Source: Neoconidiobolus thromboides FSU 785 (taxonomy: Eukaryota > Fungi > Entomophthoromycota). From it: a stretch of 63,941 bases of DNA. Below are positions 1-63,941 of this stretch, in pieces. The stretch is taken from contig MU626378.1 of assembly GCA_025603075.1 (NCBI GenBank), forward strand, positions 1 to 63,941, written 5' to 3'. Every line of letters starts with the position of its first letter. The stretch's first letter is position 1. Under the pieces are notes generated by a model. It saw nothing but the letters and a program-made list of their open reading frames with translations, made no database searches and was not told where the DNA came from. A program made the position numbers and the translations under genes.

Positions 1-243
1 CATAATTAATAATAATACTTACCCAACTTTTGGAACTTGAATTTCAGTTTTAAAAGTATAAGCTTTGTTAATTGGGGTGACTTTAAAGTTACCATTGACA
101 TCACGGATAGCTTTTGAGTTACGATAAACATAGTTGGAAATTATGTGCTCGTCAGTATAGACAGTATTCTCAGAATCTACTTTAACCTTAAGGGGTTCAG
201 TAGTTTCTGGAACATTATTGTAAATTAAATTTGCTGGTGACAT
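1..243 (-). CDS. INO1: Myo-inositol-1-phosphate synthase, 5' exon plus start of intron 1 (partial, runs off the window)
   Basis: MSPANL...VKVDSENTVYTDEHIISNYVYRN...YTFKTEIQVPKVG matches the eukaryotic MIPS N-terminus. GG|GTAAGT donor at 22. Confidence 0.88.
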
Positions 244-378
244 TTTTAAAATATAAGTTGCTTCAAGGAAGAGTTGGAATTCTACTTATTTGTTTTAGGT
301 TTGGTACCGACTCTTTTATGGCCTCGAAACGGGTTATGTAAAGAAGATAGTAAGTTAGCGAACGTGTTGGCTTTAATA

Positions 379-411
379 AAACTTCAAAAAGGTAATACTT
401 TTTTGAAGTTT
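379..411. repeat. Perfect 12-bp inverted repeat with a 9-nt loop upstream of INO1
   Basis: AAACTTCAAAAA (379-390) and TTTTTGAAGTTT (400-411). Confidence 0.8.
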
Positions 412-606
412 GAGTGAAAGATGTTATAAAGAGGAGTTTTCCTCAAATTAGCCCTTTTTATCCTCTGAATCCTTCCCCCCACCTTTTTGTGCCAAGGCAG
501 TTATTCTTATTTGTATCATAATCCAATGTTCTTTTTCATTACGCGCTAATTTTTAATTGGTACAATTTCGTTACAAGCATACTTTATTTTTTCTTGCTTT
601 TGGGGT

Positions 607-615
607 AGCCAATCA
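607..615 (+). promoter_or_regulatory. Putative CCAAT box (AGCCAATCA) upstream of INO1
   Basis: Matches the NF-Y/Hap RRCCAATCA consensus. The same 9-mer occurs at 25146-25154 (reverse) and 62347-62355, both in promoter-like intervals. Confidence 0.3.
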
Positions 616-1023
616 TTTATTTGCTTAAATTGAAATTTTATTAATAAAATCAAGAGCTTGAAAAAGGTGATAATAGTTAGTTATTTTGTTATGTTTGTTT
701 AAGAGCGCTCCTATTTGTTTTAAGGGGAAAACGTTATTTTAACATTTTTTATTAACACTATTTCAATATTGATTGAAAACATGCTAAATATCCCTAGCCA
801 TAACATTTTTAAAATAAGATAAAAATTCTAGGAATTCCAAAAAAAAACTAAGCAATTTTTACAGTTTCTATAATTTAAGAATTTTAAATTTTGAATTTCA
901 ATGAACTTAAATTTACAATGGCTCAAAAATTTTAACTGGTCAAATAAAATGGAGAATATTGAAAGCAATGTGGGCTTAGGAAATACTGGCGCCACTTAGT
1001 TTGATCTTTCAACTTTAACATAT

Positions 1024-1121
1024 GGGAACGTATTTTGTATTTAAGAATTTTACTAACAATTTTTCCACTCAAATAATGCTTAAAAGATGGGAAAAGTAAT
1101 GAAGTCAAAAAAAATATCCTC
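1024..1121 (-). mobile_element. MITE copy (~100 bp, Sola-like)
   Basis: ATAT|GGGAACG...ATATCCTC|ATAT, with the family core in reverse orientation. Confidence 0.88.
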
Positions 1122-1645
1122 ATATATCGTTAAAAATCACTGCTAAAATAAAATAGTTTTCAAAGTTTGCAAAGAGTAGTTAGAAAGGAAATTAAAAAAA
1201 TTATTTGGAATAAGCTAATAAATAGAACCAAAAAATTTTAAATTTTATTCCTTAACTTTTAACTAGAAATGTTCTAGTTATAGGTCCATAAAATTTAGTT
1301 TGATTTATTTACTGTCATTAACTTATAAGCTGTTCATATTAAAAGACTACAGCTAATTCTCGCTAGACTTAGCCTACATTTGGAAATGTTTTCTGCTTTA
1401 ATATTTTACTACCAATTTTTCATAATTTTATGTACATTGAAAATGAAATAATAAAACAAAAAAAATATTTGCACATAGATCATACAGCTATCATCAGTAT
1501 TAAAGTGTTAGCTTAAAATTGGTATTTTTTTGTTAATATCTTGTAATGCACTCGAATAAAATAATCAATCATTGAATAATATGACTTCAAATGTTTTATT
1601 TTTGCAAAAATTTTAGTTTCTCCGTTTTTTTAAATTTTAGTAAAT

Positions 1646-1744
1646 GGGAGTGTTTTTTTTGACTTCATTATTTTTTCCATTTTTTAAGCACTATTTAAGC
1701 GGAAAATTTGTTAGTAAAATTCTTAAACACAAAAATATATCCTC
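1646..1744 (+). mobile_element. MITE copy
   Basis: AAAT|GGGAGTG...TATCCTC|AAAT; core GACTTCATTATTTTTTCCATTTTTTAAGCACTATTTAAGCGGAAAATTTGTTAGTAAAATTCTTAAAC. Confidence 0.88.
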
Positions 1745-1962
1745 AAATGATGATAAAATTATATAAAATTAATGATTTGACATTTCACTTGTTTATAAAA
1801 TCCATTTTTTTTATAGACTATATTTATATCCCTTTTTTACACTAGTGCTTTACTTCATTTGGTTTGTGTATATTAGTAGTTATTACAATGAATTATTCTT
1901 ATTTCAAAACCTTTGGCCTTTCAGGCATTTGCTATTTCATGTGTAAACCTTATAAGTAGTAA

Positions 1963-2455
1963 GGCTTTAAGTTTTTTGAAGGGGAGTTAGAAAATCAATG
2001 TATACTTTATATTGAAGATAGTAACTTTATCAATTCCAGTGACGATATTATATTAAATCACTCCAAAGAGACTAGTAAAGTATTATGTGATAGCAATACA
2101 CTCGATAGCTGTATAGCTTATATAACAAATGGACGAAGCTTTAATGATAATACTTATAAAATTCAGTCTTATGATAACTTTTATCCTAGTAAAGCAGCCG
2201 ACTTCCAATGTAATAATAAAGGGTTGATTGTGACTAAAAACACTTGTGTTATTGGTAGACTTCGTGATGACCTTTTAGAAAGTATAAATGGTGATTATTA
2301 TATGAGGATCTTTTTAACTTCATCACTTTTTCCATCTTTTAGGCACTATTTGAGTGGAAAAATTGCTAGTAAAATCTTTAAACACAAAAAAACATCTTCA
2401 TATTGAAAAAGGTGATTTTATAACTGACAATGAGTTTCATTTAACTACTAAATAA
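1963..2455 (+). pseudogene. Cys-containing ORF of unknown family interrupted by a MITE
   Basis: 113 stop-free codons at 1963-2301 (GFKFFEGELENQCILY...LESINGDYY). Removing the MITE and one TSD restores the frame: DYYIEKGDFITDNEFHLTTK*. Upstream in-frame TAG TAA, and no clear start. Confidence 0.5.
2304..2399 (+). mobile_element. MITE copy inserted in an ORF
   Basis: ATAT|GAGGATC...ACATCTTC|ATAT. Confidence 0.88.
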
Positions 2456-2997
2456 TACGGATGTAAACTTGGTTTTAAAGCTAAGATCTAGGAATATACT
2501 TGTTTATCTTTTCATTCCTTAGGCAACAGATAAATGGCATTTACTATCGTCGCTTTTGATTAGCATCATGTTGTTGAGACTATTATTTACTAAAATATTT
2601 CTGTATATTACATCTAAAATAGCAATTCTCTTGTACTTTAATTACCAATATAGTCCATTATCGCTAATGTAGTAAATTCACTTAATATTTAAGCGTTTAA
2701 AGTTGCACTTAACTAGCTTTGAAAAATGAACAAATAGACCAAGCAAGAAAAACATCCTTATATACTAATTCTCTTATTCTAGTTTACATATTTAAAATTA
2801 TAATTTCTTTATATTTATAATAACTGCATATAAATAGTAGTGAAAATGTCATCAAAAAAGCAATGACATTTAGTTAAGTTTAATAAAACTTAATTATTAT
2901 GTACATAAGGAGGTTTAATATACATTGATATGCTTTTTTTTGTAAAGTTGTAGTTTTAAAATATAGTTTTATCATTTACTATGAAAACACGTTATAT

Positions 2998-3097
2998 GGG
3001 AGTGTATTTTTTTTGTTTAGGAATTCTATTAACAATTTTCCTACCCAAATAGTGCTTAAAAGATGGAAAAAGTGATGAAGCCAAAAAAAGCATTCTC
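2998..3097 (-). mobile_element. MITE copy
   Basis: ATAT|GGGAGTG...CATTCTC|ATAT. Confidence 0.85.
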
Positions 3098-3388
3098 ATA
3101 TACATTTTGGAATCTTTAGTATTTTAAAGTTTCAATAGTCATATAAAATGAAATAAAGAAACATAGGAATAAAAAGGTTGAATTATTATGATATCTATTA
3201 TATGGTTTAAGATAGTAAATAATTTTTAAATTAATTCTTAACAAAAATTTACCAAAGATAAACAAAATAAAATAAAATTCAGCAGATCAATATAAAAAGT
3301 TATTTCGATCAGCCAGGCACATAAAAAAAGGCAATAAATTTTACTTCATTAAAAAAAACTATTTTCTATTTATTATAATAAAATTAAG

Positions 3389-4384
3389 ATGATTTACAAT
3401 TCACTTTTATCTATATTCCTACCCTTATTATTATTTGCAAAGCAATCCATATCCGTCTCCACACCCGTTCCCAACCCTCTAATAAGCTTGTCCAACAATG
3501 TAAAATTATTAGCACAATATACTGGGGCAACTTATTGTTCAGATGATACAAAACTATTAGCATGGGATTGTCCATTTCATTGTAAAGTATTGACTCCCGA
3601 TAGTGAAACGATAGCTATATTGTATAACAAAGAATTGGATGTGAAGGGTACATTAATAAAAAACACAAAATATGAATTTTTAGTCCTAGCATTCCGAGGC
3701 TCAAATTCTAAGGTCAATTGGGAATTAAATGGGAAAGACACTTTAGTACCTATTAACTTAGGAAAATTAAACAGTACCAGTTGTCCAAATATCAAAGTAC
3801 ATCAAGGCTTTCAAGAAGCTACTATTGGGTTGAGACAATACTATTGTGATAGCATAAGCAAACTATACGATCAAAACCCAAACTTGAAATCTTGGCCTTT
3901 ATTTGTTGTGGGTCATAGTTTAGGTGGTTCTATAGCCAACCTAGCCTCTGTAGATCTTATCTATAATTTAGGCTTAAAAAATATCAAGGTTTATACATTT
4001 GGACAACCAAGAGTTGGCAATAAAGATTTTGTACAGTTGACTTCATCCGTAATAAAGACATATATTCGTGCTATTAATGGCAATGACCCTGTCCCCATTT
4101 TAGCATCTAGCCTTAAAGGGTATTTACATGGTCCAACTGAAGTCCATTATTTAGCTAATGTTGAAACCAATGATTCTAAAGCAGTAATGTGTAGTTCAGA
4201 AAATGGAGAAGATACTATTGGGATCAATTCGATTACTCACTTTGATAGTAAAGATCATTTCTTCATGCTTGGGATTCCATTTGATAACCTTTGTGATGAT
4301 ACTGCACCAGTTCTCAAAATGCCATTGAATGGTATTACTGAGCAGGTGAATTCACTGTATTATAATATGACTTTACAGAAGTAA
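3389..4384 (+). CDS. Secreted class-3 triacylglycerol lipase (Rhizomucor-type), intronless
   Basis: Signal peptide; motifs LAFRGS, VHQGF, VVGHSLGGS (nucleophile), YTFGQPRVGN, NGNDPVP (Asp) and a C-terminal DH (His). Confidence 0.93.
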   Translation: MIYNSLLSIFLPLLLFAKQSISVSTPVPNPLISLSNNVKLLAQYTGATYCSDDTKLLAWDCPFHCKVLTPDSETIAILYNKELDVKGTLIKNTKYEFLVLAFRGSNSKVNWELNGKDTLVPINLGKLNSTSCPNIKVHQGFQEATIGLRQYYCDSISKLYDQNPNLKSWPLFVVGHSLGGSIANLASVDLIYNLGLKNIKVYTFGQPRVGNKDFVQLTSSVIKTYIRAINGNDPVPILASSLKGYLHGPTEVHYLANVETNDSKAVMCSSENGEDTIGINSITHFDSKDHFFMLGIPFDNLCDDTAPVLKMPLNGITEQVNSLYYNMTLQK

Positions 4385-4504
4385 CAGTAGCAATAAAATA
4401 CTAAGAGTATATAAGCACTTTAGAGCAAATAAGTTGACTTAGTCTGTTGTTTAAGTATTTTAAATAGGAGTTATGAAAAATAAAAATAAAAATAAAAATG
4501 AAAA

Positions 4505-4564
4505 TATAAGTATAAGTATAAATATAAATATAAATATAAATATAAATATAAATATAAATATAAA
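4505..4564. repeat. (TATAAA)8 microsatellite preceded by two TATAAG units
   Basis: Read directly from the sequence. Confidence 0.9.
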
Positions 4565-5529
4565 AATCTTATATTAAACTAAACTTATTTTGATTTATAT
4601 TACGTTATTTGTTTTCTATTTTTATACCATAAATTAAATAATGTTTAATTTAGGTTTTAAATAACTCTACTTCTATTTTTACTTTTTTATCACACTATTT
4701 TTTAAGTTAAGCTGTATTGAAAGTCAAATAAGATGACAAAGGATATTAAGGATGTTCCGAAAAACAACATAAAAAAAGAACATTTCAAGACTGAAATAGT
4801 CAAGCCACTGACTAAGCAAAAGTAGTATTGGAAAATATATTTTTGATTTATTTTAACGAAAATTTAGGTGTATGACCTGCCCTGATAACAGTAAGCGTGT
4901 ATTATTCACAGAATGATAATGTTTAATACAAATATTGGTAACCAGAGTAGTAGATATATTTATGAGAGGATAAATAAGATATTTAAAATTTATTAGCTTA
5001 ATTCTTAAATCAAGGAATAAACTTGAGTTTTTCTTATCAATATAATAATGAAAACTACTATCCTAATTAACTTAAATTCATCTTAATGTTACTAATTATT
5101 ACATCCCTAACTTAAATTATTTATTTTTACTTATTAGCTAATAATAAAAACTGAGTTAAAAAGCGAAATAAAATTTAAATAAAACAGTGATTACATTATT
5201 AATCTAGTATTTTATTTTAACATTTGGTTTTTTAATATCATAAGATAGAAAGATAGTTGAATGATAAATTAAGGCTAATAAATTATAAACTTTGATAATC
5301 TTGACGAAATTCTAAATTTAAACTATTGGTAATTAATCTTCAAACAAATTGAGAATAAATCCGAAATTTAAAAAGGAGTTAATTTCTATTAGAATTAAAA
5401 GCTGAAACTTGTTCAATAATTATTCCGCTCTTAAATAGCAGTATTAATTTTATAAAATTGAATAACATATATTAAAATAACAATAAATTTTAAAAGAAAG
5501 AGAATAAGACTCAAGAAGCGAAGTTGTAA

Positions 5530-6381
5530 TTACACTATTTTTTCTACAGTAGTTAATGCAATATACTCTGGTTCTCTCTTAATTAAATAACTTTCATGAT
5601 CTATAAACAAAAGCACTTTCCCATACCAGGTATCTACTAAATAATTTGTAGTCACTGCAAAGTGATAGAAATGCCATACAAAATTGACTAAAAGGAAAGA
5701 TACTACCACATCAATGGTATAGTGATATGAAGAAGCAATTAATCCAATAACGGAAAGAAAGCTGTTTAAAACAAGAAGTGAATTAATTAAATAAGAAAAA
5801 CGCTTAAACAATGGATAATGAATCCAAATAAGAGAGCTAATTGTAAACGCAATAGTATGACCAGAGTACATTAAATCAGCGCACGATTCCATCTTTTGCA
5901 ACATTAAAAGTTTAGCATAGAAAAACACACTTTTATGATCTTTTGGCACACACTCAGTGATGGGTGGTGGCATGAGAGTAGTTAACATGAAAGGAATTCT
6001 TAAAAGATAAAGAAATCCGACAATATAAAATACTCTTCTTAATAGTAATAAAGTTTTTCTACCATTCAAAAACACCCTTAAAAATATTAAAAAAAAGCAT
6101 ATCCCTACCATAATATCCGATACGTTCCTTGGTAATCGTGTTTTTTTAAACGCTGTACTCAAATTTAATAATATTGGATCATAAATAACAAACCTTGTGC
6201 CTGGTGGTGAATTTGCATACGGATTCATTGTATCCGCCATTGCAATCCCTAAATATACTGGGTATACAATTAAAAGCATCCATAAAACCCCAATTAAAGT
6301 AATATAAATCTCTTTTATGTGTAGGTAAGGTCTATAACCCCTTAAATTGACCCAAAAGGAGGATGACGTTGTATCTGACAT
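5530..6381 (-). CDS. Sphingomyelin synthase / IPC-EPC synthase family protein (PAP2_C), intronless
   Basis: About 6 TM segments; D3 motif CADLMYSGHT; D4 motif HYTIDVVVSFLLVNFVWHFYH with the catalytic H/H/D retained. Confidence 0.88.
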   Translation of the reverse strand: MSDTTSSSFWVNLRGYRPYLHIKEIYITLIGVLWMLLIVYPVYLGIAMADTMNPYANSPPGTRFVIYDPILLNLSTAFKKTRLPRNVSDIMVGICFFLIFLRVFLNGRKTLLLLRRVFYIVGFLYLLRIPFMLTTLMPPPITECVPKDHKSVFFYAKLLMLQKMESCADLMYSGHTIAFTISSLIWIHYPLFKRFSYLINSLLVLNSFLSVIGLIASSYHYTIDVVVSFLLVNFVWHFYHFAVTTNYLVDTWYGKVLLFIDHESYLIKREPEYIALTTVEKIV

Positions 6382-8477
6382 TATTAGGAATCGATTTCAC
6401 AACAAAAAAGCAAGCAAAAAAATAAAATTCAAGATCAAGGAAGAAAAACGAGGCCTTTTATATTTTAATTTTTTTGATCAACTTAATGCTTATTTGAGGA
6501 AATCAGGACTGGACCCAAATTTAGTGGGACTTGAGATTAAAGAACAAGTTATCAAGCATGGTCTTATTTGGGTAATGTAATTTATTGGCGATAAAATTCT
6601 TGTTATAACCTTATTTATCTGTTTATTTACTTTTATTAATGATAAAAAAACATTTATATCACTTTATAGTATACAAAATTAAATTATTTATGATATTTAA
6701 ATTTATTAGTTTAATTGATTAATTTTTTTTGGCTTTTATTCAATTTGTCCTTTTTATGCCCATTGCTATTACTTCTTTATAGAATATTGCTAATTCAATT
6801 TAGATGTGGATTGGGCATTTTAATTTTGTATTCCTTAAATTTATTAGGATAGTTTTTTGAAACTTATATTGAACAAGTACACAATTGAAAATGTTAATCC
6901 ACATTTAAACCAAATCAGTACTAGTATATAAAATAGTTTTTTGCATAAATAGGCCCAAGGTTAGTTTATTCTTTTATGTTTCTTGAGTGAGGTTTTTATC
7001 AAAACCCCTATTAGAAAACTTAGTAAATTATCAGTCTTTTTTGGTCTTCAAAATTATAGTGTATTTTTAAACATGATAGTTGGTAGTAGCAGTGTTAACT
7101 AAATTCAAGACATTTGATTTACTTTAAGCAATATAATAAAAGGAATGCAAATAGCATAAACCTCGAAAATTATATAATGTTTGTATCTAAAATAAAGAAT
7201 CAAAGAATATTAGCAATAGAATAGTACAAGACAGAAAAACCACAGTATGCGTTGAATTAATATGAAATAATCAAAATTGAGTTATAGTTCTACACTAAAG
7301 TATATATGTTATTCATTTCTAAAATATCTTATCCTTAGAATTAATGTTATATTATAAATAAAACTTCTTAGTAATAAACTATTTAATCTTAGACTCTAAT
7401 AGAGGATTCAGATTCAACATCTAATAAAATGTGAAATACCAATAATGAATTTCACGGTAGTAATAAATTTTATATGGTTTTGAGTCTTATTAAATTCAAT
7501 AATAACAAATGGATCTTAAAAAACAACTATAAAAGAGTGGAAAAATAAGATTTAATTATTAAGTTTTATTTTAATTAAAGAAAGTTACTATTTAATTAAG
7601 GTTAAAATAAAGAATAGCAACAATGATATCATGTCCAATAGTTCAATTTATTAAGGATTGGGTTCAACTTTATCGGGTAAAAAGCAGGAGAAAGTTTAAG
7701 TATTTAGTCCTTGGCGAATTTTGTATTTGACAAATTTTGCACTTGGCAAGCTTTTTTTAAACCTGGAAAAATAAGCATTTAGCTTGAAAGAGTAAGTTAT
7801 TTTAAAGTATGATAATATTCAATAATAATATTGGTATTAAGAAAGTATTAAAGATAACAAATCAAGTAAGAATTTAAAGAGAAAAATATTACATAGGATT
7901 ATGTAACAGCTTTATTAGTATTTTTACTACTTTGACTTTTTTAATGATAAACTTATAAAAGATCTTGTCTTTTTATTGAAAAACTTACTGGTAAGCTTTT
8001 AAGATTTAAGTTACTTAAAAAATGAACAGCAAATCAAAAGACAAATCTTTTTCGCATATTATAAATAGTATAATATGAACAAAACAGCACTAAACTTTTT
8101 TATATCATTTTATCTTTAAACTATAGTTACTTATGTTTTGAGCTTTATTTTTATAATCAACTATAAAATAAACAACTTATTTTGGATATAAAACATCTCT
8201 ATATTAAGAAATAAGTTATCAATTTTAAGTAAAATTACTCTTAATTTGTAAAACATTTACTAATAAATATGTTCAATATGTTGCTAGTTTGAATATTAAT
8301 ATTCATATTGAATATTGATATTAAAGTTGAGTTTCTAATGAATTCTAAAAAAATCCGAATTATTTTTTCAACTGATACAGAAAAGCACAAAACTGGCTAA
8401 TTTTTATATGATGTATGAACATTAATTTTATTAAAAGAGAAAGAAAAGAGAAATCTAAAATACAACACTACTGTAAG

Positions 8478-9419
8478 TTAAAATGATGCGCTTATAACTG
8501 GTCTTCTCCATCTTAGAGTAAAGGCATAAATATTTAACATAGAGCATAGGGCAATAAGAGCTAAGCACCAGAAAAAGCCACTAATATCTGAAAGGCATCC
8601 TAGAAATGGGACACCAGGTTGAGAGCCTCTTAGAGCTGGAAGAGCAAAAAGCATGGAGGTACCTATTGCTAAAATTGGTGGAGGCACTTCTCTGCGATGA
8701 AAAATAATATCAAAAGTAACAATTGACAAAGATATTGTTAGACCCCACATAACTAGTATTAAAAATATTGAGAATAGTTTTGTTGAGACAGGCTGTTGTA
8801 ATAAAATAACTATCCCTAATGCATTATCACTTGAGTACAATCCTGTAAAATCAGATTTTAAATGCTCAAGCTCTCCAGTGAGTTCTTTGATTGGAGAAAT
8901 ATCGACGGTAGGGTTATATGATTGTATATCTTTTCCATAGGTAATCGTAACTGGTACTAGCTCATCTTTAACCGTACATAAAATGGTGAATATTGCTTTA
9001 AATTCCTCAAAAGGGTAGTCCTTAGAATTTCCACTTAATATTGGAACTTCTAATTTAACAGGTTTGGCAATTTTTCCATCACTGAAAGTTGACTTTTCAT
9101 AACATAAATCACAAGTGATAGTGCTTTTGGGAACTGATAGATTATCACCATATGTGCCAAAAATCAAAGGAATTGCTAGCAAATTAATCTTACCAGCAGA
9201 TGAATCGACGGATTGAAAGCTCACTTTAAATATAATACCATTGAATTCATCAAAATCGGTCCTTCCATCGAGGCTATAAGTTATAGATTCTTCGGCTTTG
9301 TTTATCCTTGTGAGGGCAATAGGGAGTACAATTACACACCATAAAACAATACCCAAGATAGATAATATAATTCTTCTTATCCTAGTATTTCCAATCAACC
9401 CATTAAGTTGCTTCTTCAT
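8478..9419 (-). CDS. DUF4436-like membrane protein, paralog A (intronless)
   Basis: N-terminal TM, beta-rich domain with YPFE, then three TM helices with MLFALPALRGSQPGVPFLGCLSDISGFFW. Confidence 0.75.
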   Translation of the reverse strand: MKKQLNGLIGNTRIRRIILSILGIVLWCVIVLPIALTRINKAEESITYSLDGRTDFDEFNGIIFKVSFQSVDSSAGKINLLAIPLIFGTYGDNLSVPKSTITCDLCYEKSTFSDGKIAKPVKLEVPILSGNSKDYPFEEFKAIFTILCTVKDELVPVTITYGKDIQSYNPTVDISPIKELTGELEHLKSDFTGLYSSDNALGIVILLQQPVSTKLFSIFLILVMWGLTISLSIVTFDIIFHRREVPPPILAIGTSMLFALPALRGSQPGVPFLGCLSDISGFFWCLALIALCSMLNIYAFTLRWRRPVISASF

Positions 9420-9978
9420 CGTTTTGACTTTGTTTTTATTATTAAAGATGAAAGTTGTTAAAAAGATTACTTTAAATTAAGAACTATAAGGCGAATTTAT
9501 TCATAAATTTAATAAGAACAAAGAATTTGTTTATTTCCTTTTTAGATTTAATAATTAATTAACTAATAAATAAGAATTTATACATTCACTAAAATATAGA
9601 AATTTTTTGAATATTTCAAATATTTCAAATAGAATTTTATTATTTGATAGATTAAAAGCCATTATATATTTTCCATCTTAAATATTGTTTAATATATTAC
9701 ATTAACTTAGAATTATATATCAATTAAATAGGTAATATATTGTCTAAAGTAGTGCAAATGTTATTAAGATATGAAAGATAATAAATTTTATAAATAGATA
9801 AAGCAATTGAAAATAACTAGTCTAATTGTTTGTATTAAATCTAATCATAAATATTTAACTTTATGTACTTTTTGTAAAATTAAAATATTTATTAAAGTTC
9901 TAAATAAACGGATTACAGAATTGATTTATGTATATATCGTATTAATTAAGCTCAAAATTAATATTTCTCAATTAAATT

Positions 9979-10959
9979 TTATCTGAAAGCATATACATAA
10001 ATATTAATAACGGTAAAAAGAGCTGAAAGTGAAATGCACCTAAAATTAAGTTAGAATATGAATTTAAAAAAATTAAAAAAATTAAAAAAACATTACCACA
10101 GAAAAGCTACAATATCTGATAAACAACCCATTCCAGGGACACTAGGTTGAGTTGCTCTTAAAGCAGGTAACGCGAATAAAATAGTAGCGCCAAATGCTAT
10201 ACAGCTAATAGGATCTCTTTTATCTACCAATAGATTCAAGGTAATATTAAACAATCCTAGTGTTATACCCCACATAGATAAAGATATGATAAATGAATAT
10301 AATTTAGTACGGTCAGGTTGAACAAACTCAAAAAATATTACAGTTGCATCTTCATGGGGTACAGAATACAATATAGACAACTTCTCATTTTCATCCAAAT
10401 CTTTATAAAATTTTTGATAGGTAGTTCTTTCATAAGTTTGTAACACTTTCTCAGAACTCAACATAAGGTCATACGTCTCTCCTTCTTTAGTGCTGCAGTA
10501 AACAGGCAAGTATGCCTTTAATTTCTCTAATGGATACATTTTCGTAGAAGATTCATCCAAGGGGATTGATAACGAGAAAGCAGTTGAAGTTTTACCTTTT
10601 TCCATGACTAAAGTTTTATAAAAGAAATCACACGTCACAGTTTCAGTTAAACGGTACCTATTATCCAACAATCCAGGTGATGGCAATACGTTTATGTATA
10701 TAGCTCCAGTCTTTTTTGATGTATCTATTGATTGAAAATAAAAATTCATAATTAATACTTTGGCTGCTGGATCACTAAAGTCATATTCATTTATCATTTC
10801 TGTTTTATCTTCGTTTATTGAGTATAGCATATTAAGAGCTACAGGTAAAGTAACAGCACACCATATAATAGCAACGAATAAGGAAAGAACCACTCTTCTT
10901 ACCTTTGTCCTTTCCATTAGATTATTCCAAACATCTTTTAATATATATAACAGTGACAT
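9979..10959 (-). CDS. DUF4436-like membrane protein, paralog B (one intron, 10040-10096)
   Basis: Same architecture with YPLE and ILFALPALRATQPSVPGMGCLSDIVAFLW. Splicing TG|GTAATG...TTAG|G adds CISLSALFTVINIYVYAFR*, which aligns with the end of paralog A. Confidence 0.75.
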
Positions 10960-11443
10960 CTTTGAGTTGAAAAAATATTTTACAATTAATTAATCACTTT
11001 TTTATATATTACATATTAAGAACAATTAATTCTACCTAACTAATATATTAATAAAAGAAATTTTAACTTTAATTGGACAGTTTCTCAAATTTGGTAAATG
11101 TTAGATTTAGCAAATTTTTTTGAGATTTTAATAGTAATCTTTAACCTTATAAAAGTTTCAGTTACAAGGTGATAATTTGGCTTTATTTAATTCTATATCC
11201 AACATAAAAAAGACATGAAACATATATTATGGGATTTATAACAATATGAAAAATCAGTAATACATTAAAATAATGAAAATCCTTTAGCCTTTAAACTAAT
11301 TTTAAGTAATAAAATAAAATAAAATGTATTTATATCAACTTTAATTATCAAAATTTTAAATGTTCTATGTTTATATTATATAGTTAGCTATTAAAGTTAC
11401 ATCGCTTCAATATCTTAAACAGATTAATGACATCACTCTATTA

Positions 11444-12646
11444 TTATAAGAAGAAACGCTTGCGACTAGTCTCCATATCAGCCTATATTAATATTAGTAA
11501 AATATATGATAAAAATAAAGGTATAAATACATTGAATTTCCAAATAAACTCTCCCTTTTCAGAATCAAAAAGTCCTCTTTGGAGCCATTTCAATTTTAAA
11601 GTAAACCTGGGGCCAATTTCTTGGAGATTAACCTTTTCACCGCTTTTAAATTCATAACTGAAACATATTAGTAAGAATATTCAAAATCCATATAAGAATA
11701 ATAGTGTTACCGATGTCGTCTGAAAAAAATAAAATCTCTTTGATTGTGGAATGTTGCAGTTTGCCTTCCTTCAAATTCCGGAACTTGTGGAAAAAGAGAT
11801 TGAAACATACGCCCTATAGTATGCCCTAAACGTGTATTAAAATTATTAAGGATAAGTTCTGGATTGTGTGAAGTCGAACGTCCATGGTTCTAAAAAATCA
11901 ATTTAGATACTTAAGAAATTAAATATATCCTTACGTGAATTTGTTTGCTCATTATAACGCTAGATAGTCTAAAGTGAGCAGTAGGACCATCTGGGAGATG
12001 AATCAAAGTCAATGAAGTTGGCATTTTTTTATCTTCATTAACAATAATAACATCAGTGTAGTCTCTTTTCTTTGAGAACTCTACTATATGATTAATTTCA
12101 AACTGAATTCCTCTTTTAACGAAAGTAGAATTCGGGAATACATCGCATAACTCATCTGTAAAAGTATACATCGTCTATTTTTGTTAGATAAAGCTTGATT
12201 CAAAAATAAAACTTACCCTTGATGGGCTTTTACTAGTTGTAATAAGAACTTTTGGCTCCAAATTTTTACTAAAATAGTTTGCAAATTCATCAATCTCCTC
12301 TTCTTGTGCGATCTAATTGAATGTTACAATTTATATATACTATTTAAAAATATAGCTCATACATCTTCATCATCTTCCTCAACCATAGTCTCATCATATT
12401 CTCTTTTTGATTCTAAAGTTTGTGGGACATTTTCAGCAAGTCTTTTCTAAATAATATTTAACATAATTCAAACAAAATCTTCTAAATTACTTCTTTGAGT
12501 TCTGGATTGGCTAATTCTTCTTTACGGCGTATTCTTTTAAGCTCTCTCTTTTTTTTATTAGATTCTTGACGAAATTGGGATAAAAGCTCTCTGCGAGCTA
12601 TCTTGTTCTTGATTTCACCACCAGTAAATTTCATCTTTTCAGACAT
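11444..12646 (-). CDS. RPF1: Ribosome production factor 1 (Brix domain), multi-exon
   Basis: [11 protein letters not shown]-terminus; PKVLITTS; [18 protein letters not shown]; [21 protein letters not shown]; spliced C-terminus [10 protein letters not shown]. Confidence 0.9.
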
Positions 12647-13209
12647 GATTAAGAAAAGCACCTTTAATAAATTTTCTAATATTTTTATTCTTGAGGTCTT
12701 TCAAAAATTTGCAATTAATTTTGCATCTCAACTTTGCACAACGATTATTAGTGCTAAATCTAATAAAATAGGAATGATAGGAGTTTTGAAACAAATAGTT
12801 TAAGATAGATGAAATACTAATGATAATGTAACTGTTTAATATAAATTTAGAGCAATGGTTGTTTTAATGTTGATTTTTTAATTTTCATATTGTGTACAAT
12901 AATAATCACGCATTATCCTTATGGAAGATTGTGTTTTAAAGTGCGGATTGTAAATAAATTCGATTATCAACCTTTAGTAAGCTAAATAATTATTGCCTTA
13001 CCATTATAATATTGAAAACTGTTTGAGCACTTTAAGTCTTCTTATAACTATACATGATTATAATTAATATTTGAATTAAAATAACTAATAAAGCTTATAA
13101 GTATCTAAATCTCGTTAAAAAACATATCCTATAGGATTGAACACTCATAGTTAAAAACTGTCATAATAAAAAAAGTTTAAGTTAAAAGTAAAAATCCAAT
13201 TTATTTAAT

Positions 13210-14653
13210 CTAAAGTTTAGATTCCCCATAAACTTTAATTAATTCTTTGGTACGACTTGAATATTTATCATATTTGGCCTTAATTGAAGGCACTAATTTT
13301 AATTCACTACGAGCAATTTGCATTTGATGGACTGCGTCTGGGCCTAGAAAAAACAAAAATATTAAAAACTAAAATCAAAACCAAAAACAAAAACGAAATT
13401 ACCGTCAGCGATTCTTAAAGTACGAATACTTGCATAAAGCTCAGCTAACGGGGTATCTTGTGAAACACCAGCAGCACCAAAGACTTGGATTGCTTTGTCC
13501 ATAATTTGAAGGCATGAGTTTGGAACAGCTATTTTAGCAATAGCAATTTCTCTCCAAGCCTTCTTAGCTCCAACTTGGTCAATCTTATGTGCAGCATTTA
13601 GAACAAGTAATCTGCATTTTTCAAGCTCAGTTCTACACTCAGCAATTTCAGTTTGGATAAGACCATGGTCAGCTAGTTTTTTACCAAAAGTAGAACGAGT
13701 AGTTGAACGTAAAAGCATAAGCTCTAAACTTCTTTCAGCTGCTCCTAAAGCACGCATACAGTGATGAATACGACCAGGACCCAAACGACCTTGAATAACC
13801 TCAAATCCTCTACCTTCTCCAAGAATAAGATTTGAAGCTGGAACTCTCACATCTTTAAAGTCGATTTCTACATGGCCACAAGGGGCATCGTCATAACCAA
13901 ATACTCCTAAAGGTCTTACTACTTCGACTCCTGGAGTATCTCTTGGAACAATTATAACGCTTTGTTGTTTATGTTTATGTTTGTTGTTTGGGTCAGTTTT
14001 ACCTAGCACTAATAAAACTTTGCAGCGTGGATCACCAGCGCCAGTGATATACCATTTACGACCATTAATGACATAATCATTGCCATCACGTTTAATCACA
14101 GTTTCAACGTTAGTAGCATCAGAAGAAGCCACAGCAGGTTCAGTCATGGCAAAAGCAGAACGAATTTTACCATCTAACAATGGTTGAAGCCATTGCTTTT
14201 TCTGAGCGTCATTACCATACTTTGAAAATACTTCCATATTTCCAGTATCTGGAGCAGAACAGTTACATGCTTCTGGAGCTAAACGAATCGATCTCCCCAT
14301 AATTTCTGACATCACTGCGTATTCTAAGTTTGTCAAATCTGCTCCTTCTGGATATTCTTTTGATAAAAATAAATTCCATAATCCAAGGTTCTTGGCTTTC
14401 TTTTTTAAATCTTCCATAATTGCTGGGTAGGACTAGTTTAGTTAGTAGCTGATAATTGCACAAATTTAAAGTCTTACCTTCCAACGATCTTCGCCATGTT
14501 TAATTTGAGAGTGAAAAATAGGTTCAGCTGGAATACAGTCATTCTAAACATTGTTTCATTTTTATTATTTTCAATTTAAAAATAGATTACCTCAACAAAA
14601 TCCTTTAATGCATCTAATAATAGTTTTGCTTTTTGACTAGGTTCTGGGAACAT
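13210..14653 (-). CDS. Acyl-CoA dehydrogenase (ACAD10/11-like core) with C-terminal PTS1
   Basis: [54 protein letters not shown]. The last intron gives RIADGPDAVH...YGESKL*. Confidence 0.92.
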
Positions 14654-16337
14654 GGCGTATTTATCTTCTTTATTATATACCTTTAAAATAAATTTAAGTC
14701 TCTTTGAATTAGAATTATTAAGATAGCTCAAATAAGAATATATTTTAATAAGATTGAAATTTAATAAGGATAAAAGTGTTGCTTTAAAATCAAATTTATA
14801 GATAAAAAGTAAGTAGATTATATTCTTATGAAGTTTATCATCAATAGTAAGTAAAAAGAGCTTTAACCTTTTAACTAATTGAAGTAGTTGATAGTTTACA
14901 AGCTTTAAAGCTAATGAAAAAGTAGATAATCGAAAGGTTCGAATTGGAGCAAGTTTATATAAGCATAAAATTGAAATTACTTAAAATGTGTCAAAGCTGC
15001 CTTTCATTCACTAAATTTCAAACTAATACGTCATAATACACACAATGATAAATATCATTTGCAGTCAAATGGAAGTAATTCACGCAAATAACTATTGTTA
15101 AGTTTAAAGTGGTCATGGGCTTAAAAGTTTTGTAAATTAAGAATAAAATAAATTGAAATAGCATAACAATGTATAAAAGTTTATCCATATTTATAAAAAA
15201 ACAGCGTACTTCAGTATATAATATTAATTCAAGAGTAAGAAAAGGGCTTATAGTCTTTTATGGATTAATAATTCTATAAGTGAAAAAAGACGATTTTATT
15301 AGAACTCTAATAACAAAACAATAAAACAATAAAACAATAAAGTTATAATTTCATCAATAGAGTGCCAGCGGGAAAAATCTTCCGATGAGACCATAAGTTG
15401 GTTTGAAAAAATTGTTTAAAAGGTCATAAATACATAAAAATATTAATCGGAATAGTCGGTTAGGGGAAAAGTTGTCACAATATATGTAAAATATTCGTGC
15501 TTTAATATACAAACATTTTAAATACCTATATTAGCTATTTATACTTTCTATCGTTTTGTAACACCTATGTTTTTTCAAAGGGCTTCTTACTTTTTCGGGC
15601 AAATTTAAGATGTTAAGAGCATATAGCATTCCACTAGTATGATATTTTCATTTCAAAATAACTCCATTTTTTAGCCAAAAAAATAATCTATTATTGCTAA
15701 TAATAGCTTTTCCTACTTTACTCATTGAAAAAAAGTAAAGGACTTTTGAAAACTTAACAACCGCATGGTATATCATATATATACTTTCAATATTTTATTA
15801 AATGATTTATTCTACAAGTTGTATCTATTATACTATTGTGGCTATGATTAAGATTAAATATAATATAAAAATTTAGTTAAAAAATATTCTTAACCGAAAA
15901 TTAAACAAAATTTGTATGATTAAATACTTTAAATGCTTTACTCTTTTATATTTACTCATTATAAAGAGTACCTCAACAACATTAATTTTTATATAAATCT
16001 AGTTTGAGTTTTGATAGTAATATTCCTATTTTATTTACTCTTGGTCACAATAATAATGGTATTAATTATTTGATTAGTTTCACCCATTATCACAAATAAT
16101 ATATAGCCAGACTGTATTAAGATTTCATAAATCGCATTTTTTATATTAGTTTTTCTACTTCTCTAGCCAGTTTCGATAAATAATATAGCTGTAAAGCATG
16201 ACGTTATAATTGTTTTCAATTTAAATCCCCACAAAAAGATAAATGCAAGTCTCTCGTTATTATAATGTGAGAAGCATAGGGTTATATCAATTTTTTTTAA
16301 CAATCCTTTGATCTTCATCTTTTATTGTTTAATATAT

Positions 16338-16436
16338 GGGAGTGTTTTTTTTGACTTCATTATTTTTTCCATTTTTTAAGCGCTATTTAAGTGGAAAATT
16401 TGTTAGTAAAATTCTTAAACATAAAAATACATCCCC
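16338..16436 (+). mobile_element. MITE copy
   Basis: ATAT|GGGAGTG...ACATCCCC|ATAT. Confidence 0.9.
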
Positions 16437-16735
16437 ATATAAATAAGTTTAAAAACCTGGGTAAAACCACAGATAAAATTTTAACTAATTTGAAGTTGAA
16501 TTAACAACAATCTAAAACTAGATAGTTTATACAAATAATTCGCTTATGAAATAAGATATAATTTTGATATTTTAATTGTGTAATAATGATTAAAAATCCC
16601 ATATTAACCAAAATAACGTCGTATAAGAACCTAACTATATTTATGAGAAGATATTAGATGCCATTGTAAAAATATATACAATATAAAAAAGTGATATTTT
16701 ATTCAATTAAGAAAGACTAAATATTAAAAAAAGCA

Positions 16736-17290
16736 TTAATAATTATAAGCTTGAGTATTATAACCATTTTCCTCTTCACATTCATTATCCTGCACTAACA
16801 TATTATATGAATTCGAATTAAAAGCCCCGCCGCTTGGTGCAAAACCTTGAGCACCATCTGATACCGATCCTTGGATACTGATTGCAAAATAGCCTGAATC
16901 TATCCTATAATTAGTACCAATAAAGCTGATCCTGTAATCATTAGCACTCCTCAGATTTGGGATTTTTTGAATTAAATCTTTAGCGTCGATGTAATAGCAG
17001 CTACATTCTTGGGTAATAGTATCAAATCCCGTTTGTAGCACGACATCAATCCCATTGTTGCTAACAAGATGTACCTCAGCCAAACCAACTTGCTTTGAAT
17101 CGCTAATGTTTTTTTGATACAGAAATTGGGCCCCAGAAGTTTGGCCAGTACCTGGTGTGCTATAAAGCACTGTTCCTTGACTGCTGATAGAACTGGTGGC
17201 AAGCGGGGAGCCTGTAAATGTGATTGGATTTTGAGCTTGGACGACAATAGCGAAATACAAAAGGGATAATAAATTTAAAGTACTTTTCAT
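16736..17290 (-). CDS. Small secreted protein, possibly Kre9/Knh1-N-like beta-sandwich
   Basis: Clear signal peptide (MKSTLNLLSLLYFAIVVQA). The YRISF...SGYFAI strand pattern recalls the Ser/Thr-rich GPI-family domain; family assignment is tentative. Confidence 0.65.
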   Translation of the reverse strand: MKSTLNLLSLLYFAIVVQAQNPITFTGSPLATSSISSQGTVLYSTPGTGQTSGAQFLYQKNISDSKQVGLAEVHLVSNNGIDVVLQTGFDTITQECSCYYIDAKDLIQKIPNLRSANDYRISFIGTNYRIDSGYFAISIQGSVSDGAQGFAPSGGAFNSNSYNMLVQDNECEEENGYNTQAYNY

Positions 17291-18187
17291 TTTTTAAATT
17301 ATTTTTGTAATTAAAGGAGTTAAAAGAATTGAAATTGTTTTGATGAATAGCAAGTATTTCTTTCTCTTACTTATATATTCTTTATTATGTCGTCTTTTAA
17401 TGATACCGTATGATTATTAAATCATACCAGTTCAAAGTGAATATTGGAGAGATTAAAATTGACATCTTTTTCTCCAAAATTTTAGTTTTTTTTAATGTGA
17501 GTTTAATTTTCGATAAAATAGTAATACTTCTTTATTTAGACAAATTGAAATTTTCAATTAGAATCTACACCCAAACAAGCTGTTAACTCTTTAAAAATTG
17601 GCTATAGCCACGATGATGATAGATTTCTATAGCTTAGTAATACTGTACATTCTTTTTTCTAAAGAAACTCATTTTATACTCTATTTTAATAGAATACAAT
17701 TAAGTTTTGTATTATTTTTAATCATTTTAATTTATGCCAAGATTAATAAATCAAGGAGATATTTTAAAAGTATTTCAATATTATTTTATCCTTTTGATAA
17801 TTTTTATATTAAAATTATCTTTTTAATATAGTTATACTTTAATTAATTAGTTTATATTTAACATTGTTTTTTAATATCAAGTGAAGTATTTTTGGCCATT
17901 TTTTATTCTTTATATATGATCTAAAGTTCATAAAAGTAAAACTATATTTTTAAATTAAAATGTTAAAGAATATTTAAAAGTGTTATAAAATAACATTAAA
18001 AAACAACATAAAAAAGTACTTATCTTGAGCTAAGAAATATTTATTACTTATACTTTCAATTATTTCAATTTATCTATCCCTTAATTTTATGCTAATTAAA
18101 ATTGAACCCATATTAAGAAAGCCAAGAATCAAATGATCCTGAGAAAAATAAAAGGAACTTTACATTTTAAATCAAAGTTGGTTCAAC

Positions 18188-20302
<2,115 letters not shown>

Positions 20303-20509
20303 ATGCATAAAGTTAAATAAATGAAGATTTAGAATATTACCTTGTTAAAATGTGATATATAAATAACTTAAAACCATTTGAATAATATATAATCATAACA
20401 CCTATATGTTTTTAAAGTAAACTGTTAACTATTATTTATTAAAAGGTAAAAACACACCACAAAAAAAGCAGATAAAATTAACTAAATTCTAACTTTTTAA
20501 AGCACAATC

Positions 20510-22244
20510 TTAATGTGCTGCCGCTTTCTGGTCACTACCATTACGATCAAGTGGAATATGTTGGATACAAAGGCATGAAATTAAGCCAATAACTGAAATA
20601 GGTATCATAGAAACAAACAACATTTTATAAGAATACTCATATGCTTTGAGAGCTAAAGAGAGTTGATCAGATGGTAATTGGTATAAGGATTCTAAAGATT
20701 CCATTATTTTTTTAGAATCGATTCCTGGTAATATTTCATCAAGCTGTTGTGCTAACACATTATTAAATACAGCACCATGAACTGCTAACCCTAAGACACC
20801 CCCAATGGAAAGTGCATATCTGATAAAGGCGGTGGTAACAGCAGCATCTAAAAAAGAATGAATATTTATAAATTAGTTAATTCGTTGCCTATTACCTTTA
20901 TCTGGAACAGAAGCTTGAGAAGCTACTAAAGCTAATTGAATATTTAAACCAATACCAGAACCAAGCAATAAAGCATAAATAATTTCTTCAGCTAAAGTAA
21001 TTCCAGATCGAATTAATCCACCATATAAGGAGTTGCCTAATACGATCATAGTCATACCTAACCACATAATTGGGCGGTAAGTCCCAGTTTTATTTGTTAT
21101 TAAACCTGAAGTCCCAGCAAAAAAAGATAAACCAAACATAAAAGGAATGGTTTGTACACCTGCTTCTGTTGCACTACGTCCATGGATAGTTTGATGATAC
21201 AATGGTATATAATTCAAAGCTGTAAACATAGTGAATCCAAAGGCTATTGTAGTGATTGAACCAGCTATTACATTACGTGTAAATATATGGGAGGGTATCA
21301 CTGGCTCTTGTGCAACCTTTAATTCGATGAAAATAAAGATGGCCATCACAACAATACCTGCTACAAAACTGCCAATGACTGCCCCTGAGCCCCAAGAATA
21401 TTCTTTGCCACCCCAATTGGTGGCTAAAATAATACAGATAGAGCCAGTAACTAAAGTAAGGGTACCCCAAGTATCCACTCTCTTCATCTTTTGTTTTAAT
21501 GTTGCATTGGAAACCGCTTTTGATACTGGGATTAAGAATAGTACAACTACCATTGCAATTACCGAGATCGGAACATTGATATAAAACACCCATCGCCAAG
21601 TGACATAATCTACGAACAAACCACCAATAATGGGCCCAATTACCGAAGAAATAGCAAAAGTGGCTTGGATTAAACCCATATAAGCACTTCTTTGCTGTAA
21701 TGGGACAACATCAGACATTATTATAAAGGGCAAAGCAATCAAGCCTCCAGCACCTACACCAGCAATAGCACGAAACACTACTAATGCTATAATATTGGGT
21801 GCGGCACCACAACCTATACTACCAATTAAAAATATAAACAAGGCAAATAACATAGCTTGCTTGCGACCAAAAATGTCACTAAATTTGCCATATAGGGGTT
21901 GGAAGGCAGTCATAGTTAATAAGTAAGAGGCTGCTATCCATGTTAAGTCACCAGATGCTTTAAAATCCTTTACAATACCACCAAGAGCAGTAGCTACAAT
22001 GTTTTCATCAATAGCAGCGATGAAAATAGATAACATCAAACTAAAGATAAAATTAATTGAAATAGAAATTGCTAAGTTGAACCTACCCAAAGCAAATGGT
22101 AATTAGTTTCCATTTAGACGAAATTATATTGTTCTCATGAGTTTCTTGCTCTGTAGCTTCCTCATTTCTTTCTAAACCAAATTCATCTATATTGGCATTC
22201 GAAGTATGCTCTTGTTTTCTAGCTTTTGTCTCTATCTCTGACAT
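20510..22244 (-). CDS. MFS drug:H+ antiporter (DHA2, 14-TM type), paralog A, 2 introns
   Basis: AAIDENIVATAL, WIAASYLLTMTAFQPLYGKFSDIFGRK, WRWVFYINVPI. True ATG at 22244; the ORF-track start at 22090 overlaps the intron 1 donor and is not a real start. Confidence 0.92.
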
Positions 22245-23555
22245 TTATACTGGTAAAAGGTTAGTTTCATTTATATTTAATTATAAAATATAGTTCTTGT
22301 TAAATTTATAAAACTATTTTTATCCTCCTTATCAATGATAAATTCAATTAGTTACCTTATTTCTTTAGATAATTTACCAACTATCAAAAACAAAGGAGAG
22401 AAAAATCAAATACATTACATTTATATAAATTTTACAAGATGGAATATTAACATAAGCAATCCTTTAAGTTAAATCATACTTTATTAATTTCATTCTATTC
22501 GAATTTTTTATTCTTGAAATTTTAATTAAATTGCCCTCGAATTTACTTAATTTGGGGCTCATAAATCAATCAACCTTGTTATGAGTTTTTTGCTTTTTTA
22601 AACTTGACTTTGTAGTGAATTCAGAGTAATAGACAGAAGGATCTTCAGTTATATTAAAAAAATAGATATGCAAAATATTAGCAAAAAAGTATATACAATT
22701 ATATATAATAGATAGTGAAACGAAAGCTTTAAATCATCTATAGCGAAATATCGCTGTTTTGTCAGATATAAATTTTGTTATCATGTTACTTTTATTGTAT
22801 AAGTAAACCTTCTTAAATAAAAATGATGGTCATTAATGAGTAAAAATTTAAATAAAGTTTGTTGGATTTTAAATGAGTGATTTCATCAATCATTTATCAT
22901 AAGTTTGATATTGAGAAATTCATCTAAGCTTATGGAAAAATGATTATACAAGTTTTCTTGATTAAAGTAGCTCCTTAAGTGTTCTTTCCTTTACTTTTTT
23001 CTATTGCTGGGTTAATAATCATCAGCTTGGGCACAAGGTTTATAAACAATTTATAGCAATTTATTTTATTACAGATAGCAAGTTTACCTCAACTGGCTTC
23101 ACTTGTTTCTACTACAAGTGATATATAAATACTAGTTTCTTTAAGAATTGGTCCCTTTCTGACAGCTGTTACTAGTTTAAACCTTAATTAAAGGGACTTA
23201 TACTATTTAGGTAGAGCTTTGAGTCATTCTTGTTAAGTTCAAAGTAGTAATAAGAAGAGATAATAAATGATGAGAAATTGTTCAATTTTATCAAAACAGC
23301 GTTTTATTTTTGAAGTTATAATCAAACTTAATCGATTTGACAATATCATATCTACTACAGGTTGTTTGAACTATCTATCATGTATACTATAAAAAACGTA
23401 GTAGTTTGTAATCTGGTATATCTTATATATGAATTTACTTAAAGCAACCGAATAACTCAATTGACAGAAGCAACAAAGGTGATTTTATAAATTTTGAGCG
23501 AGCCCTCGGTATATATCTCATATATACATCTATTTATTTGATAAGCTTTTAAATA

Positions 23556-23681
23556 AAAATATAAAATATAAAATATAAAATATAAAATATAAAATATAAA
23601 ATATAAAATATAAAATATAAAATATAAAATATAAAATATAAAATATAAAATATAAAATATAAAATATAAAATATAAAATAT
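23556..23681. repeat. (AAAATAT)18 perfect heptamer tandem repeat
   Basis: 126 bp counted directly, between the two MFS genes. Confidence 0.93.
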
Positions 23682-25335
23682 AAAATAAAAATAGTTATTG
23701 TCACATTTATTCTGTTTAAATAATTATAGATTTTAATGCCAAAGTTTATAAAACGAATCGACTATATTTGGCAATATTAGGGTGATTTTTGAAAATTAAA
23801 TTCTTTGCCACCTTGAGAATTCAATATTTTATTATTTTATAAAAAAGTGGATTCAGTAATAGGTTTGTCATAAACTATCACTTTGAGATTTTACCTAAAC
23901 ATATTAAGCAGACGTTGGTGCGAGAAACAAACATTTGTATTTTGTTGCTTTCTATTTTCTGATAGATAACTTATACTCAAATTAAATATAAGTAGCTCAT
24001 ATTTAAGACTCATTTTTTTAGTCTTTATCTACTCCAGTATTCAACACACACCTTCAAGTCCTCAATTCCAAAAAAGATATTAAACTATTTCCAAATTAAT
24101 AAACAAATTCCACAGTATAAAGTTTTCAGCTGGGAAAACATATCTAAGTTTCAATTGGGTTTTTCTTGCAAGTATTTAGCGAACATCTACCTATTATTAG
24201 AATACTATTTTTAAACTAGAATTTACGCCTTCATTTACACAGCCACTCGATGTATAAATAAATGATTATAGCATATTTGAATTTAACATATTAGATGTTT
24301 TAGCTTTAATATCGAAAATCAGTCACCCTTACTGCATCTATCTTATTATAGGTTATTGGATAAATTCACTGCTTAATAATCTATTAGCTTTTAATATAGT
24401 ATTAATCAGATGTCTAGATGAATTGTTTGGTAATATACCTAGTAAAAAGCTGCTTGTCATTTAACTCTTTTAATTAACTATTAACTATTTTTATTTTGTG
24501 ATTTTATTATTGATAGTTTGACTTTATTTTGTAGAGTTCAAAAACGAGCTTTGAAATATATATAGCACATGAACTGTCTATATAAAACATAAGATTATAA
24601 AAAACATAAGATGATTGTATGTCATATATCATATCTGAGTCACTGTTTTTAAACAGCTTTTCATACCAAATACAAATGGTTTACTTTCGTCTAGAGAAAT
24701 ATCGAATATTTTTAGCTGGGCAATAATTTTTCGTTGCACAAATGCTTGAAGAACAAAAAATCGGACTTAAAAAATCGTCCATTTCATTCATAAACTCATT
24801 ACTTAATAACCTTCTTTACCACTTTTAGTAAATCTACATCGATTTATTCCATTTATCAGTTAACTCACAACCCCAAAACACATAGCTGAAGTAAAATTTT
24901 CTTTGCCTCTATTCTATTCCTAAAATAATTTAAAACGCGAAGCTTCTTTAGCGAACTACAGTATAAATTTTATACTGATTTGAACCCCACCTACTCCATC
25001 TTAATAAACCAAGCTTATATCAATGCAACTTAATTCACTTGGCGTAAACTGATTTTTGATTTTTAAATGCGAATTACCACCTATTTTATCGATTTGGTTA
25101 TTTACTATTTTAATCTAAGCAAATAATGATAACTTTCGATCCCAATGATTGGCTAGCTCCATTCAAGTTACTACCTGCAAATAATAAATTAATAACACTA
25201 TTTGACATAAATTCAAATAAAATCAGCCGTACTTTTTCTTTTCATATTAGTAAAATTTATGAGATAGTTTATCGTGTATTTTTACAACTTCATTTATATA
25301 AATAGCATAATATAGAACAATTAATCTAATACAAG

Positions 25336-27087
25336 ATGCCAGAACAAGAGATTTTTTCACCAGTAGTCAATTCTTCCTCAACTCAACTTGATGACTTGGT
25401 ATTTAGTAAAAAGAAAAGTGTTGTCAGTACAGAAGAAAATATTGACGAAAAGGCTTCAGATGGCCATCAGTCGGGCGTAAAATTATTGTTTATCATGATA
25501 GCTCTGATGTTATCAATTTTTTTAGCTTCAACTGATGAAACTATTGTTGCCACCGCTTTAGGAGCGATTGTAGACGATTTTGGTTCAAGTGGTGAGGTGA
25601 CGTGGATAGCGGCTTCTTATCTATTAACCATGACTGCCTTTCAGCCTCTCTATGGTAAATTTTCAGATATCTTTGGACGTAAAATTACTTTATTGTTTGC
25701 CCTTACATTATTTTTAATTGGTAGTATTGGGTGTGGATTAGCCCCTTCAATCATCGTTTTGATTATATTTCGTGCATTTGCTGGTATTGGATCCGGAGGT
25801 TTAATATCCCTTTCTTTTATTATTATTTCAGGTAATTAATTTTTATCATATTTTTAACACTTGCTAATAATTTAAATAGATGTTGTTCCTATGGTACAAC
25901 GTGGTGTTTATCAAGGCATAATCAGTGCCACATTCGCATTAGCAAATGTAGCTGGACCATTATTAGGTGGTGTGTTAACAGATTATGTAAATTGGAGATG
26001 GGTGTTTTATATTAATATTCCAATTGTGGTAGTTGCTGCTATTGTAATCGTGTTTTTATTGCCAAAGTTGCGCGGTGATGGTTCCAAATTGAATGATTTG
26101 GTTGCTCGAGTTGATTTTTTAGGAACTATAATATTAGTTTCTGGGACCATAACGCTCACCTTAGGTTTAAATTGGGGGGGACGTACCTATCCTTGGTCCT
26201 CAGCACAAGTCATTTCATGTATTGTTGTTGGAGCCGCGTTATTGATGGCATTTATTTTAGTTGAAAAATATTACGCTAAAGAACCAGTGATTCCTGGAAG
26301 ATTGTTCACGCGTAATGCTATACTTGCAAGTGTTAATGCTTTTATGTATTGCATCCCATTCTTTTCAACCATTTATTATTGGCCATTATATCACCAAACA
26401 GTTCAGAATAAAACCGCTTTTGAAGCCGGTTTGGAATTATTACCTGCTTTACTAGGCGTCTGTAGTTTTTCTGTGGCTTCAGGTTTACTCGCACGTAGGT
26501 TCCGTTCTTATAGACCAATCATGCGCTTTGGCTCTGCTATGATTTTAGTTGGAGTTTCTTTAATGGCTTTATTAAGATTAGATATTACGCGTGCTGAACT
26601 TGTTATTTACCCACTTTTGATTGGTGGTGGTATTGGGTTTAATATCCAATTGTCTATGACTTGTAGTCAGCTAGCAGTTGCCGCCTCAGATGCTGCAATG
26701 ATCACATCTTTTATTTCTTTTGCACAAACCCTTGGTGGTGTTTTTGGATTAGCTATTGTTGGGTCCATTTATAATAATGTTTTGTTCACTTCTTTAACTG
26801 ATAACCTTCCTGGAGAAAATGTAATTTTAATACTTTGATGTTATAATTTATACTTAATAATTTTTTAGATTACCAACCTTTTAAATAAGCTTAATAACTT
26901 GGATTCTTTATCTTCAGGAGTTCGAGAACAAGTAATATACTCTTACCTCCAAGCCTATCGTACACTTTTCCTTTCTATGATACCTTTCTGTGTTATTGGG
27001 TTTATATGTACCTTAGCTTTTGAAAACATTCCTCTTCAAAACCATTCCGAAACTGAAAAAGTAGCTGAGAATCCTACAGAATCTTAA
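25336..27087 (+). CDS. MFS drug:H+ antiporter (DHA2), paralog B, 2 introns
   Basis: Shares WIAASYLLTMTAFQPLYGKFSDIFGRK with paralog A. Exons correspond roughly to ORFs 25336, 25891 and 26899. Confidence 0.92.
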
Positions 27088-27299
27088 ATACAATCAAATA
27101 ATCGAATTGATTTAATTGTAGCATAATGATAAATTTAAACATCATTAAGATAATCCAACATTTTTAATACGTCTTCTATTTTTAGATTGGTTGTGTTTCT
27201 TTTTAATAAAAAAATATAAATTATAGTCTTTAAGTTTATTGATATAAATCACATATAACTTGCTTTTATTTTAATACATTTTTAACTTAAAAAATGGTT

Positions 27300-28609
27300 T
27301 TAATCAAGATCCGTTTCATCATGAGAGAAAGAATTAATAGAAAGCGCATTGGGGTTAGAGCTTGGTTGCTGGAACATACTTTCCATTAAACTTTGCATAA
27401 TATTAACTGGTCGATGTATACGTATACCAAAATAGATCTCTCCAATCTTATTCATATACTACATAAATAAGTAAATTGAGCTTAAATTCTACAAATTAAA
27501 GTTACCTCTGTAAAATTGAACTCATCGGAAACCAGATGCTCTGAATACTGGTTACGTAATTTAACAAAAAGATCTCTTGAACCATCTTTAGTTATGATGG
27601 TACAAAGTAATTGTATAAAGTTAACAAGTGGCAATTTAGTTTCAACAAAAGAAGCTTTATGTGCTTCTGAATCTACTAACACTTCTTTTTGGTTTTCAAA
27701 AAGCAAACTTATGAATTTATTTAAGGCGAGTATAGCTGATGTTGCATTTCCAATCACTAATTTACTACACAAATTAATTATCTGAAAGTACATCATGATA
27801 GTGTTATTTATACCTTAATACACCCCTTGCTAAGAAATAACCAAAACTGAGAGGGGTAACTGAAAGGGCCCATCGATACAAGAACTCGCCAAAGTTGTCG
27901 CCAGTTGCTTCAGAGCCGAAGATGTAATGCGGTTCAGCTTGTTCAAACTCACCATCTAAATCGATAAACAGCTACTTTATAAAACCAGAGACTAGAAAAT
28001 TACCTTTATTATACAAATCACCTAAAAGATCATGAAATATTGGCTCCCCAGATTTAAATGAACCAGATTTTATATTCCAACTTTGAATAAATAATAAATA
28101 TAAATAAATTATTAAATTAAGTGTTTACTATAACGCTTCGGTAATTAAAAATGAACGAGCCTTCTCTGTTGATGGAAATCCGTCAATAATTTCTTTCAGT
28201 CTTTCTATATAATTGTTATATTATAGTTTCTTTTGATATACAAATACTTACGAATTGATTGCTCATTAATAGGAGTCTTTGAAGATTCATAAGCCTTAAT
28301 AAGATAGATACCAAGATCAGAAGCTGAAGAATACTGCTCGAATTTTAAAAGTGTCAAAGCTCCTTTGTAAAGCATCTCTATTGCTTTTCCATAGTTACCA
28401 TTATTATAAAATCTAAGCTCGATTAAAATCTTTAATCTTATTTACTTATTCATTTACCTATTACAGACGGAACGATAAATTTGGTGTGCTTGATAAAAAT
28501 CACCTTCTTTTAAAGAAGCTTCCAATTTCTTTAAAGTTTTATCTTGCTTTGAGCCTTTTCCTTTTAAATCGGAAAGTGACAAGGAGCCTACGTCTTCACT
28601 GTTTTCCAT
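27300..28609 (-). CDS. GET4: Golgi-to-ER traffic protein 4, multi-exon
   Basis: KLEASLKEGDFYQAHQIYRSVCNR; GEPIFHDLLG; PLVNFIQLL...FVKLRNQY; YVNKIGEIYFGI, followed by a Q/S-rich tail. Confidence 0.88.
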
Positions 28610-28725
28610 GACTAAACTCTTAAAAAAATTAAATGTCAAACCAAAACTGAATTTATACAGCTGCAGCCAATAAAATGATTTGGTATATGTTAAAAACTAA
28701 TGACAAATGAAAGTTTGCTTTTAAC

Positions 28726-29085
28726 ATGGAAGAATTTAAAGAAAGATTGAAGAGGATTGGAGTAGCCGAGCTGGTGGATGAATTGGAAAGAGTTCAACAG
28801 AAAATTCAGCATTTAATCTATTCAAATCAAGAACTAAAAACATTTAGTGAAAACTTGGAAGTTGACGAAGAAGATAGACAGATTTATAAGGAAACATATG
28901 TCGAGAATGAAGAAGTGATTAAAAGGTTGTATCTACGAAAAGAAATAATGGAAGAAATGATTGCCAGTAAATCAGGAGTTACATTTAGTATCAAACCTAA
29001 AGTTGAAGAAAAGGAACCGGAGACCAAAAGAGTGGAAGAAAGTAATTCAAACGAAGCATCTACTAAAGAGGGAATTTATCTGTGA
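28726..29085 (+). CDS. TMA17: TMA17/Adc17-like small coiled-coil protein
   Basis: EEFK...EL...IQHLIYSNQEL...DRQIYKETYVENEEVI pattern and the hydrophobic C-terminus (GIYL) resemble yeast Tma17 as I recall it. Confidence 0.6.
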   Translation: MEEFKERLKRIGVAELVDELERVQQKIQHLIYSNQELKTFSENLEVDEEDRQIYKETYVENEEVIKRLYLRKEIMEEMIASKSGVTFSIKPKVEEKEPETKRVEESNSNEASTKEGIYL

Positions 29086-29434
29086 AATAAATTTATTTCA
29101 TCTGTGAAACATCTCGTTGTTTGAATTAAATAAGCTTTTAGTCCTCTATAAGAATTAAATTCTTTTATAGTATAATAATTTTCATAAAGTATCATTTTAA
29201 GATAGAACAATGGATAAAAAGCATACTATCACTGTTTTTGTATTTTGTTTCAAATAGTATAATCTAAAAGGTATTCAATCATTGAGGGGTTAGATAATAT
29301 AAGATAGCTTATAGCATTTGGCCTTTTTTATACATATATGAGATAATATAATATGATAATTAATAAAAGAAATTTTCTGAAATTTATATAACTATTAAAC
29401 TCAAAGGTGTGAATCTTTTATTAAAATTACATAT

Positions 29435-29527
29435 GGGGATGTATTTTTTAAGGATTTTACTAACAATCTTTCCGCTCAAATAGCACTTAAAAATAGAAAA
29501 GTGATGAAACCAAAAAAATATTCCCCT
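29435..29527 (-). mobile_element. MITE copy
   Basis: ATAT|GGGGATG...TATTCCCC, with the family core reversed; right TSD degraded. Confidence 0.82.
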
Positions 29528-29759
29528 ATAATAGTCTATTATTTCAAATATTTGTAATTTTAGCAATAAGAAACTTATATTAATTAAATAGCTTTAAAAA
29601 ATTAAAAAAGGAAGTATCTCAATTGTGAAAATCCAACATATTAATAAAGCAAGTTTACTAATGAGGATAACTACATTTTATCCAAATTAAGTTTGGAATT
29701 CCTCCCAATATACTAGTCAATGCTGGGTCTATGCCTGATTTAAAAGTCAAAATAAGCAC

Positions 29760-30840
29760 TAGGGGGTAATTAAGCTGATAAGCCATTCTGAGCTTCCGCC
29801 CTCTTTAAGTGTAGACTCTTCAACTCTCAATACTTCAATATTCGCAAAAAAGGATGACATATGAAAAAGCTCTTTAAAGATAAGATTGAAATAATTAGCG
29901 TAATTTCTTTTATGGAATTACACTTGATCAAAGTATTTCTCACTATTGGTTAGATTAAACTTATTAAATACTTTGTTGAAGTTCGAATCATCAGATTAGA
30001 GTAGTATTAATATTTGCTAGCAAAGAAATTGAATTTAATACTTTTTAAATAATGCAACAAAATAAACTTTTAAGCCAATAACTTTAAAAATCATGGTTGA
30101 ACGAGCAATTCAAATCAAAATAGCCCAATTCTTCAATATTATTATCAATTAATTCCATGTTATTATATTCGATATCAAATTTTAAAAAGTCATTCGATGC
30201 ATCCGCTAACTTTATACTCTTTAACATTTTAAATCATCAAACCATTTAATATCAAAACCAAGCTTTCCTTCTATACCTAATTTTATATTAGAAAGGAAAT
30301 TCATATTAGTAACATTTTCCGCATTAGAATAAGAACATGTAGCTATTAAATCTAATGGTCCCAACTTACTATATTTTACTTTAGTTGCTTCTAATCCACT
30401 CAAACGTAAAAAGTTACTAGAAACTATACCAAGCGAGTTTAACTTATTTGGGTTTAAATATTCAATAGTATGTTCAATACTCATATTAGTCCCTTTAACT
30501 TCGACTACTTCAAGTTGATTTAAAGAATGTTCAAAAGATGTTGTGTTAATATAATCATCTAGAGCAAGTAATCCTATCCTTTTTGATCTCGGCAGTTTAA
30601 ATTCCATGTTGATACTATTCATAGTATAAGATCTACACTGACATAATAATAAGATACCAAGTCTGCGAAATCACTTAAACATTTAATACATAAATTATCC
30701 ACATTTATATGTTTCATGGATAATATGTCTTCTTCAATAAATCTTTTTTGATGCTTTCTAACCTCATCAGATTTATTTTTATTATAAGTTGAGTATACCA
30801 AGTTACATTTAATGACCCTACCGACTACCTTGGACAAATA
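29760..30840 (-). pseudogene. Fragmented LRR/F-box-like gene remnant
   Basis: Consecutive reading frames (30837-30619, 30622-30221, plus further pieces such as FANIEVLRVEES) offset by frameshifts and stops. Leu-spaced pattern such as LNPNKLNSLGI. Confidence 0.4.
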
Positions 30841-31507
30841 CTTAGAAAAAATAAATCAAACAATTCCTTTCAATCTAATAATTCGGAAATTAGTTCTAAG
30901 AGGATCCCGGATAAAAATTCAAAGCTAATGTCATATTGAAATATAATAGAGAAATAGTTATCTTGTTTTTACTTATTTAAGTTGTAGTTTAATTTTATAA
31001 ACAAGCTTTCAACTAAGTTATTGCAGTAATAAAGTGATAGTATTAGGTAATATTTTGCTCAGCTATTAAATAATAATAATTTACTAAATATAAATCTAGT
31101 TTTTAAATATGTTTAGTATTATATATTTAACTTAATTAGGTGATATATTTTCTCTACTTCAATAAAGCTATTTTGATAGTAATATATTTGTTTGATATTT
31201 ATTTGCTTATTTTATTACCTTTAATTCATTTTCACACAATAGTATACTATCGATGACCTTAGTTTTATGAAGTTAAATGAAAATTTGATTGAAATTTTCA
31301 TCATGTTAAGAAAACAAAAGTTATTTATGAGTATCAATTGATAGTGTCAATTTAATAGTACTACAAAAAAGACATGGTTTAGCATTAAAGATATATAATG
31401 AAATACTTAAATCTTTATTATTTTAAACTAAACAGTGTAATGCTTCGAAACTTCACTTACATAGTAGATGACCTAGATAATTGACTTCTAGTAACCTAAT
31501 AATAAAT

Positions 31508-31603
31508 GGGGATGGTTTTTTTGGTTTCATTATTTTTTCCACCTTTTAAGCACTATTTGAGTAAACATTGTTAGTAAATCCTTGAACAAAAAAATAAATC
31601 CCC
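31508..31603 (+). mobile_element. MITE copy
   Basis: AAAT|GGGGATG...AAATCCCC|AAAT. Confidence 0.85.
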
Positions 31604-32511
31604 AAATAGTATCTATATAAACAATATTGTTTTAACTTTAGATTGAATATTTGTATTTATAATCTAGATACTATAATAACCAATCTCAAAAATAATTAAT
31701 AAAGACTCTAAAATGTAATAATATATTGAAAATTTAAAGTCCAAAACATACAAGCTTTTGTTTATTAATGAAATTTATATAGTCAAAAAAGTTACCTACA
31801 TTTAAACGATTATTTTCCAGATTTTAAACTTGAATTAAGTCATACTCCTTTAAATCTTGTTTTAGTTCATCCTCTTGTATTTTATATAATTATTGGAACG
31901 ATCAATGCTTTTCAGGGTTTTGTAAAATTAGATAAAGGTACATTTTTGTATTAAAATAAATTGAATACCATTTGTGTTTGTATTTCATATTTGCTTTTTT
32001 AAACTGAAAAAATTCCAAAGGCTTGTCAGTTTAACGCCACTTAAATGATCACTGATTAAGAAGAGCTCACTTAAATATTTAAGCAACTAAAAGAATAACA
32101 AGGATTTTTTACAGTCGGTTTTTTCCCATCCTTCAAATATATAACCATAAAAACTTGAATCATAATGATCTAAGCATTACTCAATGTTTAATACCAAAAA
32201 GCCAATAATATACAAGTAGCTATAATGATAGCTTAGAAGTGTTACAAAATAATTTTTTTGAATTTTTACAACTTAAAACTCAATTCATAAACTCTTGACA
32301 AAGCTAAATTAAATCCTTAGTGATAATTCCTAAAGCGGAAACTTATTTTCTAAAGTATAAAATACTGTTCTTGAAAAACGGGGTTTTTCTAAAATATACA
32401 ACTTTGATATGAATAACTAAAAGTTTAAATGCTACAATGACTAAACTAAACTTTACTACAACTAATAGCATACAAAATTTAAAAGGCTTTAAAATTTTAT
32501 TGGATTTACAA

Positions 32512-33623
32512 TTATAAGAAGAGAGTTGGGCTGCCTTTATGGCTTTTACGTAATAAAATGTCCAAGTCGAACTTCTTAATGTTTAAGCATGTACTTCCAT
32601 TACAATGGCTTAATCTTGCTGTTACTAAATGATATTCGTTTGTTGACCCTAAAAAGTGGAGATCAACCTCTGGATATGTATCATCTGAGATAATAGTTTT
32701 AGGGTCCATCTCTGATAATATATTTTGTCTACTTGTAATTTGACTCATTTTAGTCCTGAGTTTATTCCTATCATTGGGGTGTATCCTATCCATAATATTA
32801 GCTCCAAGTAATTGGGATGAGCCAAATCCGCAAAATAAAGTGGTTCCTTCTACATTTATACATATATTTTCATTATTCAATATTAACGTTAGCTCTTCAT
32901 TCTCGTGCGTTGGGTCAATAAGACCTGGTTTCATTTTGTCGAACGGGTTGGAAAATACTGAATGATTGTTATACTTCGGCAATATAGGCCTAGCAGTTAA
33001 ATAAGGATGGCTATTATGATGGTCATAATAAAAATTATTATACCTTTTAACGTAATCATCATGATAATCATTAAGCTCAAATGGAGTGATCATATTTGGA
33101 TATACAGAAGTCATAGCAGCCTCCTCAACTGCCAGACTTAGTGTTGAACGTTTTGATTTTACTGGTGTAGCTTCTCTACGCCTTGGCCTTCCTCGTTTTT
33201 TATGTAAGGTATCAAAACAACTATCTTGTTTATTTGATGTTATACATCTATTACATGGCCTATTCACTAATAAAAAGTTAAACTTAGGTTAATTATATCA
33301 AATGAATTACAGTCGCATGCTAAATGAGATTTTCTACAGTTAAGACAAGCACTAGAAACGTGTGGGTTGCCCTTCCTTGCTAATACAATTCTACCATCTT
33401 GGGCCACTTTAATCCGCTTGAGGGTGTTTTCGTTTAATTTTAAGTCCTTTTGATCAATAAAATCTTTTAATGTTGAATAATTAATTTGATTTTTTGATAA
33501 TGAAGGCAACGGTAGTGGATTATACTCAGGGTCATAAGTATTATTGTATTCGTAAGTTTGACTTTGATTTGTTGAACCCCTCTTCTGTTCGTCAATTTCT
33601 TCCTTTTCATTACTATTTTTCAT
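32512..33623 (-). CDS. Zn2Cys6 transcription factor with C-terminal PAS-like domain (Ert1/Gsm1/Rds2/AcuK-AcuM type), 1 intron
   Basis: Splicing reconstitutes ACLNCRKSHLACDLNRPCNRCITSNKQDSCFDTLHKKRGRPR. PAS-like segment FCGFGSSQLLGANIMDRIHPNDR. Confidence 0.85.
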
Positions 33624-35555
33624 CTTTTGCTATAACTATATAAATAATATTAGAAATAGTAAATAAGTGGATTATAGCTATTAGCATATATGATAAAGCT
33701 TAAGGCATACAGCTTATAGATTGTATGATATTAATACTCACTCTGATTTAATGCAAATTTTAGTACCTTATCGTAAAATTTGAAGACAAGTAGAATAATT
33801 TAAAATCGTGCGATAAGTTAATGTTAATATAAGTATAAATAAATAAATTATCAAAAGTTTTAAATCATAACAAATTAAACTAAAAGAAATGGAGATAGTT
33901 TTTAAGATCTTATTTACCTTTTTTTAGGATCCCTGTAATTTTAGTTACTTTATATCCATTATTATTGGGAGTTTAAAAGAATATCATTTGCATGATTTGC
34001 TCCTTAAATTTGAATGGGCCAGTAACATTAAACATGAACGATTTAGTATGATTGTAAAAAAGCTACTTTTATGAAGTAAATTCTGGGGAAAGTATTTAAT
34101 CTTATGCTGATTAGTTTGCAACTTACATTTTGTTAAAAGGATGTTCAAACTGATTTTTACCTTCTTATTTTTACTCCAGGATTTTCTATTGTTTATTATG
34201 CTAAATCTTTATAAAATCCGTTTTTACAGTTAAAATTAATTAAAATCTAAACTAGAATATAATATTCTAATTTATTCAAACTCAACTCAACAGATAAAAA
34301 ATGGTTGTATCGTAAAATATGCACATTAAGCGTCTTTTTAAACATAACTTATTTTCCTCCCATGAAACATTTTAGATATATTTTACCATTACAAACACCT
34401 TATTAAAGAGCAATTATTCTGAGCTCATACCTGTTTTTTACCATAAAACCTAAACAACTAAGAGTATCATTGGCTAAGTAAAATAAGTATTGCTTTAAAA
34501 ACGACTTTTAACTTAAATTAGTTTAAAACTTAAAATTTACTTTTAATTAGTATTAACATAAGTATTTGATTTATTAATAAAGGTTGATGAAAGTTTATTA
34601 AATATTATATTAAAAATACAATTAATGTATTATTAAAAGTTTATTTTGTCACGGTAGTATTTCAAACAAAAATCAATAATGTTAATTAAGGATTAAGGAT
34701 TTTAAAGCTTCATTTTAATTTCAATATAAAACTACGTCATTGCAACTAAATTAAGACCTTGGTTTGAAGTGGCAATAACTAAAAAAAATCTCAACAAAAA
34801 TTAATTAAAATTGCATTGGGAGTTGAAATCATGAATAAACTTATTCTTTTTTAATTTTTATTGTTGATCCCTATTTAAAATTATTTTACTCAACACTAAA
34901 CATGAAATCTTAAACATTTTTAAAAAGCTGTACTAACATGACACTTTTGTATACTACTTTTTATATCTAAAGCTGCTAAAATCGTTTAATATTAAACAAC
35001 ACGATATTAATTCTTCTAAGGAGTAAATTTAAATTAATTTTTTTAAAATTTAAAAGTACTAAAACCCCCCAAGTACCTTATTACACCTTTTTTAAAAATT
35101 AGAAGGCTGAAAAAAAGAGAATGAATTAATATTTTCATATCATCAAATTATTTAGCTTTGGGCAATTTTGTCTAATAAATTTAAAGTAATAAAAAACCAA
35201 AATAAAACTTTGTTTTATTTGAAATATCACGTTAGCTACTGACCCTTTAGTTATTTAATCTCTCCTTACCCCTAATTAAATACTTTAGAGTCGAATCTTG
35301 ACTATCAAATTAAATAAAAATGGAACTTTTTTCTTTTTGTTATTTAACTATTTCTTTAGTAGATTAAAGTATAAAAAGGTTTTAACTGGTTTCTTAAAAA
35401 AATATAAAGATGTCTTTTTCATTTGATAATTCTATAAGCAATTTTCCACTTAATAATGTTTGAAACCTTAAAAAATAAATCTATAAATAAAATGGGGATG
35501 TTTTCTATCAATTGTCCTACTATTTTTTAAATTTAAAAGTAATTGATTAATGTAT

Positions 35556-35648
35556 GAGAATGTATTTTTTAAGAATTTTACTAGCAATTTTTCCGCTCAA
35601 ATAGTGCTTGAAAGATGAAAAAAGTAATGAAACCAAAAAAACATCCCC
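35556..35648 (-). mobile_element. MITE copy (an additional solo terminus AAAT|GGGGATG lies at 35494)
   Basis: GTAT|GAGAATG...ACATCCCC|ATAT. Confidence 0.85.
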
Positions 35649-36092
35649 ATATTGTTCAATCTTGAATGTATGCTAATCAATTGTTCATTTAAAATAAAAG
35701 TTAAATTAATAAGCCGATTTGAGGCATCATAAAACAAATAATTAGTTCTGAAATTTCCTATTTGTCAATCTACATTCAAACTTAGATAGCTGAATTAATT
35801 TTTAAATTTAAAAAAATAGCAAATAAAAAACATTCCTATAGTTGTATTAGATAATAATGATAAATACTTAAATTAATTTATAACTGTTATACTTTATGAA
35901 ATATTTAATCTATTATTAAAAAAATTAAATACAGTAATGAAAAAGTATTTTATTAAAATATATTTTTACTCCAAATTATTAATGATTTTATTTGAAAATA
36001 ATACAATTTTATACTTTTTTTATATAGTTTTTATAATCCAGCTTATAAGTAGTTATAAATTGATAATTTTAATAAAAGATAGTATATAATAT

Positions 36093-36190
36093 GGGGATGT
36101 TTTTTTTGGTTTCATTACTTTTTTCATCTTTTAAGCGCTATTTGAGCGGAAAAATTGCTAGTAAAATTCTTGAACACAAAAATCATCCCC
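36093..36190 (+). mobile_element. MITE copy with near-perfect TIRs
   Basis: ATAT|GGGGATG...CATCCCC|ATAT. Confidence 0.92.
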
Positions 36191-36381
36191 ATATTGTATT
36201 TAAAATTTAATTAAAATTTTTATATCATGATATAAAAAAAGTTGGAAATATTAGATATTAGTATGTTTTAAAGTTTCTTACTACTTTTCAAATGCTTAAT
36301 TATAATAAAATGAGTTTTTATTAAGATTCAGTTTTTTTAATAGTGTCACTATTATCAATTTCCTTTTGTTTATAATTATAT

Positions 36382-36482
36382 CAGGACGCTTTTGGGTTTT
36401 TTATTTCATCCCTTTTTCTATTTTTAAGCGCTATTTAAGCGAAAAATTATTGGTAAAATTACTAAACAGAAAAATATAATCA
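36382..36482 (+). mobile_element. Degenerate MITE copy
   Basis: Core TTTTTAAGCGCTATTTAAGCGAAAAATTATTGGTAAAATT retained; termini decayed. Confidence 0.65.
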
Positions 36483-36597
36483 CTATAGAACAGTATAAAA
36501 AAGTAACTTACAGTATTTTTAACTTTGTTAATTTATTTTTCAAGTTTGCCAAATTATAAATTATTGTTGCTAATCAACTAATAATTGTTTACTATTT

Positions 36598-36694
36598 GGG
36601 AGTGTTTTTTGACTTTATTACTTTTTCCATTTTTTAAGCGCTATTTGAGCGGAAAATTTGTTAGTAAAACTCTTAAACATAAAAATACATTCCC
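36598..36694 (+). mobile_element. MITE copy
   Basis: ATTT|GGGAGTG...ACATTCCC|ATTT. Confidence 0.88.
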
Positions 36695-37162
36695 ATTTCT
36701 TAAAATTAAGCTTGCGAGTTTTTGATAGAGACTTGGGACTATTTTACGCTTAATTTTTGTCTATTTTTATACAGCGTAAAATATAAAAAAAAGTGTATAT
36801 TGTGAAATTGAGTTCATATTTTTAATATAATCAACTAAAATATGTACTAATTAATTCTCATTAATTTATAACTATTCTTAATTATTTCTTATAACTACTT
36901 TTAGACGGTAAATCAAAATATATAAGGTGAGGGTAAGTAGAAATGACGAAATAATAATAGTGAAATATTAATTTTTAATTTTTAATTACGTAAAATTTAG
37001 TAGCATTTAGTTAGTAGAAACTAAATGGTAATAGTGAGGTCATTTTCATTTAAAAAAAATAGGAAAATAGTATAAAAACCAGCGATATAGCGTTGTAATA
37101 AATTATAAAGCAAAAACAAATAATAAATTATTAATTATTAATTATCAAACTAAAAACCGAAA

Positions 37163-37462
37163 ATGTCTGAAGGTCCATCTAAAATCAATGCTAATGTCAA
37201 TTATACCATTGGAGCTATCAAAGAAAATGTAGGCTCTGTTCTTGGTAATCATTCTCTTGAGGCTAAAGGTGCTGCTCAAAGAACTGAAGGTGATGCTGAA
37301 TATAAAGCTGCTCAAGCTAAGGGTTATGCTGAAGGTGCTAAAGACAGTTTTAAAGGAAATATAAAAGATACTGTTGGATCAGCTATTGGTAATGAACAAA
37401 TGCAAGTTGAAGGTAAAGCTTCCAAGTTACGTGGTGATGCTAAAAAAGAAATTAACTCTTAA
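37163..37462 (+). CDS. CsbD-like stress protein (Hmp1 / mismatched-base and cruciform DNA recognition protein type)
   Basis: Two CsbD-like units: GAIKENVGSVLGNHSLEAKG and GNIKDTVGSAIGNEQMQVEG. Codon usage looks like a highly expressed gene. Confidence 0.8.
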   Translation: MSEGPSKINANVNYTIGAIKENVGSVLGNHSLEAKGAAQRTEGDAEYKAAQAKGYAEGAKDSFKGNIKDTVGSAIGNEQMQVEGKASKLRGDAKKEINS

Positions 37463-37807
37463 ATAGTTTAATATATTGTAAATAAAATACGTTCTAGAGA
37501 ATTTAAAATATTCAATACTTTATTTTGAAGTGCTTTAATAATCGGTATTACTGATTCAAACTGAACAAGCCTTTTTTAGATTTCATTTATTATTTTTATC
37601 AAAACTTATTTAACGTTATAGTAAGACCTAAACTATGAAGTAGAACCTATTTCTATTAGTAAGATTTTATTGCATATTCATAAAACGATATTCGTTATTA
37701 ACTCTTCATAAAATTAAAACATTCACTCATTATTAACCCAGGCATATACAAAAAAATATTTATTAAATAAAAAATTATAAAATAAAAATACACAGCCATA
37801 CATACTC

Positions 37808-40446
37808 CTAATTTTCAATAGGCTGATAGCCATTTGCTCTGATTGGAAAATACCTATAATAAGCCAAATATCCAACTCCGTAAAGAGTACCTAAACCACC
37901 AATAGCTAATACAAGATCTCTGAATAAACTCAATAAAGAATATTTATTATCTATTGGAGGAATAAATAATACACTATCTATAATTGCAATCGACATATCA
38001 TAAGCTTGTCCAGAGGTTAAAATACTAGCTTCAAATTGATATAAGGGAGCAGGAGCACCTTCAGTACGTATATGAATTTTGTTATTTTTAAAGTTGTTAT
38101 CCGATAGCTTATTGTTTGGTAAAAATAATATTTTTAAGTTTTTCAATGTATTAGAAATCGTAGGTATAGATATTAATCTATTTAATGAATTTAAATGAGT
38201 TGGTAATCTTTCAGTTAACAAATGAAATTGTAATGTTTGATTTAATAATTCAATATTTGTTGTTAATAATGTCATATTAACATTTGAAAAAGCTTCATCT
38301 GATGGTATTAATAATGTTTTTATTGGGCCATTTTTATCTGTTAATAAATTAGTTAAGTTAGCTAATTTCATTAGATACAAAAAGGTTTTTGCTGAATTAG
38401 CTCTAATTATTTGATATGCTGTTAAATTATTAAATAATGTTGGTGGTATTAATAATTGATTTGTTTTATGAATAACCCCACTACGTACCAATTGATCAGA
38501 TTCATATAGGATGGGTATACCATCAAAATGATTGGTTGTATTTGAAACGAACTGTATTTGATTGTCTTGTCTATTAACACTAATCTTTGTATCATTGTAC
38601 ATTGTTATTAAACTTAAATCCCCATGTTCGAATGCTGTAGAATATGTTGGATATTTAATTAAATTAAATTTTATAATAGAAGTTAATAACTCACTTGATG
38701 AATTCATTAATAAATAATTTGTTAATATCTCTTGATTATCATTAGCAAATGCCATATTATTAGGAAATAATCCAGTAAATGAAGTTAAATTTAATAAATA
38801 CTCTTCTAGTTGAGGGGATGATTTAATCAATTGTAAAAAGTTTGATAAATCTGTTTCCTTATTTAAATAATTGAATAAATCGGGTGGTATTTCTAATAGT
38901 GAAGATATCTGTATTAAATTTGTATTCTTAATATTATAAGTATCTCCTATTAAATTAGACATATCGTTTAATATAATTTCTCCATTTCTATGCTTAATTT
39001 TAATCCTTTGTTGTACTTTTAATTCATTATCTGAATCTAACATTGTAATTATTAACCCTGTATTATTTAATGTACTTCTATTTTGTAGTCCTTTTAATAT
39101 ATGATAATATAATATATCTTCATTAATTCTATCATTATTGAATAGTTCAAATGCATTGTTGGGTGGTATCAATATGGTGTATTTATCCTTTTTACTATTA
39201 ACTAAATTCTCCACACTTGAATTCTTTGCATAATCATAAAATTTAGTTGCATTCATTCCTATTAAATATTTCATTCCATCAAAATTAAGTCCATATGGTA
39301 ATTGTGGTTTAGATAATAAATGAATTACACCTAAAATAAAATATTATTAAAATAATATAATATTATGTATTATTTACCATTTCTAGTTAAAATATCGGTA
39401 CTATTTAACAACATATGGTTAAAATAAACATTATTATCAAGGCCATTAATAATGACTGGACTACCTGCCAAATTAACAGTAATAATAGGTAAAGATAAAT
39501 TATTATTAAAATATTGATTATAAATAACAGGAGGTTGACTGTTATTAATCAAGAAAGAGTTTACTAAAAAGGATCGATCTTTTAAAGCATAATTTAAATT
39601 ATTTAAGTAATTTAATTCAATTGAGTTCATCATTTTTGATATTGAATTATCTTCAAATAAAAACAAATTCATTGATTTTCCTTCATCAATTATTGTTTCA
39701 ATTTCTTCACTCTTTTTAATCCATTCATAAAAATAGGTTAAATTAGGATGATTTTTTATAATTTCCACTAAAAAAATGAACAAAACATTAAAAAAACATA
39801 ATAATAAACTTACTCGTTTTTTTTGGTGGTATAATATAATTATCAACAACGTGAATAATACCTAACAATAAAACATATATATATTAACACTTATTAAATA
39901 AAACTATGATTTACCATTTTTAGTCAATAAATCCGTTTCAACTACTTTTACATCTCCTATCATCAATTTATCCTTTTCCTTGACATATTCTACTTTAACT
40001 CTTTGACCTTGATCTACCCCCAACAGACCTTCTACACCCTCTTCCTTATACAAATAAGTTTCCACCAACCAATTTTTGTTATTATAGCTATCCACCAATT
40101 GCTGTTTTGTAAAGTTACCTTCCATTAAATGATATCTTATTAACTCTTCTTTATCTTTTCTTGTTGGATATAACTTATCTACATCTTTTAGTTTATCATT
40201 CGTTAAAGCTAATAAAGTAGTCCCATTTAGTCGATTGATAATGGGGATCATACGGGATTCTTGAAGTAAATAGATCATCTCTTTAAACTCAGGTTTGCTA
40301 CTAAGTAAGGTGATGATAGAGTAATCACATGTTATGATAGCTATTAAGTAATAAAATAGTAAAATAGATTGTATCGGGTTTAACTATAGAATAACTTTAT
40401 TAGTATCGATATAAGCGATGTTGTCAAATTATATTGTAATTACCAT
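37808..40446 (-). CDS. Multi-FAS1 (fasciclin) type I membrane protein
   Basis: Repeated H1 motifs (TLLALTND, TILIPPNNAF, TGLFPNNMAF, TLLIPSDEAF) and H2 motifs (NGVIH, SGVIH). C-terminal TM. Exon 1 is ATG only (40444-40446), followed by a signal-peptide exon. Confidence 0.85.
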
Positions 40447-40682
40447 CGTATTTATTGAAAGAACTAAAATCAAATAAACTTAAAACTCAAAAATAACAAT
40501 TTTTCCAAACCCTATTATTATTGATTTTAAGCGTAATATTGAAATCATTCAATTAGATGAATTTAATTTTATTTTGTAGCTAATCATTTTCAATATTCTA
40601 TTTAATTATTTATCCACTCTAATTAAATGTGACTGTTGTAATATAAAATAAACAAAATTTTCGATTATTAATTCAAGTTTTT

Positions 40683-40755
40683 TATTTAAAAATAAGAAAC
40701 AATAAAAAAGTCTATTTATAAAAATAAGAAACAATAAAAAATCTATTTATAAAAA
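40683..40755. repeat. Imperfect ~31-bp tandem duplication
   Basis: TATTT(AT)AAAAATAAGAAACAATAAAAAA-TC repeated a little over twice. Confidence 0.75.
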
Positions 40756-40923
40756 CAAAATAACTTATAAAAGTCATTTTTATACTTAAGTTAGCAGTAA
40801 TAATAATTATAAAAAGACAGATTTAACATTACTAGATTTAACATTACTAGTAAAAATTCTATTCAACTGAAAAAAATAAACAAAAAAATGAAATAAACAA
40901 ACAATAATAATTTATTTTCATAC

Positions 40924-41538
40924 TTATAAACAATATAAACTTCTCTGATCGATATCTACAGAGAGCACTATAGCCGCTTTAAGATCCTTTAACCAATCTA
41001 ATAATTTTGATCTTTCTTTTGTACGAATAAGATAAGTTGAGTTATCTTTCATAGTAACCCTAACCACATTATCATATTTGGTATGATTATTAACCCAATT
41101 GATATTACATTGCGATAAATTCCAGCTTTTATAGCTTTGTAATCTATGTTTATTAATACCGTAATGTGTTAAATTAGGATTATATTCATATATCCTTAAA
41201 CTGGTTCCTTGTAATATAAAGTAATTTAATTCCCATTTCTTACTCATAAAACTTCGACTGCTATTTTCCTTTTTTAAATATAAATACCCTTCATTAAATA
41301 TTGAGTACGAATAGTTGGGCAATAATTCATCTTCTACTACTTCTTTCATTGGATTTGAATCCATTTCACTTCCAATATAACTCGGTAATTCAACTATATA
41401 GTCGCTTGTTGGACTGGAGCCATAAACCTCAAGTTCATTATTTAAATTCTCATTAATATTTAGTTGATCTTCACTGATTCCTAAAGCATGCTGAGGTTTT
41501 GAATTCAAATTAAAATTGATAACAGATTGAAGTAACAT
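40924..41538 (-). CDS. PH-domain protein with an LPxY-like motif
   Basis: LLPNYSYSIFNEGYLYLKKE...KKWELNYFILQGTSLRIY...LLDWLKDLKAAI is a PH pattern. Confidence 0.75.
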   Translation of the reverse strand: MLLQSVINFNLNSKPQHALGISEDQLNINENLNNELEVYGSSPTSDYIVELPSYIGSEMDSNPMKEVVEDELLPNYSYSIFNEGYLYLKKENSSRSFMSKKWELNYFILQGTSLRIYEYNPNLTHYGINKHRLQSYKSWNLSQCNINWVNNHTKYDNVVRVTMKDNSTYLIRTKERSKLLDWLKDLKAAIVLSVDIDQRSLYCL

Positions 41539-42807
41539 GATAAAAAGAATAACAATAATAATAATAATTTATTGAAGGAGAAATATAGTGATAACAATAA
41601 TAATTTATACACAAGATAAAGTAAGAAAAATACTAAAATTAAAATAAATCTAATTGAATGCCTATTTATACTTTTCATTTCACTTACTAATAAATCATGA
41701 AGTTGAAAGGATTTGGTTGAATGAGATCATAAGTTACCAAATTTATAGTTTTGCCACTTATCATTGGTTAAATTAATGAAATTAGTAATCAGGTGTTGCC
41801 CCTTTCAGTTCGATTATACTCAAGTTACATTAGGATTTATCACTATTTGATTTTCAAACCAAAACTTTATTGAGAAGTTCTATTTAGAATTATATTGATG
41901 TGGGGTAAAGAGATTGTTAAACTGAAATTAACATTTATATAAAGATGTAATGTAGATAAAATAAAATTGTTGAATGGAATATAGATATGATTATTTATAC
42001 TATTATAAATATCAATTTTATTTTGGACTTAGTTTAAGCTCTAACTTTCAACCTGATGAAGATTTTAGCTAGTTTAAGCCACAGTTTGAGAAATAGTATG
42101 GACTGAGTCAATTAGAGTATTCGAATGTTTTGATATTTGTAATTAGAGAAGATTGAGAGTCCTATTTTTTTATTACACAATCAATGGCAAGTTTTTTAAA
42201 GCTAATTTACCAATATTGAGTACTAATTTAATTCAATGTTAATTTAGTTACTATTGCGGCTCTTTTTAAACTATTTAATGGTTCATTTAAGAGTAAAATT
42301 TATGTTAAAACCCAGCTAAAAGTTAAAGATCAGGCTTTAAAAAAATAGTTGCACAGATGATTTAAAAAATTACTGCTATAAATAGTATAAAAAGAGATAT
42401 GATAATTGTATTATTTCTGATGTTCTCGTTGGGAATCACCCATTGTTTTGAAGATAATGTAAGATAGAAGTTTAATCGGGAATAATTTTGTTTCAGTATT
42501 TAGAGCTATTAAGCTTTTTGAAGTTATTATGAACTATAATAATTTCATATACATTTTGGCTTTAAAATTGGAAAAATAAACATTAAAAACAATAACTGGT
42601 ATTAGAATTTAAATTAACTAATGTTATTTTTTTTAATTGACACTCTATAATAAGTTTTAAGTTTCTATGTTCTATTAATTCCCTATAAGTAAGGTCTATA
42701 GTAACTATATTTATGATCATCAAGATCAAAATTTTAGTCAAATAATAGTAAAATTCTAATAATAAACTATATAATATTAACTTTTATTTAAATTAGAAAA
42801 CACCAAA

Positions 42808-43855
42808 TTAACTTTTTTCATTAGACCAACCAAATCTTGCACTCAAATTATTAATCCTACTATTACTACTTCTATTTGATACTTGAGTATTTGTATTATA
42901 CGCAGGGGGGGGCAGTGGTTGTGTTAAACTTTCATAATTAGATAGCTTAGAATAAGAAGGCGGTAATGATTGAGTATTAACATCATCTAAATTCTTATAA
43001 TTAACACTATTATTACTTCTATTTATAGTTGTATTAGTTGTATTAATTGTATTAATATTGTTGTTACTTAAATGTTTATTTAAATACATTTTACCATAAT
43101 TAGATACCGTTGGGTATGTAAATTTTTTGGGTGAGGAAAAAGATTTATTCTGATACAAATTATAATTAATGGGTATTTTTGGTGAAGATAAATTCGTATA
43201 ATTAACCTGACTTATCTTATAATTAGTGTTAGTACTATTGTTAGTACTATTAATATATGAATTGTTGTCAGTAAAGTATTCATTAGACAAATGATAACTT
43301 AAATGAATTAATATTTCACAAGTTAATGATTTGCCTTCCCAATTTTTTAATAGAAACCATTCACGAAAATTGTTTTTTTTCTTTATATAATCGATATTAA
43401 TAGCATCTACTAAACCAATAAATTCATCTTTTGTTGAATTATATTTATAAAATTCTATATTGAAAAATTTATATTCTAAATCATCACTATAAATAAAGTT
43501 TAGTATTAATATTTGTTTATATGAATAGTATTGATTTTATCTTACAATATAAACTCTTGATTGAAATAAATAGTGGATTTCTCTAATGTTTGATATTTAC
43601 TATAAACCTCTTCTTTTCCATAACGCAATTTAAAATAATATGAGTTGTTTTCTGTCAAATTAATTAATAAACTGTTGTTATTATTATATAAACTATTTAA
43701 CTCCTTACTATCGAATAATTTATCAGAATAAAATTTATTCATATAATCTAAAACACAAGTATATAAATAAATATCGTTATAAATATAGGATAATACTACT
43801 TACCTATTGTTATTTTGAAATAATTTTTAGCTTGATTTTTCGATTTCAAATCCAT
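42808..43855 (-). CDS. C2-domain protein 1 (degenerate Ca ligands) with an Asn-rich tail carrying PPxY motifs
   Basis: Three introns (phases 1,1,2) at the same positions as in the other C2 genes. FNQEFIL...FNIEFYKYNSTKDEFIG...EWFLL. Tail motifs LPPSY and PPPAY. Confidence 0.7.
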
Positions 43856-44383
43856 TTTAGATAAGATAATAAAAAAGAAAACTAAAGTTTAAATAATAAA
43901 GTCAAGTTAATTTAATGTTCTATAAATTCACCGCTATTTTATTGGTAGATTTAAAAATAGAAATTAAAAATTAAAATACAAAGATAAATTAAAGTTGCTA
44001 AGTAGTAATATTATGCGGCGTTATTATTATATTATTACTAATAGTATTTATGTATTTTAAAGTAATAATAGTTTTATATTAATATATTGATACTTTTCTA
44101 ACAATCTTTAAATCTTTAAAAAAAGTTAAATTTGATATTTTTAGAAATCAAATCCGAATTTTTAGCAGTAATTTATTATTAAAAAATACTATAAAAGAAC
44201 AACGGTTTAATGATATCATTTCCCAACAAATTTGCCAATTTGTCACAGTTTTTGTTCAAGAAGTCTTATTAAAAAATGACAAGTTCTGATTTCAATAATT
44301 TGGCTTTTGTTTCATTTTTTTATAATATATAAAAAGAATTAAAGTTTATAATAATCCTTTTATACTAAATAATTTTTATAAGA

Positions 44384-46277
44384 ATGAGTTTAAATATTAA
44401 TAAACAAAAAGGAAGTTTAAAGGTTACTGTTGGTAATAAAAATATAAACTTAAAAGTATAAAATAATTATTCAAATTTATAGTTAGTGCTAAAGACTTAA
44501 AAAATCGAGATGGTTTATTTGGTAAGTTTATAACTATTGATAGACATAACATATTAAATAAAATATTAAACTAACGTTTTAGGCAAAAATGACGCATATA
44601 CTATATTAAAGTTGGGATCACAATCAGCAAAGACAAAAATAATAATGAATGCAGGTTCAAAAGCTACTTGGAATGAAGAATTTTTATTGTAAGTACAAAA
44701 ACATTCTATTTTATTTATTAAAATTAACAAAAACCTTCCTTTACAAAAGTAATGTTAATGGAGAAAGTGAGTTATTAATTGATTGTTATGATTATGATAA
44801 ATTATCAGATGATGATTTAATTGGTAAAACAAGTATCTCTTTATTTACAATAATAGAATTTGGATTTATTGAAAACTGGTATGAAATCAAGCATAAAAAT
44901 AAATATTGTGGTAAAATTCATTTAAAGTGTACTTATTTACCTTTAAAACAAGATACATTTAAACAAACAAATAATAAATTGGATTCAACTACAAATCAAT
45001 TAGCTAATATGTCGATTTCAAATCAAAAAATCGAAAGAGTTAATACCAAGTCAAGTAATAATAATAACACCGGTAACAATGGTCATCCCCCAGTAAACAA
45101 TAATTCAGGTTATCCTCCAAGTAATAATAATTCTGGATATCCGTCATCAACAGGTCAATCTTCTGCATATCCTGCAACCAATAATACAGGTTATCCACCA
45201 GCAAATAACAGCTCAGTATATCCACCAGTAAGCTCGTCTACAAAACCAACTGGAAGCCAACAATCATCTGTATATCCACCTTCAAATAATAATTCAGGAT
45301 ATCCCCCAATAAATAGTAGTTCAGGGTATCCACCTTCAAACGGTAACTCTGGTTATCCACCAATAAGTTCATCAAAACCATCTGGAGCACAAGGGTCATC
45401 TATATATCCTCCTACAAATAACAGTTCTAGTTATCCATCAACAAACAATTCATCGGGATATCCACCATCGAATAATAATTCAGGATACCCACCTTCAACC
45501 TCTAGCTCTGTTTATCCACCACTAAATTCATCAAAACCTACTGAAAGTCAACAATCCTCCGTATACCCTCCAAGCAATAATTCTGGTTATCCTCCAGCAA
45601 ACAATAGTGCAGGACATCCACCTTCAAACAGTAGTTCTGTTTACCCACCAGTAAGTTCCTCTTCAAAGCCAAGTGGAACTCAACAATCATCAGTATATCC
45701 TCCTATAAGTAATAATTCAGTTTATCCACCATTAAAAGAGGATAATAAACAAGAAAGTAATAAAAATTCATCTATTTATCCACCAGAAAATTCATTAAAG
45801 CTATCAACAACTCAACAATCTTCAGGTTATCCTCCTTTAAGTAGTAATTTGGGTTATCCTCCAACAAGTAATAATACAGGTTATCCTCCAACAAGTAATA
45901 ATACAGGTTACCCTCCTTCAAATGTTAGTTCTATTTATCCACCATTAAATGACAATAAAAAGCAAGAAAGCTCTTCAGGATATCCACCAGCTTCTTCTAT
46001 TTATCCACCATCTAATAATTTGTATCCACCTAGTAATACTTCATCCAATCATACAAGTCCTACACAATACAATGTTTATCCACCAATAAGCTCACCTTAT
46101 CCTCCTAATAACAATAGTAATAGTAATAGTAATAGTAATAATACTTCACCTACTTATCCACCCCAAACATCTCTTTATCCACCAGTAAGTTCACCTTATC
46201 CACCACAAAGTAGCCCTTATCCACCTACTAACTCTGGTTATCCACCACAGACTTCTTCATACCCACCAAAGAAATAA
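44384..46277 (+). CDS. C2-domain protein 2 with a long Pro/Ser/Asn/Tyr (YPP) repeat tail
   Basis: LKNRDGLFG|KNDAY...NAGSKATWNEEF|...CYDYDKLSDDDLIG...WYEI, followed by about 400 aa of YPP repeats. Confidence 0.88.
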
Positions 46278-46338
46278 GAATAAAATAAAATTAAAATCAA
46301 AATTATAAACATATTATAAATATTATTGTTATATTAAT

Positions 46339-47099
46339 TTAATTATTATTTTTATTTAAAAAATTAGGATCCAATTTTAATTTATTTAATAATTTATCAT
46401 GCCATTGTTGAAAAGCGGATAAAGGGATTAAAGTATTTGATAAAGATGTATCATTGGATGAACTTACAAAAGAAGTTATAAAATTATATAAATTAGTTAA
46501 AATATTCTGAACTATTGGCAAAGTTGTAGTTTCTAATTTCATTATACTTAAAGTAGTATTATGTTGTGCCATCTGTTGTTCAAGTAATACTAAAGGTTCA
46601 ATACTTATACCTAAACTAACGACTGATAAACCGCTTCCATTATCAACCATATCTTGTGAACGTAATTTATATATAGAACTAGGTTTTTCATTAGTTAAAC
46701 TAGAAATTGATAAAAATTAGTTAACTAAAAATCAATCATAAGTTTTTAATGAATATTATATTATAATTATAAAAATATTATATTATAATTAATCATAATT
46801 ATAAAATATATTACCATCCTAAAAATTGCCAATTTTTATTTGGCCAAAGAAAATGTACAGATGCTCCATGATTATTATCAAATGGAATAGTACCTAACAT
46901 AAATACAACAATATGATTAATACTACTTGGATCACTTAATTCAAATAAATATTTATTGACTTCAACTTGCTGTAAATTTGTTTGAACCTAATAACAAATA
47001 GATATAATTTTAGAATATTTTTGTAAATTTAGTTTTCTTCTTTTTAATAGTTAAATATATTAATCTTACTAATCTTCCTGCTACTATACATCCAAACAT
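46339..47099 (-). CDS. OPI10: Hikeshi/Opi10 (DUF775) protein, multi-exon
   Basis: MFGCIVAGRL|VQT...INHIVVFMLGTIPF...VHFLWP...WQFLG...NEKPSSIYK; LGISIEPL; FQQWHDK...KLKLDPNFL. Confidence 0.88.
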
Positions 47100-47308
47100 C
47101 TTTGTATATTTTACTTAATTTATTAATACTTGTTTAAGATTTTGTTGAAAATAAATTCCATTTTCTTCATTGACTTTTTGTTACGTTTTTATACCTCATT
47201 TTCAATTTGATTTCATTAAATTCAATTTTATTGGTGAATAATAAAATAAGTTAATCTCATTTTTATTTATTTTTAATTTAATTTATTTTCTAAAATTGAA
47301 TACAAATC

Positions 47309-48170
47309 ATGGTTGTAAGTAAAATATAGAATATAATATAATATAATATAACATTATTTTAATATAGAAATTAAATTTATTATTCAAAGCTGAGTTAGTT
47401 AATATTGATCAAATTCAACCTAATTCAAATGATTTTACTTGGTTTTTTAAAGTAATTTAAATTTAAATTTAAATTTAAAATAATTTATAATACTAAATAC
47501 TAATAATTAACTAGGTAGAATGTACTTCATGTCATGAAGTTAACCCAAAATGGGTAGGAATAACAAAAAATGTAACTTTTATTATTATTATTATTATTAT
47601 TTATAACTCTTATCAATTGTAAATTAAATAATCTAATTTCTTTTTTTTTAATAGGAAGAAATTGAATTAAGTAACTCTCGTGGTAGTGCTAACTTAGTAA
47701 TTAAATGTAAGTTTTGTAAAAGAGAAAGTAGTTGTTCTTATGATACAAGTCAAAAAATTCAACCTTACTCAATGGAAAATAATAATCAATATCAAATTAT
47801 TACTACTTTAGAATGTCGTGGGTTGGAAATTGTTGCTTGGCAACCTAGAGTAAGTTTAAAAATTAATTGACTTTTTTGAAAAGAATAGTTTATTAATATT
47901 ATAATTTATATATATATTAAAATAATATAGGATGATTTCATTGCTTTTGGTGTCGAATCAAATATCAAATTTGAAGATATTGATTTAACTGACGGTGAAT
48001 GGGCTGATTATGATGAAAAAGTAAGCTAATATAATATAATATAATTATATTATTATATTATTAATTTTATTAATTTTATTAATTTTATTAATTTTATTAA
48101 TTTTATTTTATAACAGGCTAATCAAGAAGTATCTATAATGGGAATTGAGACTAAAATAGAAAAAGCATAA
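47309..48170 (+). CDS. DUF866 / CXXC zinc-binding protein (CZIB-like), multi-exon
   Basis: MV|KLNLLFKAEL...WFFK|VECTSCHE...SRGSANLVIKCKFCKRE...ECRGLE...W.P...DGEWADYDEK. Confidence 0.9.
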
Positions 48171-48313
48171 AAATAAAAGTTAATTAACTAATTTTACTTA
48201 TATATAATAATTATTAAATATTTAATTTATTTTTATTTTATTTTATTTTTATTTTTATTTTTATTAAGTGAGTTTTATTTATTTATTTATTTAGTTTAAT
48301 TTATTTATTATAA

Positions 48314-49594
48314 TTAATATAAAGTATTAACAGAATTACCAATAACAATAATAGATGGTGATTGAATTTTAAACTTATTAGCTGTTACTATTAACTCTTT
48401 TAATGTAGTAAAAATGTTTCTTTGATTATCTCTAGAAGCATTCTCAATAATAGCAATATTAATAATATCTGGATATTTCAATTCTCTTAATGATAATTGA
48501 ACTTCATTTATCTTATGAACTGCCATTAATAATATTAGTGTTCTTTGTTCTTCATATATTGGTAAATTAATAATTCGATTATCACATGTAGTACCTGTAC
48601 ATACTAAAAATTGGTTGGTTATAGAACGATGAGTTATAGGTATATTTGCTAATAATGGAGCTGATAAACAAGAAGAAATACCTGGAATAATTTTAGGCTC
48701 ATAACCTAATTTTCTATAATATAAAACCTCTTCTCCCCCTCTACCGAAGATAAATGGATCCCCTCCTTTTAATCGAACAACTAATTGTCCTTTTATTAAA
48801 CCTTGTTTTCCATACTCATTTAATTCATTTTGAGCATTAATTTGATTCCCTTGATATTTATTAGCTATCTTTAATTCCCCTCGAACTAGGTTTAATATTT
48901 CTTTACTTATTAGTTTATCTGCTAAAACTAAATCTGCTTGTTCTATGATTTGTTTTGCTTTAAGTGTTAATAATCCAATATCTCCAGGTCCAGCACCAAT
49001 TAAATAAATTTGAGCTTGAGTAGTTATTGTATTAATATTTATATTATTATATTGTATTAATTCATTATTATTATTATTATGTAAAATATCGTTATTTATT
49101 TCCATATTGTTATTATTTGTTATATCCTCATTTGATTTATAACCTTCATCATTTATATTATTATTATTTAATAAACAAACATCATGATTTAAATGAATTA
49201 AATCTTCTATCCAAATATCACTTAAATTAAAATTATTATGAAGAAATATTGGTATATTTAATAAATTACATTGATTTTTTAGCCATAATAATTTATTATT
49301 ATTACTGTTTTCAATTAATAATAATTGACAATTTAATAAATCACATTGATTTATATCTTTATATTTTATACTAAAATTCTTATTATTATTTACTAATGTT
49401 ATTAATTCTGGCTTGACTTTACATTGTATATTATGTTTGTTATTAAACATAATTACTTTATTTCCTGTATTTAATGCAAAATATGCAAAATGATAAGCTA
49501 AACAAGAATTACCTAATATTATTATATCCTTCTGTTTCTTTTTCCATATCAATTTTAAAGGTTGATCATAACTTAATGGATTTATTATATTCAT
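48314..49594 (-). CDS. MET1: Uroporphyrin-III C-methyltransferase (Met1 type) with a degenerate N-terminal CysG-like domain
   Basis: IYLIGAGPGDIGLLT, VVRLKGGDPFIFGRGGEE, PGISSCLSAP. N-terminal Rossmann-like remnant IIILGNS. Confidence 0.9.
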   Translation of the reverse strand: MNIINPLSYDQPLKLIWKKKQKDIIILGNSCLAYHFAYFALNTGNKVIMFNNKHNIQCKVKPELITLVNNNKNFSIKYKDINQCDLLNCQLLLIENSNNNKLLWLKNQCNLLNIPIFLHNNFNLSDIWIEDLIHLNHDVCLLNNNNINDEGYKSNEDITNNNNMEINNDILHNNNNNELIQYNNININTITTQAQIYLIGAGPGDIGLLTLKAKQIIEQADLVLADKLISKEILNLVRGELKIANKYQGNQINAQNELNEYGKQGLIKGQLVVRLKGGDPFIFGRGGEEVLYYRKLGYEPKIIPGISSCLSAPLLANIPITHRSITNQFLVCTGTTCDNRIINLPIYEEQRTLILLMAVHKINEVQLSLRELKYPDIINIAIIENASRDNQRNIFTTLKELIVTANKFKIQSPSIIVIGNSVNTLY

Positions 49595-50263
49595 TTTAAT
49601 TTAATTTATAATAATAATAATAATAATAATTTATTATAATATTAAATATAATTCTAATTTGTTTTTATACTTTTTAATTATGATACCATATCACCTTAAT
49701 ACTACCTCATCTTTTTAAAATTAGATCATCTTATCTTAAGATGGTATCATTTAAATTTTATTTTTAAATTTACATTGTTTAAAATGTTAATTATAAAAAA
49801 TAGAGTTTGAATTTCTTAAAGATAAGGGTTTAAGATTATTAATACTTTAAAAAGATTGAAAAATAATAGTATTAATAATAATTCTAATAATAATATTAAT
49901 AGTTTCTAAGTTTTAGTTAATAATATTATAATTTTTTTTACTTGATTAGAAACTATTTCATTTTTATATTAATTGTATGAAATTTGTATTAAACTTAATA
50001 TTTAGTTTACATAGTTATCTTTTCGGATTATTTAAAATTAGAATCATTCAATTCAATTTTGACATTAGATTATCTTTATCTTTATCTTTATCTATTTATT
50101 ATAATTTTATTAATGTAATATAGATATTATTTTAATTACATTATATATATTGAAAACTATATAAGTTAATTATTAAATATTATTTACAATTAATTCAAAT
50201 AGAGTTTTGATTTTGAAATACCATTTTAATAAGATGTTTAACTCATTTTATTATTAAAGATAT

Positions 50264-50361
50264 GGGGATGTATTCTTGTATTTAAGAATTTTACTAACAA
50301 TTTTCCACTTAAATAACGCTTAAAAGATGGAAAAAGTAATTTAGCCAAGAAAAACATCCTT
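50264..50361 (-). mobile_element. MITE copy
   Basis: ATAT|GGGGATG...ACATCCTT|ATAT. Confidence 0.87.
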
Positions 50362-50855
50362 ATATAATTAATAGTTATTTATAAAAATTAGAATATTAAA
50401 GTTTTTATTATAAAGTTTATTTTAAATAATGTACTTAGAACTATTTTTAATGTTTTTAATGTTTTCTTTTTAAATAATAAAGTGAATTAAAAATCAAATA
50501 ATTTTGATATTAATAAATAATAAAGATATATAAACTAATTAATGTAATAGAAAAAAGAATTAATAATTAACAAAAAATTAAATTACTGTTTCAATTTATT
50601 ATTTTATTTTATTTTATTTTATTTTATTTTATTTTTCATTCTATTTAAAGTTTATATAACTTTATAAATATTATTTTATTTTAAAATATATCTTAATATA
50701 GTTATAAAAACTATATAATAATTAATTCTTTTTTATGTGAAAATTTTCAATAAAATATTATCAAGTTCATTGGCTAAAAAAATAAGCTATTCATAAAATT
50801 TGAAATTTTTATCTTTATTTTTTATTTATAGATTTAAATAGAAATTCAATAAAAG

Positions 50856-51320
50856 ATGTTAAGAAATAAAATAATAACAATTCATAGACGAAGTATTTAT
50901 AACACAAGTAACTTATTAAGACATGTAAGAAATAACAAAAGTAATAAAATTAATGATGATAATATTAAAAAAGAAACAAAAGCATTTAATAGTCGAAATT
51001 TAAATCAATATTTAACTTGGGAAAATATAAGTCAACCAGCCAAAAAAGAAAAAGATATTGAATTTAAAAAGATTAATAATAGTTTACCTGGATTAGATAT
51101 TCCCTTTTTTCAACAGATATGTGAAGATTTTGATAAAATTGAAACTGATAAAATAAAAGATGATATTAAAGTTTATAATTTATATAGAAAAGAAGCTATT
51201 GGAGTACAAGAAAATGATGATGAAACAGCCATATTATTATTAAAAGAGAAAGATATTCAATTAAATAATGATAATAATGAATTATTACAAATAATTGAAG
51301 ATAATCCGATACTTTGTTTA

Positions 51321-51364
<44 letters not shown>

Positions 51365-52394
51365 AAATAATAGAATAATAGATGATGATGAACCTATGGT
51401 AACTTTAGAACATTATAGAGTTGGAGATTTAGTTGGTACAGCTATGGATACTGGTATTATATTTCAAATTAAAAATGGATATATTTATTATATTACAAAA
51501 AAAGGAACAATAATTCGTACAGGTCATTTAAATTTGAAGTTTTTATATCCTGATTTTATTAATAGTAAATATTGTAAAAAATTAATTCAAAGCAAAAATG
51601 CAGAAAATGTTATTATTGATTTATTAAAGAATAAAAATATAAAGAATTATTTCCCATTAGGAGTTTATTTAATGAAACAAATTGAACAAGATGCTAATTT
51701 ATTTCAATTTCAATATCATCATCAAATTCAACAATATTTAAATCAATGTAAACAAAAAGAAATTAAAAGTGTTAATATTAAACAAGTATGTAAACAAATA
51801 ATGAATCGAAATTCAATTGAAGGGTATGAATTATATGGTATGTATTTAAGTTTTAAATTATCTTTTGATGTTTGTTTTATTGATGGAGATAAAAGAAATT
51901 CATTTGATTTTTATAATAAACAACAAATTGAATTATTTAATAATATAAAACAATTAGTCGAAATTAAAGATAACGAGAATCAATATATTGAATTTATGGA
52001 TAAATGTTCATTATTAATTAATTATAAATATAATAATATTACTAATTTATCGAACAATAATATATTTAATGTATTAAGTGCTGGTTATAAAGAAACAAAT
52101 GAAATATCAGTAAGTAAAGAATGGATTAAAAGTCGAGGATTGAAGACAATAACAAATAAAAATGAATTACCACAATTTAATGAAAAAGAAATTCAAGTAA
52201 TATTAGGAATATTTGAATTTATATTAACTGATAAATTAGGGAATGCTCATTCAATTTCAAATTATATATCAAAAATATTAAAACCTTTAGGTTATAATTA
52301 TATTGATTGTTCATTTTGTTATCAATTTTTAGTAGATATTGGTATTATTGAACCTTATTTAGATTTAAATCAATTTAATTATAAATTAAATTTA

Positions 52395-52437
<43 letters not shown>

Positions 52438-52904
52438 TATTTAATATAATTAAATTTCCAACTAAATTTGAAGATATAAATGATTTATATAAAGAAATAC
52501 GAGAAGATAAAACTAATTTAAAAGTATATGCAATAGATGATTTAACTGCAGATGAAATAGATGACGGTATTTCTATAGAAATCATAGATAATAATAATAA
52601 ATGGATTCATATTCATATAGCTGATCCAACAACAATATTAGATTATAATAATAAACAAATAATTAATCAATTAAAATCTCATCCACAATCTATTTATTTA
52701 CCACATGAAACTTATTCAATGTTACCAAATTCAATTGCCCATGGTCCTTGTTCTTTAGGTGGGGATTTAAACAGTAAGAAGTTTAGTTTAACATTTAGTG
52801 CTAAATTAAATGAAGATACTGGAGAAATTCAAGAATATAAAATAACACCAACTATTTTAAAAAATATTATTAGAAAAAGTTATGACGAAGTAGATTTAAT
52901 ATTA

Positions 52905-52947
<43 letters not shown>

Positions 52948-52964
52948 TTAATAATAATAATAAT

Positions 52965-52995
<31 letters not shown>

Positions 52996-53990
52996 TTAAT
53001 AAAGATTTATTATTATTAAGAGATTCAATAATAAAATATGATAACTTTAATGCTAAAAATGGAATACGAATTGAAAGAATAGATACTGAATTAAGAGTTA
53101 ATAATATGAAAAATAATAATTTTAATTTACAACCAAAATATGATAATTATTTAATAGAACCTAAATTAACAATTGATATATTAAATTCCAATGAAACTAG
53201 TTCAAGAAATTTAGTAGCTATGTGTATGAATTTAGCAGGAGATATAGCAGCTAAATATTTTAAAAAATATCATTTACCAGCTTATTTTATAACTCAAGAA
53301 GCACCTGATTATCAATCTGATTTAATTAAAGGAAAATTATTAAAAGAATTTATTGAAAAGAAAATTAAAATACCAGCTACTAATTATTTATATTTTAAAG
53401 CTATAATGAAACCCAATAAATTACAATTATCTTCAAAACCTTTTTTTATGTTAGGTGTACAAGATGGTTATTGTAAAATTACATCTCCACTAAGAAGATA
53501 TTTTGATATTATTTTACATTGGCAAATTAAATATCATTTATTAAAAAAACAAGTATTATTTAATGAAGAGAAATTAATTGAAATGTATAATGATTTTAAA
53601 ATTAAATTATTTGAATTTAATAGATATCAACAACGTCATGAAAAATACAATCAAATTAATTATTTTATTCAAATTGAAAGTTATATTAAAAATTATCAAA
53701 AAATACCTGATAATTTACCTGACAATTTTATACATGGCATACATCAATCGAAATTACCTTCATTAAGAAAGGATTGTAAAGGAATCTATAAAGGTCAATT
53801 AATTGAATACAATCCTAAAGTAGGTTCTTGGATGGTAAGAATACTACCTTTTAATTGGACAGCCTATTATAAACCTACTATTAATTTGGAAGAAAATCGG
53901 TCCAATCAAGCAGGTGAAATTGTGAATATGTTTGTTTTATTAGCAGTTAAAGAAACCAATAATTTAATCTTTTTATCAACTAATGAATAA
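50856..53990 (+). CDS. DSS1: Mitochondrial RNase II/RNB exoribonuclease (Dss1/Cyt-4-like) with poly-Asn tracts
   Basis: Basic N-terminal presequence; YAIDDLTADEIDDGISI, WIHIHIADPT, SIYLPHETYSML, ITSPLRRYFD. Confidence 0.82.
52905..53000 (+). repeat. In-frame (AAT)n tract encoding ~30 Asn (others at ~51321-51365 and ~52396-52437)
   Basis: Read directly from the sequence and the translation. Confidence 0.9.
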
Positions 53991-54126
53991 ATTTAATTGG
54001 TAGTTTTAATAAAAATGGAATTTTGTATTATTTTTTAATTTTTAATTTTTAATTTTAATAGAATTTTAATTTTATACAAGTTAAATATATAGAATAAATA
54101 GAATAGAATATATAAATATTATTAAA

Positions 54127-55100
54127 ATGAATCTTAATAAAAATCAAACTGTATTAGATATAGCTAAAAATATAACCAATAGTGATTTTTTAGCCCCTTA
54201 TTATAATGCTCATGATACAACTCAATCTAATGAAACACGAACTAAATGTAGTACATGTAATTTATCTGTTAAATATTATTGTTATCAATGTTATAAAAAT
54301 ATTGGAGAATATCAACATTTAGTACCCAAATTAAGATTACCATTACCACTTACTATGTAAGTTTTTTTTTTTTTTTGTATAAATCTTTTTAATAATTTTT
54401 AATTTTTAATTTATTTTAATAATAATAAAATTATTAAGTTTATTCTTTTAGTATCAAACATCCAAAAGAATTAAATAGTAAATCTACTGGTATTCATGCT
54501 AAAATATTAGCAACTGAAGATACTGAAGTGATTAATTTTCCAGTAGATGAAAATCAATTTGATAATCCAGAAGAATGTTTATTATTATTTCCAAGTGCGG
54601 TAACTGATTATTTATTTACTTTTGATATTATTTAAATTTTAATTAATAATTAATATTTTAAATAGACAGCTACTTCAATTAAAGATTTAAAAATGGAAGA
54701 TAATGAAATGGAAATACCATATAAACGAATAGTTGTAATAGAAGGTACATGGACTCAAGCAAAAAAAATCATTAAATCTAGTCCTAGTTTAACAAAAATG
54801 AAAGCAATTAAGTTAGATAATAATTATTCTACTATATTTTGGCGTTATCAACAATATGATAGTAGTTATTTAGCTACAATTGAAGCTATTTATTTAATTT
54901 ATTTTGAATTAATTAAGAAATATAAGATCCAAGGGAATGTAGATAATTTATTATTTTATTATCAGTTTTTTTATAATTTAATTCAAAATTATTATAATGA
55001 GCCTTTAGTAAAAGAGAAAGTTAAATATTGTCATCGTCATGTGAAAAATTATATTAAAGATAAAAAATTAGAGGAAAATAGTAAAGAAGAAGAAGAATAA
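54127..55100 (+). CDS. DTW-domain protein (DTWD1-like tRNA-uridine aminocarboxypropyltransferase), 2 introns
   Basis: RTKCSTC...YYCYQC; KHPKELNSKSTGIHAK; VVIEGTW; FWRYQ...YLATIEAIY; NLLFYY. Confidence 0.85.
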
Positions 55101-55506
55101 TAATGATAATTTTATTAACATAATAATATTTTGGATAAAATTTTATTTTTTTTTAAAATAAATGTACATTTGGAATCAAACTACTTTATTTATATTAAAT
55201 TTAATTAGATTTTTATTATTATACTTGTTTATTTTATGCAGGTTCATTTCATTGTTAGCGTTTTACATTTTATATTCTATTTTATTTATTGAAATTGAAA
55301 ATTAATTACTATTTTTAATAAACTGAATTACTTCATTTAGTAAAATTTAAACAATCTCCCTCCCTTTTATTTTTTTATTTATATATTGTTGGAATTAATA
55401 TACTTTAATAGTCATTGTACTTTAATACTAATAATAAAAAGTATAAAATTGAGTATTTAAGAATGAATGAATTTTTTTTAATATTTTTTATTTTTGTTAA
55501 TATAAG

Positions 55507-56246
55507 ATGCTTAATAATAATAAAATAATAGGTTCTATTTCTGTATCTATAGGTATATTAACTTGTAATAAAATAGCAAAACATATTAATAATATTAATA
55601 TTTTAGTTTATACTAAAGATTTATTAACTGAGTCCAGTTTATTTGGTAAATTTTATTATTGATTTTAAATCAAAGTAACTTAATTTATATTAAGGTCAAG
55701 GTTATGTTTATACAGTATTAGATATTGAAAATCAAAAATTGAAAAGTAAAATTAAAAAAAATCAAGCCATGATATTAAATTGGGATACTAAATTTCAAAT
55801 GTAACTTTTAATATTTTATAAATTAATCTAGTTTTAATATTTTTATTAGTCCCATTTATACACTTGATACAATTATGAAATTTAAAGTATATGAATATAA
55901 ATTATTAGCATGTGATAAATTAATTGGAAGTACTGAAAGTATACCAATTTCTTTAATTCAATTAATGACTCAATTTGAACAATTGTATGAGTTATCTACT
56001 GAAACTGGGTTTAAAGGTTGTGGTAATATTTTATTAAAATTTCATTTTAATTTATCAAGAAATAAATCTAATTCATTTACCTTTGGTGAAAGAAAAGTAA
56101 ATTTAATAAATAAAATGAAATCAAGTTTATTCATGAAACATATTGATGAATCGGAATACCTTTTAAGTGAAAAACAAACCAATTTTTATTTAAGTAATAA
56201 TAATCAAAAAACAAAAAGTTTGCTTCATCTTCCTTATCTATCTTGA
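55507..56246 (+). CDS. C2-domain protein 3 (degenerate Ca ligands)
   Basis: Same three introns: GSISVSIG|..SSLFG|QGYVY...LNWDTKFQI|...KFKVYEYKLLACDKLIG. Confidence 0.7.
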
Positions 56247-56371
56247 TCCCATTTCTTTATTACTTCCTTTTATTAAACTTGATTTTATTCTATTTTATAA
56301 CATATATATATATATATATATATAATTCTATTTTTAATTTTTTAATTTTTAATTAAAAATAATAATAACAT

Positions 56372-56466
56372 GAGGGTGTTTTTTTAATTTCATCACTTTT
56401 TCTATTTTTTAAATACTATTTAAATAGAACGATTATTAGTAAAATTCTTGAAAAGAATACATTCTT
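56372..56466 (+). mobile_element. MITE copy (diverged)
   Basis: ACAT|GAGGGTG...ACATTCTT|ATAT. Confidence 0.75.
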
Positions 56467-56506
56467 ATATTTTATATTTTATTTTTATTACAAAAATAGT
56501 AATTAC

Positions 56507-59500
56507 TTATTCAATACTACTTGAAATAACATCAATAAAAATAGAGTTATTTAAACCTTGAAACATTTTAAATATATCTCGAATTTCTTGATCAACGGAG
56601 GGTGTAAATATAATTGTTTCAATAGTTACATTAAATTCTTTAATGTCAGAACGACACTATAAAAATAGTTATTAATTAATTTCATTATTTCTTATTAAAT
56701 AATTGATTTTAAAAACCTTACTTTACGTCCAAATTCTTTAAATCTTCCAACAATTAAATTATAAAGTTCATTTTCTTCAGGTACTTGTCCATCTCCAGAT
56801 AATTTACTTCTAAGATTAGTTAAAACAGTAACAAAACTCTAATTTATTTGTTAATTATATTAATATAATATTAATATTAATATTAATTACTTGTAAAATT
56901 TCAAATAAAACCATTTTATAATCATTTTGAGCATTATTATATTGAGCCAATAATGTTTCAGATGATTCATTATCTATTATTAATATTATTATAAGTTATA
57001 AATTATGATTTAAATTTATTACCATCATTCGAAGTATTATTTATACTTTGATCATATTTTTCTTTTTGTTGATCTCTCCAAAGTCGAACTGTATTGAGAG
57101 TAGTATATAATATTTCCCATAAATAACATCTATTATAAAATTATATATATATATATATATATTAAATTAATTTATAAATTACCTATTATAATTATCATAA
57201 TTTTCAATTTCAAAGATCCACTTAATGACAGTAATATGTTCAATAATATGATAAGATAAGAGTCGATTTAATTGAATAGAAAGCCACTAAATAAATAAAT
57301 AAATTAACTATTAAATTCTATTTAAATAATGGTATAATTACTTGTGGGTTTTCTTTCCAAAAGTTACCAACAATTGATACAGTTTGTTGTTTATCAGATT
57401 CTTCTCTTGCAATCTCTTGATATAATTTAAGATTTCTATGAAAATAAATTTTTTTTAATCAATCATTTCAAATTAAATTAAACTAAATTAAATTACCTTT
57501 CAGTTACATTCATCATATGGGTAAAACTTTTACTTCCCATAATAAGAATGGTTTCAACAACAATTTGTTTAATTAAAGTTTCATCAAGTAATTGATCTCT
57601 AGCATCATTAATTAAAGCATTAAAGAAATCAATTGATTTTTTAGTTCTAAAAGCTTCTACAATTAATGTACAAAATCTTTTATGTGGAGCATCTATAAAT
57701 ATTATATTTATCTACTTAATTCATTAGATTATAATTACCATCTGGAACTTTTCTAAAACTAAAATTAGGTTCAGGCGCCTTTTGTGGAATAAGTTCATGT
57801 AAGGATTCAGGTAAAGTTGCTTTAATACGATCATAATAAGAAAGTCTAATTAAAAAAACTAAATTATAAAGCAAAAGCTATAGTATAAATAAATACCTGA
57901 TAATCTTAGCTAAAGATTCAGAAATTAACATTCTTTTATAATCAAAAGGATTTAATTCATTAATGTTTGAGCTAAATAAATTATAAATTAATATTATATA
58001 TTATATATTAAATTAAAAATATTACAATTCTTCCCATTCAAAATTATACTCAAAGTTACTTAAATAATGTGAAAACCAATTATAAAATCGATCAATACAT
58101 TCAATATCCATATCATTAGCTTTATCAATCAAATTCTTTAATCCAATATTAAATGCTGCTTTAAAATCAACTTGCTCTGCTTTAAATGTTTCAATTATTA
58201 ATGCTGAATAATAAATAAATTTATGTTTTGGCGCAGGTAAAGTAAATATTTTTTTAAAGTAAACCTAAAAATAATATAAAATATTAATAATAATAAAATA
58301 TAAATAATATCATAATTTACTTCAATTATCAAATTCATTAAATTAATTTGACCATTAAATCTATTATCTTGATCATCTCCATTATCTTCATCTTTAAGTT
58401 CATCTTTAATTTTAGTTTTATCACTTGTTAAAGGTGCAAAAGTAGTGCTTGTAAAATTTTCTCTAAAATTAACTAATAAACGAACACATTCTCTACGGTT
58501 AGTATGAAAGATATCAATAGAGTCACTCATAGTATCCGTAATAATATAATAACCTATTTCAGAAATCTAAAAGTTAAATTGTTAATAAATTATATTAACT
58601 TATATTATAGTATTATTACCCAATCTTCGTGTTCTGGGAATAAAGTAAATACATAATTAGGATAATCATAACTGAACTTATTGAACTCAGTTGGAAGTGA
58701 TAATTCAGCAATAGTAATCTATATATAAATTAATATTAACATTAAACAGTAATGATTATTATTATTATAAATTACAGGTAGAACTTGAGATTCGACAGTT
58801 GATTTAAATCGAAGTAATTCCTCAACCTAATTGAATTAAATATTAATAATTATTATATTTACTATTAAATATTAAATATTAAATGATTATTACTTTCCAA
58901 TTACGTTGTTTAAGATTATTAATTTGTTTCCATAAAAGTTCTAAAAACTATTTCTTATTAATTATAAACTTAATTTTATATATATTATTACTTCATGTTG
59001 GTCTGGATTACTATCTTGAAATACTTTTAAAATATTACTACTTGGATCCTCTTGTTGAGATCTAGTAAGCATATAAATTTCAACTTTATCCATAATTTTT
59101 GTTAATTCTTCAGGTTTAGTATTGTAAAGTGTTTCTCCAACCTAAAAATTATGTTATTTTATAATTCAACTATTTTTATAAATAAATACCCAAGGTAATG
59201 AACCTAAAATTAAATTAACCATACAATCACCAATATTCTATAAAATTATATTAATACTAATTTATATCTATTTACTATTATTCTTACTTTTTCTATTTTA
59301 TTTTCAATTTTAGCACTGAGTAAATCATAAATATTTAAAAAAGAATCAGGAGTAACAGCTTCTCCGTTTACTAATTCACCAAAAAAACGTAACTTAAATA
59401 TTATTAATATTACATAATTTCATAAATAAAATTAAGTACCAAGATTTTAACATTAACCCAATCTCCAATATTCAATCTATTTTGAAGTTCATTTCTAAAA

Positions 59501-60079
59501 TGCTCAATAATTGCTTTGCCAACTTCTTCATTACGTTTTAAAGTAAATCCAATTAAACAACCATAAATACTAGTTTTTGAAGGAAGTTCAAGTATACTAA
59601 TAATAATTAATAATCGAATACTTGAATAAAAAAACACGTACCAAGTTTGTAAAAAGTTAAGTATTGCATCTGAATAACTTTCATAATCTTTGACTAAAAC
59701 CTTGGAAAGAATTTCTAAATTCTTTTGAAAAGTTGAACTTGCCTAATAATAGGAATAATTTTAATAAATTAGCATTCTATTCTATTCTATAACTTACTTT
59801 GTCTCCAATTTTAAGAATCAACATAGATAATCTTGCTTTAAGACTTTGTTCTTCAGTTAAAATTGGCTCCTCTTTTACTTTTGAACGATCATTATCGTAT
59901 CTACCCCTTTTATTATCTATTAAAAAGTAAATCAAAGGATCAGAAAAAAATAGAAATCAAATACCATTATTTCTGTTTCCGTTATAACGATTGTTTCTAC
60001 GATGTCCTCTTTCTTTTTAATTTCAATTAAACTTATTTCTTATTTCTTATTTCTTATTATTAGTACCTTGATAACTCAT
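56507..60079 (-). CDS. STO1: Nuclear cap-binding complex large subunit (CBP80/NCBP1), roughly 20 short introns
   Basis: R/N-rich N-terminus MSYQERGHRRNNRY; LELPSKTSIYGCLIG; PAPKHKFIYYSALIIE; CIDRFYNWFSHYLSNFEY; RLSYYDRIKATLP. Confidence 0.88.
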
Positions 60080-60576
60080 TTTTATTAACTTTTAAAAAGT
60101 AAAAGATTTTTTTGCAGTAAATTTGAAATTTATACTTTTTTTGCGAAATAAATTTTACTTTAAAAATGATTATATCATTAAAAATTGAAGTTTGTAAAGT
60201 CATATAATATAATATTATTAAATTAAATAAAATTATTTTATTTATTTGTTTATCAGGGCTTATAAAAATATTTTTCAATATTATTGATTAATTGTATATT
60301 ATAAAATAGTATGTTTATTTAAACTATTACTATCATTATTTGAATAAATTTATTTACGTAATAAAAGAGAAAATTTGTAGTATAAAACCAATGTATTGTT
60401 TATAGATAAATAATATTTATAACTTGTACAAGAATTAGGTCACTTAAAATACAGCAAGAAATATTAGGATTTTAAAAAGCTCCATATACATAGGAACTCA
60501 TGAATAAGAACATGATAAATCACATATAAAGACAACATGTCGAGCTAGGTATAATAGCTATTTAAAGACAGTATAT

Positions 60577-60675
60577 GGGAGTGTTTTTTTTTGACTTCAT
60601 TACTTTTTCCATCTTTTGAGCACTATTTGAGTGGAAAAATTGTTAGTAAAATTCTTAAATACAAAAATCATCTCC
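60577..60675 (+). mobile_element. MITE copy
   Basis: ATAT|GGGAGTG...CATCTCC|ATAT. Confidence 0.9.
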
Positions 60676-61402
60676 ATATGGATAAATTTATTTTTGAAAA
60701 AAATAATATTGGCTTTTATTATTATAAAATAACTCAATATTAGTTTGTATACTGTTATAACTAGTGAATAAAAATAGTTCAATATTAATTAACAAAAGTT
60801 AGGATCTGAACTTTTATAATAATTGTTGATAAAATTATAACAATTCATAATGAAATACTAAGATATTTGAGCAAAAATATAGATGTCTAAAAATTAACAG
60901 TATTATTTAAAAATGTATATCTTATTATTGTTCTAATGAATTACGCTTTTTAATACCTTAATATGATTAAACTTCAATATCATTTAAAATTATTAATATT
61001 TATAAACAAAAAAACTAATCACAAACTATAAAATCATTATCAAACAATAATAGTGGCTCAAAAAAGTCATATTTATTAAATTACGGATATCGAAATATAA
61101 TAGGATTAGTATTTACATTTTTAAAGTACATTTTATACTATGTTTTTTAAACATTGATAATTACTATTTTGATTAAAATCGCATAAAATAAATTATCCAA
61201 CTATTATATCAATCCACTATAAGCACATATATTAGAAAAAATTGTACACATAATAAAATGTTATATTTGATTAAATAAAACTAAATCAGTATCAAAATCC
61301 TCTTTAATATATAATGACTATATATATATATATGTTATATTAAAATTTAGTTGCTTTCGAAATTGTCAATAAAGTTAGAAAACTATTTTTTGGTTGATAA
61401 CC

Positions 61403-62266
61403 TTATTGTGGAGGGTAACCTCCCTGTGGTGGATAACCTCCTTGTTGTGGTGGATAGCCCTGCTGTGGAGGATAACCTTGTTGTGGAGGATAACCTTGTT
61501 GTGGAGGATAACCTTGTTGTGGGGGATAACCACCTTGCTGTGGAGGATAACCTTGTTGTGGAGGGTAACCACCCTGCTGTGGAGGATAACCACTCTGCTG
61601 TGGAGGGTAACCTTGCTGTGGAGGATAACCACCTTGCTGTGGAGGCTGATTTTGTTGTGGTGGAGCATAATTTTGTTGAGGAGGATAGGCTTGCTGAGGG
61701 TGATTAGTATATGATGCCTGACTTCCTTGTGGTTTAGTCTGATTTGGTCCTCGGAATTGGATGATCAAATGAACTTCACCACTAAATTTAGCTTTATCGG
61801 TTAATGGGTACCAACCCTCTATCCTTCCGAATTGTCTGACTGCTCTTAGTGGGATTTTTACCTTGCCTATAAGGTCATTGGTAGAAATTTTATCATAATC
61901 TAGACACTCAACTTTAATTTCGGATACATTATCGTCTATTGTACTTTTTATACAATAAGCTATTTATATTATTAAGTTAGGAGCAAATCTTACTAATTAA
62001 AGGTTTGATTCCATGTAGCCTTTTTTCCAGCATTTTTTATTACAGAAGTTTTTTCTTTTCTACCACCAACATGAATATCGCAATAGGCATCATTTTTTCC
62101 TATTTATAAAGTTTAGTTTAATTACTCAAATTTCAACTTTGATTTACCGAAAAATCCATCCTTGTTTTTTAGTTCTCTTGCTTCAACTAACAATCGTTTA
62201 ATAATATATTGATATAATTTTACTGTGTACTTTACCTACTAATATACTTAATTCTCCTACTCCCAT
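61403..62266 (-). CDS. C2-domain protein 4 with a (G)GYPPQQ repeat tail
   Basis: [10 protein letters not shown]|[14 protein letters not shown]|KNDAY...[14 protein letters not shown]|...[14 protein letters not shown]...WYPL, then more than 10 PPQQGY units. Confidence 0.88.
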
Positions 62267-62346
62267 TATTTTTTAAAATTTTTAAAAAAATATTGATAAA
62301 TTTTACATCACTATATAGTGCTAGTTTGGCTTTGAGTTATTGATTC

Positions 62347-62355
62347 AGCCAATCA
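62347..62355 (+). promoter_or_regulatory. Putative CCAAT box in the 191-bp bidirectional interval between C2 genes 4 and 5
   Basis: AGCCAATCA centred between the two ATGs. Confidence 0.35.
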
Positions 62356-62457
62356 CACTATGATTTAATTATTCCACCGCGCAAACCTTGGTAAATATGA
62401 GTTCTGATGACATAATAGTATTTAAGTTGGTAAGATTTTGAAAAAATTAAAGTTAAA

Positions 62458-62979
62458 ATGCAAGGCACATTAACAGTAACTGTAGGTAAGCCGTTATTGT
62501 CCAATATATAGAGAAGATTATAACTTTAATTATTAGTTGAAGCACGTAAGCTAAAAAATAAAGACGGGTTGTTTGGTAAATTTCATTTATTTGTCTTATT
62601 CTAATAAGTTAACTGTAATAAAGGAAAGAATGATGCTTATGTTAATCTTGAAGTAGCTAAGAAAAAAGAAAAAACTAATGTAATAAAAAATGCAGGCTCA
62701 AAAGCATTTTGGGATCAAACATTTACTTTGTAATTTACTCATAAAATTTAACTTACTATAATAATGACTCTATATAGCCCAGTTCCAGATGATAAAGCCT
62801 TTCTTCATATAGAAGTAATGGACTATGATAAAATAAGTTTTAATGACTTAATAGGTATGGTAAATGTTCCATTAACTAGTATTAAACAATTTGGTATGAT
62901 TGAATGTTGGTACCCACTTATTAACAATGGCGATTATTCTGGAGAAATCAATCTTTTCATTCGTTTCTCGCGTTCTTAA
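62458..62979 (+). CDS. C2-domain protein 5 (stand-alone C2)
   Basis: MQGTLTVTV|VEARKLKNKDGLFG|KNDAYV...NAGSKAFWDQTF|...VMDYDKISFNDLIG...WYPL...FSRS*. Confidence 0.88.
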
Positions 62980-63499
62980 TTCTCAATGCCAATTGATTCA
63001 CATTAAATCTATTCTAATTTATTTTAGAATTTATATTTTAGAATTTTGAAAAGTTAGACATTGTTAATCATATATGATATTAGGCGTAAATTAGATAAAT
63101 ATAAGACAAGTATATAATTATTAGATAAGTAATGTACTTATTTTCTTTGATTTGCCCAATAAAACTTACTCTAATTATATCAAATGAGTCCAAAATACTA
63201 CTATTTAATAGAACTGACTTAAATAGTTCAAAGATAAACTTAAATATCATTAGTTTGACCTATCTAAATAGCTTTTTTTGAATAATATTAAAGATATAAG
63301 GTTTTAAAAGTTATTCTTGATATGTATGAATTAATCAATACTTACATAATAATATCAATTCTTTTAAATGTGTTAATAATGTAAGCAACTAAAAGCTTTT
63401 TAGTTGAATTATCTGTTAGATTTTTTTAGAAACAAAGTTGAATGATAGTAAAATAATTAAAGGTAAAATGAAAAATAGTTTTCATAGTATCAGTTAAGT

Positions 63500-63941
63500 T
63501 TAGTGGAAAGCTTTGGATTCTAAAAGCATATCATTCTGTGGTTCTAATCCAATACAGGCACGAAGAATGTTTTCCATTGCATTACGTTGTTTAGAGAGAG
63601 CATTAACAACAGCGGTACCAGGAGGAACCATAGGAGCCTTAAGCATATAAGATAAGATAGAAAGAACTGAATGGAAAGGAGCAAATTCAGTGATTTCATC
63701 AGTCTTAAATTGGATACGAGTCATAAGTTCAGTAATCACAACAAGATCAATAATAAGTGGAGAAGCAAGTAAAGAATCTTCACAAGTATTATATAAAGAA
63801 ATAGTGTTCTTACCACCCATAAAAATTTCACTAACATATTCATCTAAAGCACGTTTAGAATCACCTACATTAGGTACATACTTAATAACTACTACATGAT
63901 CTGGATGTTCATTTTTCTTATAAAGAATTCTATTGGCAGCT
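63500..63941 (-). CDS. INO1: Myo-inositol-1-phosphate synthase, 3' part (partial, enters from outside the window)
   Basis: [32 protein letters not shown]...[16 protein letters not shown]...[21 protein letters not shown]. Confidence 0.95.

Follow-up and report, generated by a model that had tools for sequence, protein, structure and literature searches.

Two DUF4436 genes on the minus strand

The window, a stretch of 63,941 nucleotides from Neoconidiobolus thromboides FSU 785, carries two adjacent open reading frames on its minus strand. A sequence-only reading of this locus had called both DUF4436-like and proposed that they bear hallmarks of pLGICs (pentameric ligand-gated ion channels), whose membrane helices are named M1 to M4. 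Pfam places both proteins in DUF4436 (PF14494), a domain of unknown function found in bacteria and eukaryotes. The matches were 73.9 bits (1.7e-20) for gene 1 and 34.7 bits (1.6e-8) for exon 1 of gene 2, both above the gathering score of 23.2 bits, and the two proteins are paralogs with 35% identity over their full length (E 1e-56). In NCBIfam, gene 1 had no match, and the other two proteins that were scanned had only chance matches far below threshold. The parts of both genes are listed in Table 1.

RNA contigs showed that both genes are transcribed and that their transcripts are separate. Contigs were colinear with gene 1 across 8300-9481. For gene 2, two contigs link 10095 straight to 10037 (9950-10037 joined to 10095-10953), and the intron is the sole cause of the halt of its open reading frame at 10093. 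The spliced RNA therefore yields a protein whose end resembles that of gene 1 and which terminates immediately past M3, with no M4. NCBI annotates a chimeric gene model, P0001, which joins the N-terminal part of gene 2 to the C-terminal part of gene 1; it was ruled out by the absence of RNA over 9522-9897 and by the spliced 3' end that belongs to gene 2 itself. The idea that the tandem pair is a conserved heteromer unit was also ruled out, as the nearest relatives of gene 1, P0005 and P0006, lie on another scaffold. Repeated local duplication is seen in the family.

Table 1. Positions of the two DUF4436 genes and their parts in the window
Feature	Positions	Strand	Details and basis
Gene 1, intronless CDS, DUF4436/pLGIC-like subunit	8478..9419, stop included	minus	313 aa; ORF, PF14494 and RNA
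Gene 1 TM0, N-terminal membrane helix, residues 12-41	9297..9386	minus	AF2 helix
Gene 1 extracytoplasmic beta-sandwich domain, residues 45-208, nine strands	8796..9287	minus	AF2 secondary structure
Gene 1 D72, end of first long strand	9204-9206	minus	82% conserved in family
Gene 1 Pro-loop YPFE, residues 135-138 (family consensus YPFD)	9006..9017	minus	alignment
Gene 1 Gln209, pre-M1 position (Arg in 137/143 family members)	8793..8795	minus	alignment
Gene 1 M1-equivalent helix, residues 211-240	8700..8789	minus	AF2, VIA-align
Gene 1 M2-equivalent helix, residues 247-265; invariant F258, R264; near-invariant P261	8625..8681	minus	AF2, alignment
Gene 1 M2-M3 loop QPGVP, residues 267-271	8607..8621	minus	P268 99%, P271 95% conserved
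Gene 1 M3-equivalent helix, residues 276-302	8514..8594	minus	AF2; VIA alignment stops at GLIC residue 284
Gene 1 D278, opens M3-equivalent helix, invariant in family	8586-8588	minus	alignment
Gene 2, DUF4436 paralog, one intron	10959-9979	minus	307 aa; sequence and RNA contigs
Gene 2 exon 1, codons 1-287 plus 2 nt	10097..10959	minus	PF14494 1.6e-8; RNA contigs
Gene 2 TM0	10834-10893	minus	
Gene 2 SID	10723-10731	minus	
Gene 2 YPLE	10525-10536	minus	
Gene 2 FVQP	10315-10326	minus	
Gene 2 FALPALR	10156-10176	minus	
Gene 2 QPSVP	10135-10149	minus	
Gene 2 intron, 57 nt, GTAATG...CTAAC...TAG, within M3 helix codons	10040..10096	minus	sequence; spliced out in RNA runs X1, X2
Gene 2 exon 2, remaining M3 (19 residues) and stop codon	9979..10039	minus	sequence, RNA

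Predicted architecture

AlphaFold2 (AF2) modelled gene 1 with pLDDT 93 and pTM 0.83. The predicted layout of each of the two proteins is a cytoplasmic Arg-rich N-terminus, the membrane helix TM0, an extracytoplasmic beta-sandwich of about 165 residues and helices equivalent to M1, M2 and M3, with no M4. The hydropathy peak of TM0 covers residues 17-35, with RIRR just before it; the N-terminus carries a charge of +5, the M1-M2 loop reads HRRE and the C-terminus RWRRP. Read from the sequence, this Lys/Arg distribution puts the beta domain on the extracytoplasmic side, the topology that a channel-like reading had called for, and not in the cytosol. The N-terminus of TM0 is cytoplasmic, and its in-to-out polarity is that of pLGIC M4. 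PMC8119899 describes the pLGIC transmembrane domain as four helices, including a lipid-facing M4. Gene 1 lacks M4 because the protein terminates 11 residues past M3; the observation of a missing M4 and an N-terminal membrane helix holds.

The motifs that had been picked out from the sequence were found at their positions in both proteins: SVD or SID closing the first long strand, YPFE or YPLE, a beta strand running straight into a membrane helix (strand 201-208 into helix 211-240 in the AF2 model of gene 1), a second helix with FALPALR followed by a PxxP in QPGVP or QPSVP, and an Asp at the opening of the third helix. In the model, strands 121-129 and 139-150 flank the loop that carries YPFE, and this motif aligned with YPFD of octopus CRT1.

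Structural match to pLGICs

When the gene 1 model was searched against the PDB with Foldseek, at least 500 matches were obtained at E<=1e-3, and all 50 of the matches listed were pLGICs, including GABA-A, GlyR, GluCl, nAChR and ELIC; their E values started at 5e-7, and the probability was 1.0. VIA-align, applied to 48,161 chains without Foldseek, placed pLGICs at ranks 1-20 (Z 8.7-10.3), with 204-223 residues aligned and both domains covered; on GLIC, residues 59-307 of the model fell on residues 17-284 with Z 9.6. The 30 matches listed from AFDB Swiss-Prot were likewise all pLGICs. In both programs the beta-sandwich aligned with pLGIC extracellular domains, and the match anticipated from the sequence was thus borne out for extracellular and transmembrane parts alike.

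An AF2 model of a bacterial DUF4436 protein (pLDDT 89.7) led to the same pLGIC outcome in PDB searches, with Z 10.2 to GLIC. For the gene 1 and bacterial models together, Foldseek E was 1e-7 to 5e-7 and VIA-align Z was 9-10.7, with 205-225 residues aligned in a span that starts at beta1 and runs through M3. TM-scores to pLGICs were only 0.35-0.5, at rmsd 5-6 A. The window proteins and bacterial members share architecture, motifs and predicted fold (TM 0.79 over 279 residues). In the ESM Atlas, searched by features and by shape, pLGIC clusters were the nearest families outside DUF4436. These results support the prediction that gene 1 and the bacterial family member fold like pLGIC subunits.

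The DUF4436 fold is a predicted one, and the AlphaFold2 training set included many pLGIC structures, which raises the possibility that the pLGIC-like fold is wrong and the real structure different. We consider this very improbable. Two predictors concur (AF2, and ESMFold in the Atlas models), template-free models of two distant members, at pLDDT 90-93, have one and the same fold, further members can be superposed through their AFDB models with TM 0.6-0.8, and the conserved motifs fall at the expected loops of the predicted secondary structure.

If the fold is right, it could still have arisen by convergence, with a beta-sandwich and a three-helix bundle of independent origin and coincidental YPFD and Arg motifs. 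TM-scores under 0.5 fit such an origin, as does the helical half alone, which in VIA-align matched many unrelated bundles at Z ~8. However, the two-domain match in fixed geometry was exclusive to pLGICs among the 48,161 representative chains, and the sequence comparisons below also bear on this question.

The pLGIC signature is conserved across DUF4436

Relatives were collected by an exhaustive HMMER search, which was required as a word-index homolog search returned 4 matches with a single protein and 3 with an alignment. The resulting ~1000 representative clusters span Zoopagomycota, Chytridiomycota, Mucoromycota, Basidiomycota, Ascomycota, Actinomycetota and Pseudomonadota. Conservation was counted in two sets, a 74-member alignment and ~143 DUF4436 proteins.

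Across the ~143 proteins, the top-conserved residues are those of the pLGIC signature: [Y/F]P[F/L]D, an Arg before M1 73 residues on, and the M2-M3 loop prolines. The first Pro-loop position is Y in 67 and F in 7 of the 74 aligned members, so that all 74 have Y or F there; the next is P in 142/143 sequences, and the last is D in 126/143 and E in 15/143. The residues by which known pLGICs couple their extracellular domain to the pore domain are retained in the family: the first hairpin has an Asp at its tip, the Pro-loop reads [Y/F]PxD, an Arg precedes M1 and the M2-M3 loop carries its prolines. The motifs are not chance resemblances, because they are located on the most conserved columns of the family.

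The same residues make up the pLGIC signature in the most complete published inventory (Jaiteh et al. 2016; PMC4795631). There, the beta6-beta7 loop bears [F/Y]PxD at its tip, and the Pro of this motif is the sole invariant residue of the superfamily; the pre-M1 Arg is present in 94% of pLGICs, the M2-M3 loop proline in 88% and an M1 kink proline in 77%, and M2 has a cationic residue at 0' (79%) and a hydrophobic one at 9' (Leu 75%). The spacing agrees as well. From the Pro-loop P136 to the pre-M1 position 209 there are 73 residues, compared with 72 in GLIC, 72 in GABA-A beta3 and 75 in 5-HT3, and from the pre-M1 position to the M2-M3 loop proline 59, compared with 55-57 in pLGICs. Other features depart from the known channels. 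We found no kink proline in M1 of either protein and no conserved Pro there in the family alignment, which also has no conserved equivalent of the beta9 core aromatic residue (W/F/Y). A near-invariant proline lies within M2, unlike in known pLGICs. As to the M2 0' and 9' residues, R243 (81% R) stands before M2 and position 252 is V/L/I/F, with a helix register relative to pLGIC M2 that is ambiguous by ~2 residues.

Searches by sequence alone stayed below significance, which counts in favour of convergence. The Pfam models PF02931 (Neur_chan_LBD) and PF02932 (Neur_chan_memb) had no match at E<=10 in the 74 members, and a PDB search with single-sequence phmmer returned nothing beyond chance matches to light-harvesting helices. 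With the DUF4436 profile, the top PDB matches were pLGICs at sub-threshold values (octopus receptors E 0.07-0.08, GluCl E 0.4), but these best matches were in register, with YPFD on YPFD and R on R. Moreover, the four or five top-conserved residues of the family agree with the pLGIC signature in what they are, where they lie in the structure and how they are spaced (73 vs 72-75). An independent origin is therefore improbable, and DUF4436 is in all likelihood homologous to pLGICs.

The earlier statement that fungi lack pLGICs is what the published inventory reports, according to which neither fungi nor multicellular plants have these channels (Jaiteh et al. 2016; PMC4795631). Our literature search found no paper tying DUF4436 to pLGICs.

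A Glu/Gln clade in N. thromboides

The pre-M1 Arg is salt-bridged to the Pro-loop Asp in pLGICs, and Glu replaces this Asp in 3% of them (PMC4795631). Gene 1 and gene 2 have Glu in the Pro-loop and Gln at the pre-M1 position (LLQQP, FVQP), real departures from the family consensus, as had been noted; the closest paralogs carry Gln or Thr at the latter position. Pro-loop Glu and the loss of the pre-M1 Arg are common to both genes and three further N. thromboides paralogs and, judging from these sequences, go back to one lineage event that five paralogs of a single clade inherited. The change had been described as paired. It is real, but it amounts to one inherited event, and Glu occurs together with Arg elsewhere in DUF4436. 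Relative to the rest of the family, the clade thus has Glu/Gln in place of the Asp/Arg pair, and a neutral contact would therefore replace the ion pair at the coupling interface. Nematode Cys-less pLGICs such as Q70GM3 of Dirofilaria immitis also have YPFE, with Glu for Asp (PMC4795631); they are canonical four-helix channels, whereas the window proteins add the loss of the pre-M1 Arg and the DUF4436 architecture.

Relation to known channels and possible function

The Cys-less Pro-loop receptors GLIC, ELIC, sTeLIC and DeCLIC resemble DUF4436 in that a beta-sandwich outer domain leads directly into M1, M2 and M3 (VIA Z 9.1-10.2). Prokaryotic pLGICs also share with it the absence of a Cys-loop disulfide, [Y/F]PxD, the pre-M1 Arg, two M2-M3 loop prolines spaced by 3 (LPKTP in GLIC, QPGxP in DUF4436), short loops and a compact size of ~300 aa. 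Unlike them, DUF4436 has no M4, an N-terminal membrane helix instead of a cleaved signal peptide, an outer domain in which the stretch from beta1 to the Pro-loop is shorter by an estimated ~26 residues, a proline inside M2 and none at the M1 kink, and the Pfam Neur_chan models do not pick it up. Foldseek and VIA matched the DUF4436 models best to the anion-selective Cys-loop receptors (GlyR, GABA-A, GluCl). The invariant Arg near the top of M2, the loop proline 4 residues on and the invariant Asp at the start of M3 can be likened to these receptors; we take their counterparts in GlyR alpha1 to be R271, P275 and D284. DUF4436 differs from this group in lacking the Cys-loop cysteines, the cytoplasmic loop between M3 and M4, M4 itself and a recognisable agonist-site aromatic box, and identity is only 10-14%.

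We favour, with moderate confidence, the explanation that DUF4436 is a branch of the pLGICs whose members are ring channels with an M2-lined pore gated through the outer domain. The proteins would form rings, most likely pentamers, with M2 facing the pore; we infer this assembly because the coupling residues are conserved. The outer domain would sense a stimulus and the pore would open through the coupling interface, while TM0 would lie at the lipid-facing periphery, possibly in the place of M4. Taken by themselves, we judge ring assembly, ion conduction and gating to be as likely as not, or slightly more so. A more specific version, which we put forward tentatively and hold to be rather doubtful, is that DUF4436 is a circularly permuted pLGIC clade, widespread across many fungal phyla and in bacteria, in which M4 moved to the N-terminus as TM0 and the proteins function as pentameric gated channels.

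True descendants of the pLGIC fold may also not be channels, now or ever, and instead serve as membrane-anchored sensors, scaffolds or regulators, possibly in another oligomeric state, with the interface kept for folding. The missing M4 and M1 kink proline, the near-invariant proline in M2, and the loss in the window clade of an Arg that 94% of pLGICs retain all suit such a role, and no ligand-site conservation was seen in the outer domain in the family alignment. Gene neighbourhoods are in keeping with it too: at two Actinomycetota MAG loci, the DUF4436 neighbours (molybdopterin oxidoreductase, 2OG oxygenase, PLP decarboxylase, SDR) gave no functional or transport-related hint. We nevertheless find a non-channel role unlikely, as conservation is focused on the coupling interface, M2 and the M2-M3 loop, which is expected under selection for gating, as in bona fide pLGICs, and as the family is large and keeps one architecture in bacteria and fungi.

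If DUF4436 is indeed a branch of the pLGICs, the distribution of pLGICs would need to be redrawn to take in ~1000 representative clusters from fungal phyla, Actinomycetota and Pseudomonadota, and a family whose function is unknown would acquire a testable mechanism. Its three-plus-one-helix design would be a natural M4-less one, bearing on the role of M4 in assembly and gating. If the proteins also function as pentameric gated channels, fungi would have in them their first channels of the pLGIC type. The Glu/Gln clade of N. thromboides, with its canonical gating salt bridge replaced, would then serve as a natural experiment, and may bear on what that salt bridge contributes to assembly and gating.

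Gene structure and expression of the tandem pair

The minus strand at 8478-10959 of the window sequence carries two ORFs, here termed gene 1 and gene 2 (table). Gene 1 and gene 2 are expressed members of the DUF4436 family (PF14494). Both proteins match the Pfam DUF4436 model, and they are 35% identical over their full length (E 1e-56). The apparent end of the gene 2 ORF at 10093 is a stop codon within a 57-nt intron, and once the intron is removed the reading frame continues for 19 further residues, which align to the end of gene 1. This splice was seen in RNA contigs from two studies, in which 10095 is joined directly to 10037 (two contigs carry the junction, one of 993 nt). RNA contigs covered gene 1 colinearly from 8300 to 9481, and coverage was absent at 9522-9897 in all four RNA runs (X1-X4), indicating that the two genes yield separate transcripts. 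The deposited model P0001 (267 aa, K502DRAFT_293437) was rejected as a chimera of the N-terminal part of gene 2 and the C-terminal part of gene 1. Its sequence starts inside gene 2 (MINEYDF...) and continues in gene 1 (STFSDGK...), with about 1.5 kb that contains the intergenic spacer read as intronic, an arrangement unsupported by RNA. Runs X2-X4, whose organism label differs from that of X1, differ from the window by clustered transitions at 8544-8625 and 10429-10720, in both genes and with no indels seen in either, consistent with another strain or allele.

Coordinates of the DUF4436 genes, neighbouring features and predicted segments of the gene 1 protein
Feature	Location	Strand	Description
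Gene 1	9419-8478	-	single exon, 313 codons
Gene 2	10959-9979	-	307 aa after splicing; stop codon 9981-9979
Gene 2 intron	10096-10040	-	57 nt; 5' GTAATG, CTAAC branch-point motif, 3' TAG
Spacer	9500-9999		GC 0.16, extremely AT-rich; untranscribed in 4/4 runs
ORF fragment	11911-12171	-	86 aa; by eye, resembles a portion of an intron-containing ribosome-biogenesis gene of the Brix/Imp4 type; judged by eye unrelated to the DUF4436 pair
Full-length DUF4436 copy	MU626303.1, 13700-14640		the annotation has only a 124-aa fragment, at 14272-14646
P0003	MU626432.1, 5905-6803	-	head to head with P0002
P0002	MU626432.1, 8001-9216	+	63% identical to P0003
TM0	residues 12-41		long N-terminal helix (AlphaFold2)
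Beta domain	residues 45-208		nine strands plus short helix 182-191 (AlphaFold2)
First C-terminal helix	residues 211-240		continuous with last strand (AlphaFold2)
Second C-terminal helix	residues 247-265		(AlphaFold2)
Third C-terminal helix	residues 276-302		(AlphaFold2)

Family membership and conserved residues

When 1.84 billion representative proteins were searched exhaustively with HMMER, 1009 DUF4436 proteins were recovered at E<=1e-3. Named fungal relatives come from Entomophthora, Conidiobolus, Basidiobolus, Dispira, Tieghemiomyces, Calcarisporiella and one chytrid. In the DUF4436 clusters of the ESM Atlas, the fungi are mostly Chytridiomycota, Basidiomycota and Mucoromycota, and the bacteria mostly Actinomycetota and Pseudomonadota. 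An Aspergillus flavus member is mentioned in an expression table only, and gene neighbourhoods in two related bacterial MAGs gave no hint of DUF4436 function. Some relatives (P0011, P0020, P0023, P0039 and AFDB D8QEF3) are much longer (513-2627 aa), have two or three matched stretches or carry the domain C-terminally, one of them within an 881-aa protein auto-named GPCR family 3 protein. Either natural tandem fusion or the merging of gene models may explain them, and a fusion that proved real would show the interface between subunits.

The motifs listed in the sequence-only reading, which had likened the pair to pentameric ligand-gated channels (pLGICs), were all found in both proteins where it had placed them. 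In a 74-sequence alignment, columns conserved in >=45% of sequences (gene 1 numbering) include D72 at the end of the first long strand (82%), G130, Y135-P136-F137-D138, an Arg at 209 just before the first C-terminal helix, F216 and W225 within that helix, R243, the stretch LFALPAxRNxQPGxPxxG, and an invariant D278 followed by FFW. When members were aligned to the family HMM, the Pro-loop Pro was present in 142 of 143, with Asp (126/143) or Glu (15/143) at the acidic position and the pre-helix Arg in 137/143.

Sequence and structure searches

Sequence methods alone do not establish a link between DUF4436 and pLGICs. None of 74 members matched the Pfam Neur_chan models at E<=10, and single-sequence phmmer against the PDB found nothing meaningful. 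The best PDB matches of a DUF4436 profile were pLGICs, all sub-threshold, including octopus chemotactile receptors (E 0.21, falling to 0.07-0.08 when the profile was restricted to its core) and GluCl (E 0.4). These sub-threshold alignments are in register, placing the DUF4436 YPFD on the receptor YPFD and the pre-helix Arg on the receptor pre-M1 Arg. One database signature or more seems to connect the two families. A literature search with limited coverage of subscription journals found no report linking them.

We modelled gene 1 using AlphaFold2 with the DUF4436 alignment and without templates (mean pLDDT 93, pTM 0.83). The model places YPFE in a loop between strands 121-129 and 139-150, and Gln209 at the strand-helix junction. 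Foldseek against the PDB returned 500 or more matches with E<=1e-3, and the 50 listed were all pLGIC subunits, including GABA-A rho1 (5e-7), GlyR, GluCl, nAChR and ELIC. An independent VIA-align search of 48,161 representative chains gave pLGICs at ranks 1-20 (Z 8.7-10.3; ZAC, GABA-A, GluCl, nAChR, GLIC, sTeLIC, DeCLIC, ELIC and cephalopod chemotactile receptors), spanning 204-223 residues from about residue 59 to about 307; GLIC aligned over residues 17-284, a stretch that reaches from beta1 to where M3 ends. Ranked lower than the pLGICs were unrelated helical bundles covering only the C-terminal 80-100 residues. All 30 listed AFDB Swiss-Prot matches were pLGICs; among AFDB clusters, bacterial and fungal DUF4436 models ranked top (TM 0.6-0.8) and pLGICs next, and in the ESM Atlas (language-model features and shape) pLGIC clusters were the nearest non-DUF4436 families.

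That the pLGIC-like fold is a prediction artefact we consider very improbable. A replicate model of P0004, an actinobacterial member with canonical YPFD and Arg (pLDDT 89.7), again had only pLGICs among its top 50 Foldseek and top 19 VIA matches (GLIC Z 10.2). The predicted fold matches pLGIC subunits only, and the absence of a match to GLIC, ELIC or nAChR, set beforehand as a possible refutation, was not what the two models gave. Separately, the AFDB cluster search matched a DUF2207-named bacterial membrane protein, A0A358DCL6 (E 2.4e-10, TM 0.51, residues 11-252), and Pfam DUF2207_C weakly matched three DUF4436 members; DUF2207 may be a further relative with the same outer-domain-plus-helices architecture.

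Comparison with pLGIC hallmarks

Among the most conserved pLGIC residues as listed by Jaiteh et al. (PMC4795631), the beta6-beta7 loop contributes F/Y, P and D; the others are a beta9 Trp, the pre-M1 Arg, which forms a salt bridge with this Asp, the M1 kink Pro and the M2-M3 loop Pro. All are clustered at the interface of the two domains. Four of these seven are among the most conserved residues of DUF4436 itself, which thus coincide with the pLGIC coupling interface. The Pro-loop Pro lies 73 residues from the pre-M1 position (72-75 in pLGICs), and the latter 59 from the M2-M3 loop Pro (55-57 in pLGICs); the M2 register is ambiguous by about 2 residues. Unlike pLGICs, DUF4436 foremost lacks M4; it also has neither the M1 proline nor an obvious aromatic residue in beta9, and carries a near-invariant proline within M2. 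By an estimate from alignment ranges and published numbering, between beta1 and the Pro-loop its outer domain falls about 26 residues short of that of GLIC. Convergence towards a pLGIC-like form we judge improbable, and DUF4436 and pLGICs very probably share a common ancestor.

Gene 1 has five Lys/Arg in its first 16 residues, before TM0, and is also rich in basic residues in the short loop joining M1 to M2 (HRRE) and beyond M3 (RWRRP). By the positive-inside rule, both termini are predicted to face the cytoplasm, and the beta domain, like that of pLGICs, to lie outside or in the lumen and not in the cytosol, a placement that had been named as counting against the pLGIC reading. TM0 would then run from inside to outside, in the same direction as M4, so that its replacing M4 is geometrically possible, effectively as a circular permutation. 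The AlphaFold2 model agrees with the earlier description of a chain lacking M4 and bearing an N-terminal membrane helix.

The Glu/Gln pair and paralog history

At least seven DUF4436 genes are present in N. thromboides. They form three clusters, namely the window pair, two or more genes on scaffold MU626303, and the divergent pair P0002 and P0003 on MU626432, which keep the pre-M1 Arg with Glu in the Pro-loop. Over about 290-310 residues, the full-length MU626303.1 copy, whose gene model is probably truncated, is 40-46% identical (tblastn) to gene 1 and P0005; its identity to P0006 is 71%. A maximum-likelihood tree groups gene 1 and gene 2 with the paralogs P0005, P0006 and P0007 in a single clade (support 100/98). 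Each of the five carries a Pro-loop Glu and has lost the pre-M1 Arg, which is replaced by Gln in four of them and by Thr in the fifth. Among the sister groups, Glu is combined with Arg in Entomophthora, P0002 and P0003, and Asp with Arg in Conidiobolus, so that Glu probably arose before the Arg was lost; outside the clade, the Arg is missing in only one of 143 sequences. The paired change reported for the two window proteins is therefore real in both, but it reflects a single historical event shared by five genes. Because gene 2 has a long branch (1.71) and the nearest relatives of gene 1 lie on another scaffold, the tandem pair is taken as an old local duplicate, and its arrangement was discarded as an argument for an obligate heteromer.

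Proposed function

We somewhat favour a reading in which subunits would assemble into pentameric rings, with the pore lined by M2 and TM0 on the lipid face, and a stimulus sensed by the outer domain would open the pore. The signal would pass from D72 through the Pro-loop and the pre-M1 junction to the QPGxP loop. The main rival, that these proteins descend from the pLGIC fold and have a non-channel role, seems to us rather unlikely. The family's conserved positions lie at the predicted coupling interface. Across the outer domain, the alignment reveals no pocket residues under conservation. Under the channel reading, a Glu-Gln contact would replace the Asp-Arg ion pair in the window clade, which should alter coupling, not necessarily abolish it. 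The DUF4436 proteins probably constitute a branch of the pLGIC superfamily, with a one-plus-three helix architecture, that is present in fungi.
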